Positions 1 to 64,000 of a stretch of 64,000 nucleotides of DNA are shown one piece after another. The translations under genes were made by a program, and so were the position numbers. Source of the DNA: Entomortierella parvispora E1425 (taxonomy: Eukaryota; Fungi; Mortierellomycota); assembly GCA_020891255.1 (NCBI GenBank), contig BQFW01000011.1:1984001-2048000 (forward strand). The letters are read 5' to 3'. The stretch's first letter is position 1. The number at the start of each line of letters is the position of its first letter. The notes below the pieces were generated by a model. That model had not been told where the DNA came from, searched no databases, and saw only the letters and a program-made list of their open reading frames with translations.

Positions 1-1070
1 GGAGGGTCCAGTCGAAGAAATAGCGACCGCAGGGATTGTACTGGGATCTGGCTGATATCCATGACGGCGCCCCGCCAGCCTGTGAGATCAATGACCACAG
101 GCCGGTGCATCGACTGCAAGATCTTGTACAGATCCATTTTCCCGATGACTCCACTATCTCCTGTTCCGCCGATCCTGATCTCTGTCAGCTCTGTTGTGGA
201 GGTCGGTATCTCTGATGACGGCGTCATTGTGTCTTTCCCGTCACCAACTGCAAGTTTGTAGGGCTCCTGGTGTCGCCTCAAAAACTCTATTGCGTCCTTG
301 GGGTCGAAATCGAACTTGATGTCGTAAAACTCGACTCGTCGCAGCCTTCTTAGTCGACCCACGGCTTCCAAAAAGATACTCCCGACCCGCGTCACTGGTA
401 TCGAAAGTGATTGAATCCTCTCGGGGTGGTGCATTAAGAACGCTTTTTCGATGCAAGCCCGTATCCTGTGCATGTCGCTCGAACTTGTCCATTGCTCCAT
501 CTGGTAGCAGATCAGGGACGGGAACAGGCTCGGAAATGCATCCGAGATTGATGCGTGGTCTTGGTGAATGTAAAATTGGAGATAGTCGGTTGTCAACTCC
601 TTTCTCTTGCTTCCCCCCGCCGCAGTTTTCGTTTGGGCACCATAGCCTGGTGCGTACAAGGTCGGAAAGTCGGTAGAGAACGGAGGAAGCTCCTCAGTCA
701 CCCAGGGGTGGTGAATCACCGAACAGAGCAAGACCCAGAGTAGTTTGACTTGGCGTTTGTACTTGTCCCATGGTAGCTTGTCGCCATCGTATTCTCGAAC
801 CATCTGGAAGGGCGACCGATAGAGCAAGGGAACTGCTAGACGGAAGAACAACCGGTTGACACGTAGAAGCGAGTGAAGACCGGAGAGATCGCCCTCAAAA
901 TGCGAGACGACAAGCTGAAGACATTCCGTGGGCAAGTCAGTGAGCAGCGGCGGCTGCTCAATAGTGGAAGAGCCAGGTGTAGCGACGATTGCGGGGTCGT
1001 TATGTCCTTTTTGGTTCAGTTTATCATTTTGAGCCTGACTTGATTCTCCGTCCAGTGCCGTGTAGTGCAT
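1..1070 (-). CDS. F-box-like / LRR-type protein, 3' end runs off the window (partial)
   Basis: ATG at 1070; open frame read by hand towards the window start (missing from the ORF track, consistent with no stop being reached): MHYTALDGE...LLTDLPTECLQLVVSHFEGDLSGLHSLLRVNRLFFRLAVPLLYRSPF (F-box-like), then ..TDYLQFYIHQDH..PERIQSLSIP..LRRLRRVEFYD. Confidence 0.75.
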   Translation of the reverse strand, partial: MHYTALDGESSQAQNDKLNQKGHNDPAIVATPGSSTIEQPPLLTDLPTECLQLVVSHFEGDLSGLHSLLRVNRLFFRLAVPLLYRSPFQMVREYDGDKLPWDKYKRQVKLLWVLLCSVIHHPWVTEELPPFSTDFPTLYAPGYGAQTKTAAGGSKRKELTTDYLQFYIHQDHASISDAFPSLFPSLICYQMEQWTSSSDMHRIRACIEKAFLMHHPERIQSLSIPVTRVGSIFLEAVGRLRRLRRVEFYDIKFDFDPKDAIEFLRRHQEPYKLAVGDGKDTMTPSSEIPTSTTELTEIRIGGTGDSGVIGKMDLYKILQSMHRPVVIDLTGWRGAVMDISQIPVQSLRSLFLRLDP

Positions 1071-1176
1071 CTTGGATGGGATGCAATGTGAAGTGGTGAG
1101 AGGATGGAGTGATGATGCATGCATGAAGTTGGTTGCACAGGCGCACATGGTCACATGATATAACGGTTTTTTTAAT

Positions 1177-2526
1177 TCAAGAAACGGACGACGACGACGT
1201 CGATGACACGTTCCTGGAGGGCTTGGACGACGACGTTCCCTGGGTAGATTTCCGGAAGAGCGAGAATCTCCCTTCTTTGCGCTTCTTGTGCTCATTCTCC
1301 TTGTATTGACCTTCGGCCTGGTTCTCAAAGTAACTAGGCTCAAACTGGGCAAGATGCCCCTTGATCCTCTGCACATAATCCTCAATTGAGAATCCACTGC
1401 CAATACTCTCCAAAAACGGCGTGTGGCGATACGGGGCAGTGTTGGCATCCAGTTCCATCAGTCTCTCCCAAAAGTCCTGTGCGCCTCCACTTGGGTAAGG
1501 GAATCGGACGTAATCCATCGCAAAGACCGTCAATGGAGGTGCAGGCAGGTTGAAAGTCTCTTGGATTTCTCGTGCCCAGGCGATTAAAGGGAGACGCGAT
1601 TGCGTGGCTGGCAACAGTTCAGGAGTTGCATGTGTAAAGACGATGATGACTTTCGGCCAGAAGGCTGGCGTAAGAAGACTCTGGTAGGTCTGCAGAGTCT
1701 GGTGCACGGTGTTGTCGTATCTATGAGCGGTTCAAAATCATCATTAGAGTCCCGGCATGTAATGTGCCATATTGTGCCATCATTGACATTTACCGCCGCT
1801 CTTCATTCGCACTTCTTGTTCACTCTTACCGATAGCGCGTGCACTTGACAACAAACAGGAACGCGTCCACGCCTCCTGCTACCAGTTTGAGCAAGTTTCC
1901 AATCTGCTCCACACGGTTAGGGTCGTGCAACTTTCCGTTGAAGGATGGCGTGTCGATACAATGCATCATGGGGTTCGAATCAATGTTAAGAAAATGGTTC
2001 GTGGCCATGCCAACGGTCTTCGTTACTTCCTATTGATTGATTGAAACACAAAAAGACAAAAACCAATTAATATCATTGCGTCAGCAGATTTGCCACAACA
2101 TTGTCGTGCGACTCGCCATAGTTGCCACAAGTCAGGGATGGTTAGAAAGAAGGATGGAAGCATTTACGCTGACTGAGGTCTTTGCCAAGAACATTTCGCT
2201 GCCAAGGACAGCGTTGAGAAGCGTGCTCTTGCCTGGTTCAAAGGAAGATTAAGGGATGGCGTGATGAATACAGGCGGATGAAACTGACTGGGGCCAGAGT
2301 GCGGTCATACTGCAGTGGCAAAGAAGGTTGTCCATGGGTTGTGGTCGACTGACTCACCTTCGCCGCTTTTGCCTAGGGCTACAATTGTGAATTCGCGAGG
2401 GGCACTTGCGGGCTCCTGTTCAGCTGGAGCTGGGCGCTGCTGCTTCTGTTGGTCCTGTCTCTGTTGCTCCAGTTGTTGCAGTTGAAGCAGGTACTGCTGT
2501 TGCTGCAGCTGCTGTTCGTGGTCCAT
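1177..2526 (-). CDS. AIG1/GIMAP-type P-loop GTPase, 4 exons
   Basis: Spliced model gives IVALGKSGEG|KSTLLNAVLG (G1), EVT (G2), HCIDTPSF (G3 variant), GGVDAFLFVV, KVIIVFTH (G4-like); GT-AG introns keep the frame. Confidence 0.8.
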
Positions 2527-2905
2527 GAAATGAGCACTGAGATGTGATTGAGTGAGTGAGTGAGTGAGTGATGCTTGCTTGAGTGCGTGCTTGCTTGCCA
2601 GAGGTCAAAGGCGCAATGAGATGGAAGGATGAGAAGGAGAGGAAAGAGAAGAAAGAGAAGCATGCATGCATGCACACACGTCGCTTTGCCGCTGTGGCGC
2701 TGCTGGACCCCTTCTTCACCTTCCCGTCCACCCGCCCCTCCACAGCCCAACGAGAAACGACCCTTTTTAGGCTTTGCCATCCTCTTTCTTTTTCACTTTC
2801 TGCCTGCGTCTGTTGGTCTGTCCGCTCGTTGTCTTCCTTCTTCTCTTCTTCTCGTTCTCCTACTGCAACCAATCGACATCGCTCATTCACATTCACCTCC
2901 GTCCA

Positions 2906-4118
2906 ATGGCGCGCTTCAGCATTAGTCCCATCCAGGTCGGCGCCCTTTCATTTCTGATCCTCGACTGTCCTTCCGACCAGACCCTGCCGGCATACATTCC
3001 CATCTTTGAAGAGCATAATGTCACAGACCTCGTCCGCATCTGCGAAGGGTCACCATACAATATTCAACCCCTCCAGGCAATTGGTATCCAAGTCCATGAT
3101 GACATGTAAAAACACCTTTCTTATACTCCCCCACCAGCCATGTTGACTATGAAATTGTTTACTCAAAGATGCTGATCCAAATTTTGTAATTCCTGGCCTA
3201 TTAGGAAGTTTGAAGACGGCACAGCACCCACCAAGGAGATCGTGGCTCGATGGCTGGAACTCAACGACGAAGTTTTTTTCGAGTCACCAAGGCAAGGCCG
3301 CTGTATAGCGGTGCACTGTGTATCAGGGATCGGGAGAGCACCTGTATGTCCATCGCTGTTTGACCTCTGCAGCTCAGTCAGCAACTGGAGTTGATGCAAG
3401 TCAGCTTGAACTCATCTCTAACTCGATGGCTCGATGGCGGATTTTTTCGCCATTAGGTACTAGTGGCAATATCACTTGTGGAGGGAGGCATGGACCCTTT
3501 GGTATGTATTTTTGTGAGAAAATGTGGATGTTTAAATGGCGTCATCGATCGACTTCAACCGTGCAACCCAGATACTAACCATTGGGTCATTGGGAAACTA
3601 TGCAATGGGGTAATAGGACGCCATCGCATACATTCGGAAAGCGAGAAGAGGCGCGCTGAATCGAGTTCAGATTGCTTTTCTGGACAGGTAAAGAGAGAGA
3701 AAAAAAGAAAAAAAAACCATCTTCGACAGTGCAAGGAAAAATTCTCCGAATCAAGAAAAAACCATCTCCCCGCATTTGAGACACCGCAAAGGCGCGACCT
3801 TCACACACACACTACTCACGACGACGCGTTTCTTGTCTTCTCTTGATACAATCACATAGCTACAAGAAGCGGAAGAAGGGCTTTAATACCAAGAAATCAA
3901 AAGCCAATGGTGGTGTAAAAGGGCTATCGGGATCGCCGGTTGTCTCCCGACCACCTTCCTCGTCCCCACAGCCTCCCTCTGTAGGATCAATACCACCGAG
4001 CAATGGAATCGCACCTCCGTCTCTTCAACCACAACAACGACAGCAAATACAGGATCAAGGGGGCGAACCAAAGAAGAAGGGAGGCTTCATGTCGAAACTC
4101 TTTGGGAGAAAAACATAG
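2906..4118 (+). CDS. PRL/PTP4A-like protein tyrosine phosphatase, 5 exons
   Basis: FLILDCPSD..VTDLVRICE, MKFEDG loop, IAVHCVSGIGRAP catalytic motif, AIAYIRKARRGALNRVQIAFL; basic tail ending KKKGGFMSKLFGRKT*. Confidence 0.88.
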
Positions 4119-4862
4119 AAGGTCAGCCCCCACGTGGACAGCGACTTTGTCACAGACGGGAACACCATTAGAGACAGATGCACAAGTAGAGACTAGAACC
4201 CATAGAAAACGTAATAGAGTCACAAAATAGACTGTGTGCATGCATTGTCAACATGAACCATGTGCTGACGGGGCTGTGTGTTTGTTTGTTATCGTGCTCC
4301 ATGCCAAACAGGTGAACAAGTTCCAGGGACACGGCAGGGGCTAAGATTAAAGAGGGCACAGGCAAAATAATACATAAATATGAGATCCACGTCGCGATCT
4401 GCGCAAGGGTCAGCAAAGGTGCCAAAGAAGTCAGGATCCGACCGAACCGCAGCGGAAATCGCTGACATATAAAATAGCCAGCCAGTTAGTCAGTCATGTC
4501 CATGGGCACTCTTCTGTCTGGAAGGCCATGGAGAGGCATGTACGTGGTGTTTTGTACTCGGCACCCTGTGATACCTACTCGGCACAATAATTGCTAAGAA
4601 AGAAAAAAAGAAAAACTTTATGGTTGAAGACTACCACCGCGTGTTTGCGTGCCTGACAGGCTTGCCCTTTGCAACACAGGTTGTTTTCTGACTGGCTCAA
4701 CGCCGTTGTCCTCTTTTTCTGCGGAGGTCCTTTGTGTGTTTGTGTGTGTGTGTTCACGCTCAAAGAAGAGGCCAAAGGCAATTGGGCCTCGACGATGATC
4801 CATCCCTCCAAACAAACAAACACGAGACAGGTGCTCAGGGGTGGGGATCGAAGGTGCAGCAA

Positions 4863-4869
4863 TATAAAA
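4863..4869 (+). promoter_or_regulatory. Candidate TATA box of the SDR gene
   Basis: TATAAAA about 120 bp upstream of ATG 4988, followed by a pyrimidine-rich tract. Confidence 0.45.
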
Positions 4870-4987
4870 GCTGGCTAGCTGGGTGTCTCTTCTTTCTTTT
4901 TACTTTCCTCCCTCTTTAGTCATCCTTCACACACACACCCAGCTCCCACTTTTCACCTTCACTCTTTTCAAACTGAATCCCTCAAAC

Positions 4988-6342
4988 ATGTCTCCCCCAT
5001 ATGGAAGCCGTCTCGCTGGCAAGGTCGCCGTCATTACCGGTGCTGGCAGGTAATCACAGCGTCATCGGGAGGATCTGGTCTTGTCAGTATATCCGTTCTT
5101 CTCGGTCACAGTAAGGATCCACTGCTCTAACTGAATCTTTCTGTGCCCTCTCATAAAACAGTGGAATCGGTCTCGAGTCCTCGGTCCTCTTTGCCTCGGA
5201 GGGTGCTCAAGTTGTTTGCGCTGATATCAATGACAAGGGCGCTGCTGCCACGGTCGAGAAGATCACGTCCTTGTTTGGCAAGGGACGCGCCGTCTCCATC
5301 CGCGCCGATGTCAGCAAGGAGGAGGATGTCAAGAAGATGATCCACCTTGCTGTCTCTGAGTTTGGTAAGGCTTCCTCTCCGCCCGTCCTTTGTATATCCC
5401 TAGACTTTTTTGGATAGACCGTTTCTGGACAGATACTTGGACACCACGAGAGTCTGAGTTTGCAACAAAGCTGTGGACAGGATAGTCACCGTGGGGATCA
5501 GAGAAGTAGCAGGGGGACATGCAGGATCTCGAAGGCATTGGACGTGGGAATCTTTTTTTTTTTTTTTTTTTTTTTTTGCGTTTGATCAACTGACTGATAT
5601 CCATCCAGAGCAAGGAAAATCATATGCAAAAGAGACCCTGATTCCAACAACCTCGATTCTGTTTGCTCTCACTCCACAGGCAAGATCAATGTCCTCTTCA
5701 ACAACGCAGGTATCATGCACCCTGCCGATGATAACGCCCTTACCACCACCGAGGATATCTGGTAACGTGGGAACTTTATATCTTTGACGTGTTTATAAAC
5801 CAAACGGCCTGTTCCTGTGCTGACCCCTCCTTCTCTTTGCACTGGTAATTAGGGACTTGACCATGAAGATCAACGTCAAGGGTGTCTGGTGGGGCTGCAA
5901 ATACGCCATTGAGGAGATGCGCAAGACTGGCGGTGGATCCATCATCAACACTGCTTCGTTTGTCGCCCTCCGTGGAGCTGCTACCCCTCAATTGGCCTAC
6001 ACTGCCTCCAAGGGTGCCGTTTTGGCCATGACCCGTGAATTGGCCGTGGTGCACGCCAAGGAGAACATTCGATTCAACGCTCTCTGCCCTGGACCTTTGA
6101 GAACCCCTCTGTTGATGGAGTTCTTAAACACTGACGAGAAGAAGAACAGACGCTTGGTCCATGTCCCCATGGGTCGCTTCGGAGAGGCGATCGAGCAAGC
6201 CAAGGCTGCTTTGTTCTTGGCTTCAGATGACTCTTCCTACATGACTGGAACAGACTTTGTTGTCGACGGTGGCCTTTGCTCTGCCTATGTTACCCCAGAA
6301 GGCGAGACCATCTCCAACTCTCCCCACGCCTCATACCAGTGA
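4988..6342 (+). CDS. Classical short-chain dehydrogenase/reductase (SDR), multi-exon
   Basis: RLAGKVAVITGAGSGIG, NNAGIMHP, IINTASFV, YTASKG catalytic motif, IRFNALCPGP, YMTGTDFVVDGG. Confidence 0.93.
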
Positions 6343-6415
6343 GAAAAAATACCTCGCCTTCCTTCAATCAATACAAGTCTTTTTTCCCTCTTTATTTTTG
6401 TGCTTGAGAGGTTGA

Positions 6416-7487
6416 CTATCGGTTGTTGATGACAAGGCCGAGAAATTGTTCATAGGTCATTTGCACGACACCAGCGTTGTCAGTGTCGATCCGTCTGAAT
6501 GCATCCGTCAATGTTTGAACAGTGACACAGGATTGAACAAAGTTATCAAAACTGATGTCTCCATGGCCCCTGACGTCGTACTTTGTGACGATCAATCGCA
6601 CGGTCTCTTCACTGAGGCGATATCCAAATCCACGCAGAGCTTTTTGGAGTTCATTGGCGTCAATGGTCCCGGATCCGTCCAAATCGTACGTCTGGAAGCA
6701 GGCCTTCCACTTTTCGATATAGTTCCAGAGTCCGATGAATTCGTTGAAGGAGATGGAGCCGTTGCCGTCCCGGTCAAACATGTTCATCATCATTCGGACA
6801 GTCTCCACTAATAGATGGAAGGGGGAGGTTTTTTTTTTTTTCGGTTTCGAAAAAAAAAGGGAAAATAGAATTAGGATCACGTTGTAGATCTGTTCCGCAT
6901 TTTCGACCCTTTTGGTTCTCTTGAACCACAGCCTTTTGGAGCTTTTCATTGCCAAGGATTGTCAAGTCAGTCGATCAGCTTTTGTGTGCGTCGGGCTTAC
7001 CGTTAAATGGAGTCCATCCATCGCCGTTCATCAGCGCCCGCTGCAACTCCTCACAAGAGAGCGATCCAGAGTGGTCCGTGTCGACAGCATCAAACCAGTC
7101 CTGGAGCGTGTTTAGTGCAGGGAATGTACTCTGCGAGTGACCACCATTAAGTTGTTGTTGTTGCTGCTGCTGTTGAACAGTATTTTGGTGAATCTGGTAT
7201 TGTTGGCGCTGGTGCTGGAGTACATTTGGAGGGCCTTGCTGATATTGGTTGTAGTGATTATACGGCTGCTGTTGCTGTTGGTAGGGTTGTTGTTGCTGAA
7301 TGGGAGGAGAGGCTGCGGAACGCGGTGAAACGATGGGAGTGGGGCCGGGATGATGGAAGGATTGTTGCTGTTGATATGGCTGTTGGTAAGGGTACTGCGG
7401 TTGGTATTGACTTTGCTGGTAGTGAGGTTGCTGCTGCGGTGGATGCTGTGGCTGGTAGGAGAGAGGGCGAGAGGCGGTGGCGTGCAT
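6416..7487 (-). CDS. PEF1: Penta-EF-hand protein (peflin/ALG-2 family) with Q/P/Y-rich N-terminus, 2 exons
   Basis: WFDAVDTDHSGSLSCEEL, MFDRDGNGSISFNEF, YDLDGSGTIDANEL, YDVRGHGDISFDNF EF-hands; intron 7000-6808 (GTAAG...TAG). Confidence 0.92.
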
Positions 7488-7988
7488 TCTCTGGGAAGGG
7501 TTCTCGTGGCGAGTGGAGAAGTGAATGAGAGTTGAGGTGGATTGAGTGATTAAGAGTTGAATGGAGAGTGAAGAAGAGAGAAGAGTGAAAAAAGAGAAAT
7601 GAAAAGAGAATGAAGAAAAGAGGATCAGGATCAAGAAGGTACCGGGGGACAGGAGAAGGGCGAAGGAGGCGAAGCGAGGCGACTGTCTCGGAAGGGATTG
7701 CTTTGGAAGGGGAAGCAGAAAAGTACAGAACAGAAACAAGGTCGAAGGATGGGGTCGACCTGTGTCCATTGACCGACACAGGGAGAGGAGAGGGAAGAAA
7801 AGAGGGCAAGAGAGCCCATGAAAATGAATGAAGGGATGGGTGGATGGGTGGATGGGCAACTGATGCGTATTGTTTTTGTGGTGGGTCCAACGACGTGGAC
7901 GTGGACGTGGACGTGCAGGCGCACGATGCATCGATGCACTGCACGGCGGCCGTTCGCAGCCGTCTCTTCTTCTCTTTCATCCCCGTCT

Positions 7989-8030
7989 CCATCCATCCAT
8001 CCGTCCGTCCATCCATCCATCCATCCATCC
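7989..8030. repeat. (CATC/CGTC)n tetranucleotide microsatellite
   Basis: ccatccatccatccgtccgtccatccatccatccatccatcc. Confidence 0.85.
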
Positions 8031-9390
8031 CCGCCATTCCCCTCCCCCTCCACCTTCACCTCCCCTCTTCTTTAATGACCTTTTAATGAACTGCCTTTCA
8101 CGACTTTCACCCTCACCGTTGTAACGACCTTTCCTTTCCTTCTCTTCTCCTCGCCGTCCATCCTGTATTTCTGCGATAGACAGAGAGAATCAACCACCCC
8201 TTTGATACCCACCCTGATTCTCTGACTCTCTGATTCTCCCGAAGTCCTCCATCTAAAAGTCTCTGCCGCTGACGTCCATCCATCCCGGTACCTGATCCGG
8301 TCTCACACGCTCCACCCCCAATCCAACCCTTTTTTGTTTTCCTTATTTTTCAGAGGTAAGACTGGTCTTCTTCCTGATCCACACACATCTTCGTGTCTCG
8401 CTTTTTTTTCTCTCTCTTGTTTGCTCGATGGCATGCTGCCCGCTCAGTCATCGGTGCCCTCTCGAGTGACGGTCGACACAACGAGTGCAACCGCCAATTT
8501 GTTTCTTTTCTTCTCTTTTCGCGACTCTTCTCCCAAACACGCTGCGCCCGTCTACCACTTTAGTTCCGTCGTCGCCTTCGTTGGCCTTTCACCTCCGCCT
8601 CATCCGCTGTCAGTGTCTCTTGCATCAGTACCGCTTCTTACTGTTCGTTCTCTGCATGGCTCTCGCTGTATCCTTCTAGGTCCCGTTCTTCTGGCTTTCT
8701 TCAGAACTAGTACACAAAAAGTAACTTCCCAGGTAATTTTTGCAATACCCTGCCTTTTTCTTCAGTCCGACACAACCATCAATCTATTCTATTCCGCCCA
8801 AACCAGCCCATGGGGGTTATCGATGCATATGGGCCCCCAAACCCTTGCTGCAAGTGCAGCTTTATGTCTATTTTCATCTGCGATAAGATTCGCGTCAGTC
8901 CAAAAGAGACAAAGATCGAAGCAGGTTTATTTTTGTAATTTCGGTCGCTCTCGTTGTCCTCCGTTCCTTCTTCCCTTTCCTCTCCCTTGGTCTGTTACAT
9001 ATTTCGTTCTTTTCGTCTTTCACCTCCTTTCCGTCTCTACATCCTTTCGCTGCAACATACCCTCGACCTCTCCGTTCGCCTTTTCGTTTCCGAACTGAAT
9101 TGGCTCGTTCCACGCACAACTGCACGCATTCTCTCCTCCTCCACCTTACTTTCTCTGTTTAGCCGGCGAGTGACCTCCTCCTCTCCCTGGCACTGGCCTT
9201 CTTTTGTCTGCACCTTAAATAAGAACAGAAGGAACAAAAAATTGCCCGAACAGCCAACATCATTGTTCCTGCACCCGCTCGTTCTTCCACATCCAAATTC
9301 GTCTCTGCATACTCATTTCATCCTCTCATCTCTCTATCCATCTGACCGGTACCTTCCTTTTTCCGCAAGCAAGAAAAGCACTTTTTATAA

Positions 9391-11081
9391 ATGTCGCTGA
9401 AGGAACGCCCCATCCCGCTCCAGCTCGCCAACTCGGCACCCAGTGCCAAGGTCGACACGTCCTACTCATGGCTGGCCATGTACTTTTTCCTCAACCTGAC
9501 TCTCACAATCTACAACAAAGCGATCCTCAGCACATTCCACTTTAGTTTTCCATGGACATTAACGGGCATTCACACGTTATGTTCTGGAGTCGGTGCGTTG
9601 ATCATGGCAAAGTTGGGCTATTTTACACCTGCACAGCTGGGAGAGCGTGAAAACATGATCATGTTGATGTTCTCGTTCCTCTACACGCTTAACATCGCCA
9701 TCAGTAACGTGTCGCTGTAAGTGAGAATTGCCCTGCTAATGCGCAGACTGTTGTCATGGACAAGCGCAGACTAGACTGGACAAGGAACATACAGAGGAGC
9801 AGGAAAAAGGGCAAGCCCCACGAAAGCAACACAGGGGCTGGAGGATGACTGACTCTCAGCAGCGAAAAAAAGAAAGGGTCAGATCAGGAAATATGGACAC
9901 AGGGCAAGGCGCGCAGGGTGTCAACACTGCACACGCACATTCTCGCGGGATCGAATCTGGAACGGACAAGGATACTGTCACTCACAAGGAGAGGGTCCCC
10001 ATTGTGGTGCATCGTACACTGAACATTGGCTGCCACCAGGGACTGGATTGTGTTCTATAGGTAACTGGGCCCCGCTCACCTTTTTTTTTTTCTTTATTCC
10101 TTGTCTTTTATCTGGAACAGGAACGAGGTCTCTGTCGCGTTCCACCAAGTCGTCAGAGCCATGACTCCCGTCTTCACCATCGCCATTTCAATTCTGTTCC
10201 TCGGAAAGAGATACAGCGCCTTGACATATCTCTCGCTCCTGCCTCTGCTTTTGGGAGTCTACATGGCGACTGTGGGCGATTACTCTTACACAGCCATGGG
10301 CTTCTTCCTCACTGTCTTGGGAACTGTTTTGGCAGCAACAAAGACGGTGGTGACAAATCGCATCCAGATTGGACGTCTTCAACTTCACCCTCTGGATCTC
10401 TTGCTCCGGATGAGTCCCCTGGCGTTTGTGCAGACTGTGATCTTTTCGTGGATGAAGGGCGAACTGGACGATATGGTGTCGTTCTGCAGGACGGATATGA
10501 GCTACAAGCTTATTCTGGCACTGTTGGTGAACGGTGTTATTGCCTTCTTCCTCAACTACGTGTCCTTTACCGCCAACAAGAAGACGAGTGCCTTGACAAT
10601 GACAGTCGCTGGTAAGTGATCGAACCTTTAATTTATGTTCTTTCCCGAGTTGCGGGGGTGGTCAGCTCCCTTCCCCCCTGTGGGCTCTTATTCCTTTCTA
10701 ACATTCCTCCAATCATTTATTTGAAATTACCCTTATTAGCAAACGTCAAACAAGTGCTGTCAATTGTTGTTGCCGTCACTGTCTTCCACACGACCATTGG
10801 CTTCTTGAACGGACTCGGCATCATCATGACCCTCATTGGAGGAGCATGTTACAGGTAAAGACTTTTTTTCTTTTTCTCCAGTATATCAATGGCATAGCCT
10901 GTCTGAGCCACCTTCGTAACCTTTCAATTGTCCGCTACGAAACCAACATAGCTACGTCGATCTTCGCGAAAAGAACCAGAGAGCAAGACCCATGACACCA
11001 GCATATCCCTTGCCTTCACCTCCAGGAGCTGGAACAGCCTCAGAAAAAGAAGAACTCCTCAGTGTTAGGACAGTAGCCTAG
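9391..11081 (+). CDS. Triose-phosphate/nucleotide-sugar transporter family (DMT/SLC35-like), 4 exons
   Basis: WLAMYFFLNLTLTIYNKAIL..FSFPWTLTGIH, FHQVVRAMTPVFT, LLLRMSPLA, FTANKKTSALTMTVA|ANVKQVLSIV; last exon ends ...LSVRTVA* at 11081. Confidence 0.9.
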
Positions 11082-11624
11082 TGACTCGGCTTGTCACCCA
11101 AAAAAAAACTTTTTTGCATTTTTTTTTCTTGCCCTCCCTTCTCCACCCCAAATATCATTATCATTAAAAAAAAGAAACCACTGGACAACTGAAAACCCGG
11201 AGAGGGAACAACCTGGAAGCGACATGTGAGGCCGTTCTTATGATTGGTTTGTTTTTTTATTTTTTTATTTTGCAAACAATACTTTCCTGTTGGACTCTCT
11301 TCAAGAATTGTCGATAGGTGACGCATACCGCCTACCGTTCGTTTCCTTTGTCGCTTTGCTTCCTTCGGTCGTCCTTCGATCGTCAAAGTAAAGCGTAGGG
11401 AATAGGACAGAACTCTTGAATGGCTCACAATCACCCGCTTCACTGGATTTTTGAGTCTTTGAGAAGAAAAAAATAAATAAATAAATAAGAAGACCAAAAC
11501 CTCAGCTCGCGCGGTGAAATTGTTACCACCCTTGTCCTTTGTTTTCCTTTTCCGTTTTTGTTTTTCTTCTTTGCTACCTTTCTTTTTTTTTTCTTCCTTC
11601 TCGCAGTTAGTGTTCGTGTGATGT

Positions 11625-13996
11625 TCAGTACTTCAAGGTCAGGTTGACACTTCCGTCCAGCTGATTAAAGTCGTACTCGACCACGAGATCTAATTCGTCC
11701 GACATTTGTGCCACCATCGCGTCGTCCATCCGCACCACAATGTCCTTCTTGGTCTTGCGGTACACGTCCGAAATAGTCGAGGATTGAATCTCTAGTTTCT
11801 CAGACACTTTTTGGATCAGGTCTGCGAGCGTTTGCCGCTCCAGATACACGGCCCGATACACCGTCTCGCCCCCGATCTTGATGTACAAACACAACACGGG
11901 CTGCTTGCGCTTCCTGATCTGTGGCACATAGTTTGGATCCTTGTCCAACGTTTGTTCCATCATGGACGACATGGACGACTCATTGCCACCATATCCGCCA
12001 ACGGCGCCAAAATTTGAATCGACACCTCCTGCGCCACCTCTGCCGCCTGCCTCGTTCGTTCGACGCCTCTTCTTCGATGCAGGAACGAGTGCCTTGCTTC
12101 CGATATCTGTCGTAGAACTCGATGCCGAGTGAGCATTCGAATCGCCGGCGCCCAATCCAGAATCTGCATCGTCGTCGTCGTCTCCTTTGGCTCTATCCTG
12201 GGCGCCCCCCTCGGATTCAGATTCTAGCGCAAGGGTCTCGGACAAATCCAAGGTCTCGTCCTCTGCAGAGTACTCTTGGTGGTCATGACATTCCCAAAAG
12301 ACAGACACATGTTGGACAGGCGCCAGCACCTGAGAGAGTGGATTCGTGTCGGCGCTTTTGCCTCTCATTTTGTCCCACATCTTTTCCAGATGCTTATGAT
12401 CGTCCTTGTTCTTTCTCTCGGCACCCTAGAAAAGATGGGTTAGAGAGGATTGATTCAGATGTCGACAGAAGAAACAGGAGGAAGCAAATCCCTTTTCAAC
12501 CTGATTGAATGAAATACTCACCTTGTCTCTAAACAGTTTAATCTTGGCGTACGATCGTTCCAAGGTTTGTTCGTTCCCGCTGACCATGGTATCCATATGT
12601 ACGCGCAATGGAATTCCCTTGACTCCTTTGATACGCGAAAAGTCGGTCGAGAGACAGTTGAAGCGGACCATCAGCTTGGCGCCCGCCTTTCCATTCCACT
12701 TGAACGAAATCCTGTCAAAGGTCTTGGACTGCACCTCCATCATTCCACTTGATGACGCTTTTTCTGTTGAAAGGAGAAGATCAGAGACCAAAGGTCAGAA
12801 CGGAGCCTCCCGAAAGATCAGAATGAACAAATTCCCGGAGATTTCCACAGTAAAACACGAACCAATGTCCAGAGCACGAGCAGCCTTGGGATTGGGTGCC
12901 TGGCTCAACCAGAAGCTCCAGTATCGCGCAGCCAACTTTCGGTGAGCTTCCTCGTGAAAAGTCACCTTGATGACACTCTGGATCTCGCCATCATACTCGT
13001 CCAAGTCCTGCAGTGCCACTGTGTAGAACTGTCCCTTGTTGAGATAGGTGACAGGGGTCTCTCCCTGCCGCTGCATTGCCGCTGTTTGAGCCTCCAATGT
13101 CACCTTGAAACGAAGACTAGAAAACGAGGGAGGGTGTGTTAGTCCAATGATCATAGATCCGACCTAAAAGAAGGGTGTGTCGCGTCATCATCTCGGGTAT
13201 ATTTGTTCCTGTCTAAAACTACCAGGTAACTAAACCTGTACCTGGACTCACTCTCTGATCGCGGTGACGACGAGCCCTCGGCAGAGTGCGATACAGAACC
13301 GGAGGAACCGGAGGAACCGGGGGCTTGCTCAGTGGTTTCTTGCCTTCCAGTAGAACTTGCAACTGAGGCTCCAGAGTCAGCGCCCGTTCCTCCTTCACGC
13401 GTGGACGTGGAGTAGTCGTCCAAGGAAGGGCCTTTGGAGCCTTGCTGAACTTGCCTATGCTGCTGCTGATAACCGTTGTTGTTGTTGTTATTGCCGCCGC
13501 TACTACTGCCGTTGTAATTATTGTCATTCACGAGCTGCCTCTGCATGGATTGCTGCTGCTGATTGGATGAAGATTGTCCATGGTCTTGGCGATAATAATC
13601 GTCCCGTTGATGATACTGCTGCTGGTGCTGTTGGTTCTGCGGGTACTGGTGCTGCTGCTGCTGATAGTGCGGTTGCTGCTGATTAGGCGGTTGCTGATTG
13701 GTATGTGGCGGCTGCGGCTGGTTTGGATGCATGTAGCCCATTGGCTTTTGCTGCTGCTGCTGCTGAGATGGATACGGTTGCTGCAGCTGTCTACCTTGGT
13801 GATGAGGATAGTCACCTTGTTGATAGTAGTACGGCTGCTGCTCCTGTTGCTGCTGTTGCTGCTGCTGCTGCTGCTGCGGGTGATGGCGGAGCTGTGTGGA
13901 CTGATCGTCCTGCTGACGCGGATGGTGGTGGTGCTGCTGCTGTTGCTGCTGCTGGTGGTGGTGAGGTTGTTGGTTGTGGTCAAAGGACGGGTCCAT
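11625..13996 (-). CDS. Grainyhead/CP2-family transcription factor with Q-rich N-terminus, 4 exons
   Basis: PVTYLNKGQFY, FNCLSTDFSRIKGVKGIPLR, AKIKLFRDK|GAERKNKDD are CP2 DNA-binding-domain motifs; C-terminal LCLYIK..YRAVYLER..L..K segment. Confidence 0.92.
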
Positions 13997-14439
13997 GGGG
14001 GGGGTTGTGGACAGGACAGGGAGAGCGGAAGGAGCAGAACGAGCAGAGAGAAAGGAAAGAAGGAAGGAAAGAAGGAAGGAAGGAAGGTGATCAACGCGCG
14101 GTCAGAAAAGAACGAGGAATGGCGGATGCAGAGCGAGACGAAGGAGTCGGGTCCGAGTCTCGTGTGGAGGAGAGAGAGAGAGAGAGAGACGGGTGGAGGG
14201 GGAGGGGGGAGGAAAACAGAGCGACAGAAAACGGGTTTGCAGGCACACTCTGCGTGTGTTTTCTGTGGGTGTGTTTGGGTGCAATCTAATTCTCACACAC
14301 GTACAGAACACCCGGGAGAAGTAGAGTAGAGTTGCCCTGTCGTACGTGCCTTTCTTCCTGTCCGCTTCACTGATTTCATCACTGCCACCGCACCCTTTCT
14401 GTCTCTCTGTCTCTTCTCTCTCGTCGGTGATGCCTCTCT

Positions 14440-14479
14440 CTTTCTGTCTGTCTCTCTCTCCCTCTCTCTCTCCCCCCCC

Positions 14480-14511
<32 letters not shown>

Positions 14512-14532
14512 GTCTGTCTGTCTGTCTCTCTC
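14440..14532. repeat. Compound (CT)n/(CTGT)n microsatellite in the divergent intergenic region
   Basis: Long ctct and tctg runs read directly. Confidence 0.85.
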
Positions 14533-14869
14533 TCTCGCCCGTGGTCGAAACTTGCTTCAAAAGCCGCCTCGTCTTCAGCAGGGTCCAAACATCTTGCTGA
14601 AAGAGATACCCCATCAATGTGAGCCTCGCTCTCTCTCCTTCTCTCTTTCTCTCTTTCTTTCTATTCTCACACATATTGCTTTCTTTTCCCTCCGTCCCTC
14701 TTTTCCCTCAGTCTCTCTTCACTCCAACCCAATCCATCCCCGTCATCGCTCTGTCTCGTTTCCCATATTCCTCTTCAGTTTGATCCACCCTCTTGCTAGC
14801 GTCCTCTTCTCCACTCCGTCACTCTTCAGATAACTGTAGTGGCTGGCACCACTCTGACTTTTCTCCTCC

Positions 14870-17406
14870 ATGGGCACATCAACACCTGCTCACCCTCAGT
14901 CCTCACAACCCCTTATCCAAATCCTCCGCCCGTCCTCCACCTCTCCAACCACCGCTCACCATGGCTCTGGGTCTAGTCCGACAAACTCTGACAGCAGTGA
15001 TCTTACCACTTGCGGCAACCAAAAAGACATCAGGATAAAGTCATCGTTAAGAGGATGCGGCTTTATCTACTCCTTGATTGACACAAGCTTCAACCGTGTT
15101 ACTGCATGGCTGTTCCCCAACGAGCCTGAACCCCTGGATCTGCAATCGACCTTGTTTTTTGTCGCTCAAGCGCCGTTCATTGGTCTTGTCTTTCTTTCTT
15201 GGCTGCCCAACATTGCTTCGTGGCTACTGGGCCTTCGTACCAGCGAGGCCGGAGGCCCAGGCCCTGCTCGAGGCATGCGCAAGTAAGGCCTGGTGTAGTT
15301 GTAGCAAATTAGTGTCTGTGGCCTGCAGCAGTGTGGGCTGATCTTCGCCCGTTGCTTGATTGGAATGGTCCCTCACGTGCAAATGATCCTTCCTCTGATT
15401 TTAACCTCTTTTCTCCGTGTTGCCACCAATTTTTTTCTTTTCTTTGGAAATCAGGGACTGGACGCTTCGAATGGCCATGTCATTGTCGTTCCTTCAATAT
15501 TATCTGCGCTTTGCCGAGAATATTTCGATCGAGGACTGTCAGACGAGGTCCAGGTCCATCCCGTTCATGACTGCACCGGCCGGGATCCGAATCCACAAGG
15601 TCAAAGTTCCTGCATTTCCTTGGAGATCGAAAGCAGAGGCTATCCTCGACCTCAATCTCACCAATAGCGACAAGGCCCTGCTGAAAAGGCCGTCCACACC
15701 CCACCCCGCATCCTCAGAGGACATGCGGAATATTCAGGAAACCGGAGAGGAGCAGGATGGAACTCAATACGACCTTAAACGGGACAGCTGCACAGATCAG
15801 TTTGCGGAGGGTCTGGACGCCGAATGGTTGGAATACACCGGACCTGATCCTGCTTCAGACCAGGAGTCATACACGATAGACAACGTCGCCATAGTGTGTT
15901 ACTTCCATGGTGGTGGTTACTACACTGGTTCCAAGGAGGAACATCGTGTGTTGATTGGTCCCCTTGTGAAGAGCCTCGGAAAACATGTCCGCATCTTGAC
16001 TCTCAACTATCGACTGGCGCCTCAACACGAATTTCCTGCCGCCTTGGTCGACGCACTCTCTTGTTACCTATGGCTGTTGGAACAACCCGTCTCAGACTTC
16101 TTTCCTCTGGACAACGCTGGAGAGGCGAGCGCTTGCCTCCAACCAAGTCAAATTGTTTTCATGGGAGACTCTGCGGGCGGAGGATTGGCGCTCAGTCTCA
16201 GCTTGTTGATTCGTGATCATGGAATGCTTCCACAACCAAAGTCGATTGTCACTTGGTCGCCATGGCTGGATCTGACACAAGCACTGCCTTCCTTCAAAGA
16301 CAATGCGTCCACGGATTGCATTCCCTACGAGGACTTTGTTCATCGACACTCTCCCGCGGTAGATGTGATGTTTAAGGATCCTGAATTTGATACCCGCCCT
16401 CGACAACGAGCACAGGTCTATTGCCCCGACTCTTGCCTCAAGATGAAATATGTCAGTCCTTTATTCGAAACGAACTTCAAGGGAATACCTGAAGTGCTCA
16501 TTGTAAGCAAACCCGTTCAGCTGTTGTCAGGGACTATTGCATGTTCAGTATTGGTCGACTAACTCGGAGCCCCCTATCTTGCAGGTCTGTGGATCGGCCG
16601 AACGATTTGCCAACGAGTGTGTACTCATGGCAGCGCGCCTTGAGCAGCAACAACAGCCTTGCCGAATTGACATCCATGAAGACATGCCCCATATTTTTCC
16701 ACTTTTCCGGTTCCACCCTAGTCCTACAGTTGCGGTTGCGAGGACGGCCAGCTACATTCGAGCTGCACTTGGTCTTGAATTTAGGAAGAATGATGTCGTT
16801 ATACCCATTGCCAGCACTCCAACGCTATCAACCTCGTCGTCCCAAGCTTCGTCTTTGACTACATCCCCTTCGCATGTCATCCGTCTTTTCGAGTCGACGC
16901 TGCTGGCTGCAACTTCTCGATTCACATCGAGCTTATACTCGCCGGTGCCGACAGGAGATTTTGGTCGGGATACCAACGGCGATCGACCTGCCATTCTCCG
17001 TGTCAACTCTTCGTCGTCTGTTTCCTCTGATCAGTCGGATGATTCGAGCGCGGCATTCTCTTCGACAGAGGAAAAGGGATCTCGCTCTTCTGGAACGAGG
17101 CAGCAGACATTTGATCCGCAGGACAAAAGCCAGTACCGGTGCAAGGTCACAGTGATTGACTTGTCAGGCGACAGTGTTCTGAGCTTCCATAAACAAAGGC
17201 GGACGGGCACAGTGAGAGCATCAGAGATGGATCGACCAGAGAGTCCTTCTCTTCGACAACGTCGTCGTCATGGTCGAGATCGCTCTTTGCGGCATCAAGA
17301 ACTGTCTATCCAAGACTTGGCCTCGGACGAGACTTTGAAAGAATGGGAAACCATGCTTCACCGAGGATATATACCCACGCGCATTTGGCCTTCACCTCCC
17401 TTATAG
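14870..17406 (+). CDS. Alpha/beta hydrolase, HSL/abhydrolase_3 family esterase, 3 exons
   Basis: YFHGGGY oxyanion motif, NYRLAPQHEFPAALVD, GDSAGGGL nucleophile elbow, HEDMPHIF catalytic His; start at 14870 less certain. Confidence 0.88.
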
Positions 17407-17554
17407 CCGTTCACACAATAGAAACCTCTTCTTTTTTTTTCGCACCTATGAACCTATCAATCATATGAAAACAAAACTGCTGCAACCAAAAGGGAGGAAA
17501 AAACCATGTAGGGGATGTGCAAAAGAAGATATTTTTTTATTGAGAAAAAAAAAC

Positions 17555-18090
17555 TTAAGCACGCTCCTTGCGCTCGCCACGGGGCTTGCGGGGCTCAAAG
17601 ACGTTCTGCTTGACCTCGGTGGCGGTGACACCCTCCAAGGCCTCAAAGTTCAAAGACTTGAGCAAGTTCTGGGTCTCGGTATCGATCTCAATAGCCGAGG
17701 TATCCAAAGCAGAGAACTCGGGGATATAGTTGTCCTTGCGCTCGCGCTCCTCCTCCTGCAACTTGAAGGAGATGCCACGGACGGGACCACGCTGGATACG
17801 CTTCATCAAATGGGTGGTGAAACCAGCAATCTTGTTGCGGAGACGCTTGGAGGGGATGATGGCGACCTCGGAAGCAATCTTCTTGTTGGTCTGGAAATCC
17901 AAAGTCAAACGAGGGTAGTACTTCTCGATGAGGACCTTGGAGGCTCTCTTGACAGTCTTGGTACGAACGCGACCCTGTTTGTTTGAAAAGGATACGAGAA
18001 AACCAAGTGGATCATATTGTTAGGAAGAGACATCACCAAAGAGTTGAAAAGAAGGGCATGGGGAAGTGAGGAAGGTTGCCCGCACACCAT
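17555..18090 (-). CDS. RPS17: 40S ribosomal protein S17 (eS17), 2 exons
   Basis: ATG at 18090, intron 18087-17975, then [73 protein letters not shown]. Confidence 0.98.
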
Positions 18091-18897
18091 TCTCGTTGCT
18101 CTTTTCACAGGTTCTGTCCATCAAATGGATCGCATGTTCCAGAGAAACAAAGAAACGATCCAATCGATGGCAGTCTGCTCCTTATTTTATCGTCCCAAAA
18201 GATAGATCATATCCTCGTCTCTCCCTTCGATTGAATCCAACGTCTCCTCCTTCACAATTCATTGCTGAAGTGATGATACAAAGTCCCAAAACACTAATCT
18301 TTTGGTTCAAAATCAAGATCGTGATTCCCTGGAGAAAGAAATCAGTCTGATGAAAATAAAACCTCCAGCAGCGAAAGGTTCAATGTGGTAGGAAGAGATG
18401 GGCTGAAAAGACAAAGATGGGCGAGGTTGGGTGGGCTGATCGAATCGGATGGAATGAAAATAATGAAGGGAGGAAAAGAGCGAGAAGGTGGGGTATGGTC
18501 GTATGATCAACTCTCGAGGGCTTTGCTAGGGGATACATCGAGAAGCACCGATGGATGGATGGATTGATAGCCGACAAGGGGATGGATACATATCCTCCGC
18601 CCTTGCACGGGTCAAGAGCCAAGTCTCCGGGGGTGAATTCAAGACGAGATCCTCCGACATGGGTCCAGGAGAGAGTGAACAGTCGTCCAGACAAAGGCGT
18701 GCTTCCTCAGTTCGTATAATAAACTGCTGTCTCATAAAGATCTGTCAAGGTTGACATCTCTTGATGACTTGCCATTGTGATTGATTCTCGTTGGTGGGGA
18801 TGTGGGAAAGGAGGAGAGATCAAACAATCAAGGCCCGCGGCCCTGAAATTCAGCTGGCAATTAAGGGTTTGAACTTCGGAATTTTAGTTTATTTTTT

Positions 18898-18925
18898 CGA
18901 AAAATATATACGTAGCCACAGGAAG
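18898..18925 (+). repeat. Left terminal inverted repeat of the MULE
   Basis: CGAAAAATATATACGTAGCCACAGGAAG, exact reverse complement of 23923-23950. Confidence 0.92.
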
Positions 18926-20072
18926 GAGGATACTTCTTCACCCCCCAAAAGTGGCGTTTAGGCCCGGGAGGGACTTCGTCACGTGGAGTATATGGCCTTG
19001 CACTTATAGAATTGCAAGGATATAACGATAATGGTAGGATATAACGTACTCTCACGTGATATCTACACGTGACAACATACGTCATTTAGTCACGTGGATT
19101 TATATTGTCTGCCCAAATAGGAAGGAGTCTCGATCACCCCACAAAGTATAGGGAGACATGTCCGAAAAACAACATCGTTCTATGTGAAGTCATTCAAATC
19201 GTATCAGAATGCCATGATTGTTAGCAATATCGATAGATATGATAAAAATACACCTCTCAAGTGATCGCGAGCAGTTTTGAACAAGTTTGAGAGCGTGTTC
19301 ATCTTCGTTGTGCTTATTTTGACTGAAAATGACGAGGGTGTTCGCTATGTTTTGGCTAGTTACCATTGTATATTCAATTACAACACCACTTTCTTCCACA
19401 TACATCCAAAACTTTCAGAATCCATGCCCTTTCCAATGTACATACTGTGAATGCGCTTTATTCGGTCAACACGCCTCGAAAAAAAGAACTTCACTTAGGA
19501 GCAAAGTGATCGACTTGGAAAAAAAATAGAATTTTGATGCATCTGAGGACATTTGTCTCGACTTTCCATGGTCAGAATTGCAACAATTGGGCTGAAAGCA
19601 CTTTCCTGAGGTGGCCACACATTGTACGAAGAACGTAGTATCGTTTTCCTGCCAAAGAACGATTCCTCTAGAGGGCAATTGGATGAGTCATTCAAAGTAA
19701 AATGAACTTCTGACTACAATTTTACAGTAGTAATGCCTCAGCATGATGACAAGCTCTTGGCTGTTTTCCAAAGAAGTACTATTCATAGGCAGGTGTCGCG
19801 ATATACATGTTATTAAAAGTTGGAAGAGGTTTGGCTTCCGGATTCAGAGCTATCATGGTTCCTGAGATAGAGATATTGCTGCCATTTTATTTGTTTTTTT
19901 AAAAAAAAGAGCTCCCAGAAGGAGTATTTCCTCAGGAAACCCTGGGCCATAGGAACAGCAACCGAGATTGCATCAGAACTTGCGAAAGAACACTGCCAAA
20001 TCATATGGTTGAACTATGATCGATCATGTCGCATCGAAGATAGAGTGGGCTGTGTGTTTATTACATTATTAT

Positions 20073-22946
20073 TTAGAAGACTTGTCTACGTTTGTGTACG
20101 GCATTGAAGTGTAGAGGAGCTCTATTAACCATCTGACCAATACACAACGTTGTCTGTTGCAAAATGGAGGTGATGTCCTCCATCTCCTTGTCATCTTTGC
20201 TTTGCACGAGGCTAGATAGGATGTTGATCTGCTCTAGAGCTTTAAGCCTCCACTTCGCGGCCTCTCGTTGCAGATGCCTCCGTTCTTCATCTTCGTCGTC
20301 CCCTGTTACTATTGATTCTATCCCTCCCAAAACGACAGCAGCCGTTTCTTCTCCAGGCTCAATGCCAGCCAATAGCTTGTCCTTAGTGTCCTTTGACTCT
20401 GGAAGCACAATAGTTGTCATGGACCCATGAAAGTTGTTGTCAACTGGTAGTTGAATGTTTGGAAACATGAGGGTAGCAGCAATGATATGTTTGCAAGGCT
20501 GAAGACGGCGCTTGAAGTCAGGGCACTCACAGGCCCGAATTGTGGGTGGATATGTCGTATGAATTGCAGTGATCTCGTACTCACTCCCATCAGACTTATC
20601 AAACGAGGTAATCCAGAGACGGTTCGAAAGGGTGTCATGTCGGAAGAGCTGGAGCCTTTGTTGAGCGGTCAAGTTCCTGAAACGACGCTGCACAGAAATC
20701 AATCGATCCTGATATTCTTTTGTATTTTTTGATTGCCGTCCGAGGTTCAACGTAGCTGTGTTGATAATACTCTGGAAGTATTCGACGACAGCACCAGAGA
20801 GTACATTGATCACAGTGTCAAGCCGGGGACTCTTGTTGTCTCGCAGGAACTTCGATTTCAGTTGACTGTGCCAGCTCTCCACATAGTTGTTGGTGTTGAT
20901 GTCGGCCCAATATACATCACTCCGGTATGCGCGCATCCACTGTTCTCGCTTCTCCAGAGTAAAGCTGGTAGTGTCAAGGTATTCGAGGACTTCCGTGTAA
21001 GCACTGTCTAGCGTTAGAGCCTGGCGAAGGCTTTGCTGGAGTAGAGAGGCCTGGTCGGGATCTTGAGTGTACATCATACGGCGCAACATCTTGAAGATCA
21101 CCTCGCGGGATTTGTCATACTGACGCTTTAGTTGTGCCTTCTCGTCTTTGTTCTTGCCGGTCATATCTGGATGGATCTTGCCAGGGAGAGCTCGAGCCCA
21201 TGCGCGCTGAACGTGCCAGAGGCAGAGCTGAATCTTGACATCATCGAAGGCATAGTTGATGGCATTCTTCTCGATGTAGCTGTCGTCAACCACAATTGTT
21301 TTCACAATGCAATACGGCTTGTTTGACCCTTCTTGAACCATGAGTTGGCACCGCACATGACTCAGCCAAAGGCTAAGAGCCGAAGCTGACATATCACTCG
21401 TAAGAAAAAAAGCTACTGGTATTCCTTTTCCAGAGGAGTGCGCAACCACAATTGTGTAAAGTTGCGTGTTGTCATGACGGGTTGTTCCATGGGTGGCATC
21501 AATGCTAAAGCCAGCGCCGAATTGTTGCAGCATCTTCCGCTGCCAAGGGGATATAAATCCAAATCCAAACCGTTCCTTGGGACCAGTCTTGGCAGTTGGC
21601 GGTTCAATTGGCTGTTTATCGGGTGCAACGGATTCAATAAAAGCAGCCAATCGACCCTGCTCGAGATTTAGGCCGACAGCCATTTTCTCAATGAGTGCAA
21701 AAGCCACTCTGTCTGATGTAGGAGTGGGATTCTTACCACGGGCAGGTTTCCGAGGAGCGTCTCGTTTCATTCGACCATTATCCACCAAGATATCCTTTCC
21801 CCCAAAACTGCTGGAAGAAGACCAAGCACCATCAGGTGCCTCATCGTATTCAAACACGGAGAACCCCTGTTCTCGCAATTTCGTTCCCCACAGACGCATA
21901 GATATTCTCTCATCTTGGTCAAGCTGAGAAGTAATCCGTTGGCGACGAATGTCTATATTATAGATGTCTTCCTTCGTGATGGCCCTATCTCTAGCACACT
22001 GAATATCGAATTGCGACTTGTCCTCCGGCGGCGCTTTCGAAAGCTTTTCATAGATGAACCGACGAGAGTGTCCTGCATCGAGCATCCTCTCAACCTGTTC
22101 CCTTCGCCATTTGGACAGGCGACAATGCCTGATATTCTCGATGGAATTCGTTTGGTGCCCTGTATGGTACGGTCTGTATGTAACAACGGCCTCTTCTGAG
22201 TTCTTGTAATACTTGACGAGAACGTATGACTTACAGCCAACCTTGCCACTGATCTTTTGACGCGGACGCTTCTTGAGTACATTCTCTGGAAAATCATCTT
22301 GGGTGGGGTCCTCTTTAAGGCTGCAGTCGCTGTCTGTACTAGAGTTGTCGTCTTCTGCTTTAACCTTGGTAGCCGAGCTGCCCTGTCGCCGGCGCTTCTT
22401 AGGGGTACCAGCGTGCTGGCAGAAGTATCTGACGGAGCATTCGAGGGAGGACTTCGTACTCTTCGACTTCCTCTCCTCCTTCTTCAGGTATTTGGTTGAA
22501 GCAAGACGCCCCTGTTCAAACAGCCAGGGAATGACCATCGATTTGTCCATGCGCTTTTCGATTAGTCGGTTGTGATTAGGATGCCGCGGAAGGAGGCCCC
22601 CGAAAACCTTGGTCCACAAAGGAACAGGAGCTTCCTGGTCGTTCGGGGGTTCGACGGGTATCTCCAAGTTCTCAGTAACTTCCGATGAAGACACTGAGGC
22701 CGGGTATTCGACATCCTGAGCAGCCTCCTGGATATCCTCATCCTCATTGTCGCTGGAGTCCGAGGATTTATCTGAGAAGAAGCAGACTTCAAATGCAGGG
22801 TCTTCAACGACTGATGGGGTGACAGGGCAATCCTGTGGGGCCACATAGGTCTAACAGGAAGACAAAAGTGTGTCGATATCATTAGTATCCACATATCTCA
22901 ATTAGCCTACTGCGAGACATGCCATGCCATACCATACCTCTTCCAT
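20073..22946 (-). CDS. MULE transposase (about 928 aa) with WRKY/GCM1-like zinc finger, DDE core and SWIM finger; 2 exons
   Basis: ATG GAA GAG|GTATGG intron 22937-22851 joins in frame to the 923-aa ORF. Motifs: YFCQHAG..KVGCKSYV..HTGH; FSIDATH (D); IVVDDS..CLWHVQRAW (D, CxxH); NTNNYVESWHSQLK (E); CECPDF..PCKH (SWIM). Confidence 0.93.
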
Positions 22947-23290
22947 GTTGCAGGACTATATCGCGTAAGGGCCTCGTGTTGCCTGGTGAATGGAACGTGT
23001 TAATTCAGGTTGCATTTCTTCTCTAATTCTTTTTGTTGATCCGTCCTTCAATAGAGCTACAGCCTACCTGGCAACGCTACTGTTGTCTGGGGTATGAGGG
23101 GAGGGTGAGGGGAGGGTAAGGGAAGAAGCAAAGGTGTTGTGAGGGACGGTCAGGAACGTTTGTTTTTGTGCATTGTGATGACGTGCTGATTTTGTGCACT
23201 AAGGGAGAACTCAGGTCAATGCACGTGATGGCACGTGGTGGCACGTGATATTTGGTGGCAATGTTTTTATGGGGGGCACATAAGGTAAAT

Positions 23291-23932
23291 CCACAGGAAG
23301 TCTGTCCGTCGCCACATCACACAAATGGTGGCTTAGCTGAAGTAATGTTTTCATTTGACCATCTCGTCTCGCTGGACACATGGCAACCCTGATGAACCAC
23401 TTTGCTCATTGAACTATCGAAACTAAGGAGATCCATTCACCAACCATCTGTCCATCTATGACAAGCTACTACTCTATGCATCTACTGCACGGAAGCGTTT
23501 GACATGCACCCCCCGCATTCGGCTGCCAGCCTCAGGGTCAACCGTTCTCTTGCGACGAACTAAGCGCTCCTCGTCGTTTGCTTCGACATCGTTAGCTTCC
23601 ATAAGTTGCGCAAGTTGCTCCTCTGCTTGCTTCTTCTTCTCTCTGAGAGCACAAAGTTCCTTTTCCTGCTCCTTCTTTTCTTGGAGTATACGAAGCTTTT
23701 CTTCCTCGTCCCTAACTTCTCGGAGGTGGGCAAGGCAGTAGATGCATAGAGTAGTAGCTTGTCATAGATGGACAGATGGTTGGTGAATGGATCTCCTTAG
23801 TTTCGATAGTTCAATGAGCAAAGTGGTTCATCAGGGTTGCCATGTGTCCAGCGAGACGAGATGGTCAAATGAAAACATTACTTCAGCTAAGCCACCATTT
23901 GTGTGATGTGGCGACGGACAGACTTCCTGTGG
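23291..23932. repeat. Perfect 198-bp inverted repeat (23291-23488 / 23735-23932) with a 246-bp spacer
   Basis: Arms compared base by base: no mismatch and no indel (end coordinates sum to 47223 at both ends). Confidence 0.97.
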
Positions 23933-23950
23933 CTACGTATATATTTTTCG
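23923..23950 (-). repeat. Right terminal inverted repeat of the MULE
   Basis: CTTCCTGTGGCTACGTATATATTTTTCG. Confidence 0.92.
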
Positions 23951-23982
23951 TATTTTTTTTGGCTTCCGTCTGGACCTATTCT

Positions 23983-26631
23983 TTACTCGTCATCCTTGAC
24001 CTCCTGAGAGACAAAGGCAGGGTACTTGGCCGAGACTTCCTCCCAGGTGGTCTTGCCCTCGCACATATCCTTGAGCAACTCAACAATGACCTCAATCTTC
24101 TCACGGATCTGCTTGGTAGAATCACGCTCACGGAGGGTGATCGTGTTATCCTGAACAGACTGGAAATCGACAGTGATACCGAAGGGGGTACCCAACTCGT
24201 CGTTACGGGCATAGCGACGACCGATCGAGGCACCGGAATCATCGACCTTGCTTGAGACACCACTCCGACGGAGAAGGGTGCCGACCTGGTTCAAAACGGG
24301 CACAAAGGCCTCGTTGGTGGAAAGGGGAACGAGCAAGCACTTGGTGGGAGCGACGACGGGAGGGAAAGAAAGGACGCCACGGGCCTCACCCTCAGGGCGA
24401 GTCCAGTAGACATGCTCCATCAAGCAGTAGAGAATACGGCCGATACCGAACGAAGGCTCAATAACGTTGGGGGTGAACTCGCGAACTATTGATAGCAACA
24501 AAAAAAAACAATGATTAGATCCAGGAACAATCGTCAATGCACAAGACTAGAGAAAACCATAAAATAGGACGTACTGTGAGTGGTAATGGAGACTCTTTCA
24601 AAGCTGGTGATGAGGTCCTTGGTGATATCGAAAGAGGAGCCGTTGACCTGAACAGCAAAGGCACCAGCGCTATCGTGGGACTTCTTCAACTCCTCCAAGA
24701 CAGACTCGTCCAAGGAAGCCAAATGCTCCTCGACAGCCTTGGCATCCTTCTTGAAGCGAGGGCCAAAGACCTTCTTGTTGATCTCAAGCTGCAACTTCTC
24801 CTCAACAAGGGGCTCGGGAAGGCGCTCGCGGACAACGAGCTTCTCACCAGTTTTGTTAGAGTGGACGGTCAAATCGTAGGCGGAGCGATCAGCGCAACCA
24901 ACGCACTCCTTCCAGCCGTAAGAGGTGTGAATCTCGGCATCCCAGCAGTCGCAAGCGTAATGGGCCATCTCATTGGCCATGTGCTGACGGAAACGGATGC
25001 GATCAGGGTTGATACCGATCTTGGACAAGAACATGTGAATGCGGACAAGGAAGTAACCCAAGGTCTGGTTGTCGATGATCTTCTTCTCCACGGCCTCGCC
25101 AACAGTGATATCCAAAAGCTCAGTCTTGCCGGAAAGCTGAACAGAGGCGGGCAAAATCTTCAGCTTGTAGCTGGCGACCTCATGGAAACGAGCATGGTCC
25201 TTCTTGGCGGGGTCGACGTAGTGCTCGATCTCAGCCATTGTGAACTCTCTGTAGGATAAAGCAAAAGAATGTCAATTGGCCATTGCTCCTCAAAGAACAG
25301 TCGATTCGAAAATATATATATATAAAAAAATGACGCATTGCATACATACCTGACACGCAAAAGACCCTCACGAGGAGAAATCTCGTTACGGAAGGAACGA
25401 CCGATCTGAGCAGAGGCAAAGGGCATGCGATCGTTGTTGAACTCGAGAAGTCTCTTGAAGTTCAAGAACTGACCCTGGGCAGTCTCAGGGCGAAGGAAAC
25501 CAGGGAGATGGCCGGTAGGTCCAATGCTGCTGGCAAACATAAGGTTGAAAACGACGGGTTCGGAGATATCGTTGCCGGTCTCAGGGGACTTGATTTGGTG
25601 GGTGCGCATGAGCTCTCCGAGTTCCTTGCCGCTGTAGTTATCGATCTATTGATGTTCATAAAAATAACAAAGAGTTGAGCACAAACATGTTTGGTGGGAC
25701 AAGGCAAGGATATCGCGGGCAATTAGAAACAGGCTACGTCAACGTCCCCAGCAAGAGGTCCTTCCTTGAAGAGTCAAACAAAAGCCTCTCCCTTTGGATG
25801 TCCATCCCAATGTTCCCAGATCTTGATCACGGCCGCTTGCTTACCTGGGCAAGAATCTCCTTGTAGGTCTGGGCGACATCATCCTCCAAGCGGACAGCAG
25901 TGACCTTGGCAGCCTTCTTCTTCTTCTTCTCGTCCTTGTCAGCCTTGACCTCGACAGGGGCGTTGCGGGCAATCTTGTCACCATCCAAACGAGCCTCAAG
26001 AACGTTCTCGACCAAATGATCAGCACGGAAAATCTCGCCAGTCTTCAAATCCTTGCACATCCAGTCCGAGAAACGATCAACGTGACCAGAGGTCTTGAGG
26101 ACCTCGGCGGGGGTCATGATGGAACAATCGACCTCAAGCATATCCTCCTCGAGGACAAAGTGCTTGCGCCAGATGTCAAGAACATTAGCCTGGAGAGCAC
26201 AGCCTGGAGGACCGTAGTCGTACAGACCAGCAACACCTAGAGATAACAAAAGACGGCACAAAATAAGTCATTGCGATCCAGGCACGGGGCTGCGGCAAAG
26301 GCATCACAGATTGTCGAGAAGAGGATTGCACGAATCGACACTGCAATTCTTGGGGATGCCACTCCTTGAAGTCGACAGCATCCTCCAGAATAGATGCACA
26401 ATATCCAGTCCAGGTCCAGCCCTGACTCTTTCAAGATATCCAGTCCAGGTCCAGCCCTGACTCTTTCAAGATATCCAGTCCAGGTCCAGCCCTGACTCTT
26501 TCAAGATACAAGGTTATACTGTGCAAGGGAGTCTTACCGCCGTAAAGAGAAAAGGCGGGGGCGTAGAAGAAGCGCTTGCCGAGCAACTGCTCAAGAGCAG
26601 GTCTGTTAAAGGGTTGGGCAGATTGAGCCAT
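23983..26631 (-). CDS. GRS1: Glycyl-tRNA synthetase (eukaryotic homodimeric type), 5 exons
   Basis: [12 protein letters not shown]|[47 protein letters not shown]|[54 protein letters not shown]. Confidence 0.97.
26401..26508. repeat. 35-bp minisatellite, 3 identical tandem copies in GlyRS intron 1
   Basis: ATATCCAGTCCAGGTCCAGCCCTGACTCTTTCAAG at 26401, 26436 and 26471, no spacers. Confidence 0.95.
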
Positions 26632-28351
26632 TATGTGGGTTGGATAAAGGAGGAATGGAGATTGAAGATGCAAGCTTGCATGCCAATGTGGATACCTTTG
26701 TAGGAACCTCAAAGCACAAGCCACCCATATCTCAGAGCGAGTCAGAGATCACGTGATCAAACGCGTCAAGCAAGTTCCTTGTTCCTCTTCACCTGCTTGT
26801 TTCTGTCAACATGACGCGGTCTGGCGTGTTTTGTGTGCGTCCAGACGCTAGATCGATGCCAACCTACTCGCTTATTGGATGACTCTCTGGTTTTTTTATT
26901 TCTTTTGAGGCGGAAGGACGGTAGTCTACAAACCTGGGGACAGAACAAGCATGCCTTCCCTTTTTGGACCTTCACCCGTTTTTCCCTTGCGAATTCTTGA
27001 GAGCAGCATGGCCAATTCACCCGCTCGTCTTGCTCGCACCAAGAAAATCCCTCTCAGCCGCACAGAAACAACTGAGTAAAAGAGCCGTGCCTGTGGCGGA
27101 CCCTTTTGTTTGAATGGCCTATAGCGGACCGGGGACTTTATTTCCTGTGGCCGCAGTTTTGTTGTTGTTTGTCACCACCCCTTCTTGCCTATTGAGGTGC
27201 ATACAAAAAACAACAAAGAAGAAACAAAAAGAAAAAAAACAGAGTTGTTTGTGTCCAAGAGATGACACAGAAGGATCCAAAGGAAATGACACGGATCCCA
27301 TCTTGTTTTGGTCAAGATGAGTGTCCATCGACGACAGACCTTGGGCGTGGAGAAAGAAGGAAGAATATGTCCGTTGAACAACATTTTTTTTTCTCTCTCT
27401 TTTGACTTTTTGTTTTTTTTTCACACTCCTCCGCCCAACGTCCTTCCAACCCGAGAGGTCATTGGAGGGGAGGGGGAGGGGTTCGATGCATGCTGCATGC
27501 ACTCAAACCTTTTTGTTGCAGTGCAGTAAAATGGTCGGCTCTTTACCTGTTATCTTCCCAGTTGTCTTGCTGACCTTTTTCTCTTTTGCCCATTCGCAAT
27601 TTTTTTTTTTTTGGCTTGGGTCTTTCCTTTGATCAGTCTGACCCTCATGGGATGGGTTCAAGATAAACAAGAACGACGGACTGAGGGTCGGTGGGTGCAC
27701 GCGCACGCGTGGCCCATGCAGGGCGGATGGCACATGGCGACAGTCATTTTTTTTGCAGGGGCGGAACAAGGAGAGTGAGAGAGACAAAAGGAGACACACC
27801 ACGCAGGCAGATCTACCAGAATCAAAAAATGTTCAGGACAGGGTCGAGAAAGCAACGGTGGCATGGCCAATGTGAATGCGAATGAACAAGCAGATGCAGA
27901 TGCAATGGCCCATGGACCTGCGCAGATAGAAAAGAAGGCGAGACATTCTATCCTACTAGAGTTAGTATGTCTCTTTCAGTAAAAAGATGATCACGGCATG
28001 TAAACAACAACGTCGTTCACAATAACCACCATCCAATGCTTAAATACAGAGCGCAATGAGCACTTCCCCCGGCTGCCGCTTTGCTCTGCTTTGCCCTTTT
28101 TGTCCCTTGTCCCTTCCTCTCCTCCTCCTCCTCCTCCTCTCTCTTTCTCTCCCTGTCTGTCTGTCTTTATTACATTTTGCACATTTTGCATGTGCCTCGC
28201 TTTTGTTCCCTTGTTCTTGATCACCCTGTCCCTTTCCACATCCTTTTCGCACCTTGTCTTTCCCTCCTTCTCCTTCCCCTTCTTCTCCTTCTCTCAGATC
28301 TCCCCCCCTCCTCCTGGCCCCCCTCCGCCTACTTCTCCGTCTCCTTAGATC

Positions 28352-29707
28352 ATGTCCGTTCACTACCATCCACAGCACTCGACTGCTGCCCCTCCATTAC
28401 CCTCGGTGTCGGCTTGGGCAACCGCTGCCACCGTCGCCAGCGCCACCACCACCGCCTCCGGCTCTTCGACGCCTGCATCCTTCTCGTCTCCTGAACAATG
28501 GCCTGGCTACACGCCTATTTGGGATTACGATCTGCATCCCGTGGCGCCCTGTGTGCCCGACTCTCGGCGGCCTCCCCGGCACTCCCATCCTGATCACATC
28601 CTCCATAGCGAGCCCATCGATCCCGCCTCTGTACAATACCGCCGTCGATCGACCCGCATCTCGTCCTCTTCGTCTTCCAACTCTTCGACCTCTTCACTTC
28701 AATTGCATTCGTCTCCCCTGCCAAAGAAACCACGGACGGTTGCAGCTGCAGCTGCGATCTCGGCAAAGTCGGGCCGTCGACCATTGCTTCTAAGACTTCT
28801 TCGGAAACCAGTATCTTCCTCTTCAACATCACCTTCCACACTTCTGTCTCCCATATCTTCTCTGCCGTCTCCACCCGCTTCTTCTCCCGAGTCTCATGAT
28901 CGTGATCCTAATACAACCACACAGCCACAACCACAACCACAGCCTCAATCGAAACCCCAGCATCAACACCCACACCAGCATTCGCATCATCGATACCATC
29001 ATTCATTGGATAGCTCAATGTCTCTTCAAGACCGATCGTCGTCGGGCCAAAGATTGAGAGCATCTCGTTTCAAAAACTCGGCGTCGTCCTTGGCTTCCTT
29101 GACGGAAGAAAGACAGCTCTCTCATACTTCCACCACCAATGAGATAACCGGGGACCAATCGCGCCCAGAAAATGGACGCCGGATACCTTCGTCGTCTCTT
29201 CCTCTTCATCCTGCCACCCCAGGAGGCCCCTCATCTTCCTCCAACTCTCCACGCCCATTGCTCTCCCAGCGACGACGGGGCGTGGCTGTTGCGGCCGTTT
29301 TCAATGATACCCCTAACCCCGCCGATTCAAAGGCGGCGCTCAGCTCAGAACAGCAGCAGCAGCAGCAGCAGCAACAGCGCTCTCCACTGGAAGAGCAACA
29401 ACTCCGCTGGCACCAAGATTGGCTCCGCCCCTCGGGCGCCATGCTCTCTCGCTTTCGGGATCGACCTGCACTTTTCAACTGTCCCAGATGTGGTGCCATC
29501 AAAGTTGTTTCGGAAACTCAATTTGTTCCAGGGGCAATGTCGTACTTGGTCGCGTTTGGGCTTTTGTTCTTGACCTTGGGCACTCTATCGTATATCCCCT
29601 TTCGAAAGGGTCATGAGGGTACCAAAGATTGTGTTCATTGGTGCCCAAAGTGCAACCAGAGGGTCGCCCGCTTCAGTCGAGCAAATGCCACATGGGAGTG
29701 GTTGTGA
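28352..29707 (+). CDS. LITAF-domain protein with long disordered N-terminus, intronless
   Basis: C-terminal FNCPRC..hydrophobic stretch..DCVHWCPKC zinc-knuckle pair typical of LITAF/SIMPLE. Confidence 0.88.
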   Translation: MSVHYHPQHSTAAPPLPSVSAWATAATVASATTTASGSSTPASFSSPEQWPGYTPIWDYDLHPVAPCVPDSRRPPRHSHPDHILHSEPIDPASVQYRRRSTRISSSSSSNSSTSSLQLHSSPLPKKPRTVAAAAAISAKSGRRPLLLRLLRKPVSSSSTSPSTLLSPISSLPSPPASSPESHDRDPNTTTQPQPQPQPQSKPQHQHPHQHSHHRYHHSLDSSMSLQDRSSSGQRLRASRFKNSASSLASLTEERQLSHTSTTNEITGDQSRPENGRRIPSSSLPLHPATPGGPSSSSNSPRPLLSQRRRGVAVAAVFNDTPNPADSKAALSSEQQQQQQQQQRSPLEEQQLRWHQDWLRPSGAMLSRFRDRPALFNCPRCGAIKVVSETQFVPGAMSYLVAFGLLFLTLGTLSYIPFRKGHEGTKDCVHWCPKCNQRVARFSRANATWEWL

Positions 29708-30673
29708 GAGCCTCACTAGTGTAAAAAAGAAAAAGTAATCGCATATCAAAGGCATGTACTCCTACATTGTAATAAAACCAGCGCTGAATAAACCTGAAAG
29801 CAAACAAACGACGGGCATATTTTATAAGAGGAAAGAGAATGCAGGAAAGAAGAAAGAAGTAAGAGAGAGGGAGAGAGGGGGAGAAACTAGAATAAAGAAA
29901 CAATAGGTGCATGCAATGACGAGTAAGAGGAAAAGGAAAAAGAGAAAAAAAGGGCAGAACGGCTTGAACGTGTGGTTGGGCCAGGGATTTGTTTTCAATA
30001 CTTGGTCGGAAAGATGTGGAGCAGCAAGATTAAGAAGGAGACAGGTCGGTTGAGAGCAAGAAACAGCACGGCAAAGAGAGTCAACAAGGCGAAAGAGGAA
30101 GATACAACAGTGCAACAACAAGGAACCTATCGGTTCTTCATCCAACAAGAGGCAAAAAGGACCGAACGCAGCGAAAGAAATTAACAGCAGGATCTATGTC
30201 ATCTCCATAGGGCCGCTGGTGCCATCCTGGTCAAACTCCGCATTCCAGTCGCGTCGATGTCGCTTCGGGTCCGGCGCCCTGAAAGATGCCGAGGAATCGT
30301 CTACCATTTGCATCTCATGGCTCGGTCCACCGACAGCTCCATCAAACCCGCTGAAATACTCGGGCCCCTCCGTGTCCATCCGCACTCTTTTGCTGAACTT
30401 TCGCTCAAAAGAAAGTGAAGACAACTGGCCTGGAAGGGAGTGGTGCTGTTGTGAATGATGTTGGTAAAGATATTCCTGTGGTCCTTGCGTCTGCTGCTGC
30501 TGCTCTTGCTGCTGCATCTGCTGCTGGTATGGTTGTAAAGGTGATGTTTGATGCTGTTGTTGACTTTGTTGGTACGTGTGAACTTGCTCCTGCGGCCATG
30601 GCTGTGGTATTGGCGTGGGGCGCTGATCTTCTTGGGGTATGCTGTTTTGGTGGCCAATCTTTCCGGTATCATA

Positions 30674-33421
30674 TCAAAAGTTTGTAAACAAGGACCGATA
30701 TGGGTCGCCCTGGCTTGCTTCATCGTCAGTCACCTCTGGGTACTTTTCAAAATTGCCGGTATCTCCAGGGTGCACGTAGGGTGGAACTATTGGCGCTGCT
30801 ACCGTCTTGTCCAAAAGCCCCTGCCAATCCACGCCCCGGAACCACTTGTGGTTCTTGATATCATCCGACCCATCCTATAATGAAAAGACCCCACAAATGA
30901 ATGTTAACAAGCGACTCTAACGGTGGAATTTGTGTCCATTGCCCGGTCAGAAGCCATCGATTACCTTCAAGTTGCCCAGTCGCTTTGTACGATCAGCAGT
31001 CAACAATTTCTTGATGAGATCTTTTGCAGTCGAGTCGAAATGTGGTGGGAAGTAAATGCGGCCCGCCAGAATCTTTTCGTAGATACCAAAAGGGTTGTCA
31101 TCGAAGAAGGGTGGATATCCCGCGAGCATCTCAAAGATCAAGATGCCTAGGGCCCACCAGTCCACTGCCTTTCCATGGCCTTTCGATTGAATGATCTCTG
31201 GTGCCAGATATTCTGGTGTGCCACACAACGTCCATGTTCTAAGCAACAACGTACGGATGCATGGACCAGTCAGATACTACATATTATGAAACAATTGGAG
31301 CAATTGCATACGACCGACGCTCGTATGGCAGTCCATGTCAAAAATCCAAGCTTACCTATCCTCAACCCTCTTTGCAAATCCGAAATCGGTAATTTTAACA
31401 TGCCCTGATGAATCCAAGAGCAAGTTTTCTGGCTTGAGATCGCGATAAATAATGTCCCGGGAATGAAGATACTCGATCGCAAGGACAATCTCTGCTGCAT
31501 AGAACCTTGTCATGTCATTCGTAAACCGGCCAGCTTTCCTGAGATGCGAGAAGAGCTCTCCTCCGATGACATACTCCAGTAACATGTACAGATTTCGCTC
31601 ATCCTGGAATGTTGTAAAACTGGGGGAGAAACAAAAAACATGTCAAAATTTGTTTGGCACAAGCCGAAAACAAGGAAGGAAAAAAAAGTCGAGAGCAAAT
31701 ATGGGTGAAGTACTTACAGGTTGACAATAAACGGAAAATGGACCTGGGAAAGAATTTGCTTTTCAGAATTGATGTGCTCCACTTGCTTCAGCCGCACAAC
31801 CTCTGTTTTCTTGAGCACCTTCATTGCATAGTACGAATGATCATGGCGGAACTTTGACAGATAAACCCGCCCAAAAGTACCCGTTCCTAAAAAAAAAAAA
31901 GTAAAACATGATAGTTTGGGTTAGTAAACCATTTTGCGTTGTCATGGTTGACTCTTTGATCCAGAAACAATACCCACTATTCCCGTCTACCTCTCTTTTC
32001 TCTCTTGTCTTCAACCTCCCTCTATCGCACCCAACTTTTATGGCCTCCTTCCTCTGGCCACCATCTTTGTCTTTTGGTGTAGCCAAATAGGGAAAGGAGA
32101 GAGAGAGTGGGCAATAGACAAATGTGAAAAGGGAGAGAGCAAGAAACGGGGGATGAGACTCGAAGGAAGAGGAGAAAGGAAGAAAGTGGGAAGGAGAGAC
32201 TTGAATGAAAGCGGTGCGTGTGTGTGCGTGTTATTGTTGTGGGAGTATGTTTCCTCCAAAGTCCCAGTTGATGTGGCACCATTGAACTGCACTCTGTTCG
32301 TAGCAACGGGGTACCATTGGACGATCTCCAGTAACAACCCGCCCTCGACTGATTCTTCCCGCTAGTGGACAACCATCGTCACCAGGAGCGGACTTGCGTT
32401 TCTTTTTTGTTTTTCCAGTGTCGGAGGGAAGAAATGCCCGCTTATTTTTTCGGTTGTGTCATGCTGGACGCGTGAACAAACAACGCTTGCTGACGATCTG
32501 TGGCCACTTGTGGTCTGCATGGGCAGAGAGCTAGCAAGTGCTCACAATCGACCGACCTGGAGAGAACCAGACCGTCCCCCCACCCCAGCCTCTCGGCGCA
32601 CAATCCTCACAATCTGCATCATCCTGCTCTAGTCCCAGCGCAACTCGGCACTGCATTCTTCCACAGAGCAGAAAAGGCGCGCTCGACGGTGCAAGTCCAG
32701 GGCCAACTTTGTCAGAGTGCTCATCGTCGAGATGGCTCACTGCTCTTGAACCATGGCTCTCTTTGGCTCAATTCCTGCTGCCGACACACTTATTCCTTTC
32801 CCTTTTACTCCCGCGCACACTCGCACCCACAAACACACAAACACACATACACACATACACACGCCACAGGCACATCTGGCACCACACGATTTTCTGTGTT
32901 TGTAAATACAAGCACCCTGGCATCTTGGGCCAGAGCATTATGAGATGTGACTGCAGCATATCTCGTCCCTGCCTCCTTTGCTCTGGCCTTCTCACCCAAG
33001 AATCCCGTGAGTAATGATGGATTTGTGGGGGGTGGGGTTGGACGCTCCTCCCTCTTCTCTTTCTTCGCTCTCCTCTCCGTGCTGAATAGCCCCATAGACT
33101 CTTTGCATGCTTACCAAGTGTTTCCATAAGTTCAAAGTCAGAGAGGCCATATTGCGGTTGGGCGTCATAGCATGGACTCTTGAGTGGATAGATAAGCTGG
33201 CCTTGCGAAGTGTAGTAGGGCTGGTCATTGGGGCTGGGATCGTGTGGATGGGTGCTTGTCTGGGCCTGGTCCATCTGATGCTGGTGTTGGAGCCTGTACT
33301 TTTCCTGTAGACGAAGTTGGTGTTCCTGGTATTGTTCGCTGCGCAGGGTCGCCTCATCCATCGGACTGGCGCTGGCCATGGCCATTCCGCCTGGCTCAAA
33401 GTTGCCGTGTCCGTTGCTCAT
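30674..33421 (-). CDS. pkaC: cAMP-dependent protein kinase catalytic subunit (PKA-C/PRKX-like), 5 exons
   Basis: LG|[69 protein letters not shown]; ends [10 protein letters not shown] (TGA 30676-30674); intron 1 is about 1.2 kb. Confidence 0.95.
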
Positions 33422-34776
33422 GACGGGATTAAATGGATAAAAGAGAGGAAAACGAATAGAAGAGAAGGAAGGGAAGGGAAGGGGAGAGAAAAAAAACAAC
33501 AAAGACGCTGCTCTCGCTCGTATTTTTTTTTCTGGTCCTCGTTAAATATATCTTTTTTTTCTTTTTCTTGTTTCCGTTCCTTCTAGTAAAAGAGGAGGAG
33601 AAAAGTAAAAGAGAAGAGGAGGAAGAGGAGGAGAGGAGAAGGCCAAAGAAGGAAGGGACGAAACAATTGGATCGCGCGGTACTATTGCAGTGCAGCGCGG
33701 GTGGTTGTCGGTCGGATAAAACGAAGGAAGGACGGAAGGAGGAAGGAAGGAAGGAAGGAAGGAAGGAAGGGGGAAGCGACAAGAGGAGGAAGAGGAGGGG
33801 GTATGGCAGCGAGGTATCGACAGAGGGGCCGTGCCTGTTGTCTAACGAGGTAAAAAGAACAAGAGAATTATCGGATAAGAATACGCATTGGATGGGATTG
33901 GATGTGCCAGGAGATAGGAAGAGATGGATGGGGGGAAGGGACAGGCAAAAGGAAGGGAAGAGAGGGGCGAGTCGGTGGTGCCGCTGTGGTGGAGGAGAGA
34001 AGGAGGACGAGGAGGACGAGGAGGACTGTGGCAAGCCAAGGCAAGCCAGAGAAACAACACACACACCCCCAAGGCAGGAAGGAACAAAGGGGGCAGGCAC
34101 GAACTCATCCGCGGACAAACAGGGACATTGTATAAAAAGGGCGCGGCGCGACAGGGGACCTGTTTTCCTTCTCTTTCTCCCCCTTCTCTCACTCTGCCCG
34201 CGTCCTTTGGTCATGGTGAGGTGATGGATTCAATTGGGGGGGAGGGGGAGGGGAGATGGACGCATGCGAACATGGAGGGCGCGCCACATGGGTCCGAGAC
34301 TGCATGGATGGGATGGATGGATGGGTTACCTTTTTCTCTCTTTGTGGGCGACCGAGCGAGGTGACGGGCGCAAAATGGACAAGGGGTGTGCGTGTGTGGC
34401 GGGTTGTTTGTGCGTGAGAGAAGAAGAAGAAGAGAAGGAGAGGAGGGAATGGATGAAGGAGCGGCTGATGAGATTGAAGGAGCGGCCGAGAGATGGATGG
34501 AAGAGAGAAAAAGCAAAGATGATGATGATGAAGTGGGCCATGAACCGCGGATAAAAAATAAATGCGAATAAACTATAAAGGAAAATCCAAGCTGAGCGTG
34601 ACTAAATAGTCTAACAATAATAAAAGTACTCGCCTAGCCGTCTCCTTCGTCCTCTCTCTCTCTCTCTCTCTCTCTTTCTTTCCTGTCCTTGCCTCCTTTT
34701 CTTCAGTTGGTCCTCACTCTCGATACTGTTCCGTTCATCTACTTTACCCGCCTCCGCGACTAGCCCCGAAACCAAC

Positions 34777-37209
34777 ATGTTTTCCTTGGGCCAAAGCAAG
34801 GACCCCCAGACCATTCACGCCGCCATCAACACTCGCCCTCCCTCCTCTTCAGCACCGCCTTGGGCTACGACAGAGCTGCCTTCCTCCTGCCGCTCTTGCT
34901 CGTCTTCCTGCTCTGTTCCTCCTACCTTTGCACCAGGCCGACTGGACTTGACGCTCCATCGCCGACGAGGCTCTGCTGCCTCCGACTCTAGCTCTTCCTC
35001 GTCTTCTTGTTCTCCTTCACATAGTCTGAAAGCATCGGCTATTTCCAATCCAGCGTCTGTGAACGCTGCCACCGCGATTGCTGCAGCCTTTTCTCCTGGT
35101 AACGATCCCACCAACGTCGTGTGCTCCTGCTCCCTGCCTGCAACAGATGCACCGTCCGATCTGCAACAGGTCAGGATAATAGAGAACACGCCCAGAGCCG
35201 CATCCTCCTCATTTTCCTCCACCTTGTCTACATCCCTGCGTTCTGCTTCAATATCGCCCAGAGATGACTCCACCTGCAAGGTCCATCTTCGTCCTCGATT
35301 GTACTCGAGTCCTGATATGAATGGTCAGCAAAGGTCCTCGACCTCGGGATCACACGTAACGACCGACTCAACGCTCCTGCCAGCCACCTCTAATTCAACG
35401 ACAATCACGTCAGCAAATCCAACCTCTTCCAAACCAAAGCGACTTCAATCCTTGGACCTCTTGAGGGGAGTCAGCATCGTCCTCATGGTCCTGGTCAATA
35501 CTCAGGGCGCCGATCCCTTTGTGCAGCTCGCGCACAGTGAATGGTTCGGATACACGCTGGCAGACTGGGTCTTTCCAAACTTCATCTTCATGGTCGGGGT
35601 CGCACTCGCGCTCGTTTTTAATCCCAAACGACTACGGACCCTATCTGACCAAAGCCATGACAACAGCACTTGCGGGCCCAGCCTTTTCAGACTATGTCCG
35701 CCTTGGATTCAACGCCACAACAAGAGACTCGAAGCCAGCGCAAAGATCCTCAAGAGGTCCCTCCTTCTCTTTTCTCTCGGCATCGCCCTGGCGCTGCTAG
35801 AGCTAATAGGTCTCCCCAGAAATGGACTCTGGCTTCGTATACCTGGCGTTCTTCAGCGCATTGCCTTTTGTTACCTCGTCCTCGCCCTCACCGTCCTCTG
35901 GACAGAAGTAAACCAGAAACCTCCCCCAACTTTGAGGCGTAGTGCGTTCGAGTCCTGGCAACTACCTTTTGTCTGCACAGCGCTGTGGCTCGTGCTCACG
36001 TTCGCAGTAAAGTCAACGGCGACAGAAGCAATCACGGGATGCCGATATCCAGCATCGGCCTACTCACCCACCGGACTCGTCCTTTCAGGACACGCGCCTT
36101 CAAGGGGACAGCTGTCACCCCCCCAGTGCACAGCACAGGCGTTCTTGGACACGGTCCTCTTTACGCTTGATCGAGACACCAACAATCCAATTGTGGACGC
36201 AGAGGGGACCGTGGGCAGCTTAATGGCTATTGTTAGCGGTTGGTTCGGATGGGTCATGGGTCGGGTGCTTTTGCTGCAACAACAACAGTCTGCAAGGACG
36301 ACCGCAGGAAAAGACATCAAGGAATCTGAACGCCCTCAAAGCGAATCATTCTCGGCGCAGTGTCTGGACGCCAGTGGCAACAATGTTGGCGCCGTGGATG
36401 CTTTCAACGACCAAACACGAATGTTGCGTGCATGTTCTTTCCATCCCCCCGCCGGGACCACCACGGACGTGACACAAACCTGGGTTGATGCCAAAAAGTC
36501 AGACGCGAGCTGGGATTCGGAGGCGCCACAAGGAATTGGGATGACACAAACAACTTTGGAGCACCTCCACTACATGACAATGGACGAGCAAGATGAAGAC
36601 CGCAAGTCTGACCAACGTCGTATGAATATGCTTGCTCATATGACCGAGTGGTTCATGGCTGGCATTTGCGTGACTCTATTAGGGACCATCTTGGATTGGG
36701 TCTTGCCTATCTGCAAAGGGCTATGGACCCCCAGCTTTACCCTGGTCTCTGCAGGATTCAGCATTCTTGCTCTCTGTGCCCTCCTTTACTTATTTGACCT
36801 GCCGACATCCAAGCTACCTCAGAAAGCTATCACGTTGTCCTCTGCCTCCATGATGACCTCACCAGGATGGCGCGCTAGTCTTCGATGCCACTGTTGGACA
36901 TTTTGGCAGCTGATGACCAACCTGTGGGGTATTTTAGGTCAGAATGGTACCCACCTGCTGATCTGTTACGGCCGCAACTCAACTCTGATCTTCATGCTCA
37001 CGGAGTCGGTCAAGATTATACTTGAAAAAATACCCGTCCACACAGACTTAAACTGGATCCAAAGCGTTTGGTCCTTTATATTCTTCAAGAGCTTTATTCG
37101 TTTCATGCCACCTCCTTGGGCCAGTCTTGTATTTAGTTTAGTTTATGTCCTGTTCTTTGCTCCCCTGATGTGGTACCTTGACTCTAGGGCCATTTACCTT
37201 CGCGTTTAA
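34777..37209 (+). CDS. HGSNAT-like (heparan-alpha-glucosaminide N-acetyltransferase/NagX family) membrane acetyltransferase, copy 1, intronless
   Basis: RLQSLDLLRG, LVNTQG..HSEWFGYTLADWVFPNFIFMVG, RIPGVLQRIA, DAEGTVGSL, PICKGLWTPSF, YGRNSTLIFM. Confidence 0.88.
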   Translation: MFSLGQSKDPQTIHAAINTRPPSSSAPPWATTELPSSCRSCSSSCSVPPTFAPGRLDLTLHRRRGSAASDSSSSSSSCSPSHSLKASAISNPASVNAATAIAAAFSPGNDPTNVVCSCSLPATDAPSDLQQVRIIENTPRAASSSFSSTLSTSLRSASISPRDDSTCKVHLRPRLYSSPDMNGQQRSSTSGSHVTTDSTLLPATSNSTTITSANPTSSKPKRLQSLDLLRGVSIVLMVLVNTQGADPFVQLAHSEWFGYTLADWVFPNFIFMVGVALALVFNPKRLRTLSDQSHDNSTCGPSLFRLCPPWIQRHNKRLEASAKILKRSLLLFSLGIALALLELIGLPRNGLWLRIPGVLQRIAFCYLVLALTVLWTEVNQKPPPTLRRSAFESWQLPFVCTALWLVLTFAVKSTATEAITGCRYPASAYSPTGLVLSGHAPSRGQLSPPQCTAQAFLDTVLFTLDRDTNNPIVDAEGTVGSLMAIVSGWFGWVMGRVLLLQQQQSARTTAGKDIKESERPQSESFSAQCLDASGNNVGAVDAFNDQTRMLRACSFHPPAGTTTDVTQTWVDAKKSDASWDSEAPQGIGMTQTTLEHLHYMTMDEQDEDRKSDQRRMNMLAHMTEWFMAGICVTLLGTILDWVLPICKGLWTPSFTLVSAGFSILALCALLYLFDLPTSKLPQKAITLSSASMMTSPGWRASLRCHCWTFWQLMTNLWGILGQNGTHLLICYGRNSTLIFMLTESVKIILEKIPVHTDLNWIQSVWSFIFFKSFIRFMPPPWASLVFSLVYVLFFAPLMWYLDSRAIYLRV

Positions 37210-37303
37210 ACAGTAAAAAAAAAAGATTATGTTTGAGAAGTAGACCGACGGTTTTTATTATGGCTACTTTTTTGCGATACATCGCGCCGAAAGAGCTGTC
37301 TCT

Positions 37304-39223
37304 TTACACCTTGAAGTACCATTGCTTGTAATCCAGCCAAATGGCGATCAAAACATGGATGGCCGAGAATCCAAGGGAATAGAATAGCGACGACCAACCG
37401 CCGATCTCCAATGCACCCCAGGTATGGTCGAATGCTGCTGAGCAGAGATCCGTGGATTCACCAGAGGAATCAGTACCTCCGGGGATGAGGGAGCAGGTGC
37501 CCTGGACCAATTCGGAGCACATGTACATCAAAATGGCATTGCGACCCATACTTCCAAGGACCACGATGATGGATCGTCGGAACAAGTGACGCATCAAATG
37601 GTCAAACTTGTAATACAAACCCAAAATACGCGAGTATTTGCGGTCGCGAGTGTGGGCGCCAACAGAGGGCTGCTCCAGGGATCCCTGGGGAGAACGAGGG
37701 ACGTAATGCCGGGATCGCTGACCCTGGTGAATGAAGGCCTGATGTTCGGCATGCAATTGGTCGAGATGCTTGATCTTGGGCATGGCGTCAAACTTGTAGA
37801 AAAGGATCGACAGGACCGTTTGGGAAACACCGGCTGCGAGAACGGCATACGTTGCAGTCCAGCTAGGCTTGGACAGGGGCAACCCCATACTGAAAACCCA
37901 TCCTGTGAACATCCAGAGGACACCCCACCAGAACCACTGGCCCAAGTGACTCATATAGATACGAGTCAACATCTCTTGCTCCAAGATCTCGTCCTTCAAC
38001 AGTTCCTCCTCTCCTTCGTTCGTCGATGCTGCACGATGTTCCTTGAAATCGGATGTCAATTGCTTGACCTGGGCGTTCAAGGTACGAACAGTGCAGCCAA
38101 TGTACCAACCAAACCAAACATTCAGAATGGAGGTCAAGCTGGAAAGGGAACCTTCAGGGTCAAAGTTCAAATGTCTGTACGTGTGCGCCGTGCCAAAGAT
38201 CTTGAGGTCAAAGTAGGCTTGGGCACTGCACTCGGCAACACGCACCATTCCTCGTTCAGGGCAGCCTTCAACTTGGACACTGTACGTACAGATCAACCAT
38301 ACAAGCAAGCAAGAGATGGGCAGCCAGAATGGCAAAGATACCCTCAACAGCCAGGGCCATTGGTGGTCATCCTCTTGTGCAACGGCCCCGTCTTTCAGGC
38401 CTTCGCCAATTGGCTTTTTCACGTCGCCGTGGGTAGCGGCGCTGTTATGGCTCGAGGGTGAGGGAGAGCGGAAGAGGTACGAGAAAGAAGTAGGCCGAAC
38501 TGGGGGAACACCACGGTAGAGGACCAGCAGATGCATATAGGCAACTACGAGATAGCAAAACCCGATTCGCTGAAGGACTCCGGGCCAACGGAACTGATCC
38601 GCGCCAACATGCAGCTGAACCAAGCCGTAGAGGTTCAGGATATAACCCAAGGCCATGATAATGAGGGACCGCTTCAAAATCTTGAAAATGTGGCTCTTGT
38701 AGACTGAATGGATTGTCTTTGGATTGTAACCAGGTTCCAAGGGCGTAGGAACGCGAATGGCAAGAGGTAAAGCAACACCGCTGATGAAGAGAAAGCTTGG
38801 GAAGATAGTATCTGTTGGGGAGGAAGATGTTTAGAAAAATGGATCAACTTCCGAGGTGCAAGCGTTCTGTGGGTACGCTATACCTGCAATCGTAAAACCA
38901 ATCCAGTCTGGATGCTCCAGGATGAAAAACGCCCTATCGCCTGCTTGTGCATTGCAGGTGATCATGAGGAGGATTGCGAGACCTCGAAGTAGATCCAAGG
39001 AGAGCAAACGGTTTGAAGAAAGCTTGAGACGGTTCGACAGCCGCGTTCTGACAGGCAGAGTGGCAAGGGCGTCGGGTGTAGCAAGACTATCATCTTTCGA
39101 CGGAAAGTTTGATTCTTCATTCTGGGCGTGCGACCGGATAATGGTCAAGTCATCTGTCTGATGTTGGGGTTGTTGACGCTCATGGACGACTGGGGAGTCT
39201 TCCTTCTGAGAGGCTGGGTCCAT
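37304..39223 (-). CDS. HGSNAT-like membrane acetyltransferase, copy 2, one intron (38883-38812)
   Basis: RLLSLDLLRG, TCNAQAG..HPDWIGFTIA|DTIFPSFLFISG, RWPGVLQRIG, FDPEGSLSSL, PLSKPSWTATY, MGRNAILMYM. Confidence 0.88.
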
Positions 39224-40094
39224 GTTTTATTGCCGGTTAGTAGTTTCGAGATTAAGGAGTCAGTAATGGAACAGCGGAGGGAGGACGTGAAGGTGTGGGA
39301 GTGAAGCAAAGGAGGAGGGAGGGAGATGGGGAGAGGAAGAAGATGAATTTGAAAGGGAGACAATGAGTAAAAAGAGGGAGAAGAAAGAAGAAGGGAAAGA
39401 GAGACGATTGTCCTCTTATTTCAGTGATCCCAGCGATTCACGCCACAGGTACTAACGAGCCCATCCTGCGGCACCAGCAAGCACCAAGCATCATGCACAA
39501 CGGGTACAACGGTTGGGGTAAAGACTCTTCCCCACGCACTGAAAGAAGTGTGCGGTCTGTTCATAGCCCCGGTGTGCATGTGAGAGACACCCACGCCACT
39601 AGACCAGCATCGATGGTGGGCACAAAACGTTCAACACGGCAGGTCTCCTGTGAAACCACACCCGACCTTCACCTGGCAGACCCTGCTGAACATTCAAAAC
39701 GGCAACGGTCTCTCCTCTCTCCCCACTTGGACACGGTTCGGTGCGCAAAGGAATAAAATAAAGTAAAAAAATAAATAAAAAAAAAAGAATGGAGGGGATA
39801 CGATGTTTGCGTTATCGCAATCAAGATCACGCCTCGCACAGCGTCCAAGCGAGCCTATTGCTCCCCCCCTCCTTTCCCTGGGCCCAATGGTGGCCCTCGC
39901 CACCCCATCCTTTCCCGGGCTAGCGCTCTTGGTCACGGTCAGGGGGCTGTCACACAATCAATCGATCTCAACTTTGTTTTCCCGGTGGGACTACATAGTG
40001 GGACCCATCCATTCTCAAGGCTACACCATGAGCTCGCGGAGGATTGGGATATTAGGACTACAATAATATTACGGCACTGAATATAAAAAAAAAC

Positions 40095-42062
40095 CTAGAT
40101 GATGTTGGTCTGAAGAACACAAAAGCACAAAGTTAGGGCCCTGGACTGTCTGACATGTACATGCAGTGATGACAAATAAACAAAGGTGCTCTCTTTCAAT
40201 GCACTTACCGTCTTCAAAACGATAAGCACGATAATAATAATGACGATGATACTGATGATGAAGCAGATCCATTTCTTTCTTCTCGCTCCACGGGCGTTGG
40301 AGATGGCAGTGTCGACTTCCTTGTTGCCGCTCTCTAGCTGCGTGTCCGTCTGCTGCGTGTTCTCCTCGATTGTGTTCATGACAACACCTTGGTCGGTGAC
40401 CAAGGTTTCCATATCGGTAAAAAGTTGATGGAGTTCCTGCAAAAAACCAGATAAACATGGTTAGTTCCGAACAGACATTGTGTTTGCGTGAGCGTTCAGG
40501 GGGGCTTGCAACTGCACCTACCAAAATCGTCTTTTCAATCTTCTTAATATCGTCGTGTCGCGATTGCACTTCACGGAGAGCGCGATTGGCATCTCCGTAG
40601 CGGGTGCTTTGGAGAACCTACGGGCAAAAAAAAAAGAGTGAGAAGGTAGCCACTAGAGCATTGGAATACATGTGATACGAACTGGACAACTGTTTTTCCT
40701 AGGTCAATCAGTTTGTGCACTCACCGACTGCGCGAAAATCTGTTGGTTGTCACTCTCCAAAGCCTGCTGAACTTCCTCCTCAGTTGCCTCGGGTCGGACA
40801 ATCTTGTATTGTCTAGCCATTCGTCCTCGGTACTGTTGACGGGCCTGGCTTTCTGTTTGTTGATAGTGACGAAGAGTCTGCAAAAACCTCTCTTTCAAAG
40901 ACGCTGCCTGAGTATTGCGGATCTGAATGTCGGGTGAGTTGCGCGAACGCAAATTGGCCAGTTCGATATCTATTGGCACCAAGAAAACAAAATTAGCTGA
41001 GGCTTCTTGGACGCTGGCCGATTGGGGACCAAGTGCTTATATCCTCACCTTTGATTCGCTTCTTGATTCTGTTGGACAATTGCGTTGTGTCCGCTGTGAC
41101 GCCTTCCAATTGACGGGCAACCTGAGCAGTCTGCTCCTCTGTCGAAACATTGTTGAGAGAAATGTTGTGTAGCTCCTCGATTCTGGTGATGTTTTGCTGA
41201 ACGCGAGCAATATCATCTTGAATAGAAGTCACCTGGCAATTACAAATTACAACGCACCATTCACGTTAGCTATTAGTCCAGACAGACAGCGGTCAGAATG
41301 ACAAGAGGGAAGACTCACCTCAGTGAAGAACGAGTTAATATCACTCGAGGAAGCACTGACTGTGCCCATCTCAATTCTTGTGGGAGGTGGGAACTGTCCT
41401 TGACCATTCTGATCGTACTGAGTCTGTTGTGCAAACTGTTGGTATTGCTGCTGTTGTGGCTGTTGGTATTGCTGCTGATATTGTTGCTGTTGGGGCTGCT
41501 GGTACTGGTACTGGTACTGCTGTTGCCTGCGCGAGGGGATAATAGTGTAAAAATGTGAGTTGATGCAAGGTGATGACGCGCAGACAGGATACAAGCACAA
41601 ACAAATCGAAATGATATCATGTAGAAGAAAAAGAAGAAAAAAAAGTTGCTCCCAACGGATCTGCACCAAGACAGCCGAACACCCCTTGTTCTCGGCTGTA
41701 CCGTCCGGACCCAGAACTCCTCCAAAGAGTTTCTTTTTGCACAGATGATACCTCAGAACCCAGGGAGAGGGCTCCCCCCAGGGTGAAGGCACTGGCTAAC
41801 GGGGAGAGGTACAGCCAAAGCACAAACAAGAATACAGTGATTCAAAGGCTGATATATTACCCGTATGGCTGCTGCTGCTGCTGCTGCTGGGAAGGAGACT
41901 GCGCCTACAAAGGGTGGCAGAAGTGTGAGAATCTCTGCTGTGTCGAGTCTTGTCAGACTCTTCATGGACAATCTTCAGCTCGGTCCATGAGGGCAATCCT
42001 ATACTGCTAGAGGACTTCAAGATACTTGCCTGAAAGTCGGCTAGACGATCTCTGCCACTCAT
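40095..42062 (-). CDS. Plasma-membrane syntaxin (Sso1/Sso2-like Qa-SNARE), about 8 exons
   Basis: MSGRDRLADFQ N-peptide, Habc helices, RQYKIVRPEATEEEV, ALREVQSRHDDIKKIEKTIL|ELHQLFTDM..Q..I, ARGARRKKWIC plus C-terminal TM segment. Confidence 0.92.
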
Positions 42063-42512
42063 GCTGATAAAAAAGGGGTTGGGTGAGTAGGAGGGTGGGA
42101 ACGACAATTAGGAGCGCCTAGAAGTAGGCAGGGAAGAAGGAGAAGGAGGAGGAGGGAGATATGTGCCCAGTGAAAGAGGAGGTAGTAACGACGAGAACAA
42201 AAGGGACGGAGGGAGGGATGAACAAAAAGAGAGACAGAAGAAAAAAAAAACGGAAAAAAAAGCCAAGAAGCCGGTCGCACTGTCGCACATCGCCTCACCA
42301 AGTCAATCTGCACGTGACGCGATTTCTGGGCTTTTTTGCGCGCGCACATATGCATGGGCCCTCTGCATCCCTGCTTCCATCCACCGGCCCCTCTCACTGA
42401 CATTCAGCCTCCTCAGCCCTCCATCCATCCCCAGCACTCACCCAACCATCTCTCTTATCATTCTCTGCACCTTTGGCCGCCATCAGGTCCAGCATTCACT
42501 TCACCCTGACTC

Positions 42513-43928
42513 ATGAAGGCAATCCATCACCTCCAGGCCTTATTTTTGCCGTCAACAACAAATGACGCCATCGTCGGTCCCACGTCTTCTCAAAAATCAG
42601 ACGCTATCTTGGACGACATGACGGCTTCAAAACGACTGCGCTCGAATGAGGTTGCTCTGAGCCCATGTTCCGTACAAGAGTACAATGGCCCTCGGATAGA
42701 CTTCCTTTCAAAGTTGCCGTACGAGATTGCGACCTATATTCTTTGCTTTGTCGATATACACACGCTTGCTATCCTATCCCTGACATCGCGGAAATGGGCT
42801 TCACTTGCGACCGACAACGAGGTCTGGAGAAACATGTATGTACAACAATCCTACTGGCTTCGACCTCGACAGCAACAAGTCAATGGAGTACCGCTCCCTA
42901 TAAATTGGAAGCGACTGTACCAATCTCAGTTACTTCTTGATGAGCGGTGGGCTACAGATCCCGTCAAGACGAAGCTATTGGGCCATTCCGACAGCGTCTA
43001 TTGCATTCACTTTGACGGGACCAAGATCGTGACAGGCTCCAGGGACAAGACTATCAAGTTTTGGGACTACCACACGCTCCAGTGCATCGACACGCTGGAA
43101 GGCCACACTCAATCCGTTCTTTGCCTCAAATTTGACGAGAAGATGATGGTGTCAGGATCGTCTGACAGAACGATTATCGTTTGGGACATGAAATCACGCA
43201 AAATGACCCATCACCTGCTGGGCCACACAGCCGGCGTCCTGGATGTCTGCTTCAATGATCGGTATATTATCAGTTGCTCCAAGGATGCGACTATTAAAAT
43301 TTGGAACAGAGAGACAAAAACACTTGTCAGGACACTGGAGGGTCATCGCGGACCTGTCAACGCAGTCCAGCTCTACGAGAATCAGATTGTATCCGCCTCT
43401 GGCGATGGTCTTGTAAAGCTTTGGGATCTGACTACAGGAAGATGTGAGCGCGACTTTATTGGTCATAACCGAGGACTGGCCTGTGTCCAATTTGACGGAA
43501 CAAGGATAGCGTCTGGCTCCAACGACACGACCATCCGCATATGGGACGCGGCGACAGGAGAGTGTACTCAAGTGCTTCGGGGCCATATTGGCCTGGTACG
43601 GACACTTCACTTTGACCAGAACAGGATTGTGAGTGGCAGCTACGACAACACGGTCAAAGTCTGGGATATGGCGACTGGACAATGGACCAAAGATCTCAGC
43701 GATGGTCATACAAGCTGGGTTTTCGATGTTCAGTTCGCAGCCAGCAGGATTATCAGGTACTGTGCCGATCTCAGAACGCGTCATCCAATGTTGGCCAGAA
43801 CAGGGTCCGCCTTTTAAGCCTGCACCTCTCTAACGCAGCTTTCCCTTTGTAGCACGTCGCAGGATAAAGCAATTGTGGTCTGGGACTTTGGAACGGAGAT
43901 GGATGAGGAGGCACGGTTGTTCAAGTGA
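42513..43928 (+). CDS. F-box/WD40 protein (beta-TrCP/FWD-1-like SCF substrate receptor), 2 exons
   Basis: F-box DFLSKLPYEIATYIL..W..LATDNEVWR, followed by seven GH..WD repeats; last exon STSQDKAIVVWDF..RLFK*. Confidence 0.92.
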
Positions 43929-44028
43929 AGATAGTTGCCATCAAAATAATAGAGAGCGCTCTGTGCACAAACTCTTGTTTCTTTCTCATCTTTCCAAATT
44001 TTTACCTTTCATCCCCATTTCACGCGTC

Positions 44029-44728
44029 ATGGCTGACCCATCTGCAAACAACATTGCTCCCATTGAGGGTTTGCAGGAGAAGCTCTCTACTCTCACTGTT
44101 GCTCCCTCCGCCGCTCAAGCATCGAACGTCGGTCAGAGGCGCACTATTTTAGATGACCTCGTAAGTCAGCCCAGGCACTTTGAAAGGGCAAACCAAAGCG
44201 CCACCAAAAACGGCTCCTGACTCTACTTTATTTTATTTTATTGCTACGGGTGATGTGCAGTCTGACGATGACTCTGATGACGATGGCGACTTTGCACCTG
44301 AGAGTGAAAGCGACGATGACTCAGACTCGGATTCAGACTCGGATTCTGGTTCTGATTCAGGTTCAGAAAAGGTTGGTTCATGTTCATCATTCTGATTTGT
44401 GTAAGATTATTGCCTTCATCTGTTAAACTCGATTCCTTTCACGCTGACTAGGAGGATGACGAGCAGGATGTCCAAGAAGCTGCCGAAGAGGCCGTTGCTT
44501 TGACTCAGGAAACCGGTATGGACTTTGACTGTTCTGAGACGCGTTCTGCAGGCCCCTTCCCTTTTTTTCTAACCAGAAAAAAAACCCCCCTCTCGTATTT
44601 CATTGTTGTTAGCTGTTGTTGGAGCCGTAGACAGCAAGGTTCTTCGCACTGGAAAAACGATCAAAGTTGTGACCGAGTCGGAGATTGTGGAGACCACTGT
44701 GGAGACCACGGCCATTACCAACGAATAA
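44029..44728 (+). CDS. Small acidic protein of unknown function, 4 exons
   Basis: Phase-consistent GT-AG model: MADPSANN..ILDDL|SDDDSDDDGDFAPESESDDD..EK|EDDEQ..QET|AVVG..TAITNE*. Confidence 0.65.
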
Positions 44729-44977
44729 CCTACCATCAAAGGAGCCATGTCAGCTGGCAGATGTTCAGTCGTGGACGCCTGAAAACTTCTGTTCTTCAAT
44801 AAACTGGACATGAAGTACCGTGTTTTCCCTGAAGGATCGTTGTCTTTGTAGCAGCAATATAAAAAAAAAGTCGTCGTGTGTGGAACTTGGCTCCCACAGG
44901 TTGGCATTGACGCTCCAACACCAAAAGTTTTGTTGCGCAAAAAAAAAAAAAATCCTTGTGCAATACAGCAAAAGAAA

Positions 44978-45050
44978 TGGAGAATGAGAGACTTGAACTC
45001 CCGACCTTCCGCTTTGGAGACGGACGCGCTGCCAATTGCGCCAATCCTCC
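44978..45050 (-). tRNA. tRNA-Trp (anticodon CCA), intronless
   Basis: GGAGGAT TG GCGC AATTGGCA GCGC G TCCGT CT-CCA-AA GCGGA AGGTC GGGAG TTCAAGT CTCTC ATTCTCC A folds as a full cloverleaf (73 nt), followed by T-rich sequence. Confidence 0.96.
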
Positions 45051-45099
45051 TTATTGATTTGATGTTCAAATCCTGAAAATGATCAAAACTGAGCTGAGT

Positions 45100-45148
45100 C
45101 ACGTGCTTAATATCAATACCACGTGACCGGATAAATCACGTGATTTAT
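45100..45148. promoter_or_regulatory. Cluster of three CACGTG boxes, including the 18-bp palindrome ATAAATCACGTGATTTAT, between tRNA-Trp and the reticulon gene
   Basis: CACGTG at 45100, 45120 and 45137; the same hexamer lies upstream of GlyRS (26750) and between syntaxin and the F-box gene (42311). Confidence 0.55.
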
Positions 45149-45534
45149 TTCCGGCTTGGCTGGAAACGAAAACCACACTCGTTTGCTCATGTCAGTCGTG
45201 TGCGTGCGTGTGTGTTTATTTTCTCACCCAGACCATCCGTCGCTCGGGCCTTGTTCTGTTCGATGTTTGCACACAAGGGAGAGAGGGAAAGGGAAGGGCC
45301 CTTACTGTTTGAATTGATACGTGCGACCAGAAGATCAAAAAATCAAATTGGAAAAAAAAAAAAAAAAATCTTGCAGCGCGACGTGTCATCAACATGGTCA
45401 AAAAGGTGCCTCGTCCTTTCTCTTTTTCCCTTCTTTTCTTTCTTTCTTTTCCCACACAATCTCCATCCCTTCAGCCCTAGCCCAACACTCCCACTCTCCC
45501 TTCACTTGTATATATCCCTCGCATCACCTTCATC

Positions 45535-47100
45535 ATGGCCCAACAACACGACAGTCTTGACTATCTTAAGGTCGACCATCCTCACCAGGAGCCCACCTTT
45601 GCCGAACACCAGAGTACCGTTACGGAGAACGCCCCCGAGACCGTCCATGCTCGCCGTGAGCGTAGCTCGTCCGATTCAGTCGACAAGAGCATGCCCGACA
45701 AGTTGTCGTCAGCTGGTGAGTGTTTGATTGTTTCTCTTTCTTTTGTCTCTTGAAACTATTCCGATTGGACACGTTCGCGCCTGATGAGGGGTGGATAAGG
45801 AAAGGAGAGAGGACGATGGTCAGAGAGAGACACACCTGGTCAAGTGTCTGCCAAGAAAAGACAGGAGGAGTGGTTATAGTGGTTCTGTTCTCGTCCATCC
45901 TTCTGTCAAAAAAGAAAAAAGAGAGAGAGAGAGATAAGGGCCATCCAAGCACGAGCCCGGGGGCGATGAGCTCATCTTTTGCGCACAAGGCACAATTAGA
46001 GTCCACGACCGGAAATCCTTCCCACAAGAGAACAGAGAGGGAGAGAGCGCAAGAGGGAAAGAAAACAACCCGTTTCTTCTCTTCACATGTCGCAACTTGC
46101 TAACACTCAAAACGGCTCGTCTCCGCCCTTGTGCCCGCCCCCTCTAGACCCTTACGCTTACATGACGCCGCGCCTCAAGAGCTTGGTCCTTTGGGAGCGA
46201 CCTGCCGTCTCGGGTGGTGTCCTTGCTGCCTCTTTGGCCTTGGTCCTCTCCTGCCGATGGGTCTCGCTCTTGAACGTTGCCTGCGCCCTCTTGGTCTTGT
46301 CTATCTCTTCGGCCTTTGTATATGTTAACGGACTCTTGGTCTTCAACCGCATCACCAACAAGCCCAATGCCCCCCGCCCTCTCGAGTAAGCAAACTAAAG
46401 GGGGAAAAAAGTTGTTTTTGTGTGTTCAGTTGTTTTGATCCATGATGGACAAAGTCTAATCCCTTTGTTGTTGTTGTCGTCGTTTTCCACTTTGTATGGT
46501 CGACTTTTGAACACATAGAAAGTATTACTCCCGCTCGGCAGAGTTCTTGCACGTAGAGGCTGATCGAATCCATCGTAAAGTCGACTATGTCACCGATGGT
46601 TTGAACGTCGTCATCACTGAACTCGCAAAGGTCATCTTGGTCGAAGACAACAAGCGAAGTCTTAAGGTACGGGACCAAAAAACTGATGCAGACACTGCAC
46701 ACACGCTGCATACCCTATTCCTTGCATGCATGCTTTCGTTGCATGCTTTCCTTTGTACCGCCAACTTCTCCCGTGGTACTGACTCACACTCCCTACTCCT
46801 TCACTCCTTCCCGATTAGTTTGTTGGCATCTTCTACGGAATCTGGACTCTTCGCACCTGGTTCTCCACCACCACTCTGTTGTCCTTGATCTTGGTTTCCC
46901 TCTTTGCCGCCCCTCGTCTCTACCTCGACAACCAAGCTCTGATTGATGCTCATGTGGCCAAGACCAACGAACTTGTTCAGCAGCACGTCGGAAAGGGTCG
47001 CCAGGTCGCTCAAGAACAATGGACCAGCGTTTACTCAAAGGCCGAGCAGTTCGCAAAGGACAAGGGCCTCTTGAAGAAGTCCGCTGTGAAAACTGAGTGA
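45535..47100 (+). CDS. Reticulon-domain ER-shaping protein, 4 exons
   Basis: LKSLVLWERPAVSGGVLAASL (RHD start), two long hydrophobic hairpins, LFAAPRLYLDNQALIDAHV. Confidence 0.9.
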
Positions 47101-47262
47101 AAAAGCAGTAAAAAGACAAGTCATCTTTATTTGTTCACCCATGGATCCATCGTTTGTTTTACCACCTTCATTTCCTTCTCGGTCTTGACTCTTCGTCAAT
47201 AAAAAAAAAATGTCCATTCGAGTTTTATTATTATGTTTTTTCGAAAACGTATTCCTCGCATC

Positions 47263-50200
47263 TTATACACGCGTCGAGACTCCGATGCGCATGCCGACCT
47301 TGACCAGCATCTCGATCTGCTCTTTGGATGATCGGACCAGATCCTCGTCAAACTGGATCGATTTGGGCTCAAAGAGCACCACGATGGTCGACCCTCCAAA
47401 GGCAAAGTAGCCATGCTCCTCCATGCGCTCAACCTGTTGCCCTCCCTGGGTGGTCAGCACGATAGAGCCCACCATCATGGCGCCAATGGCCACAAATGCA
47501 ACAGTTCCAAACTCGTTCGACTCGATGGTCGACACAACGCGCTTGTTCTCACCATAGACATCGAGATGGCTTCGAATGGCCATTGGGTTCACTGTGTAGT
47601 ACTCTCCATCGATGGCATGGGGCTCGGACAAGACTCCCTTCACCGGAATATGATATCTAATTTGACATTCAAAAAGAGTCGACATGGGTATGTGAGTATG
47701 AGATCATGAGTTGTTTCATTAATCCAGCAAGTGTATCCGTAATCTTTTCGTCATAAACTGGGCGGGTTACCTGTGGTAGTCCTGGGGCGCCAAACGGAAG
47801 ATGGCAAGACTGCCTCCCTCGTACTTTTTGGCCAAAGTCTCATCCGCAAGCAATCGACTCAGTGTGAACTGGCGTCCCTTGATCCAATACTGAGTCGCCT
47901 CCGAGATTGTTTGGAAACAGGTCATGCGGCAATCCGCCACACTGACAGCGATGCGATCATCGCCTGGAGACGCCAAAGTACGGGCATCGGACTTGAGTTT
48001 GCGGTAAAAGAATTCGTTGAAGTTTGCAAAGTTCTGAACAGGCTCCAATACCTCCAGCATCTGCGCTTCGAGTCCGTGGAATCGAATGAATGGCTCAATG
48101 TCGCGCGTGGAGCGAGGATCATCAAACTTGATGCCTTGTTTTCTCGACATGTCGGCCAAAATCTTGCCAACCTTGATCTTGTTGGCTGGGCTCTTGTAGA
48201 GCAGTCGAATTCCGAGGCGGATGAAGGTCGGCATCTTCTCTTCAGTCATAGCACCCGTAGCGCGATCTTGGACAATGATGTTTGCATTGCTCTATGGGGA
48301 TGATCAATATTAATTAATAAAGCTGGCCCGTCATACAATCCTCATCAACGTTTCACAGCGAGCTCATAATTACCCTGCCAGCAACGTAGCGGCCATATCC
48401 CAAACTCTTGACAACCTTGGTAATCCATTTGCGTTGAGCATTGGCCTCTGTTACAAAGTTACCGAGGATGAGCTTGTCCATGTTGAAGCCATCGTTGCCA
48501 GAACAGACTGCAATATGGGTGATAACATCTGTCTCCAATTTCTGTCCAAGGCTAGAGTCGTGGCAGAATGGGCAGGTCGAGATTCGGATAACATGCTCGC
48601 CTTCAGACGTGTGGGGATCAAAATCTGCTTCCGAAGGCTCAAGAATGTCTTGGGCTGGAGGACTTGATTCCGATGGGACCACGTTCCGGGTGAGATGTGC
48701 GTAAAGCTCTGAATCCTCCTCTGCTTCCTCTGCTTCTTCACGATCATCAACAGCTCCGCTAGGTTCCAGAGGATTTTGTTGAGAGCGTCTCTTGAACCAG
48801 TGCTTCTTGACTGCCGGTGCTTGTCTTTGATCAGGAGCACGGTCGTCCAATTTCACCTGTCGCTCAAGGCGCTCGATGAGCTCATCCAAAGTCAGTTCAT
48901 CGTGCTCGGGATCTTTGTTGAAGGGAGCAAAGAAACTATCCACAGTCTGACTCGACAGGGTGGATCCAAGACTCTCCAGCATGGTCTGGATCAAGACCTT
49001 ATTGTAATGACCGGATTGACCTTCTCCTTGGTATCCTTTGGCAAGACCCTGCCAGAAACGTCTCCTCAGGGCCGTGTACGGAACAAACTTGGCCCGAATA
49101 CTGAGCGACGATTCTTCAACAGCCACCTTAACAGTGGGAGCGATAGTAATGTTGAGGTTGTAGCTTCTCATCTCATCCGCATCCAGTTCAGCTGCCTCGC
49201 CCTGCGAATTGCTGCTTTGGATGAGACTGTTGATATCCATGAACGCCATTCCGACATGATCGTTTCCACTCATCTTGTCCCAGTCATGAACAGAGTACCT
49301 GATCTTGAAGGCCTCCTCGCCGTGGTGGACTCTAAACATGAGCTTGGCCTTCCAAATAGGATTGAGATTATGGCGGATGACCTTGGTTCTGAAGATGTAC
49401 TTTCCAAACGAGACCACCACGAACGGATCCATGTCAAATCCTGTTCTGGTCACATTGTGCATGCGCGGCAAGTTGGCAGCCGAAACCACTTCCAAGAAGA
49501 CGATTCCATGCAAATGGTTGACTCCATTGGGTGTTGAAGGAGCTGATGGAGGGGGGGAAGAGGAGAATGCATCTTGTCGAAGGTTGCCAGCTGGATCCTG
49601 GACGGCCAGCGGAATATCAGCCAAGGAGATGGTGGTGTTCTTGTCCAAGCCTTGAACTTGCCTCTGGCCCAGACCCAGCCTGTTTCTGCTGCTCAAAAGT
49701 GTAGACCAAATCGATTGGCAGTCCTGGCGCGAGGTCGGGCTGTGAGGAGCAAGGGTGGTGTCGATAATACCAAACTTGATCTCCACTATGTCGGACAAAC
49801 AACGAGTTGAGTTAGAAGGTACGGCAATGATGACGAATAGTGCAGTGTGCTGGGTTGTGAGTGGAGCCGGCGGGGTCTCTTTACCTTCGCCGCTAATGTT
49901 GGTAGACCTGCCCGGTAGCGTGGTGAGTGTGTACCATCGCGCCTGTATGAGGTAAAACAAGGTATTGTAGTTAGACAGAGAGCACTGCCCGCTAAGCCCA
50001 TTCAAGAAGCAATGACTTTATCCCCGGTTGCAAACGAAACAAAGACACAGTAGAAAGAGAAAACAAAGAAGCACATGCCTCGTTTGCAGGGTCGTCAAAG
50101 TGTTTCGGAGTAGCATCGGCCCAGAGCATGGTCTCGTCAAAAGCAAGATCAACGGCGCCCATAAAGTCGTCCTTGCCAATCCAGTCCTTGTCCCAGAACA

Positions 50201-50591
50201 TCAGGCCGACCTTCTCGGGCACGGTCTGGCTCTCGAGCACAAAGTCAAAGGACTCGTTCCAGACCGGATTTAAGCACTTTGAGATGACCTTTGTGGTGAA
50301 CTTGTTGCCGCCAATAGAAAGCTTGACATACGGGTCCGAGGAACCGCTCTATTGGGCGTGAGACGATATTTCAGGAACAACCCTTGTTAGCACGTTTGCT
50401 CTTGCCGCTCTTGCCGCTCATTCAGCCTGTTGCTTGCTTTGGCATGGAGTTGTTACCCTGTCCTTGATGGCTAGGTCTTTTGCACGGGAGATGTGAATGC
50501 GCATCCTGAGCGAGGGTTCATGCTCGTCTGGGAATGAAGCCTGGTCTGCAGGAGCCTCTGCGCTTTGGGGGAGTGAGGTTCGAGCGAGCAT
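47263..50591 (-). CDS. PSD2: Phosphatidylserine decarboxylase 2 (two C2 domains, EF-hand-like region, PSD domain)
   Basis: C2 motifs SDPYVKL..LNPVWNE..WDKD and MDPFVVV..LNPIWK..DWDK; FNEFFYRKLK, FRLAPQDYHR, AIGAMMVGSI, GYFAFGGSTIV autocleavage motif. Confidence 0.95.
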
Positions 50592-50908
50592 TGTGTGCAA
50601 GGGAGAAGAGAAGGCGGGAAGGAAGGAGGGAGGGAAAGAGAAAGGGTGGAAGGGAGAAAGGATTCAACGTCGTTGAAGAATGAGAAGAAAGGGAATGGAA
50701 CGACAAAGGAAGGAAAGAAAGATGGAGGCTAGCGGTCCTTCCTTTTGACCTTCATTTTTTTTTTTTTTTTTTTGTATTGCGCCTTCTTCTTTCTGGCCTG
50801 GCTCTCTCTTGTTCTTTCCTTCTTGGTTGCCTCGCCGTTCAATCCGTCTCCTCTCCCCACATGCATTGGCGCACCAGCCTCTGTTGCTCCAAGCATGGTT
50901 GGCCGTGA

Positions 50909-53707
50909 CTACAGCAGTGGAGACCGCGCTGCGATTGCTCTCGCTGCTCCCTGTTTGGACCACATTGTCCTCGTGCGACAGAAATCCTGCTCTCCTCCGC
51001 CCTTTTCGTCCCTGTTGAAGTTGTCCCCAGGCACAGTCGAGGACAGCCAAAGTGCGCCCAGTCCTCGCTGACTCGCCTCCTCGATTCCAGCCCAACGGAC
51101 AACCTCCTCCTTTTTCTTGGCTATGGTCCCACTTTCCCTGCCAGATGACAGATCCCCGCCCTGTCCTTTCTTTCTCGTAGCCAGGTTCTCCAAAAGTCGG
51201 GCTGTGGCCTCGAATGCTGCTCGCTCCCTGCTCACTGCGTCAATTTCATCCCCGCTATTCTTCCCGGGATATGCAGAATCGTCACGATGATCGTACTCGT
51301 GGCGCTGGGGCTGTAGTTTTGGAGGCGTTGTCTTTCGCCGCGGCGGCACCGGCGCAAATCGCCCATGCCACTCTGCCATCCAACGATGGTATAGCTTTTG
51401 TTCTTTGATCTGAACCTCATCTGTCAAGAATTCGGCTGCCTCTACATTCTGCTCTGCCAAGAGGATGACAAAGGTGTGCGCCAAATCCTGCTTGTCTTTG
51501 GATGCGTCTTGGCCACCCAGCTCCGAGGGACAAAATACATCCGGCAAACTAAACAAATGAATGAGAGGGTACGCCGACGATCGAGCCATGGACTGCAATT
51601 TGTTGCTGCTTGTTGGAAATGATTCTAGGTCCATCTCTGAATGGGTCGCAAGTTCCTTGCAATGGCTCGCTTTCCATCGAGTCACTGCCGAGATACCAAC
51701 TCCCCGCTGTTGTTCAGTGGCTATGAGAAGGTCATCCAATGAAAAGTCAAATTGGTGCATAGAGACAACTTCCCGCTGATCTTGTCCTTCATGTGCTGTG
51801 ATGTGGCAGGTATCATTGGGGTGCAGGGTTCCTGGACTATCGGTCTCTGCTTGCTCGTCCACCTCAGTGTCGCCTGTTTCAAAATCCAGTTCTTGTGGTG
51901 TGCCATACGGGACCGACATACCATCAGGAATACCTTGCACGAATTCCCTTTCCAACTCCACCAAGTTGCCCGCTGTTGTTTCCGAGATTGATATCTTTTC
52001 CATAGTGTCGAGGTCCATGGCGAACGCAGGAGCTGGATCATGAAGGTTCGAATGTGGCAGTCGCAGAATCTGAAATTTGTCCCATACTGTTGCCAAAAAC
52101 TTTGCAAGTACGACCATAAGGCGTCTCTGCTGCGGAGGAGATAGTCTGCCCCAAACCTCAGGAAGCACCATGTGGTTCTCAGTCCAATATCGAAGACCGT
52201 CTGAAGTAGACTCTGGATCAAGCTCGTCGATAATGAAATCAAGGTCATACATGTTCTCGAGATCGCTGCGCGCCACTTCATCCCGCATGAAGATGACATC
52301 GGGGTTCGTGATTGACCAACTTCTCGAGCATGAGAGGCGTATCATGATCGATTGTCCTCTGTCCTCCTCAAAGTTGCAATATCTGTTCAAATTTGCCATG
52401 CCATCGAATTGTCCAAGTCCAAGGTCCTGGTCTTGATGAGGCGTCCAGACGTCTCGAACGCAAGTTGACATATCAAAATACTCCATGTCACCCCGCGAGT
52501 TCACCGCTGGCGTAACAAGACGTAATGGTTGCCATATATCCGAGTGCGAATCAACGTCCTGCAAGGTGTCAGAGAAGACTCCATTCTTGTCAAACCAGTC
52601 AGTCGTTGATGACATTCGTCCAGAATAATCATGACCTCGCTGTTCTTGGAGCACTAACCAACGCTCGTACCGGCGTCGGAGAAGAGCTGGCTGGAACTGC
52701 TCCCATGAGCTGTTTTCATCTCCCCACTTGATGTCAAGAGAGAGAGGGACGTTTCCAGAGGTTGGCGTAGATTCGCGACGCGCCTGATCGCCTGTCCAAG
52801 CGTGGTTGACGCCACCAAATTGTTCTGTGCTGCGTAGATCCTGGATTGACATCCACTCTTGTCCGAGTGGACATCGAGAGGGATCCCTAGATTCTGAAAT
52901 CTGGTCCTGCTTTGTAGAATGGACGTCCACTGCCATGAGCCTGGCCTCAAGATTCATAGCCATGTTCTTTGTAGAAATACTCTTGGTTCTCTCGTTCTCA
53001 ATCAAGTCCGAGAGGTAGGACTGTTCTGACGACTCTGAGATATCTCGAAAGTTACCCGGAACTCCACAATAGCCCTCCAGGTAGGCGCTAAAGGACTCGC
53101 GAGCTGCCATTTCGCGCCTTGTCCGTGATATCAGTTGATGGAGCCTTTGTCCCAAGATCATGACTTGCTTGTCGGCTTCCTGCACCTGATGTGTCGCCAC
53201 AAGGAGTCGTCGAAGTAGTTCTGATGTCTGTAGATGAGGGGATTCTGATAGCCCCAACATTTCTTCGAGCAAGAGCGTGTTTTCCAATGTAATCCTTGCA
53301 TTCATGAAGCGCCTTTGCCGCGGGAGGAGGGGGTCGATATTTCCTCGTACCCTAAAGTCGAAATCGTGGTGATGGGTCACAAAGGGAAGCGATGCCATCA
53401 CGCAAATCATTCTGCTAGTTCCCGTGTATTCAGGAAGCAATGCCATACATGATGGGAGAGGAGTCGGAAATGGAGTCGGCATGATGTGTGTAGGGAGAGA
53501 GTGGAAGCGGTCCTGGACATGAGAAAGTATGTTGATCGTCGCGAGAGTTTGCACCGCTGTAGAAACAAAACAGAGTGGGTAGATGCGTCCCTGATACTCA
53601 ACGCCCAATCTCTCCGCTGACTCTGAGAGAGAAAGAGAGAGCCAACGCGCTAGAACTTCACGAGGCAAGTCCACTGTTTCCACAATCGACTCTCCATGGT
53701 ATTCCAT
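50909..53707 (-). CDS. Large uncharacterised protein (at least 932 aa) with a coiled coil and a possible degenerate APH/kinase-like domain; 5' exons unresolved
   Basis: Uninterrupted 2.8-kb ORF; in-frame acceptor near 53765 and a possible upstream exon EIIVADCELEELFPG|GTAAAA. Confidence 0.7.
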   Translation of the reverse strand: MEYHGESIVETVDLPREVLARWLSLSLSESAERLGVEYQGRIYPLCFVSTAVQTLATINILSHVQDRFHSLPTHIMPTPFPTPLPSCMALLPEYTGTSRMICVMASLPFVTHHHDFDFRVRGNIDPLLPRQRRFMNARITLENTLLLEEMLGLSESPHLQTSELLRRLLVATHQVQEADKQVMILGQRLHQLISRTRREMAARESFSAYLEGYCGVPGNFRDISESSEQSYLSDLIENERTKSISTKNMAMNLEARLMAVDVHSTKQDQISESRDPSRCPLGQEWMSIQDLRSTEQFGGVNHAWTGDQARRESTPTSGNVPLSLDIKWGDENSSWEQFQPALLRRRYERWLVLQEQRGHDYSGRMSSTTDWFDKNGVFSDTLQDVDSHSDIWQPLRLVTPAVNSRGDMEYFDMSTCVRDVWTPHQDQDLGLGQFDGMANLNRYCNFEEDRGQSIMIRLSCSRSWSITNPDVIFMRDEVARSDLENMYDLDFIIDELDPESTSDGLRYWTENHMVLPEVWGRLSPPQQRRLMVVLAKFLATVWDKFQILRLPHSNLHDPAPAFAMDLDTMEKISISETTAGNLVELEREFVQGIPDGMSVPYGTPQELDFETGDTEVDEQAETDSPGTLHPNDTCHITAHEGQDQREVVSMHQFDFSLDDLLIATEQQRGVGISAVTRWKASHCKELATHSEMDLESFPTSSNKLQSMARSSAYPLIHLFSLPDVFCPSELGGQDASKDKQDLAHTFVILLAEQNVEAAEFLTDEVQIKEQKLYHRWMAEWHGRFAPVPPRRKTTPPKLQPQRHEYDHRDDSAYPGKNSGDEIDAVSRERAAFEATARLLENLATRKKGQGGDLSSGRESGTIAKKKEEVVRWAGIEEASQRGLGALWLSSTVPGDNFNRDEKGGGEQDFCRTRTMWSKQGAARAIAARSPLL

Positions 53708-54139
53708 CTCCCAGCATGTTCGTGAGGGGTGGTGGTTGTCGCCAGATCCTTCCCGGAGAAGATCTAAAGCAAGCAGGCGTTCCTGTTAGTTCGAGAACAA
53801 GGATGACTGCAGGAGGCACGAGCGATAGAGTTTTACCAGGAAAAAGCTCTTCCAGCTCGCAGTCTGCAACGATAATTTCTAAAGAACAGGGGACCATAAG
53901 TATGAAGTATGGAGTGGCGCACTTTGTAGACGATGTCCAAGCGAGGTCCCTTCTCACCATCCATAGCGTGCTTCGAGCAAGTAGAGGTAGAGGGTAGTGG
54001 CTGTGAAGAGTGGTTGTCCTGGTTGAAGGAGAAGGGTGTTTGTCCAGGGTTTCGTGCTGCTTCATTTTGCCACGTGACACCCTCTTGATGCGTTGATTCG
54101 CGAGCTGCATTTCGGGTTTGTTCCATCACTGCTTCATCA

Positions 54140-54823
54140 ATGTCATTCTGGCGCAACAAGGACTACAGTTCATACCCTCAACCCGTTGTCGTCAACCCAG
54201 ACAGGCGCGAAGGAGACGATTCCACTACTCATGATGTGACAGGACAAGTTTTTTCCTCACCGAACGTAGGTTCTCGTTCAGTAGGTGAAACAGCACCTTC
54301 AACTTCACTCAACTCAGGTCCAGCGACAGAGGTCAACACAGCCAAAAACAGTGGAGATATGCCCCAAGAACGGCAGGATGTACAGCAGGCAGACAACCAA
54401 AGCACACATACCCACACCCATGACTCAAATAGGATACCACAACAACAAGATACCACGAGACTTGCGGACGGTATCATGTCGCTTCTAGGACCAGTTGTGC
54501 AGGAAATGGATTTCAACATTGTGAGTGTCCGCAAAAGTCAAACAGAGCTCGAAAAGGAGATTGAGCGACTCATGGCCGGTATGTATCAAAGAGGACTGTA
54601 AGCAAATGCGTTTTTTTTTCTGCTGTGGATGGCCCACTGATGAATGTATTTTATTCTAATAGAACTACAGCTTTTTATGGCATCTTCTGCCTGTCCGCCC
54701 GAGGTAGAACCTGCGGTTCAAAAACTGGTCAAGGCAAGGAGGCAAATCATGTCTGCCAATTCGACTCTAAAATCAGTGCAGGATCGTGTAGACAGGATGC
54801 AGACACGTTTAGAAAAGAAATAA
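54140..54823 (+). CDS. SNAPIN: SNAPIN / BLOC-1 subunit, 2 exons (start may be the later ATG near 54360)
   Basis: LADGIMSLLGPVVQEMDFNIVSVRKSQTELEKEIERLMA|ELQ..PAVQKLVKARRQIMSANSTLKSVQDRVDRM resembles the Snapin helices as I recall them. Confidence 0.85.
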
Positions 54824-54862
54824 AAACAAGTTGCAGGAACTCGAATTTTATTCAGTGATCAA

Positions 54863-55112
54863 CTAATTTGAGCTCTTTTCGCTCTGGTTGGGGTGGGGGG
54901 AGGCGTCCTTCCATTCTGCATTCTTGGCAGCCTCCTTCATTTTTTCCATGAACTCGTCCTTCAGGCAATATTGCGTGTTGATCCGAGAGAGAATTGCATT
55001 CTCATGGGTGCCAAGGACGGAGGTTTTGGACTATTATCATCAACAAATTGTCAGAAGAGAGGAGGACAGGAATGATTTGTGTAGATGACCTCCCATGATG
55101 CAGCGCTCCACA

Positions 55113-55151
<39 letters not shown>

Positions 55152-55868
55152 AAATACCTCGTCCTTGTAGATGGTGAGTTTTACAGGGTGAAGTCCACAG
55201 GTCAATGTCTCCAGCCGAGGCGAAAGGACGTAGAATCGACGGTTTGACCTGAACATAACGCGAGGAATAAAAGTCTTGTTAGGACTGAGACTGCACATAT
55301 ATCAATCGAGTGGTCATCAAGAAGTGAGTGTTACCATGGAGACTCCCCGTCTTGAGCTTGGAGTTCTATGGCCGCTACTTTGAGCGGTTTCGCGAAGTCC
55401 GCAGGGTTGTGTAGTTCAGCTTCAATTACGGCATTCTTAGGAATATCCCTCCGCGCCTCTACCAGCCACGAATAGCTACAGAAGAGAGCAAAAAGGGAGT
55501 AAGTTGACTTCAGTCCAAGATAGTAGAAGATCAGAACTGTGCACCACCGTGGCGGCCTTACTGCGCGTAGAGTGTCTAGAGGGTAAGATGCGGAGGCAGC
55601 AGAAGCGTATCAATACAAAGACACCATACGCAAGAAGCTGAGGGTTCTTATATGCATACCTGATATTTCGTGTTTACGGCAAAGCTTGCTGCAATATCCT
55701 CCTGTAAAATGGCAACAACAATGATAACAACAACGGACGGGTCAGGAAAAAACAAAAACAAGCGTCAACAGTGAAAGTCGTGTCAGTAAAGCTTACAAAG
55801 TACTTTGTCTTCTTGAATTGCGGCTCCTTTGGCTGATTAGTGCTATTACAACCACAGGAAAAGGACAT
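54863..55868 (-). CDS. Uncharacterised protein of about 175 aa, 6 exons including a 14-nt microexon
   Basis: Phase-consistent model: MSFSCGCN..KTKYF|EDIAASFAVNTKYQ|TLYAH|YSWLVEARR..ESPW|SNRRFYV..YKDE|SKTSVLG..KSSN*. Confidence 0.75.
55115..55147. repeat. (AC)n microsatellite in an intron
   Basis: About 16 AC units read directly. Confidence 0.9.
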
Positions 55869-56107
55869 TATGAGTAATCTGTGAAGTGATTATGAGAGGA
55901 AATGCCATGAACCACCCATGCATGTGGGCATGACTGAAAAATCCATGTTGATGGACGGCGTACGTGATTTGCGGGCCTCTCAGGATGCCCTGCCTGCGGG
56001 GCAAATTCACGTACATGATGCCAACTGCAGGGACACGATCCCATGCTGCTCATTGCATGGGAACTGGATCTCTGTTCTTGACACACAACCACGCCGATTG
56101 AAATCGA

Positions 56108-58914
56108 ATGGACGCTGCACAGGACATCGCTGCCGTAAGCCCTGCCGCCAAGTCTGGTGCGTACTTGATCATGGACAAACACCTGTTCAAAAATGCCCCC
56201 TTCACTCACATGCACTTCTGTTTCCTAGGTGCTACTGAACGCGACAACGAGAGCAATGACAAAGGCAATGCCTCCATTTGCGATGCACCAGCACTCACAA
56301 CCACAGACCCGAGTTTGAAAGAGTCATGGAATAAGAACTGGGCCACTGTAAAGTCTACTCCCACAGATTTCGACTCTTGGGAAGAGCTTTTACGTATGAT
56401 TGACGGCCAGGATGGAGGCTATGGACCCGAGGCCCCAGCATCGAATGTTGTCACGATGAGAACGGTGTATGACGCGTTTCTCGGACAATTTCCCCTCTGT
56501 TTTGGATATTGGAAAAAGTACTCGGATCTCGAGTTTATGTCCAGCGGCGCACAGGGCGCAGTTGAGGTAAGTCTTGACACTGGTGCCTTACATCCCTTTG
56601 ATCAATCGAACGTATATTGATTCGACCCAATGGCTCAATAGATCTTTGAAAGAGGAGTGAAAAGCATATCGTCATCTGTTGACCTCTGGGTTCACTATTG
56701 CTCCTTTATTATGGAGCACAAGCGGGATGACCACGGAGCGATTGAACAGTGAGTGTTGGTTTATTTTGCATTTCTCCTCTTTATCTCGCGGAAAACTGGA
56801 CTTTTCCTCATACTCCCATCAGTCTGCATTCTTGATGCTCGAGAAACAATGGATCTCTATCATTGAGGCAACCTCTGCAGCTACGTCTGGTACCACAACC
56901 GCCCAAAATCAGAAAGAACGGCCGCGAACTACAGGACTCTTAGGAGGCAAAAAAGGGCTCATCAGGCGAAAGTGGATAAACTTCTGCATTCTCAGTGACT
57001 TCAGGGCGCCTTCGTAAACTTTGCTTTCCAGCCACGTCTTTCTGAAAAAAGTTGTCGACCTGCTTAACTAACCTCTTCAGCTATCTTATTCTAGGATTCT
57101 TGAACGAGGAGCAGCGACTGTGGGAATGGATTTTATGCCACACGTCTTTTGGGACAAATACCTGGAATATTATGAGCAGAAAGGGGATCATGTCCGATTA
57201 TTCACGGTTATGGGCCGTATTATCACTATCCCCATGCACCAATACGCTCGGTTTTATCAACAGTAAGCGCCCTTCTTCAAAGTATGGTCATCTCCACGTC
57301 CAAGCTAACATATACTCCGTTTTTTTTGTGACTAGATACACTCATCTCTTGGGTTCTCGACCCCTGAAAGACCTCCTTTCTACCGAGGATTATTCAAAGC
57401 ACGAGGAGCAGTTGAAAGAGAGGAGTGCAGACGGACAGGAACATCCTCAAATGTCCAAAGAACAGCTTGAGCAGGAGATGAGGCAATTACTCTTAAATTC
57501 CAGCGCCTTGATCTATGCAAAAACAGCGGAAGAGACGAACAAGAGGTGGCCATTCGAGGCTGAAATCAAACGACCCTACTTTCACGTCAAACCAATTGAT
57601 CCAGCACAGCTGCTGAACTGGCGTCGTTATCTGGATTTCGAGGAGACAGAAGGAAATGTTGAAAGGATCCGTCTGCTCTACGAACGATGCCTTGTTTCAT
57701 GTGTATGTCCCTATCTCTGATCAGTGATTTGATTCGCCTTTTGCATCTTCACATTAACATTCGGTCTGAATTTCCGGTTAGGCACTATACGAGGAGTTTT
57801 GGTTGAGATACGCAGCTTGGACTCGCTCACAAGGAAGACTCGAGGATTTAAACGGCATTTACATCCGCGCCACTCTAATGGTACCCCCTACAAATCCTTC
57901 CGTTCGATTTGCACTGGCCATGTTGCAAGAAGAGCGGGGAGAGACCGACCTTGCTCGCCAGCAGTACCAGGCAATTCTTCAAAGCTGTAAGTTCTGAACC
58001 GGCTATAATCTAGCGCATGTTTGTATGAATGCATGCTAACAAGGTTGTCCCTCCCTTTCCTACAGTGCCCGGGCATATCGAGGCTATCGTTCGGTTCGCC
58101 AACTTTGAGAGACGCTCTAATCCACAGGGTGTTGCTGCTGCCGAAGTCGTGTACGCATCCCAAATCGGATTGGATACTATTGATGAGCTGGCACAAACCA
58201 CCATTGTAACAATGTACGCCAAATTCCTTTGGCAATGCAAGAAGGATGTGGATGCCGCCCGTGCCATCTTCAAGACTGGCGAAGGAAAGTTCCATAGCCG
58301 TTTCTATTTCTCAAATTATCTCAAGTTTGAAATGGATCAGCCAGGTAAGAGTTACACAATAGACTGCTTAGTCGATACTGCAATGTCACTCACTTCTGGC
58401 CCATGGTTGTTTTTAGGGGAGGATTACGAGGCGCGGGTATGCGACGTATTTGAGCAGATTCGACTGTCAGGACTGCCTGAGAATATCAAGAACGATTACA
58501 ACCAAAACTATCTTGATTTTCTTATGGAGTTTGGATCATCGGCTGCAAAGTACAACGAGTTGGAGGCACAGTTACGACCAGTACCAGTCGTTGTGGGAGA
58601 GTCGTCCCGAAAGAGAGCGGCGGCTGTCGAGCCTAATGAATACCCAGAGAAGATCCACCGACCAGAGGAAGCAGTTGCTGGATTAGAAGTGCCTACAGGA
58701 GCGTCAGCGGTAGCAATTACGCCTGATTCTCAGCACTGGCCATATTCGCAGCATTCACAGACATCCTACGGATATGCCCCCTCGGTAAGAACACGGACAC
58801 AGGCTGTATGGGGGACTCGATGCTGAACGTACGCGCGTCACTGACCATTGTCCTTGTTCTCGTCCACAGGGTGGTCATCCGTACGCTGCGCCCAATGGTA
58901 CCCAGTGGAGCTGA
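56108..58914 (+). CDS. PRP39: Pre-mRNA processing factor 39 (U1 snRNP HAT-repeat protein), multi-exon
   Basis: YDAFLGQFPLCFGYWKKYSDLE, SVDLWVHYC, PHVFWDKYLEY, RWPFEAEIKRPYFHVKP..LLNWRRYLDFEE, LYERCLVSC|ALYEEFWLRY. Confidence 0.93.
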
Positions 58915-59728
58915 GCGTGGAGTCAAGGAGACACGGAGAGGAGACGGAAAGAAAATGAAATCTTGCGCGCGGCGGTTGAGGTAGGCGCACATGGACCATA
59001 AAACCAGAATTGATGGGACCGACGCTTCCATGGGCCAACTGCGGTCCTGGCGCCCTCCCTTCCCCGGGAGGCGGGGCTGTCGATCGTTTCGTCGGCGGAG
59101 GTGGAGCGCAAAAGAGCGACGGGCTGAAATAAAGAGGGTTTTTTTCCTTTTTTCCTTCTTTTCCCTGTTCCTTTTCTGTCTTATCACACGGGACGCGTTG
59201 TGGCGTCTTGGGATGTCACCTTCCTTTCTTTCTCTCTCATTCTCATTCGTCATCCCTCTCCTCTCTTTCTCTGTGTCCCTCTGCTTTCCTTTCCTTTCCT
59301 TTCCTTTGCGTCCATTCAATCATCCATCTCTTTCGACTCTTCTCGCCTTGCCACGCACTCATCCATCGCTCATTCCCGGGAACAGGCTCCTTGCTTGCCC
59401 CACTCCCGCTGTTTCCACTATCCCTTATTGACGCTAGTTCGCACTTTTATCCCGTGTTCACCAGCGCTGTTCTATTCATATTGGTTTTGGCAGTAGTCGC
59501 ACTACCCTTCCCTTGAGCCTTCCTTCCTTCCTTCCGTCCTTCCTTCTTTCATATCGCCGCCCCTTCCACCCCTCCACCCCGGTTCACTCACTCCAGCGTC
59601 GGCCAACTCGTGCTTCCCGCCTCCGCCCCTCGCCCTCGCCTGTTCCTTCTCGCGCGGGTGCGCGCCATTTGTCGGTTCTTTCATCTCTTCCTTCCTTCTT
59701 TCCTTCTTCCACCTCTCATTCCACGCCA

Positions 59729-59767
<39 letters not shown>

Positions 59768-59830
59768 CGCCCTTTCTGCCCGTCTCTCTTACTTTTCTGT
59801 ACCCGAAAGTTTTGCTCCCTTCCATCAATC

Positions 59831-62374
<2,544 letters not shown>

Positions 62375-62439
62375 AGTCTGAGACGTATTTTTTTTCTTTC
62401 TATTTTTTCCCCTTGGTTTATTCGAAATAAATAAGCGAA

Positions 62440-63717
62440 TTATTGCAGGGTAGTTGGCTTCCAGTTCTCGTCGAGAGGGTCTTCGGGATTGACATCCAAA
62501 AAGCCGGCGTTGGACTTGTTGTGTCTTGATAGCATGTAGCTGTACTTCTCCCTATTTTCGCTCACGTAAACGGGTATATCATTGTTGTCCGGCACGTATA
62601 CAAATTGATCGACAGGCCGTTCAAACAGATCGCGCCCTTCCTTGATGGCGTCAAGAATCCATTGACGGGTCTTGTATTTCTCATTGTTATGCTCCTGGTG
62701 AGAGTAGGCCTCCACTTTGGAAATGATCTGAGTGATATTGGAGAAGCACCAAGTGCAATGGAGACAAGAGTCGTCGACATAGGTGGCGTTCTCACTGATT
62801 CGAAGAGCCCGCAGGCTATCTCCAGCTTCTCTCCAGTCCTTGGCCGAGACCTTGCGCATGGTGTCGACTTGAGGATGCTTAGATTGAGCGTCGTCGAGCC
62901 AGTAACTCGAGGGGTGGTACCGAATCGCCACGGGGCCTACCCAGAGTCCACCGGTGTGGCGGTATTCATACGAGTAGTAGTGGAATTGGCATCCAAACCG
63001 AAACAGATCTCCTCCGGAGCCAGGAGTCCCATCTCCAAAGAGCCGGCCCATCTCTGACTGTGGATTCTGGTCCTTCATCTCCTTCAGGATCGATCGCCTT
63101 GGCAGCTCATCCAGATCTGAAATCATGAGCCAGTCTCCTTCTTGCGGCCGGTGGATGTCAAGCATCATCCAAAATCCGAGATTCCTAGTCTCTGTTTCAC
63201 GTCCCCAGGTCCATGTCTTAACCTCAAGCGCACTGGCAGGGACAACGACATGGAGAATCTGGCGCCGGAACTTTTCAAACTGAGGCTCCTTTAGACGGTA
63301 GTTGAGAGGTTTTTGTTGACCAGAGAACGTCATTTCCGACTCGATAATGACAAACCAGTCCACGAACGGAGATAGTTCATTTAGCCGGATCTCCAGCATG
63401 TTGAATTCGCTGTTGAATAAAATCACATCATAGATCTGGGGCCCTTTTGGTCCAATGGTTGTAGATGTGGTATTGGCAACCAAAGCGTCATGGTGAGAGG
63501 TCAGATCTTTTAGGTTGAACACAATATCGTGGCGTTCCTGGACCAAAAGAAGGAGTGAGATGGCCATGAGGAGGCCCATTGCCAGTTTTGCTGTGAGTGA
63601 GAATGAGCCTCGAGCTCTGGAAGAGACAGGGGAGAGTCGTTGTCGCCAGGTAGAGGAAGCTGTGGAATGTCTCTCGACCGAGCTGTTCACTATCGTGGGC
63701 AGCAATGGAGCTGTCAT
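62440..63717 (-). CDS. Glycosyltransferase family 17 (MGAT3-like beta-1,4-GlcNAc transferase), type II membrane protein
   Basis: TM LAMGLLMAISLLLLV; IYDVILFNSEFNMLEIRLNEL..VDWFVIIES..TFSG..KPL; ISDLDELPR (DxD); HCTWCF..KVEAYSHQE. Confidence 0.9.
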   Translation of the reverse strand: MTAPLLPTIVNSSVERHSTASSTWRQRLSPVSSRARGSFSLTAKLAMGLLMAISLLLLVQERHDIVFNLKDLTSHHDALVANTTSTTIGPKGPQIYDVILFNSEFNMLEIRLNELSPFVDWFVIIESEMTFSGQQKPLNYRLKEPQFEKFRRQILHVVVPASALEVKTWTWGRETETRNLGFWMMLDIHRPQEGDWLMISDLDELPRRSILKEMKDQNPQSEMGRLFGDGTPGSGGDLFRFGCQFHYYSYEYRHTGGLWVGPVAIRYHPSSYWLDDAQSKHPQVDTMRKVSAKDWREAGDSLRALRISENATYVDDSCLHCTWCFSNITQIISKVEAYSHQEHNNEKYKTRQWILDAIKEGRDLFERPVDQFVYVPDNNDIPVYVSENREKYSYMLSRHNKSNAGFLDVNPEDPLDENWKPTTLQ

Positions 63718-64000
63718 TTTGGAAGTCAGGGATAAAGCCAGTGCGGTGTTGAAGAGAGAAAACAAGCAGTTGTTTGTGTTTGTAGTTTGGTTGTGACGGG
63801 AAATGGTGAGGAATTGAAGAAATGGAAGAGAAGAGACAAAAATAGGGAAGAGCGAGGACTTGAAGACGGCGTCGAGGGCAGGACGCTAAGCAACAGGGCA
63901 GTAAGTGTGTCGGCTGTTGCAATAATTACATTATTTTTGACCAACTTCTTAAACACGACGCAAGAACATCGGAACATTGTTGTACACGACAAAAGACCGA

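Follow-up and report, generated by a model that had tools for sequence, protein, structure and literature searches.

The question raised by this locus is whether translation of the gene for the cAMP-dependent protein kinase catalytic subunit (PKA-C) always ends at its TGA stop codon, or whether some ribosomes continue into the open frame that follows. The gene lies on the minus strand of the window, i.e., the whole stretch of 64,000 nucleotides that was analyzed, and the rebuilt and checked model comprises five exons of 1215 nt in total, which encode 404 amino acids with a single stop:

33115..33421, minus strand: PKA-C exon 1, from Met to ...ETL-G, a Q-rich N-terminal region; donor GTAAGC at 33114
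31718..31886, minus strand: PKA-C exon 2, glycine loop GTGTFGRV...IVNL
31356..31619, minus strand: PKA-C exon 3, kinase core (Pfam Pkinase, E=2.6e-29)
30965..31238, minus strand: PKA-C exon 4, activation segment to ...LGNLK (Pfam Pkinase, E=3.4e-21)
30677..30874 (30674 with the stop), minus strand: PKA-C exon 5, AGC C-terminal tail, whose end is the FxxF motif (FTNF)

The intron donors are GTAAGC, GTAAGT, GTAAGC, and GTAATC, the acceptors are all YAG, and intron 1, which is 1228 nt long, has the 3' end TTTTAG before exon 2. The 404-aa product shares 89-93% identity with Mortierellaceae PKA-C proteins, which are named cAMP-dependent protein kinase in UniRef, and the region of exon 1 is 61-85% identical to their N-termini. 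With its kinase domain and FxxF-terminated C-terminal tail, the gene product is the catalytic subunit of a cAMP-dependent protein kinase, a member of the AGC kinases.

Past the FTNF end, the frame of the kinase stays open exactly as the sequence-only reading had described it, with TGA at 30676-30674, 159 in-frame sense codons, and TAG at 30196-30194, and the peptide quoted there is identical to ours. The extension, hereafter the tail, has the following parts:

30674..30676, minus strand: first stop TGA, the candidate leaky stop; shared by 11/11 orthologous loci and the metagenome contig L022
30197..30673, minus strand: in-frame extension (tail) ORF of 159 codons, frame 0 open, with coding-type conservation
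30443..30595, minus strand: Q/H/P-rich low-complexity stretch, with CAG/CAA runs in frame
30194..30196, minus strand: second stop TAG, the end of the extension; any of TAA, TAG, and TGA, according to species

In this genome, stops number 2 and 5 in the other two sense frames of the tail region and 4-6 in the antisense frames. The chance of a 159-codon open run had been put at 5e-4; mononucleotide shuffles of the tail give 0.16-0.18%, about three times likelier. Because the window holds about 20 genes, an open run of that probability is not compelling on its own. Indeed, in Podila verticillata the frame of a PKA paralog also stays open past the TGA, for 107/127 codons; this run differs by a frameshift between two strains and is plainly junk, and a single-genome open frame proves little. 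The tail is predicted to be disordered (mean pLDDT 51). Its comparison with Pfam gave no family match, only a sub-threshold, low-complexity match to TFIIA, and none of 1.84 billion representative proteins matched it in a search. A profile search returned only A. ambigua ORFs and unrelated Q-rich proteins, with Q-rich words swamping the result; the non-Q half of the NCBI model P0048 found no relatives as a query, and the scores of the tail against Atlas (<=0.70) were at chance level. It might be suggested that the tail is untranslated, and that its frame is open by chance or through CAG composition, or is conserved as RNA or DNA: junk 3'UTR can hold open runs of >100 codons, as the Podila verticillata paralog shows, and the tail has no relatives in databases outside its own family.

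That suggestion fares poorly when relatives are considered. The comparative test proposed for this locus, i.e., a search for a conserved stop with coding-type conservation downstream, was run on 11 orthologous loci from at least eight genera (Mortierella, Dissophora, Entomortierella-like, Actinomortierella, Linnemannia, Lobosporangium, Gamsiella, and three Podila), and was positive in them. A twelfth, partial locus, from an organism closely related to that of the window, is on L022, the one contig found when metagenomes were scanned with the invariant block around the stop. In all 11 loci the stop is TGA and the in-frame tail behind it has 150-217 codons, and frame 0 is the sole frame open in 11/11, each other frame having stops in most or all loci; the chance of an open frame is about 0.002 or less per locus. 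An antisense gene was rejected as a candidate, the reverse frames having stops in nearly all loci. Within the Podila trio, dN/dS of the tails is 0.19-0.44, with a synonymous excess in each comparison (p=4.5e-4, 0.042, and 1.2e-6); between the window and L022, the tail has pS of 0.213 and pN of 0.051 (pN/pS 0.24, p=4e-4). The indels in the tail, of 3, 3, 6, 21, and 6 nt, are all multiples of 3, in contrast to the 450 nt past the second stop, where only 8 of 26 gap runs in close-relative alignments are. Between the window and the run X4, the 12 indels listed among 19 are all in the 3'UTR (30032-30178) or in an intron. The tail had also been proposed to be prion-like; conservation is lowest in its Q/H-rich stretch, the length of which differs in every genus. 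Read assemblies break within this stretch (30443..30595).

By these comparisons, the region between the two stops evolves as protein-coding sequence in the PKA frame behind a conserved stop, the comparative signature of readthrough, and the arrangement of TGA and tail is ancestral to the sampled Mortierellaceae. Neither frameshifts or stops in the relatives nor a spliced exon of another isoform, which the sequence-only reading had named as grounds for abandoning the idea, were found. Among the three mechanisms it had offered, readthrough alone survives; editing is unsupported, as discussed below, and a recent nonsense mutation is refuted by TGA in 11/11 loci from at least eight genera and in the metagenome relative, with tails under purifying selection. 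An untranslated tail is now hardly credible, given the frame open in 11/11, the synonymous excess, the multiple-of-3 indels, and the in-frame motifs described next; moreover, CAA and CAG are one transition from a stop, so that a neutral poly-Q stretch would soon gain stops.

Conservation within the tail is concentrated in four motifs:

30635..30673, minus strand: motif A, YDTGKIGHQNSIP, directly 3' of the stop, of YDAGKIG type
30374..30409, minus strand: motif B, FERKFSKRVRMD, R-x-x-S plus KRxR, a Ser resembling a basophilic kinase site beside an NLS-like patch
30245..30274, minus strand: motif C, PDPKRHRRDW, NLS-like K-R-[RH]-[RK], of PKRRRG type
30197..30211, minus strand: motif D, the conserved C-terminus PMEMT, of PMEL-end type; M156 and E157 invariant

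Y1, D2, G4, K5, and I6 of motif A are invariant among the 11 sequences, as are R91, K95, and R96 of motif B (with S94 and R98 in at least 90%) and K137 and R138 of motif C (with P134 in at least 90%). Motif B is in frame 0 in 11/11 loci at codon 80-124 after the stop; motif C follows 42-68 codons past motif B, again in frame 0 in every locus, and 19-45 codons separate it from the end. Every tail ends with [PA]-M-E-[LMI]-(x) and then the second stop, the endings being MEMT, MELA, MEMA, MELT, MELS, MEIA, and MEL. Motifs A-D therefore stay in frame 0 in every locus despite differing spacing and saturated synonymous divergence. The earlier description of the tail as possibly nuclear-targeted seems reasonable, the two basic patches being its best conserved parts.

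How ribosomes could reach these motifs is constrained by the positions of start codons. The first in-frame ATG is at codon 24-102 of the tail and is not conserved, and motif A is upstream of every one of them. Because no in-frame ATG precedes it, motif A would be translatable only through passage of the stop. One alternative is that the tail is translated separately as a small, disordered nuclear protein, by reinitiation, from a non-AUG start such as the invariant AUU codon +6 (A in position -3, G/A in position +4), or from a transcript that arises internally. Genes for proteins of 129-189 aa are annotated at the locus in several genomes, the context GGA AAG AUU G is Kozak-like and invariant, and non-AUG initiation yielding isoforms is documented in fungi (PMC7214817). 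However, conserved in-frame ATGs are lacking, each species has a different annotated start, motif A with its YDAGK codons 5' of the AUU would have no use, and the constant leaky TGA, in comparison with the TAA/TAG-A of paralogs, would be left unexplained. We therefore regard a separate protein as improbable. A +1-frame ORF starting from the conserved AUG one base past the stop was also tried and rejected, since it runs for 24-152 codons and is unconserved.

The stop codon itself is embedded in sequence that hardly varies:

30653..30682, minus strand: near-invariant block AAC TTT TGA TAT GAT ACC GGA AAG ATT GGC around the first stop

The consensus of the block across orthologs is AAC TTT TGA TAT GAY RCM GGA AAG ATT, and both AAC TTT TGA TAT and GGA AAG ATT are found in 11/11 loci, third positions included. 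By contrast, the codons of exon 5 show free synonymous variation among orthologs; the Tyr codon at -8 is TAC in 10/11, and the other upstream codons vary. TGA is the leakiest stop codon. In the paralogs, six of the nine loci and cDNA contigs examined, from at least four species, have TAG-A, TAA-A, or TGA-A, and what follows the stop in them is unrelated. Readthrough is favored because the first stop of the orthologs is always TGA, the second can be any of the three, and the tail-less paralogs carry TAA-A, TAG-A, or TGA-A. In yeast, positions -6 to +9 set termination efficiency (PMC8087045), and the block covers them; in yeast terms, UGA and the +5 A are permissive, the +4 U is the second most permissive, and the -1 U is inhibitory. 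As had been pointed out, this is not the classic UGA-CUAG, +4 being U rather than C, and both CUAG and CARYYA motifs are absent. RNAalifold, applied to the sequence downstream of the stop in search of a conserved RNA structure, gave only an invariant 5-bp CUUUU/GAAAG stem (-0.7 kcal/mol, no covariation). The locus thus has none of the canonical leaky contexts, i.e., UGA-CUAG, UAG-CARYYA, or a 3' stem-loop about 8 nt downstream, which weighs against readthrough. The frozen 18 nt after the stop would be compatible with conservation as codons or as RNA alike, and do not discriminate between the two. Nevertheless, the invariant nucleotides from -6 to +21 are likely a cis signal for readthrough.

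The same frozen nucleotides might instead be splicing signals. A minor splice isoform could remove the stop as part of a 75-nt in-frame intron (GAG|GTG...GGAAAG|ATT), or intron 4 could end at AAG|ATT instead of at its usual acceptor; either would join the kinase to the tail from IGHQ..., with the conserved nucleotides acting as branch-site and acceptor signals. Both candidate splices are phase-compatible; in the window, the 75-nt interval is in frame, starts with GT, and ends with AG. The NCBI model P0048 from M. polycephala has exactly this 75-nt junction, and TTTTGAT, 15 nt before the AG, is like the TTGAC/CTGAC branch sites of the real introns of the gene. The candidate donors (GTGACT, GTGCAG, GTGGTG, and GTCGAC), however, vary in the manner of Val codons and lack the GTAAG of the four real donors, and the candidate acceptor, an AAG in purine-rich surroundings, differs from the real YAG acceptors, which follow pyrimidines. 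The fused NCBI models (P0035, P0038, P0048, and P0055) were rejected as evidence, their four differing, ad hoc junctions being mutually inconsistent and pointing to predictor artefacts. In addition, the spliced products would lose either the FxxF motif or the entire AGC tail, and PKA requires these. The earlier statement that no consensus intron removes the stop holds, and no usable splice sites were found.

Transcripts bear directly on this point. L016, a Logan cDNA contig from Linnemannia elongata RNA-seq, has lost all four introns but still carries the TGA, and follows the genome without a break through the first 176 nt of the tail; it is fully spliced elsewhere and unspliced here. Mature mRNA in which stop and tail are contiguous therefore exists in one species, L. 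elongata. In the soil metatranscriptome X21, a 189-nt contig spans the stop unspliced and another spans the tail end, at a depth of 2-3. No RNA run is listed for the window's organism; of the 24 runs of any kind that were found, four were examined, of which X21 is one. X4 and X16 proved to be DNA of relatives with introns, and X15 consists of read-sized contigs of unknown kind. No splice joint removing the stop was seen in the contigs of these four runs, the depth of X21 being only 2-3. We consider stop removal by splicing unlikely, though slightly less so than separate translation of the tail.

Recoding of the UGA, either by RNA editing to UGG or by selenocysteine insertion, would require TGA in every ortholog, as is found, but is very improbable. 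The L. elongata cDNA contig reads TGA, and in known A-to-I editing of fungi the edited A is preferentially preceded by U, where this locus has G. For selenocysteine, no SECIS-like or other Rfam match was obtained in 29600-30900 even at E<=10, there is no redox rationale for the residue after FxxF, and a list of fungi using selenocysteine does not include Mortierellomycotina (bioRxiv 10.1101/314781). The locus consequently does not qualify as a selenoprotein gene.

Programmed UGA readthrough is in our judgment the probable explanation; its product would be a PKA-C lengthened by a disordered tail in which the NLS-like motifs lie. Most ribosomes would terminate at the UGA after FTNF to give the ordinary 404-aa kinase with its FxxF-COOH end, and a fraction of them would put an amino acid at the UGA and translate 159 more codons. 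In other organisms, the residue inserted at UGA is Trp, Cys, or Arg, delivered by a near-cognate tRNA. The long product would read FTNF-X-YDTGKIG..., resembling a complete AGC hydrophobic motif, FxxF-X-Y, and would continue through a Q/H-rich spacer, R-x-x-S-KRxR, and PKR[RH]R, the latter two like classical nuclear localization signals, to the PMEx end. That ribosomes enter the tail by decoding the stop, how frequently they do so, and a role of the tail in bringing the kinase to the nucleus are inferred. A bolder version is tentative and, we think, rather doubtful: the UGA may be a translational switch located exactly where the AGC hydrophobic motif has its phospho-acceptor. Termination would give the classical PKA-C with FxxF-COOH, and a hitherto undescribed cis element (AAC UUU UGA UAU GAY ... 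GGA AAG AUU) would drive readthrough to an isoform with an internal FxxF-X-Y and a tethered, disordered tail, whose R-x-x-S-KRxR and PKRRR motifs would make it a nuclear PKA, possibly regulated by autophosphorylation.

In AGC kinases such as Akt, S6K, PKC, and PRK2-PIF, the hydrophobic motif is FxxF-[S/T/D/E]-[Y/F], and PKA members end in FxxF-COOH. The predicted readthrough product, F-x-N-F-X-Y-D, matches the former in spacing and in the aromatic residue, but its acceptor residue would be whatever the UGA inserts rather than Ser/Thr. The likeness of FxxF-stop-Y to FxxF[S/T]Y noted earlier extends to every ortholog, the Tyr codon being TAT in 11/11, and its meaning is a matter of interpretation.

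Yeast PDE2, a cAMP phosphodiesterase, reportedly undergoes readthrough that adds a short extension destabilizing the enzyme; this extension is not known to be deeply conserved. It resembles the present case in that readthrough affects a fungal component of cAMP/PKA signaling; the target here, however, would be the kinase itself, and its extension is under purifying selection across genera. Drosophila ribosome profiling is said to have found extensions that sometimes contain localization signals, and an earlier study reportedly described readthrough-derived peroxisomal isoforms in Ustilago maydis. Conserved readthrough genes have been recognized by a coding signature past the stop in Drosophila and Anopheles (PMC5100048, PMC3840789) and in mammals (PMC4132726; MDH1x, PMC5133446; VDRx, PMC5868278). 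PKA-C agrees with these animal genes in its conserved UGA, the stop that most of them have, in the in-frame coding conservation up to the next stop, in the disorder often found in their extensions, and in the kind of evidence. The animal cases, in contrast, are enriched in UGA-C, UGA-CUAG, or 3' stem-loops, while PKA-C has UGA-UAU-GAY and no supported structure, belongs to an early-diverging fungal family, and has an extension of 150-217 aa that starts at the AGC hydrophobic motif. In fungi, glycolytic and other enzymes have readthrough-derived peroxisomal isoforms (PMC4207609), which are similar in that a nuclear gene with UGA would, by partial readthrough, add a targeting signal for dual localization, as we infer for PKA-C. 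Those extensions are short, end with a PTS1 tripeptide, and follow UGA CUA, whereas the PKA-C tail is ten times longer and has nuclear-like motifs; ending with PMEMT or PMELA, which are not PTS1, it is not a cryptic peroxisomal isoform.

A literature search found no paper on readthrough in PKA or in Mortierella. PKA-C is among the enzymes studied most thoroughly and its FxxF-COOH end is textbook knowledge, and a family-wide readthrough isoform, if true, would be new biology for fungal cAMP signaling; it would be among very few deeply conserved fungal cases of readthrough unrelated to peroxisomal targeting, and its leaky-stop context would differ from those known so far. A nuclear readthrough PKA, if true, would offer a family-wide fungal alternative to the logic of diffusion and PKI export in animals. 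Mortierella alpina and Linnemannia elongata are culturable, so that the prediction is directly testable, and both are transformable. Public annotations of the locus are at present inconsistent, consisting of stop-truncated models, a separate "hypothetical protein," and four fusions made through four invented introns.

The PKA catalytic-subunit gene (PKA-C) occupies the minus strand of the window, and its rebuilt five-exon model gives a CDS of 1215 nt that encodes 404 amino acids and contains a single stop. The encoded protein is 89–93% identical to Mortierellaceae proteins named cAMP-dependent protein kinase in UniRef. The statement of the sequence-only reading that the TGA is followed by 159 in-frame sense codons proved exact, and the features are as follows.

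33421-33115, minus strand: PKA-C exon 1, rebuilt gene model
31886-31718, minus strand: PKA-C exon 2, rebuilt gene model
31619-31356, minus strand: PKA-C exon 3, rebuilt gene model, with Pfam Pkinase match
31238-30965, minus strand: PKA-C exon 4, rebuilt gene model, with Pfam Pkinase match
30874-30674, minus strand: PKA-C exon 5 including the stop, rebuilt gene model
30676-30674, minus strand: first stop, TGA, directly after the PKA-C C-terminus
30673-30197, minus strand: tail ORF of 159 sense codons, in the same frame as the kinase
30196-30194, minus strand: second stop, TAG, at the end of the tail ORF

Introns 1 to 4 begin with GTAAGC, GTAAGT, GTAAGC, and GTAATC, and each ends in YAG. Intron 1 (31887-33114, minus strand) is 1228 nt long versus 90–117 nt for the other three, and orthologous genes span ~2.1 to 4.5 kb, so intron 1 is long and its size varies within the family.

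In a single genome, the open run exceeds chance only weakly, with shuffled sequences of the tail's own bases being stop-free in 0.16–0.18% of trials. A PKA paralog of Podila verticillata (L009:9129-9450 and L010:4233-4615) served as a negative control: its TGA precedes a stop-free run of 107/127 codons, which encodes poly-Cys and poly-Phe, is frameshifted in one of two strains relative to the other, and is clearly junk, and therefore ORF length alone is misleading. The tail belongs to no Pfam family, has 0 matches among 1.84 billion representative proteins, and has no Atlas relative.

Mortierellaceae PKA-C proteins were found by a search with the exon-1 reading frame, their clusters were listed, and the contigs were fetched. 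A locus was taken as an ortholog if it had the tail or the convergent LITAF-like neighbor of the window; these two criteria, synteny and the tail, carry the orthology call, since the kinase tree has too little depth for the purpose. The neighbor (28352-29707, plus strand) is an ORF of 451 aa, rich in S/P/Q, whose C-terminal CxxC...CxxC resembles the LITAF zinc ribbon. L003, L005, and L017-L021 have a zf-LITAF-like gene at the matching convergent site, a conserved synteny that helped to separate orthologs from paralogs. Eleven orthologous loci were sampled, all within Mortierellaceae, and the comparison loci were from M. alpina (L001), Dissophora globulifera (L002), Mortierella sp. AD010 (L003), Actinomortierella ambigua (L005), Linnemannia elongata (L014/L015), Lobosporangium transversale (L017), Gamsiella multidivaricata (L018), and Podila spp. 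(L019-L021). All orthologous loci have FxNF-TGA followed by 150–217 in-frame codons, and the second stop is TAA, TAG, or TGA depending on species. The kinase frame lacks stops throughout the tail in 11/11 loci, while the other five frames contain them with the sole exception of one reverse frame of L020. A tail-less PKA paralog group (L004, L006, L009/L010) adjoins COX7a and RPL23. Of the nine sequences examined, namely these paralogs plus the cDNA contigs L007/L008 and L011-L013, six from at least four species end with TAG-A, TAA-A, or TGA-A followed by unrelated sequence. One of the nine, a Logan cDNA contig of a PKA paralog from SRR6256855, also has an ORF of 212 codons 5' of its kinase ORF (L007:1-639).

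Between genera, kinase identity is ~90%, tail identity is 31–43%, and synonymous sites are saturated. Despite this divergence of the tail, four short motifs are kept in the kinase frame: Y-D-[AT]-G-K-I immediately 3' of the first stop (motif A), R-x-x-S-(x)-K-R-x-R (B) and P-x-x-K-R-[RH]-[RK] (C) inside the tail, and [PA]-M-E-[LMI] at its C-terminus (D). Their spacings (80–124, 42–68, and 19–45 codons) differ in almost every genus. The sequence-only reading had proposed looking for a conserved stop and coding-type conservation downstream among orthologs, and the outcome was positive: the first stop is TGA in 11/11, and the tail dN/dS is 0.19–0.44 in three Podila genomes, with a synonymous excess (p=4.5e-4, 0.042, and 1.2e-6). 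Tail indels in the Podila trio are of 3, 3, and 6 nt, while in the 450 nt past the second stop 8 of 26 gap runs are multiples of 3, matching chance expectation. Scanning contigs for the invariant block yielded the metagenome contig L022, which comes from an organism closely related to that of the window; the 105 codons common to both give a pS of 0.213 and a pN of 0.051 (p=4e-4), with indels of 21 and 6 nt. Between the window and DNA of a related strain (read run X4), the 12 of 19 indels listed all lie in the 3'UTR (30032-30178) or an intron. AlphaFold on the tail, using the 11-sequence alignment, gave a mean pLDDT of 51 and no secondary structure, and disorder is predicted. The in-frame motifs, synonymous excess, indel pattern, and predicted disorder together indicate that purifying selection acts on the tail, a probably disordered stretch that contains short linear motifs. 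A recent nonsense change, which had been one option, is excluded by the conservation of the TGA and the tail.

The main alternative to readthrough is splicing that removes the stop. A 75-nt in-frame GT...AG interval does cross the stop in the window and is used by NCBI model P0048 (M. polycephala), but the four fused models, which include P0035 (Mortierella sp. AD011), P0038 (Entomortierella chlamydospora), and P0055 (Actinomortierella wolfii), are 542–614 aa long and join the kinase to the tail by four different invented stop-skipping introns. The candidate donor, moreover, shows the variation of a Val codon and does not have the GTAAG seen in true donors, and the candidate acceptor is AAG in purine-rich surroundings. 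Most telling against splicing is a spliced cDNA, one Logan contig from an RNA-seq run of one species, L. elongata (L016), in which all four true introns are gone while the TGA is kept; it follows the genome without a break through the first 176 nt of the tail, where a CAG repeat ends the contig. A soil metatranscriptome contig likewise spans the stop unspliced, and no splice joint removing the stop was seen in read contigs aligned to the window, at a depth of only 2–3. The main mRNA thus probably contains the kinase, the stop, and the tail, all in a single frame. A-to-I editing, also suggested from the sequence, finds no support since the L. elongata cDNA reads TGA. Selenocysteine decoding of the UGA is unlikely because a search of 29600-30900 for a SECIS-like element gave no match even at E<=10 and a published list of Sec-using fungi contains no Mortierellomycotina (10.1101/314781). 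Elsewhere the tail is annotated as a separate hypothetical protein of 129–189 aa, and annotation of the locus is inconsistent across the family.

As for internal starts, the first in-frame ATG of the tail lies at codon 24–102, is unconserved across loci, and is always downstream of motif A. A UGA-U-AUG arrangement (ATG at 30670-30672, minus strand, one base past the stop) is present in every ortholog, as the invariance of TAT GA dictates, and the +1-frame ORF from this AUG, 123 codons in the window and 24–152 elsewhere, is unconserved and was rejected.

AAC TTT TGA TAT and GGA AAG ATT are identical in 11/11 loci, third positions included, while codons farther upstream vary freely. The Tyr codon is TAC in 10/11 at position -8 and TAT in 11/11 at +1, and the Gly codon is mostly GGC at -11 and always GGA at +4. 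The frozen bases cover positions -6 to +9, which determine termination efficiency according to transcriptome-wide work in yeast (PMC8087045). Under the yeast rules, the context would favor readthrough only in part: the stop UGA and the A at +5 rank first at their positions and the U at +4 ranks second, but a U at -1 is inhibitory. The earlier remark that the context is not a classic leaky one holds, as it is neither UGA-CUAG nor CARYYA. No conserved RNA structure was found 3' of the stop; the only pairing is a 5-bp stem (30658-30680, minus strand; -0.7 kcal/mol) between an invariant CUUUU, overlapping the U of UGA, and an invariant GAAAG 12 nt downstream, which shows no covariation because neither arm ever varies. 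Readthrough of the UGA into the tail seems, at best, fairly probable, since the same frozen bases could also act in splicing or in reinitiation. Genuine readthrough here would depend on a signal unlike those described.

Conserved readthrough genes of insects and mammals have been called on the same kind of evidence (PMC5100048, PMC4132726, PMC3840789). Among fungi, the nearest precedent is the readthrough-derived peroxisomal isoforms, which use UGA-CUA (PMC4207609), whereas the end of the PKA-C tail has no peroxisomal signal. Our literature search found no paper on PKA readthrough or on readthrough in Mortierella. The two best-conserved internal motifs of the tail are the two basic patches, K-R-x-R and K-R-R-R in type, that had already been noted as NLS-like, and they resemble classical monopartite nuclear localization signals. 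R-x-x-S, a site of the kind favored by PKA and other basophilic kinases, precedes the first patch in 10/11 species and suggests phosphoregulation. A read-through product would contain F-x-N-F-X-Y, as in the complete hydrophobic motif of AGC kinases other than PKA, and it is this placement of the stop, together with its unusual context, that could exceed known readthrough cases.
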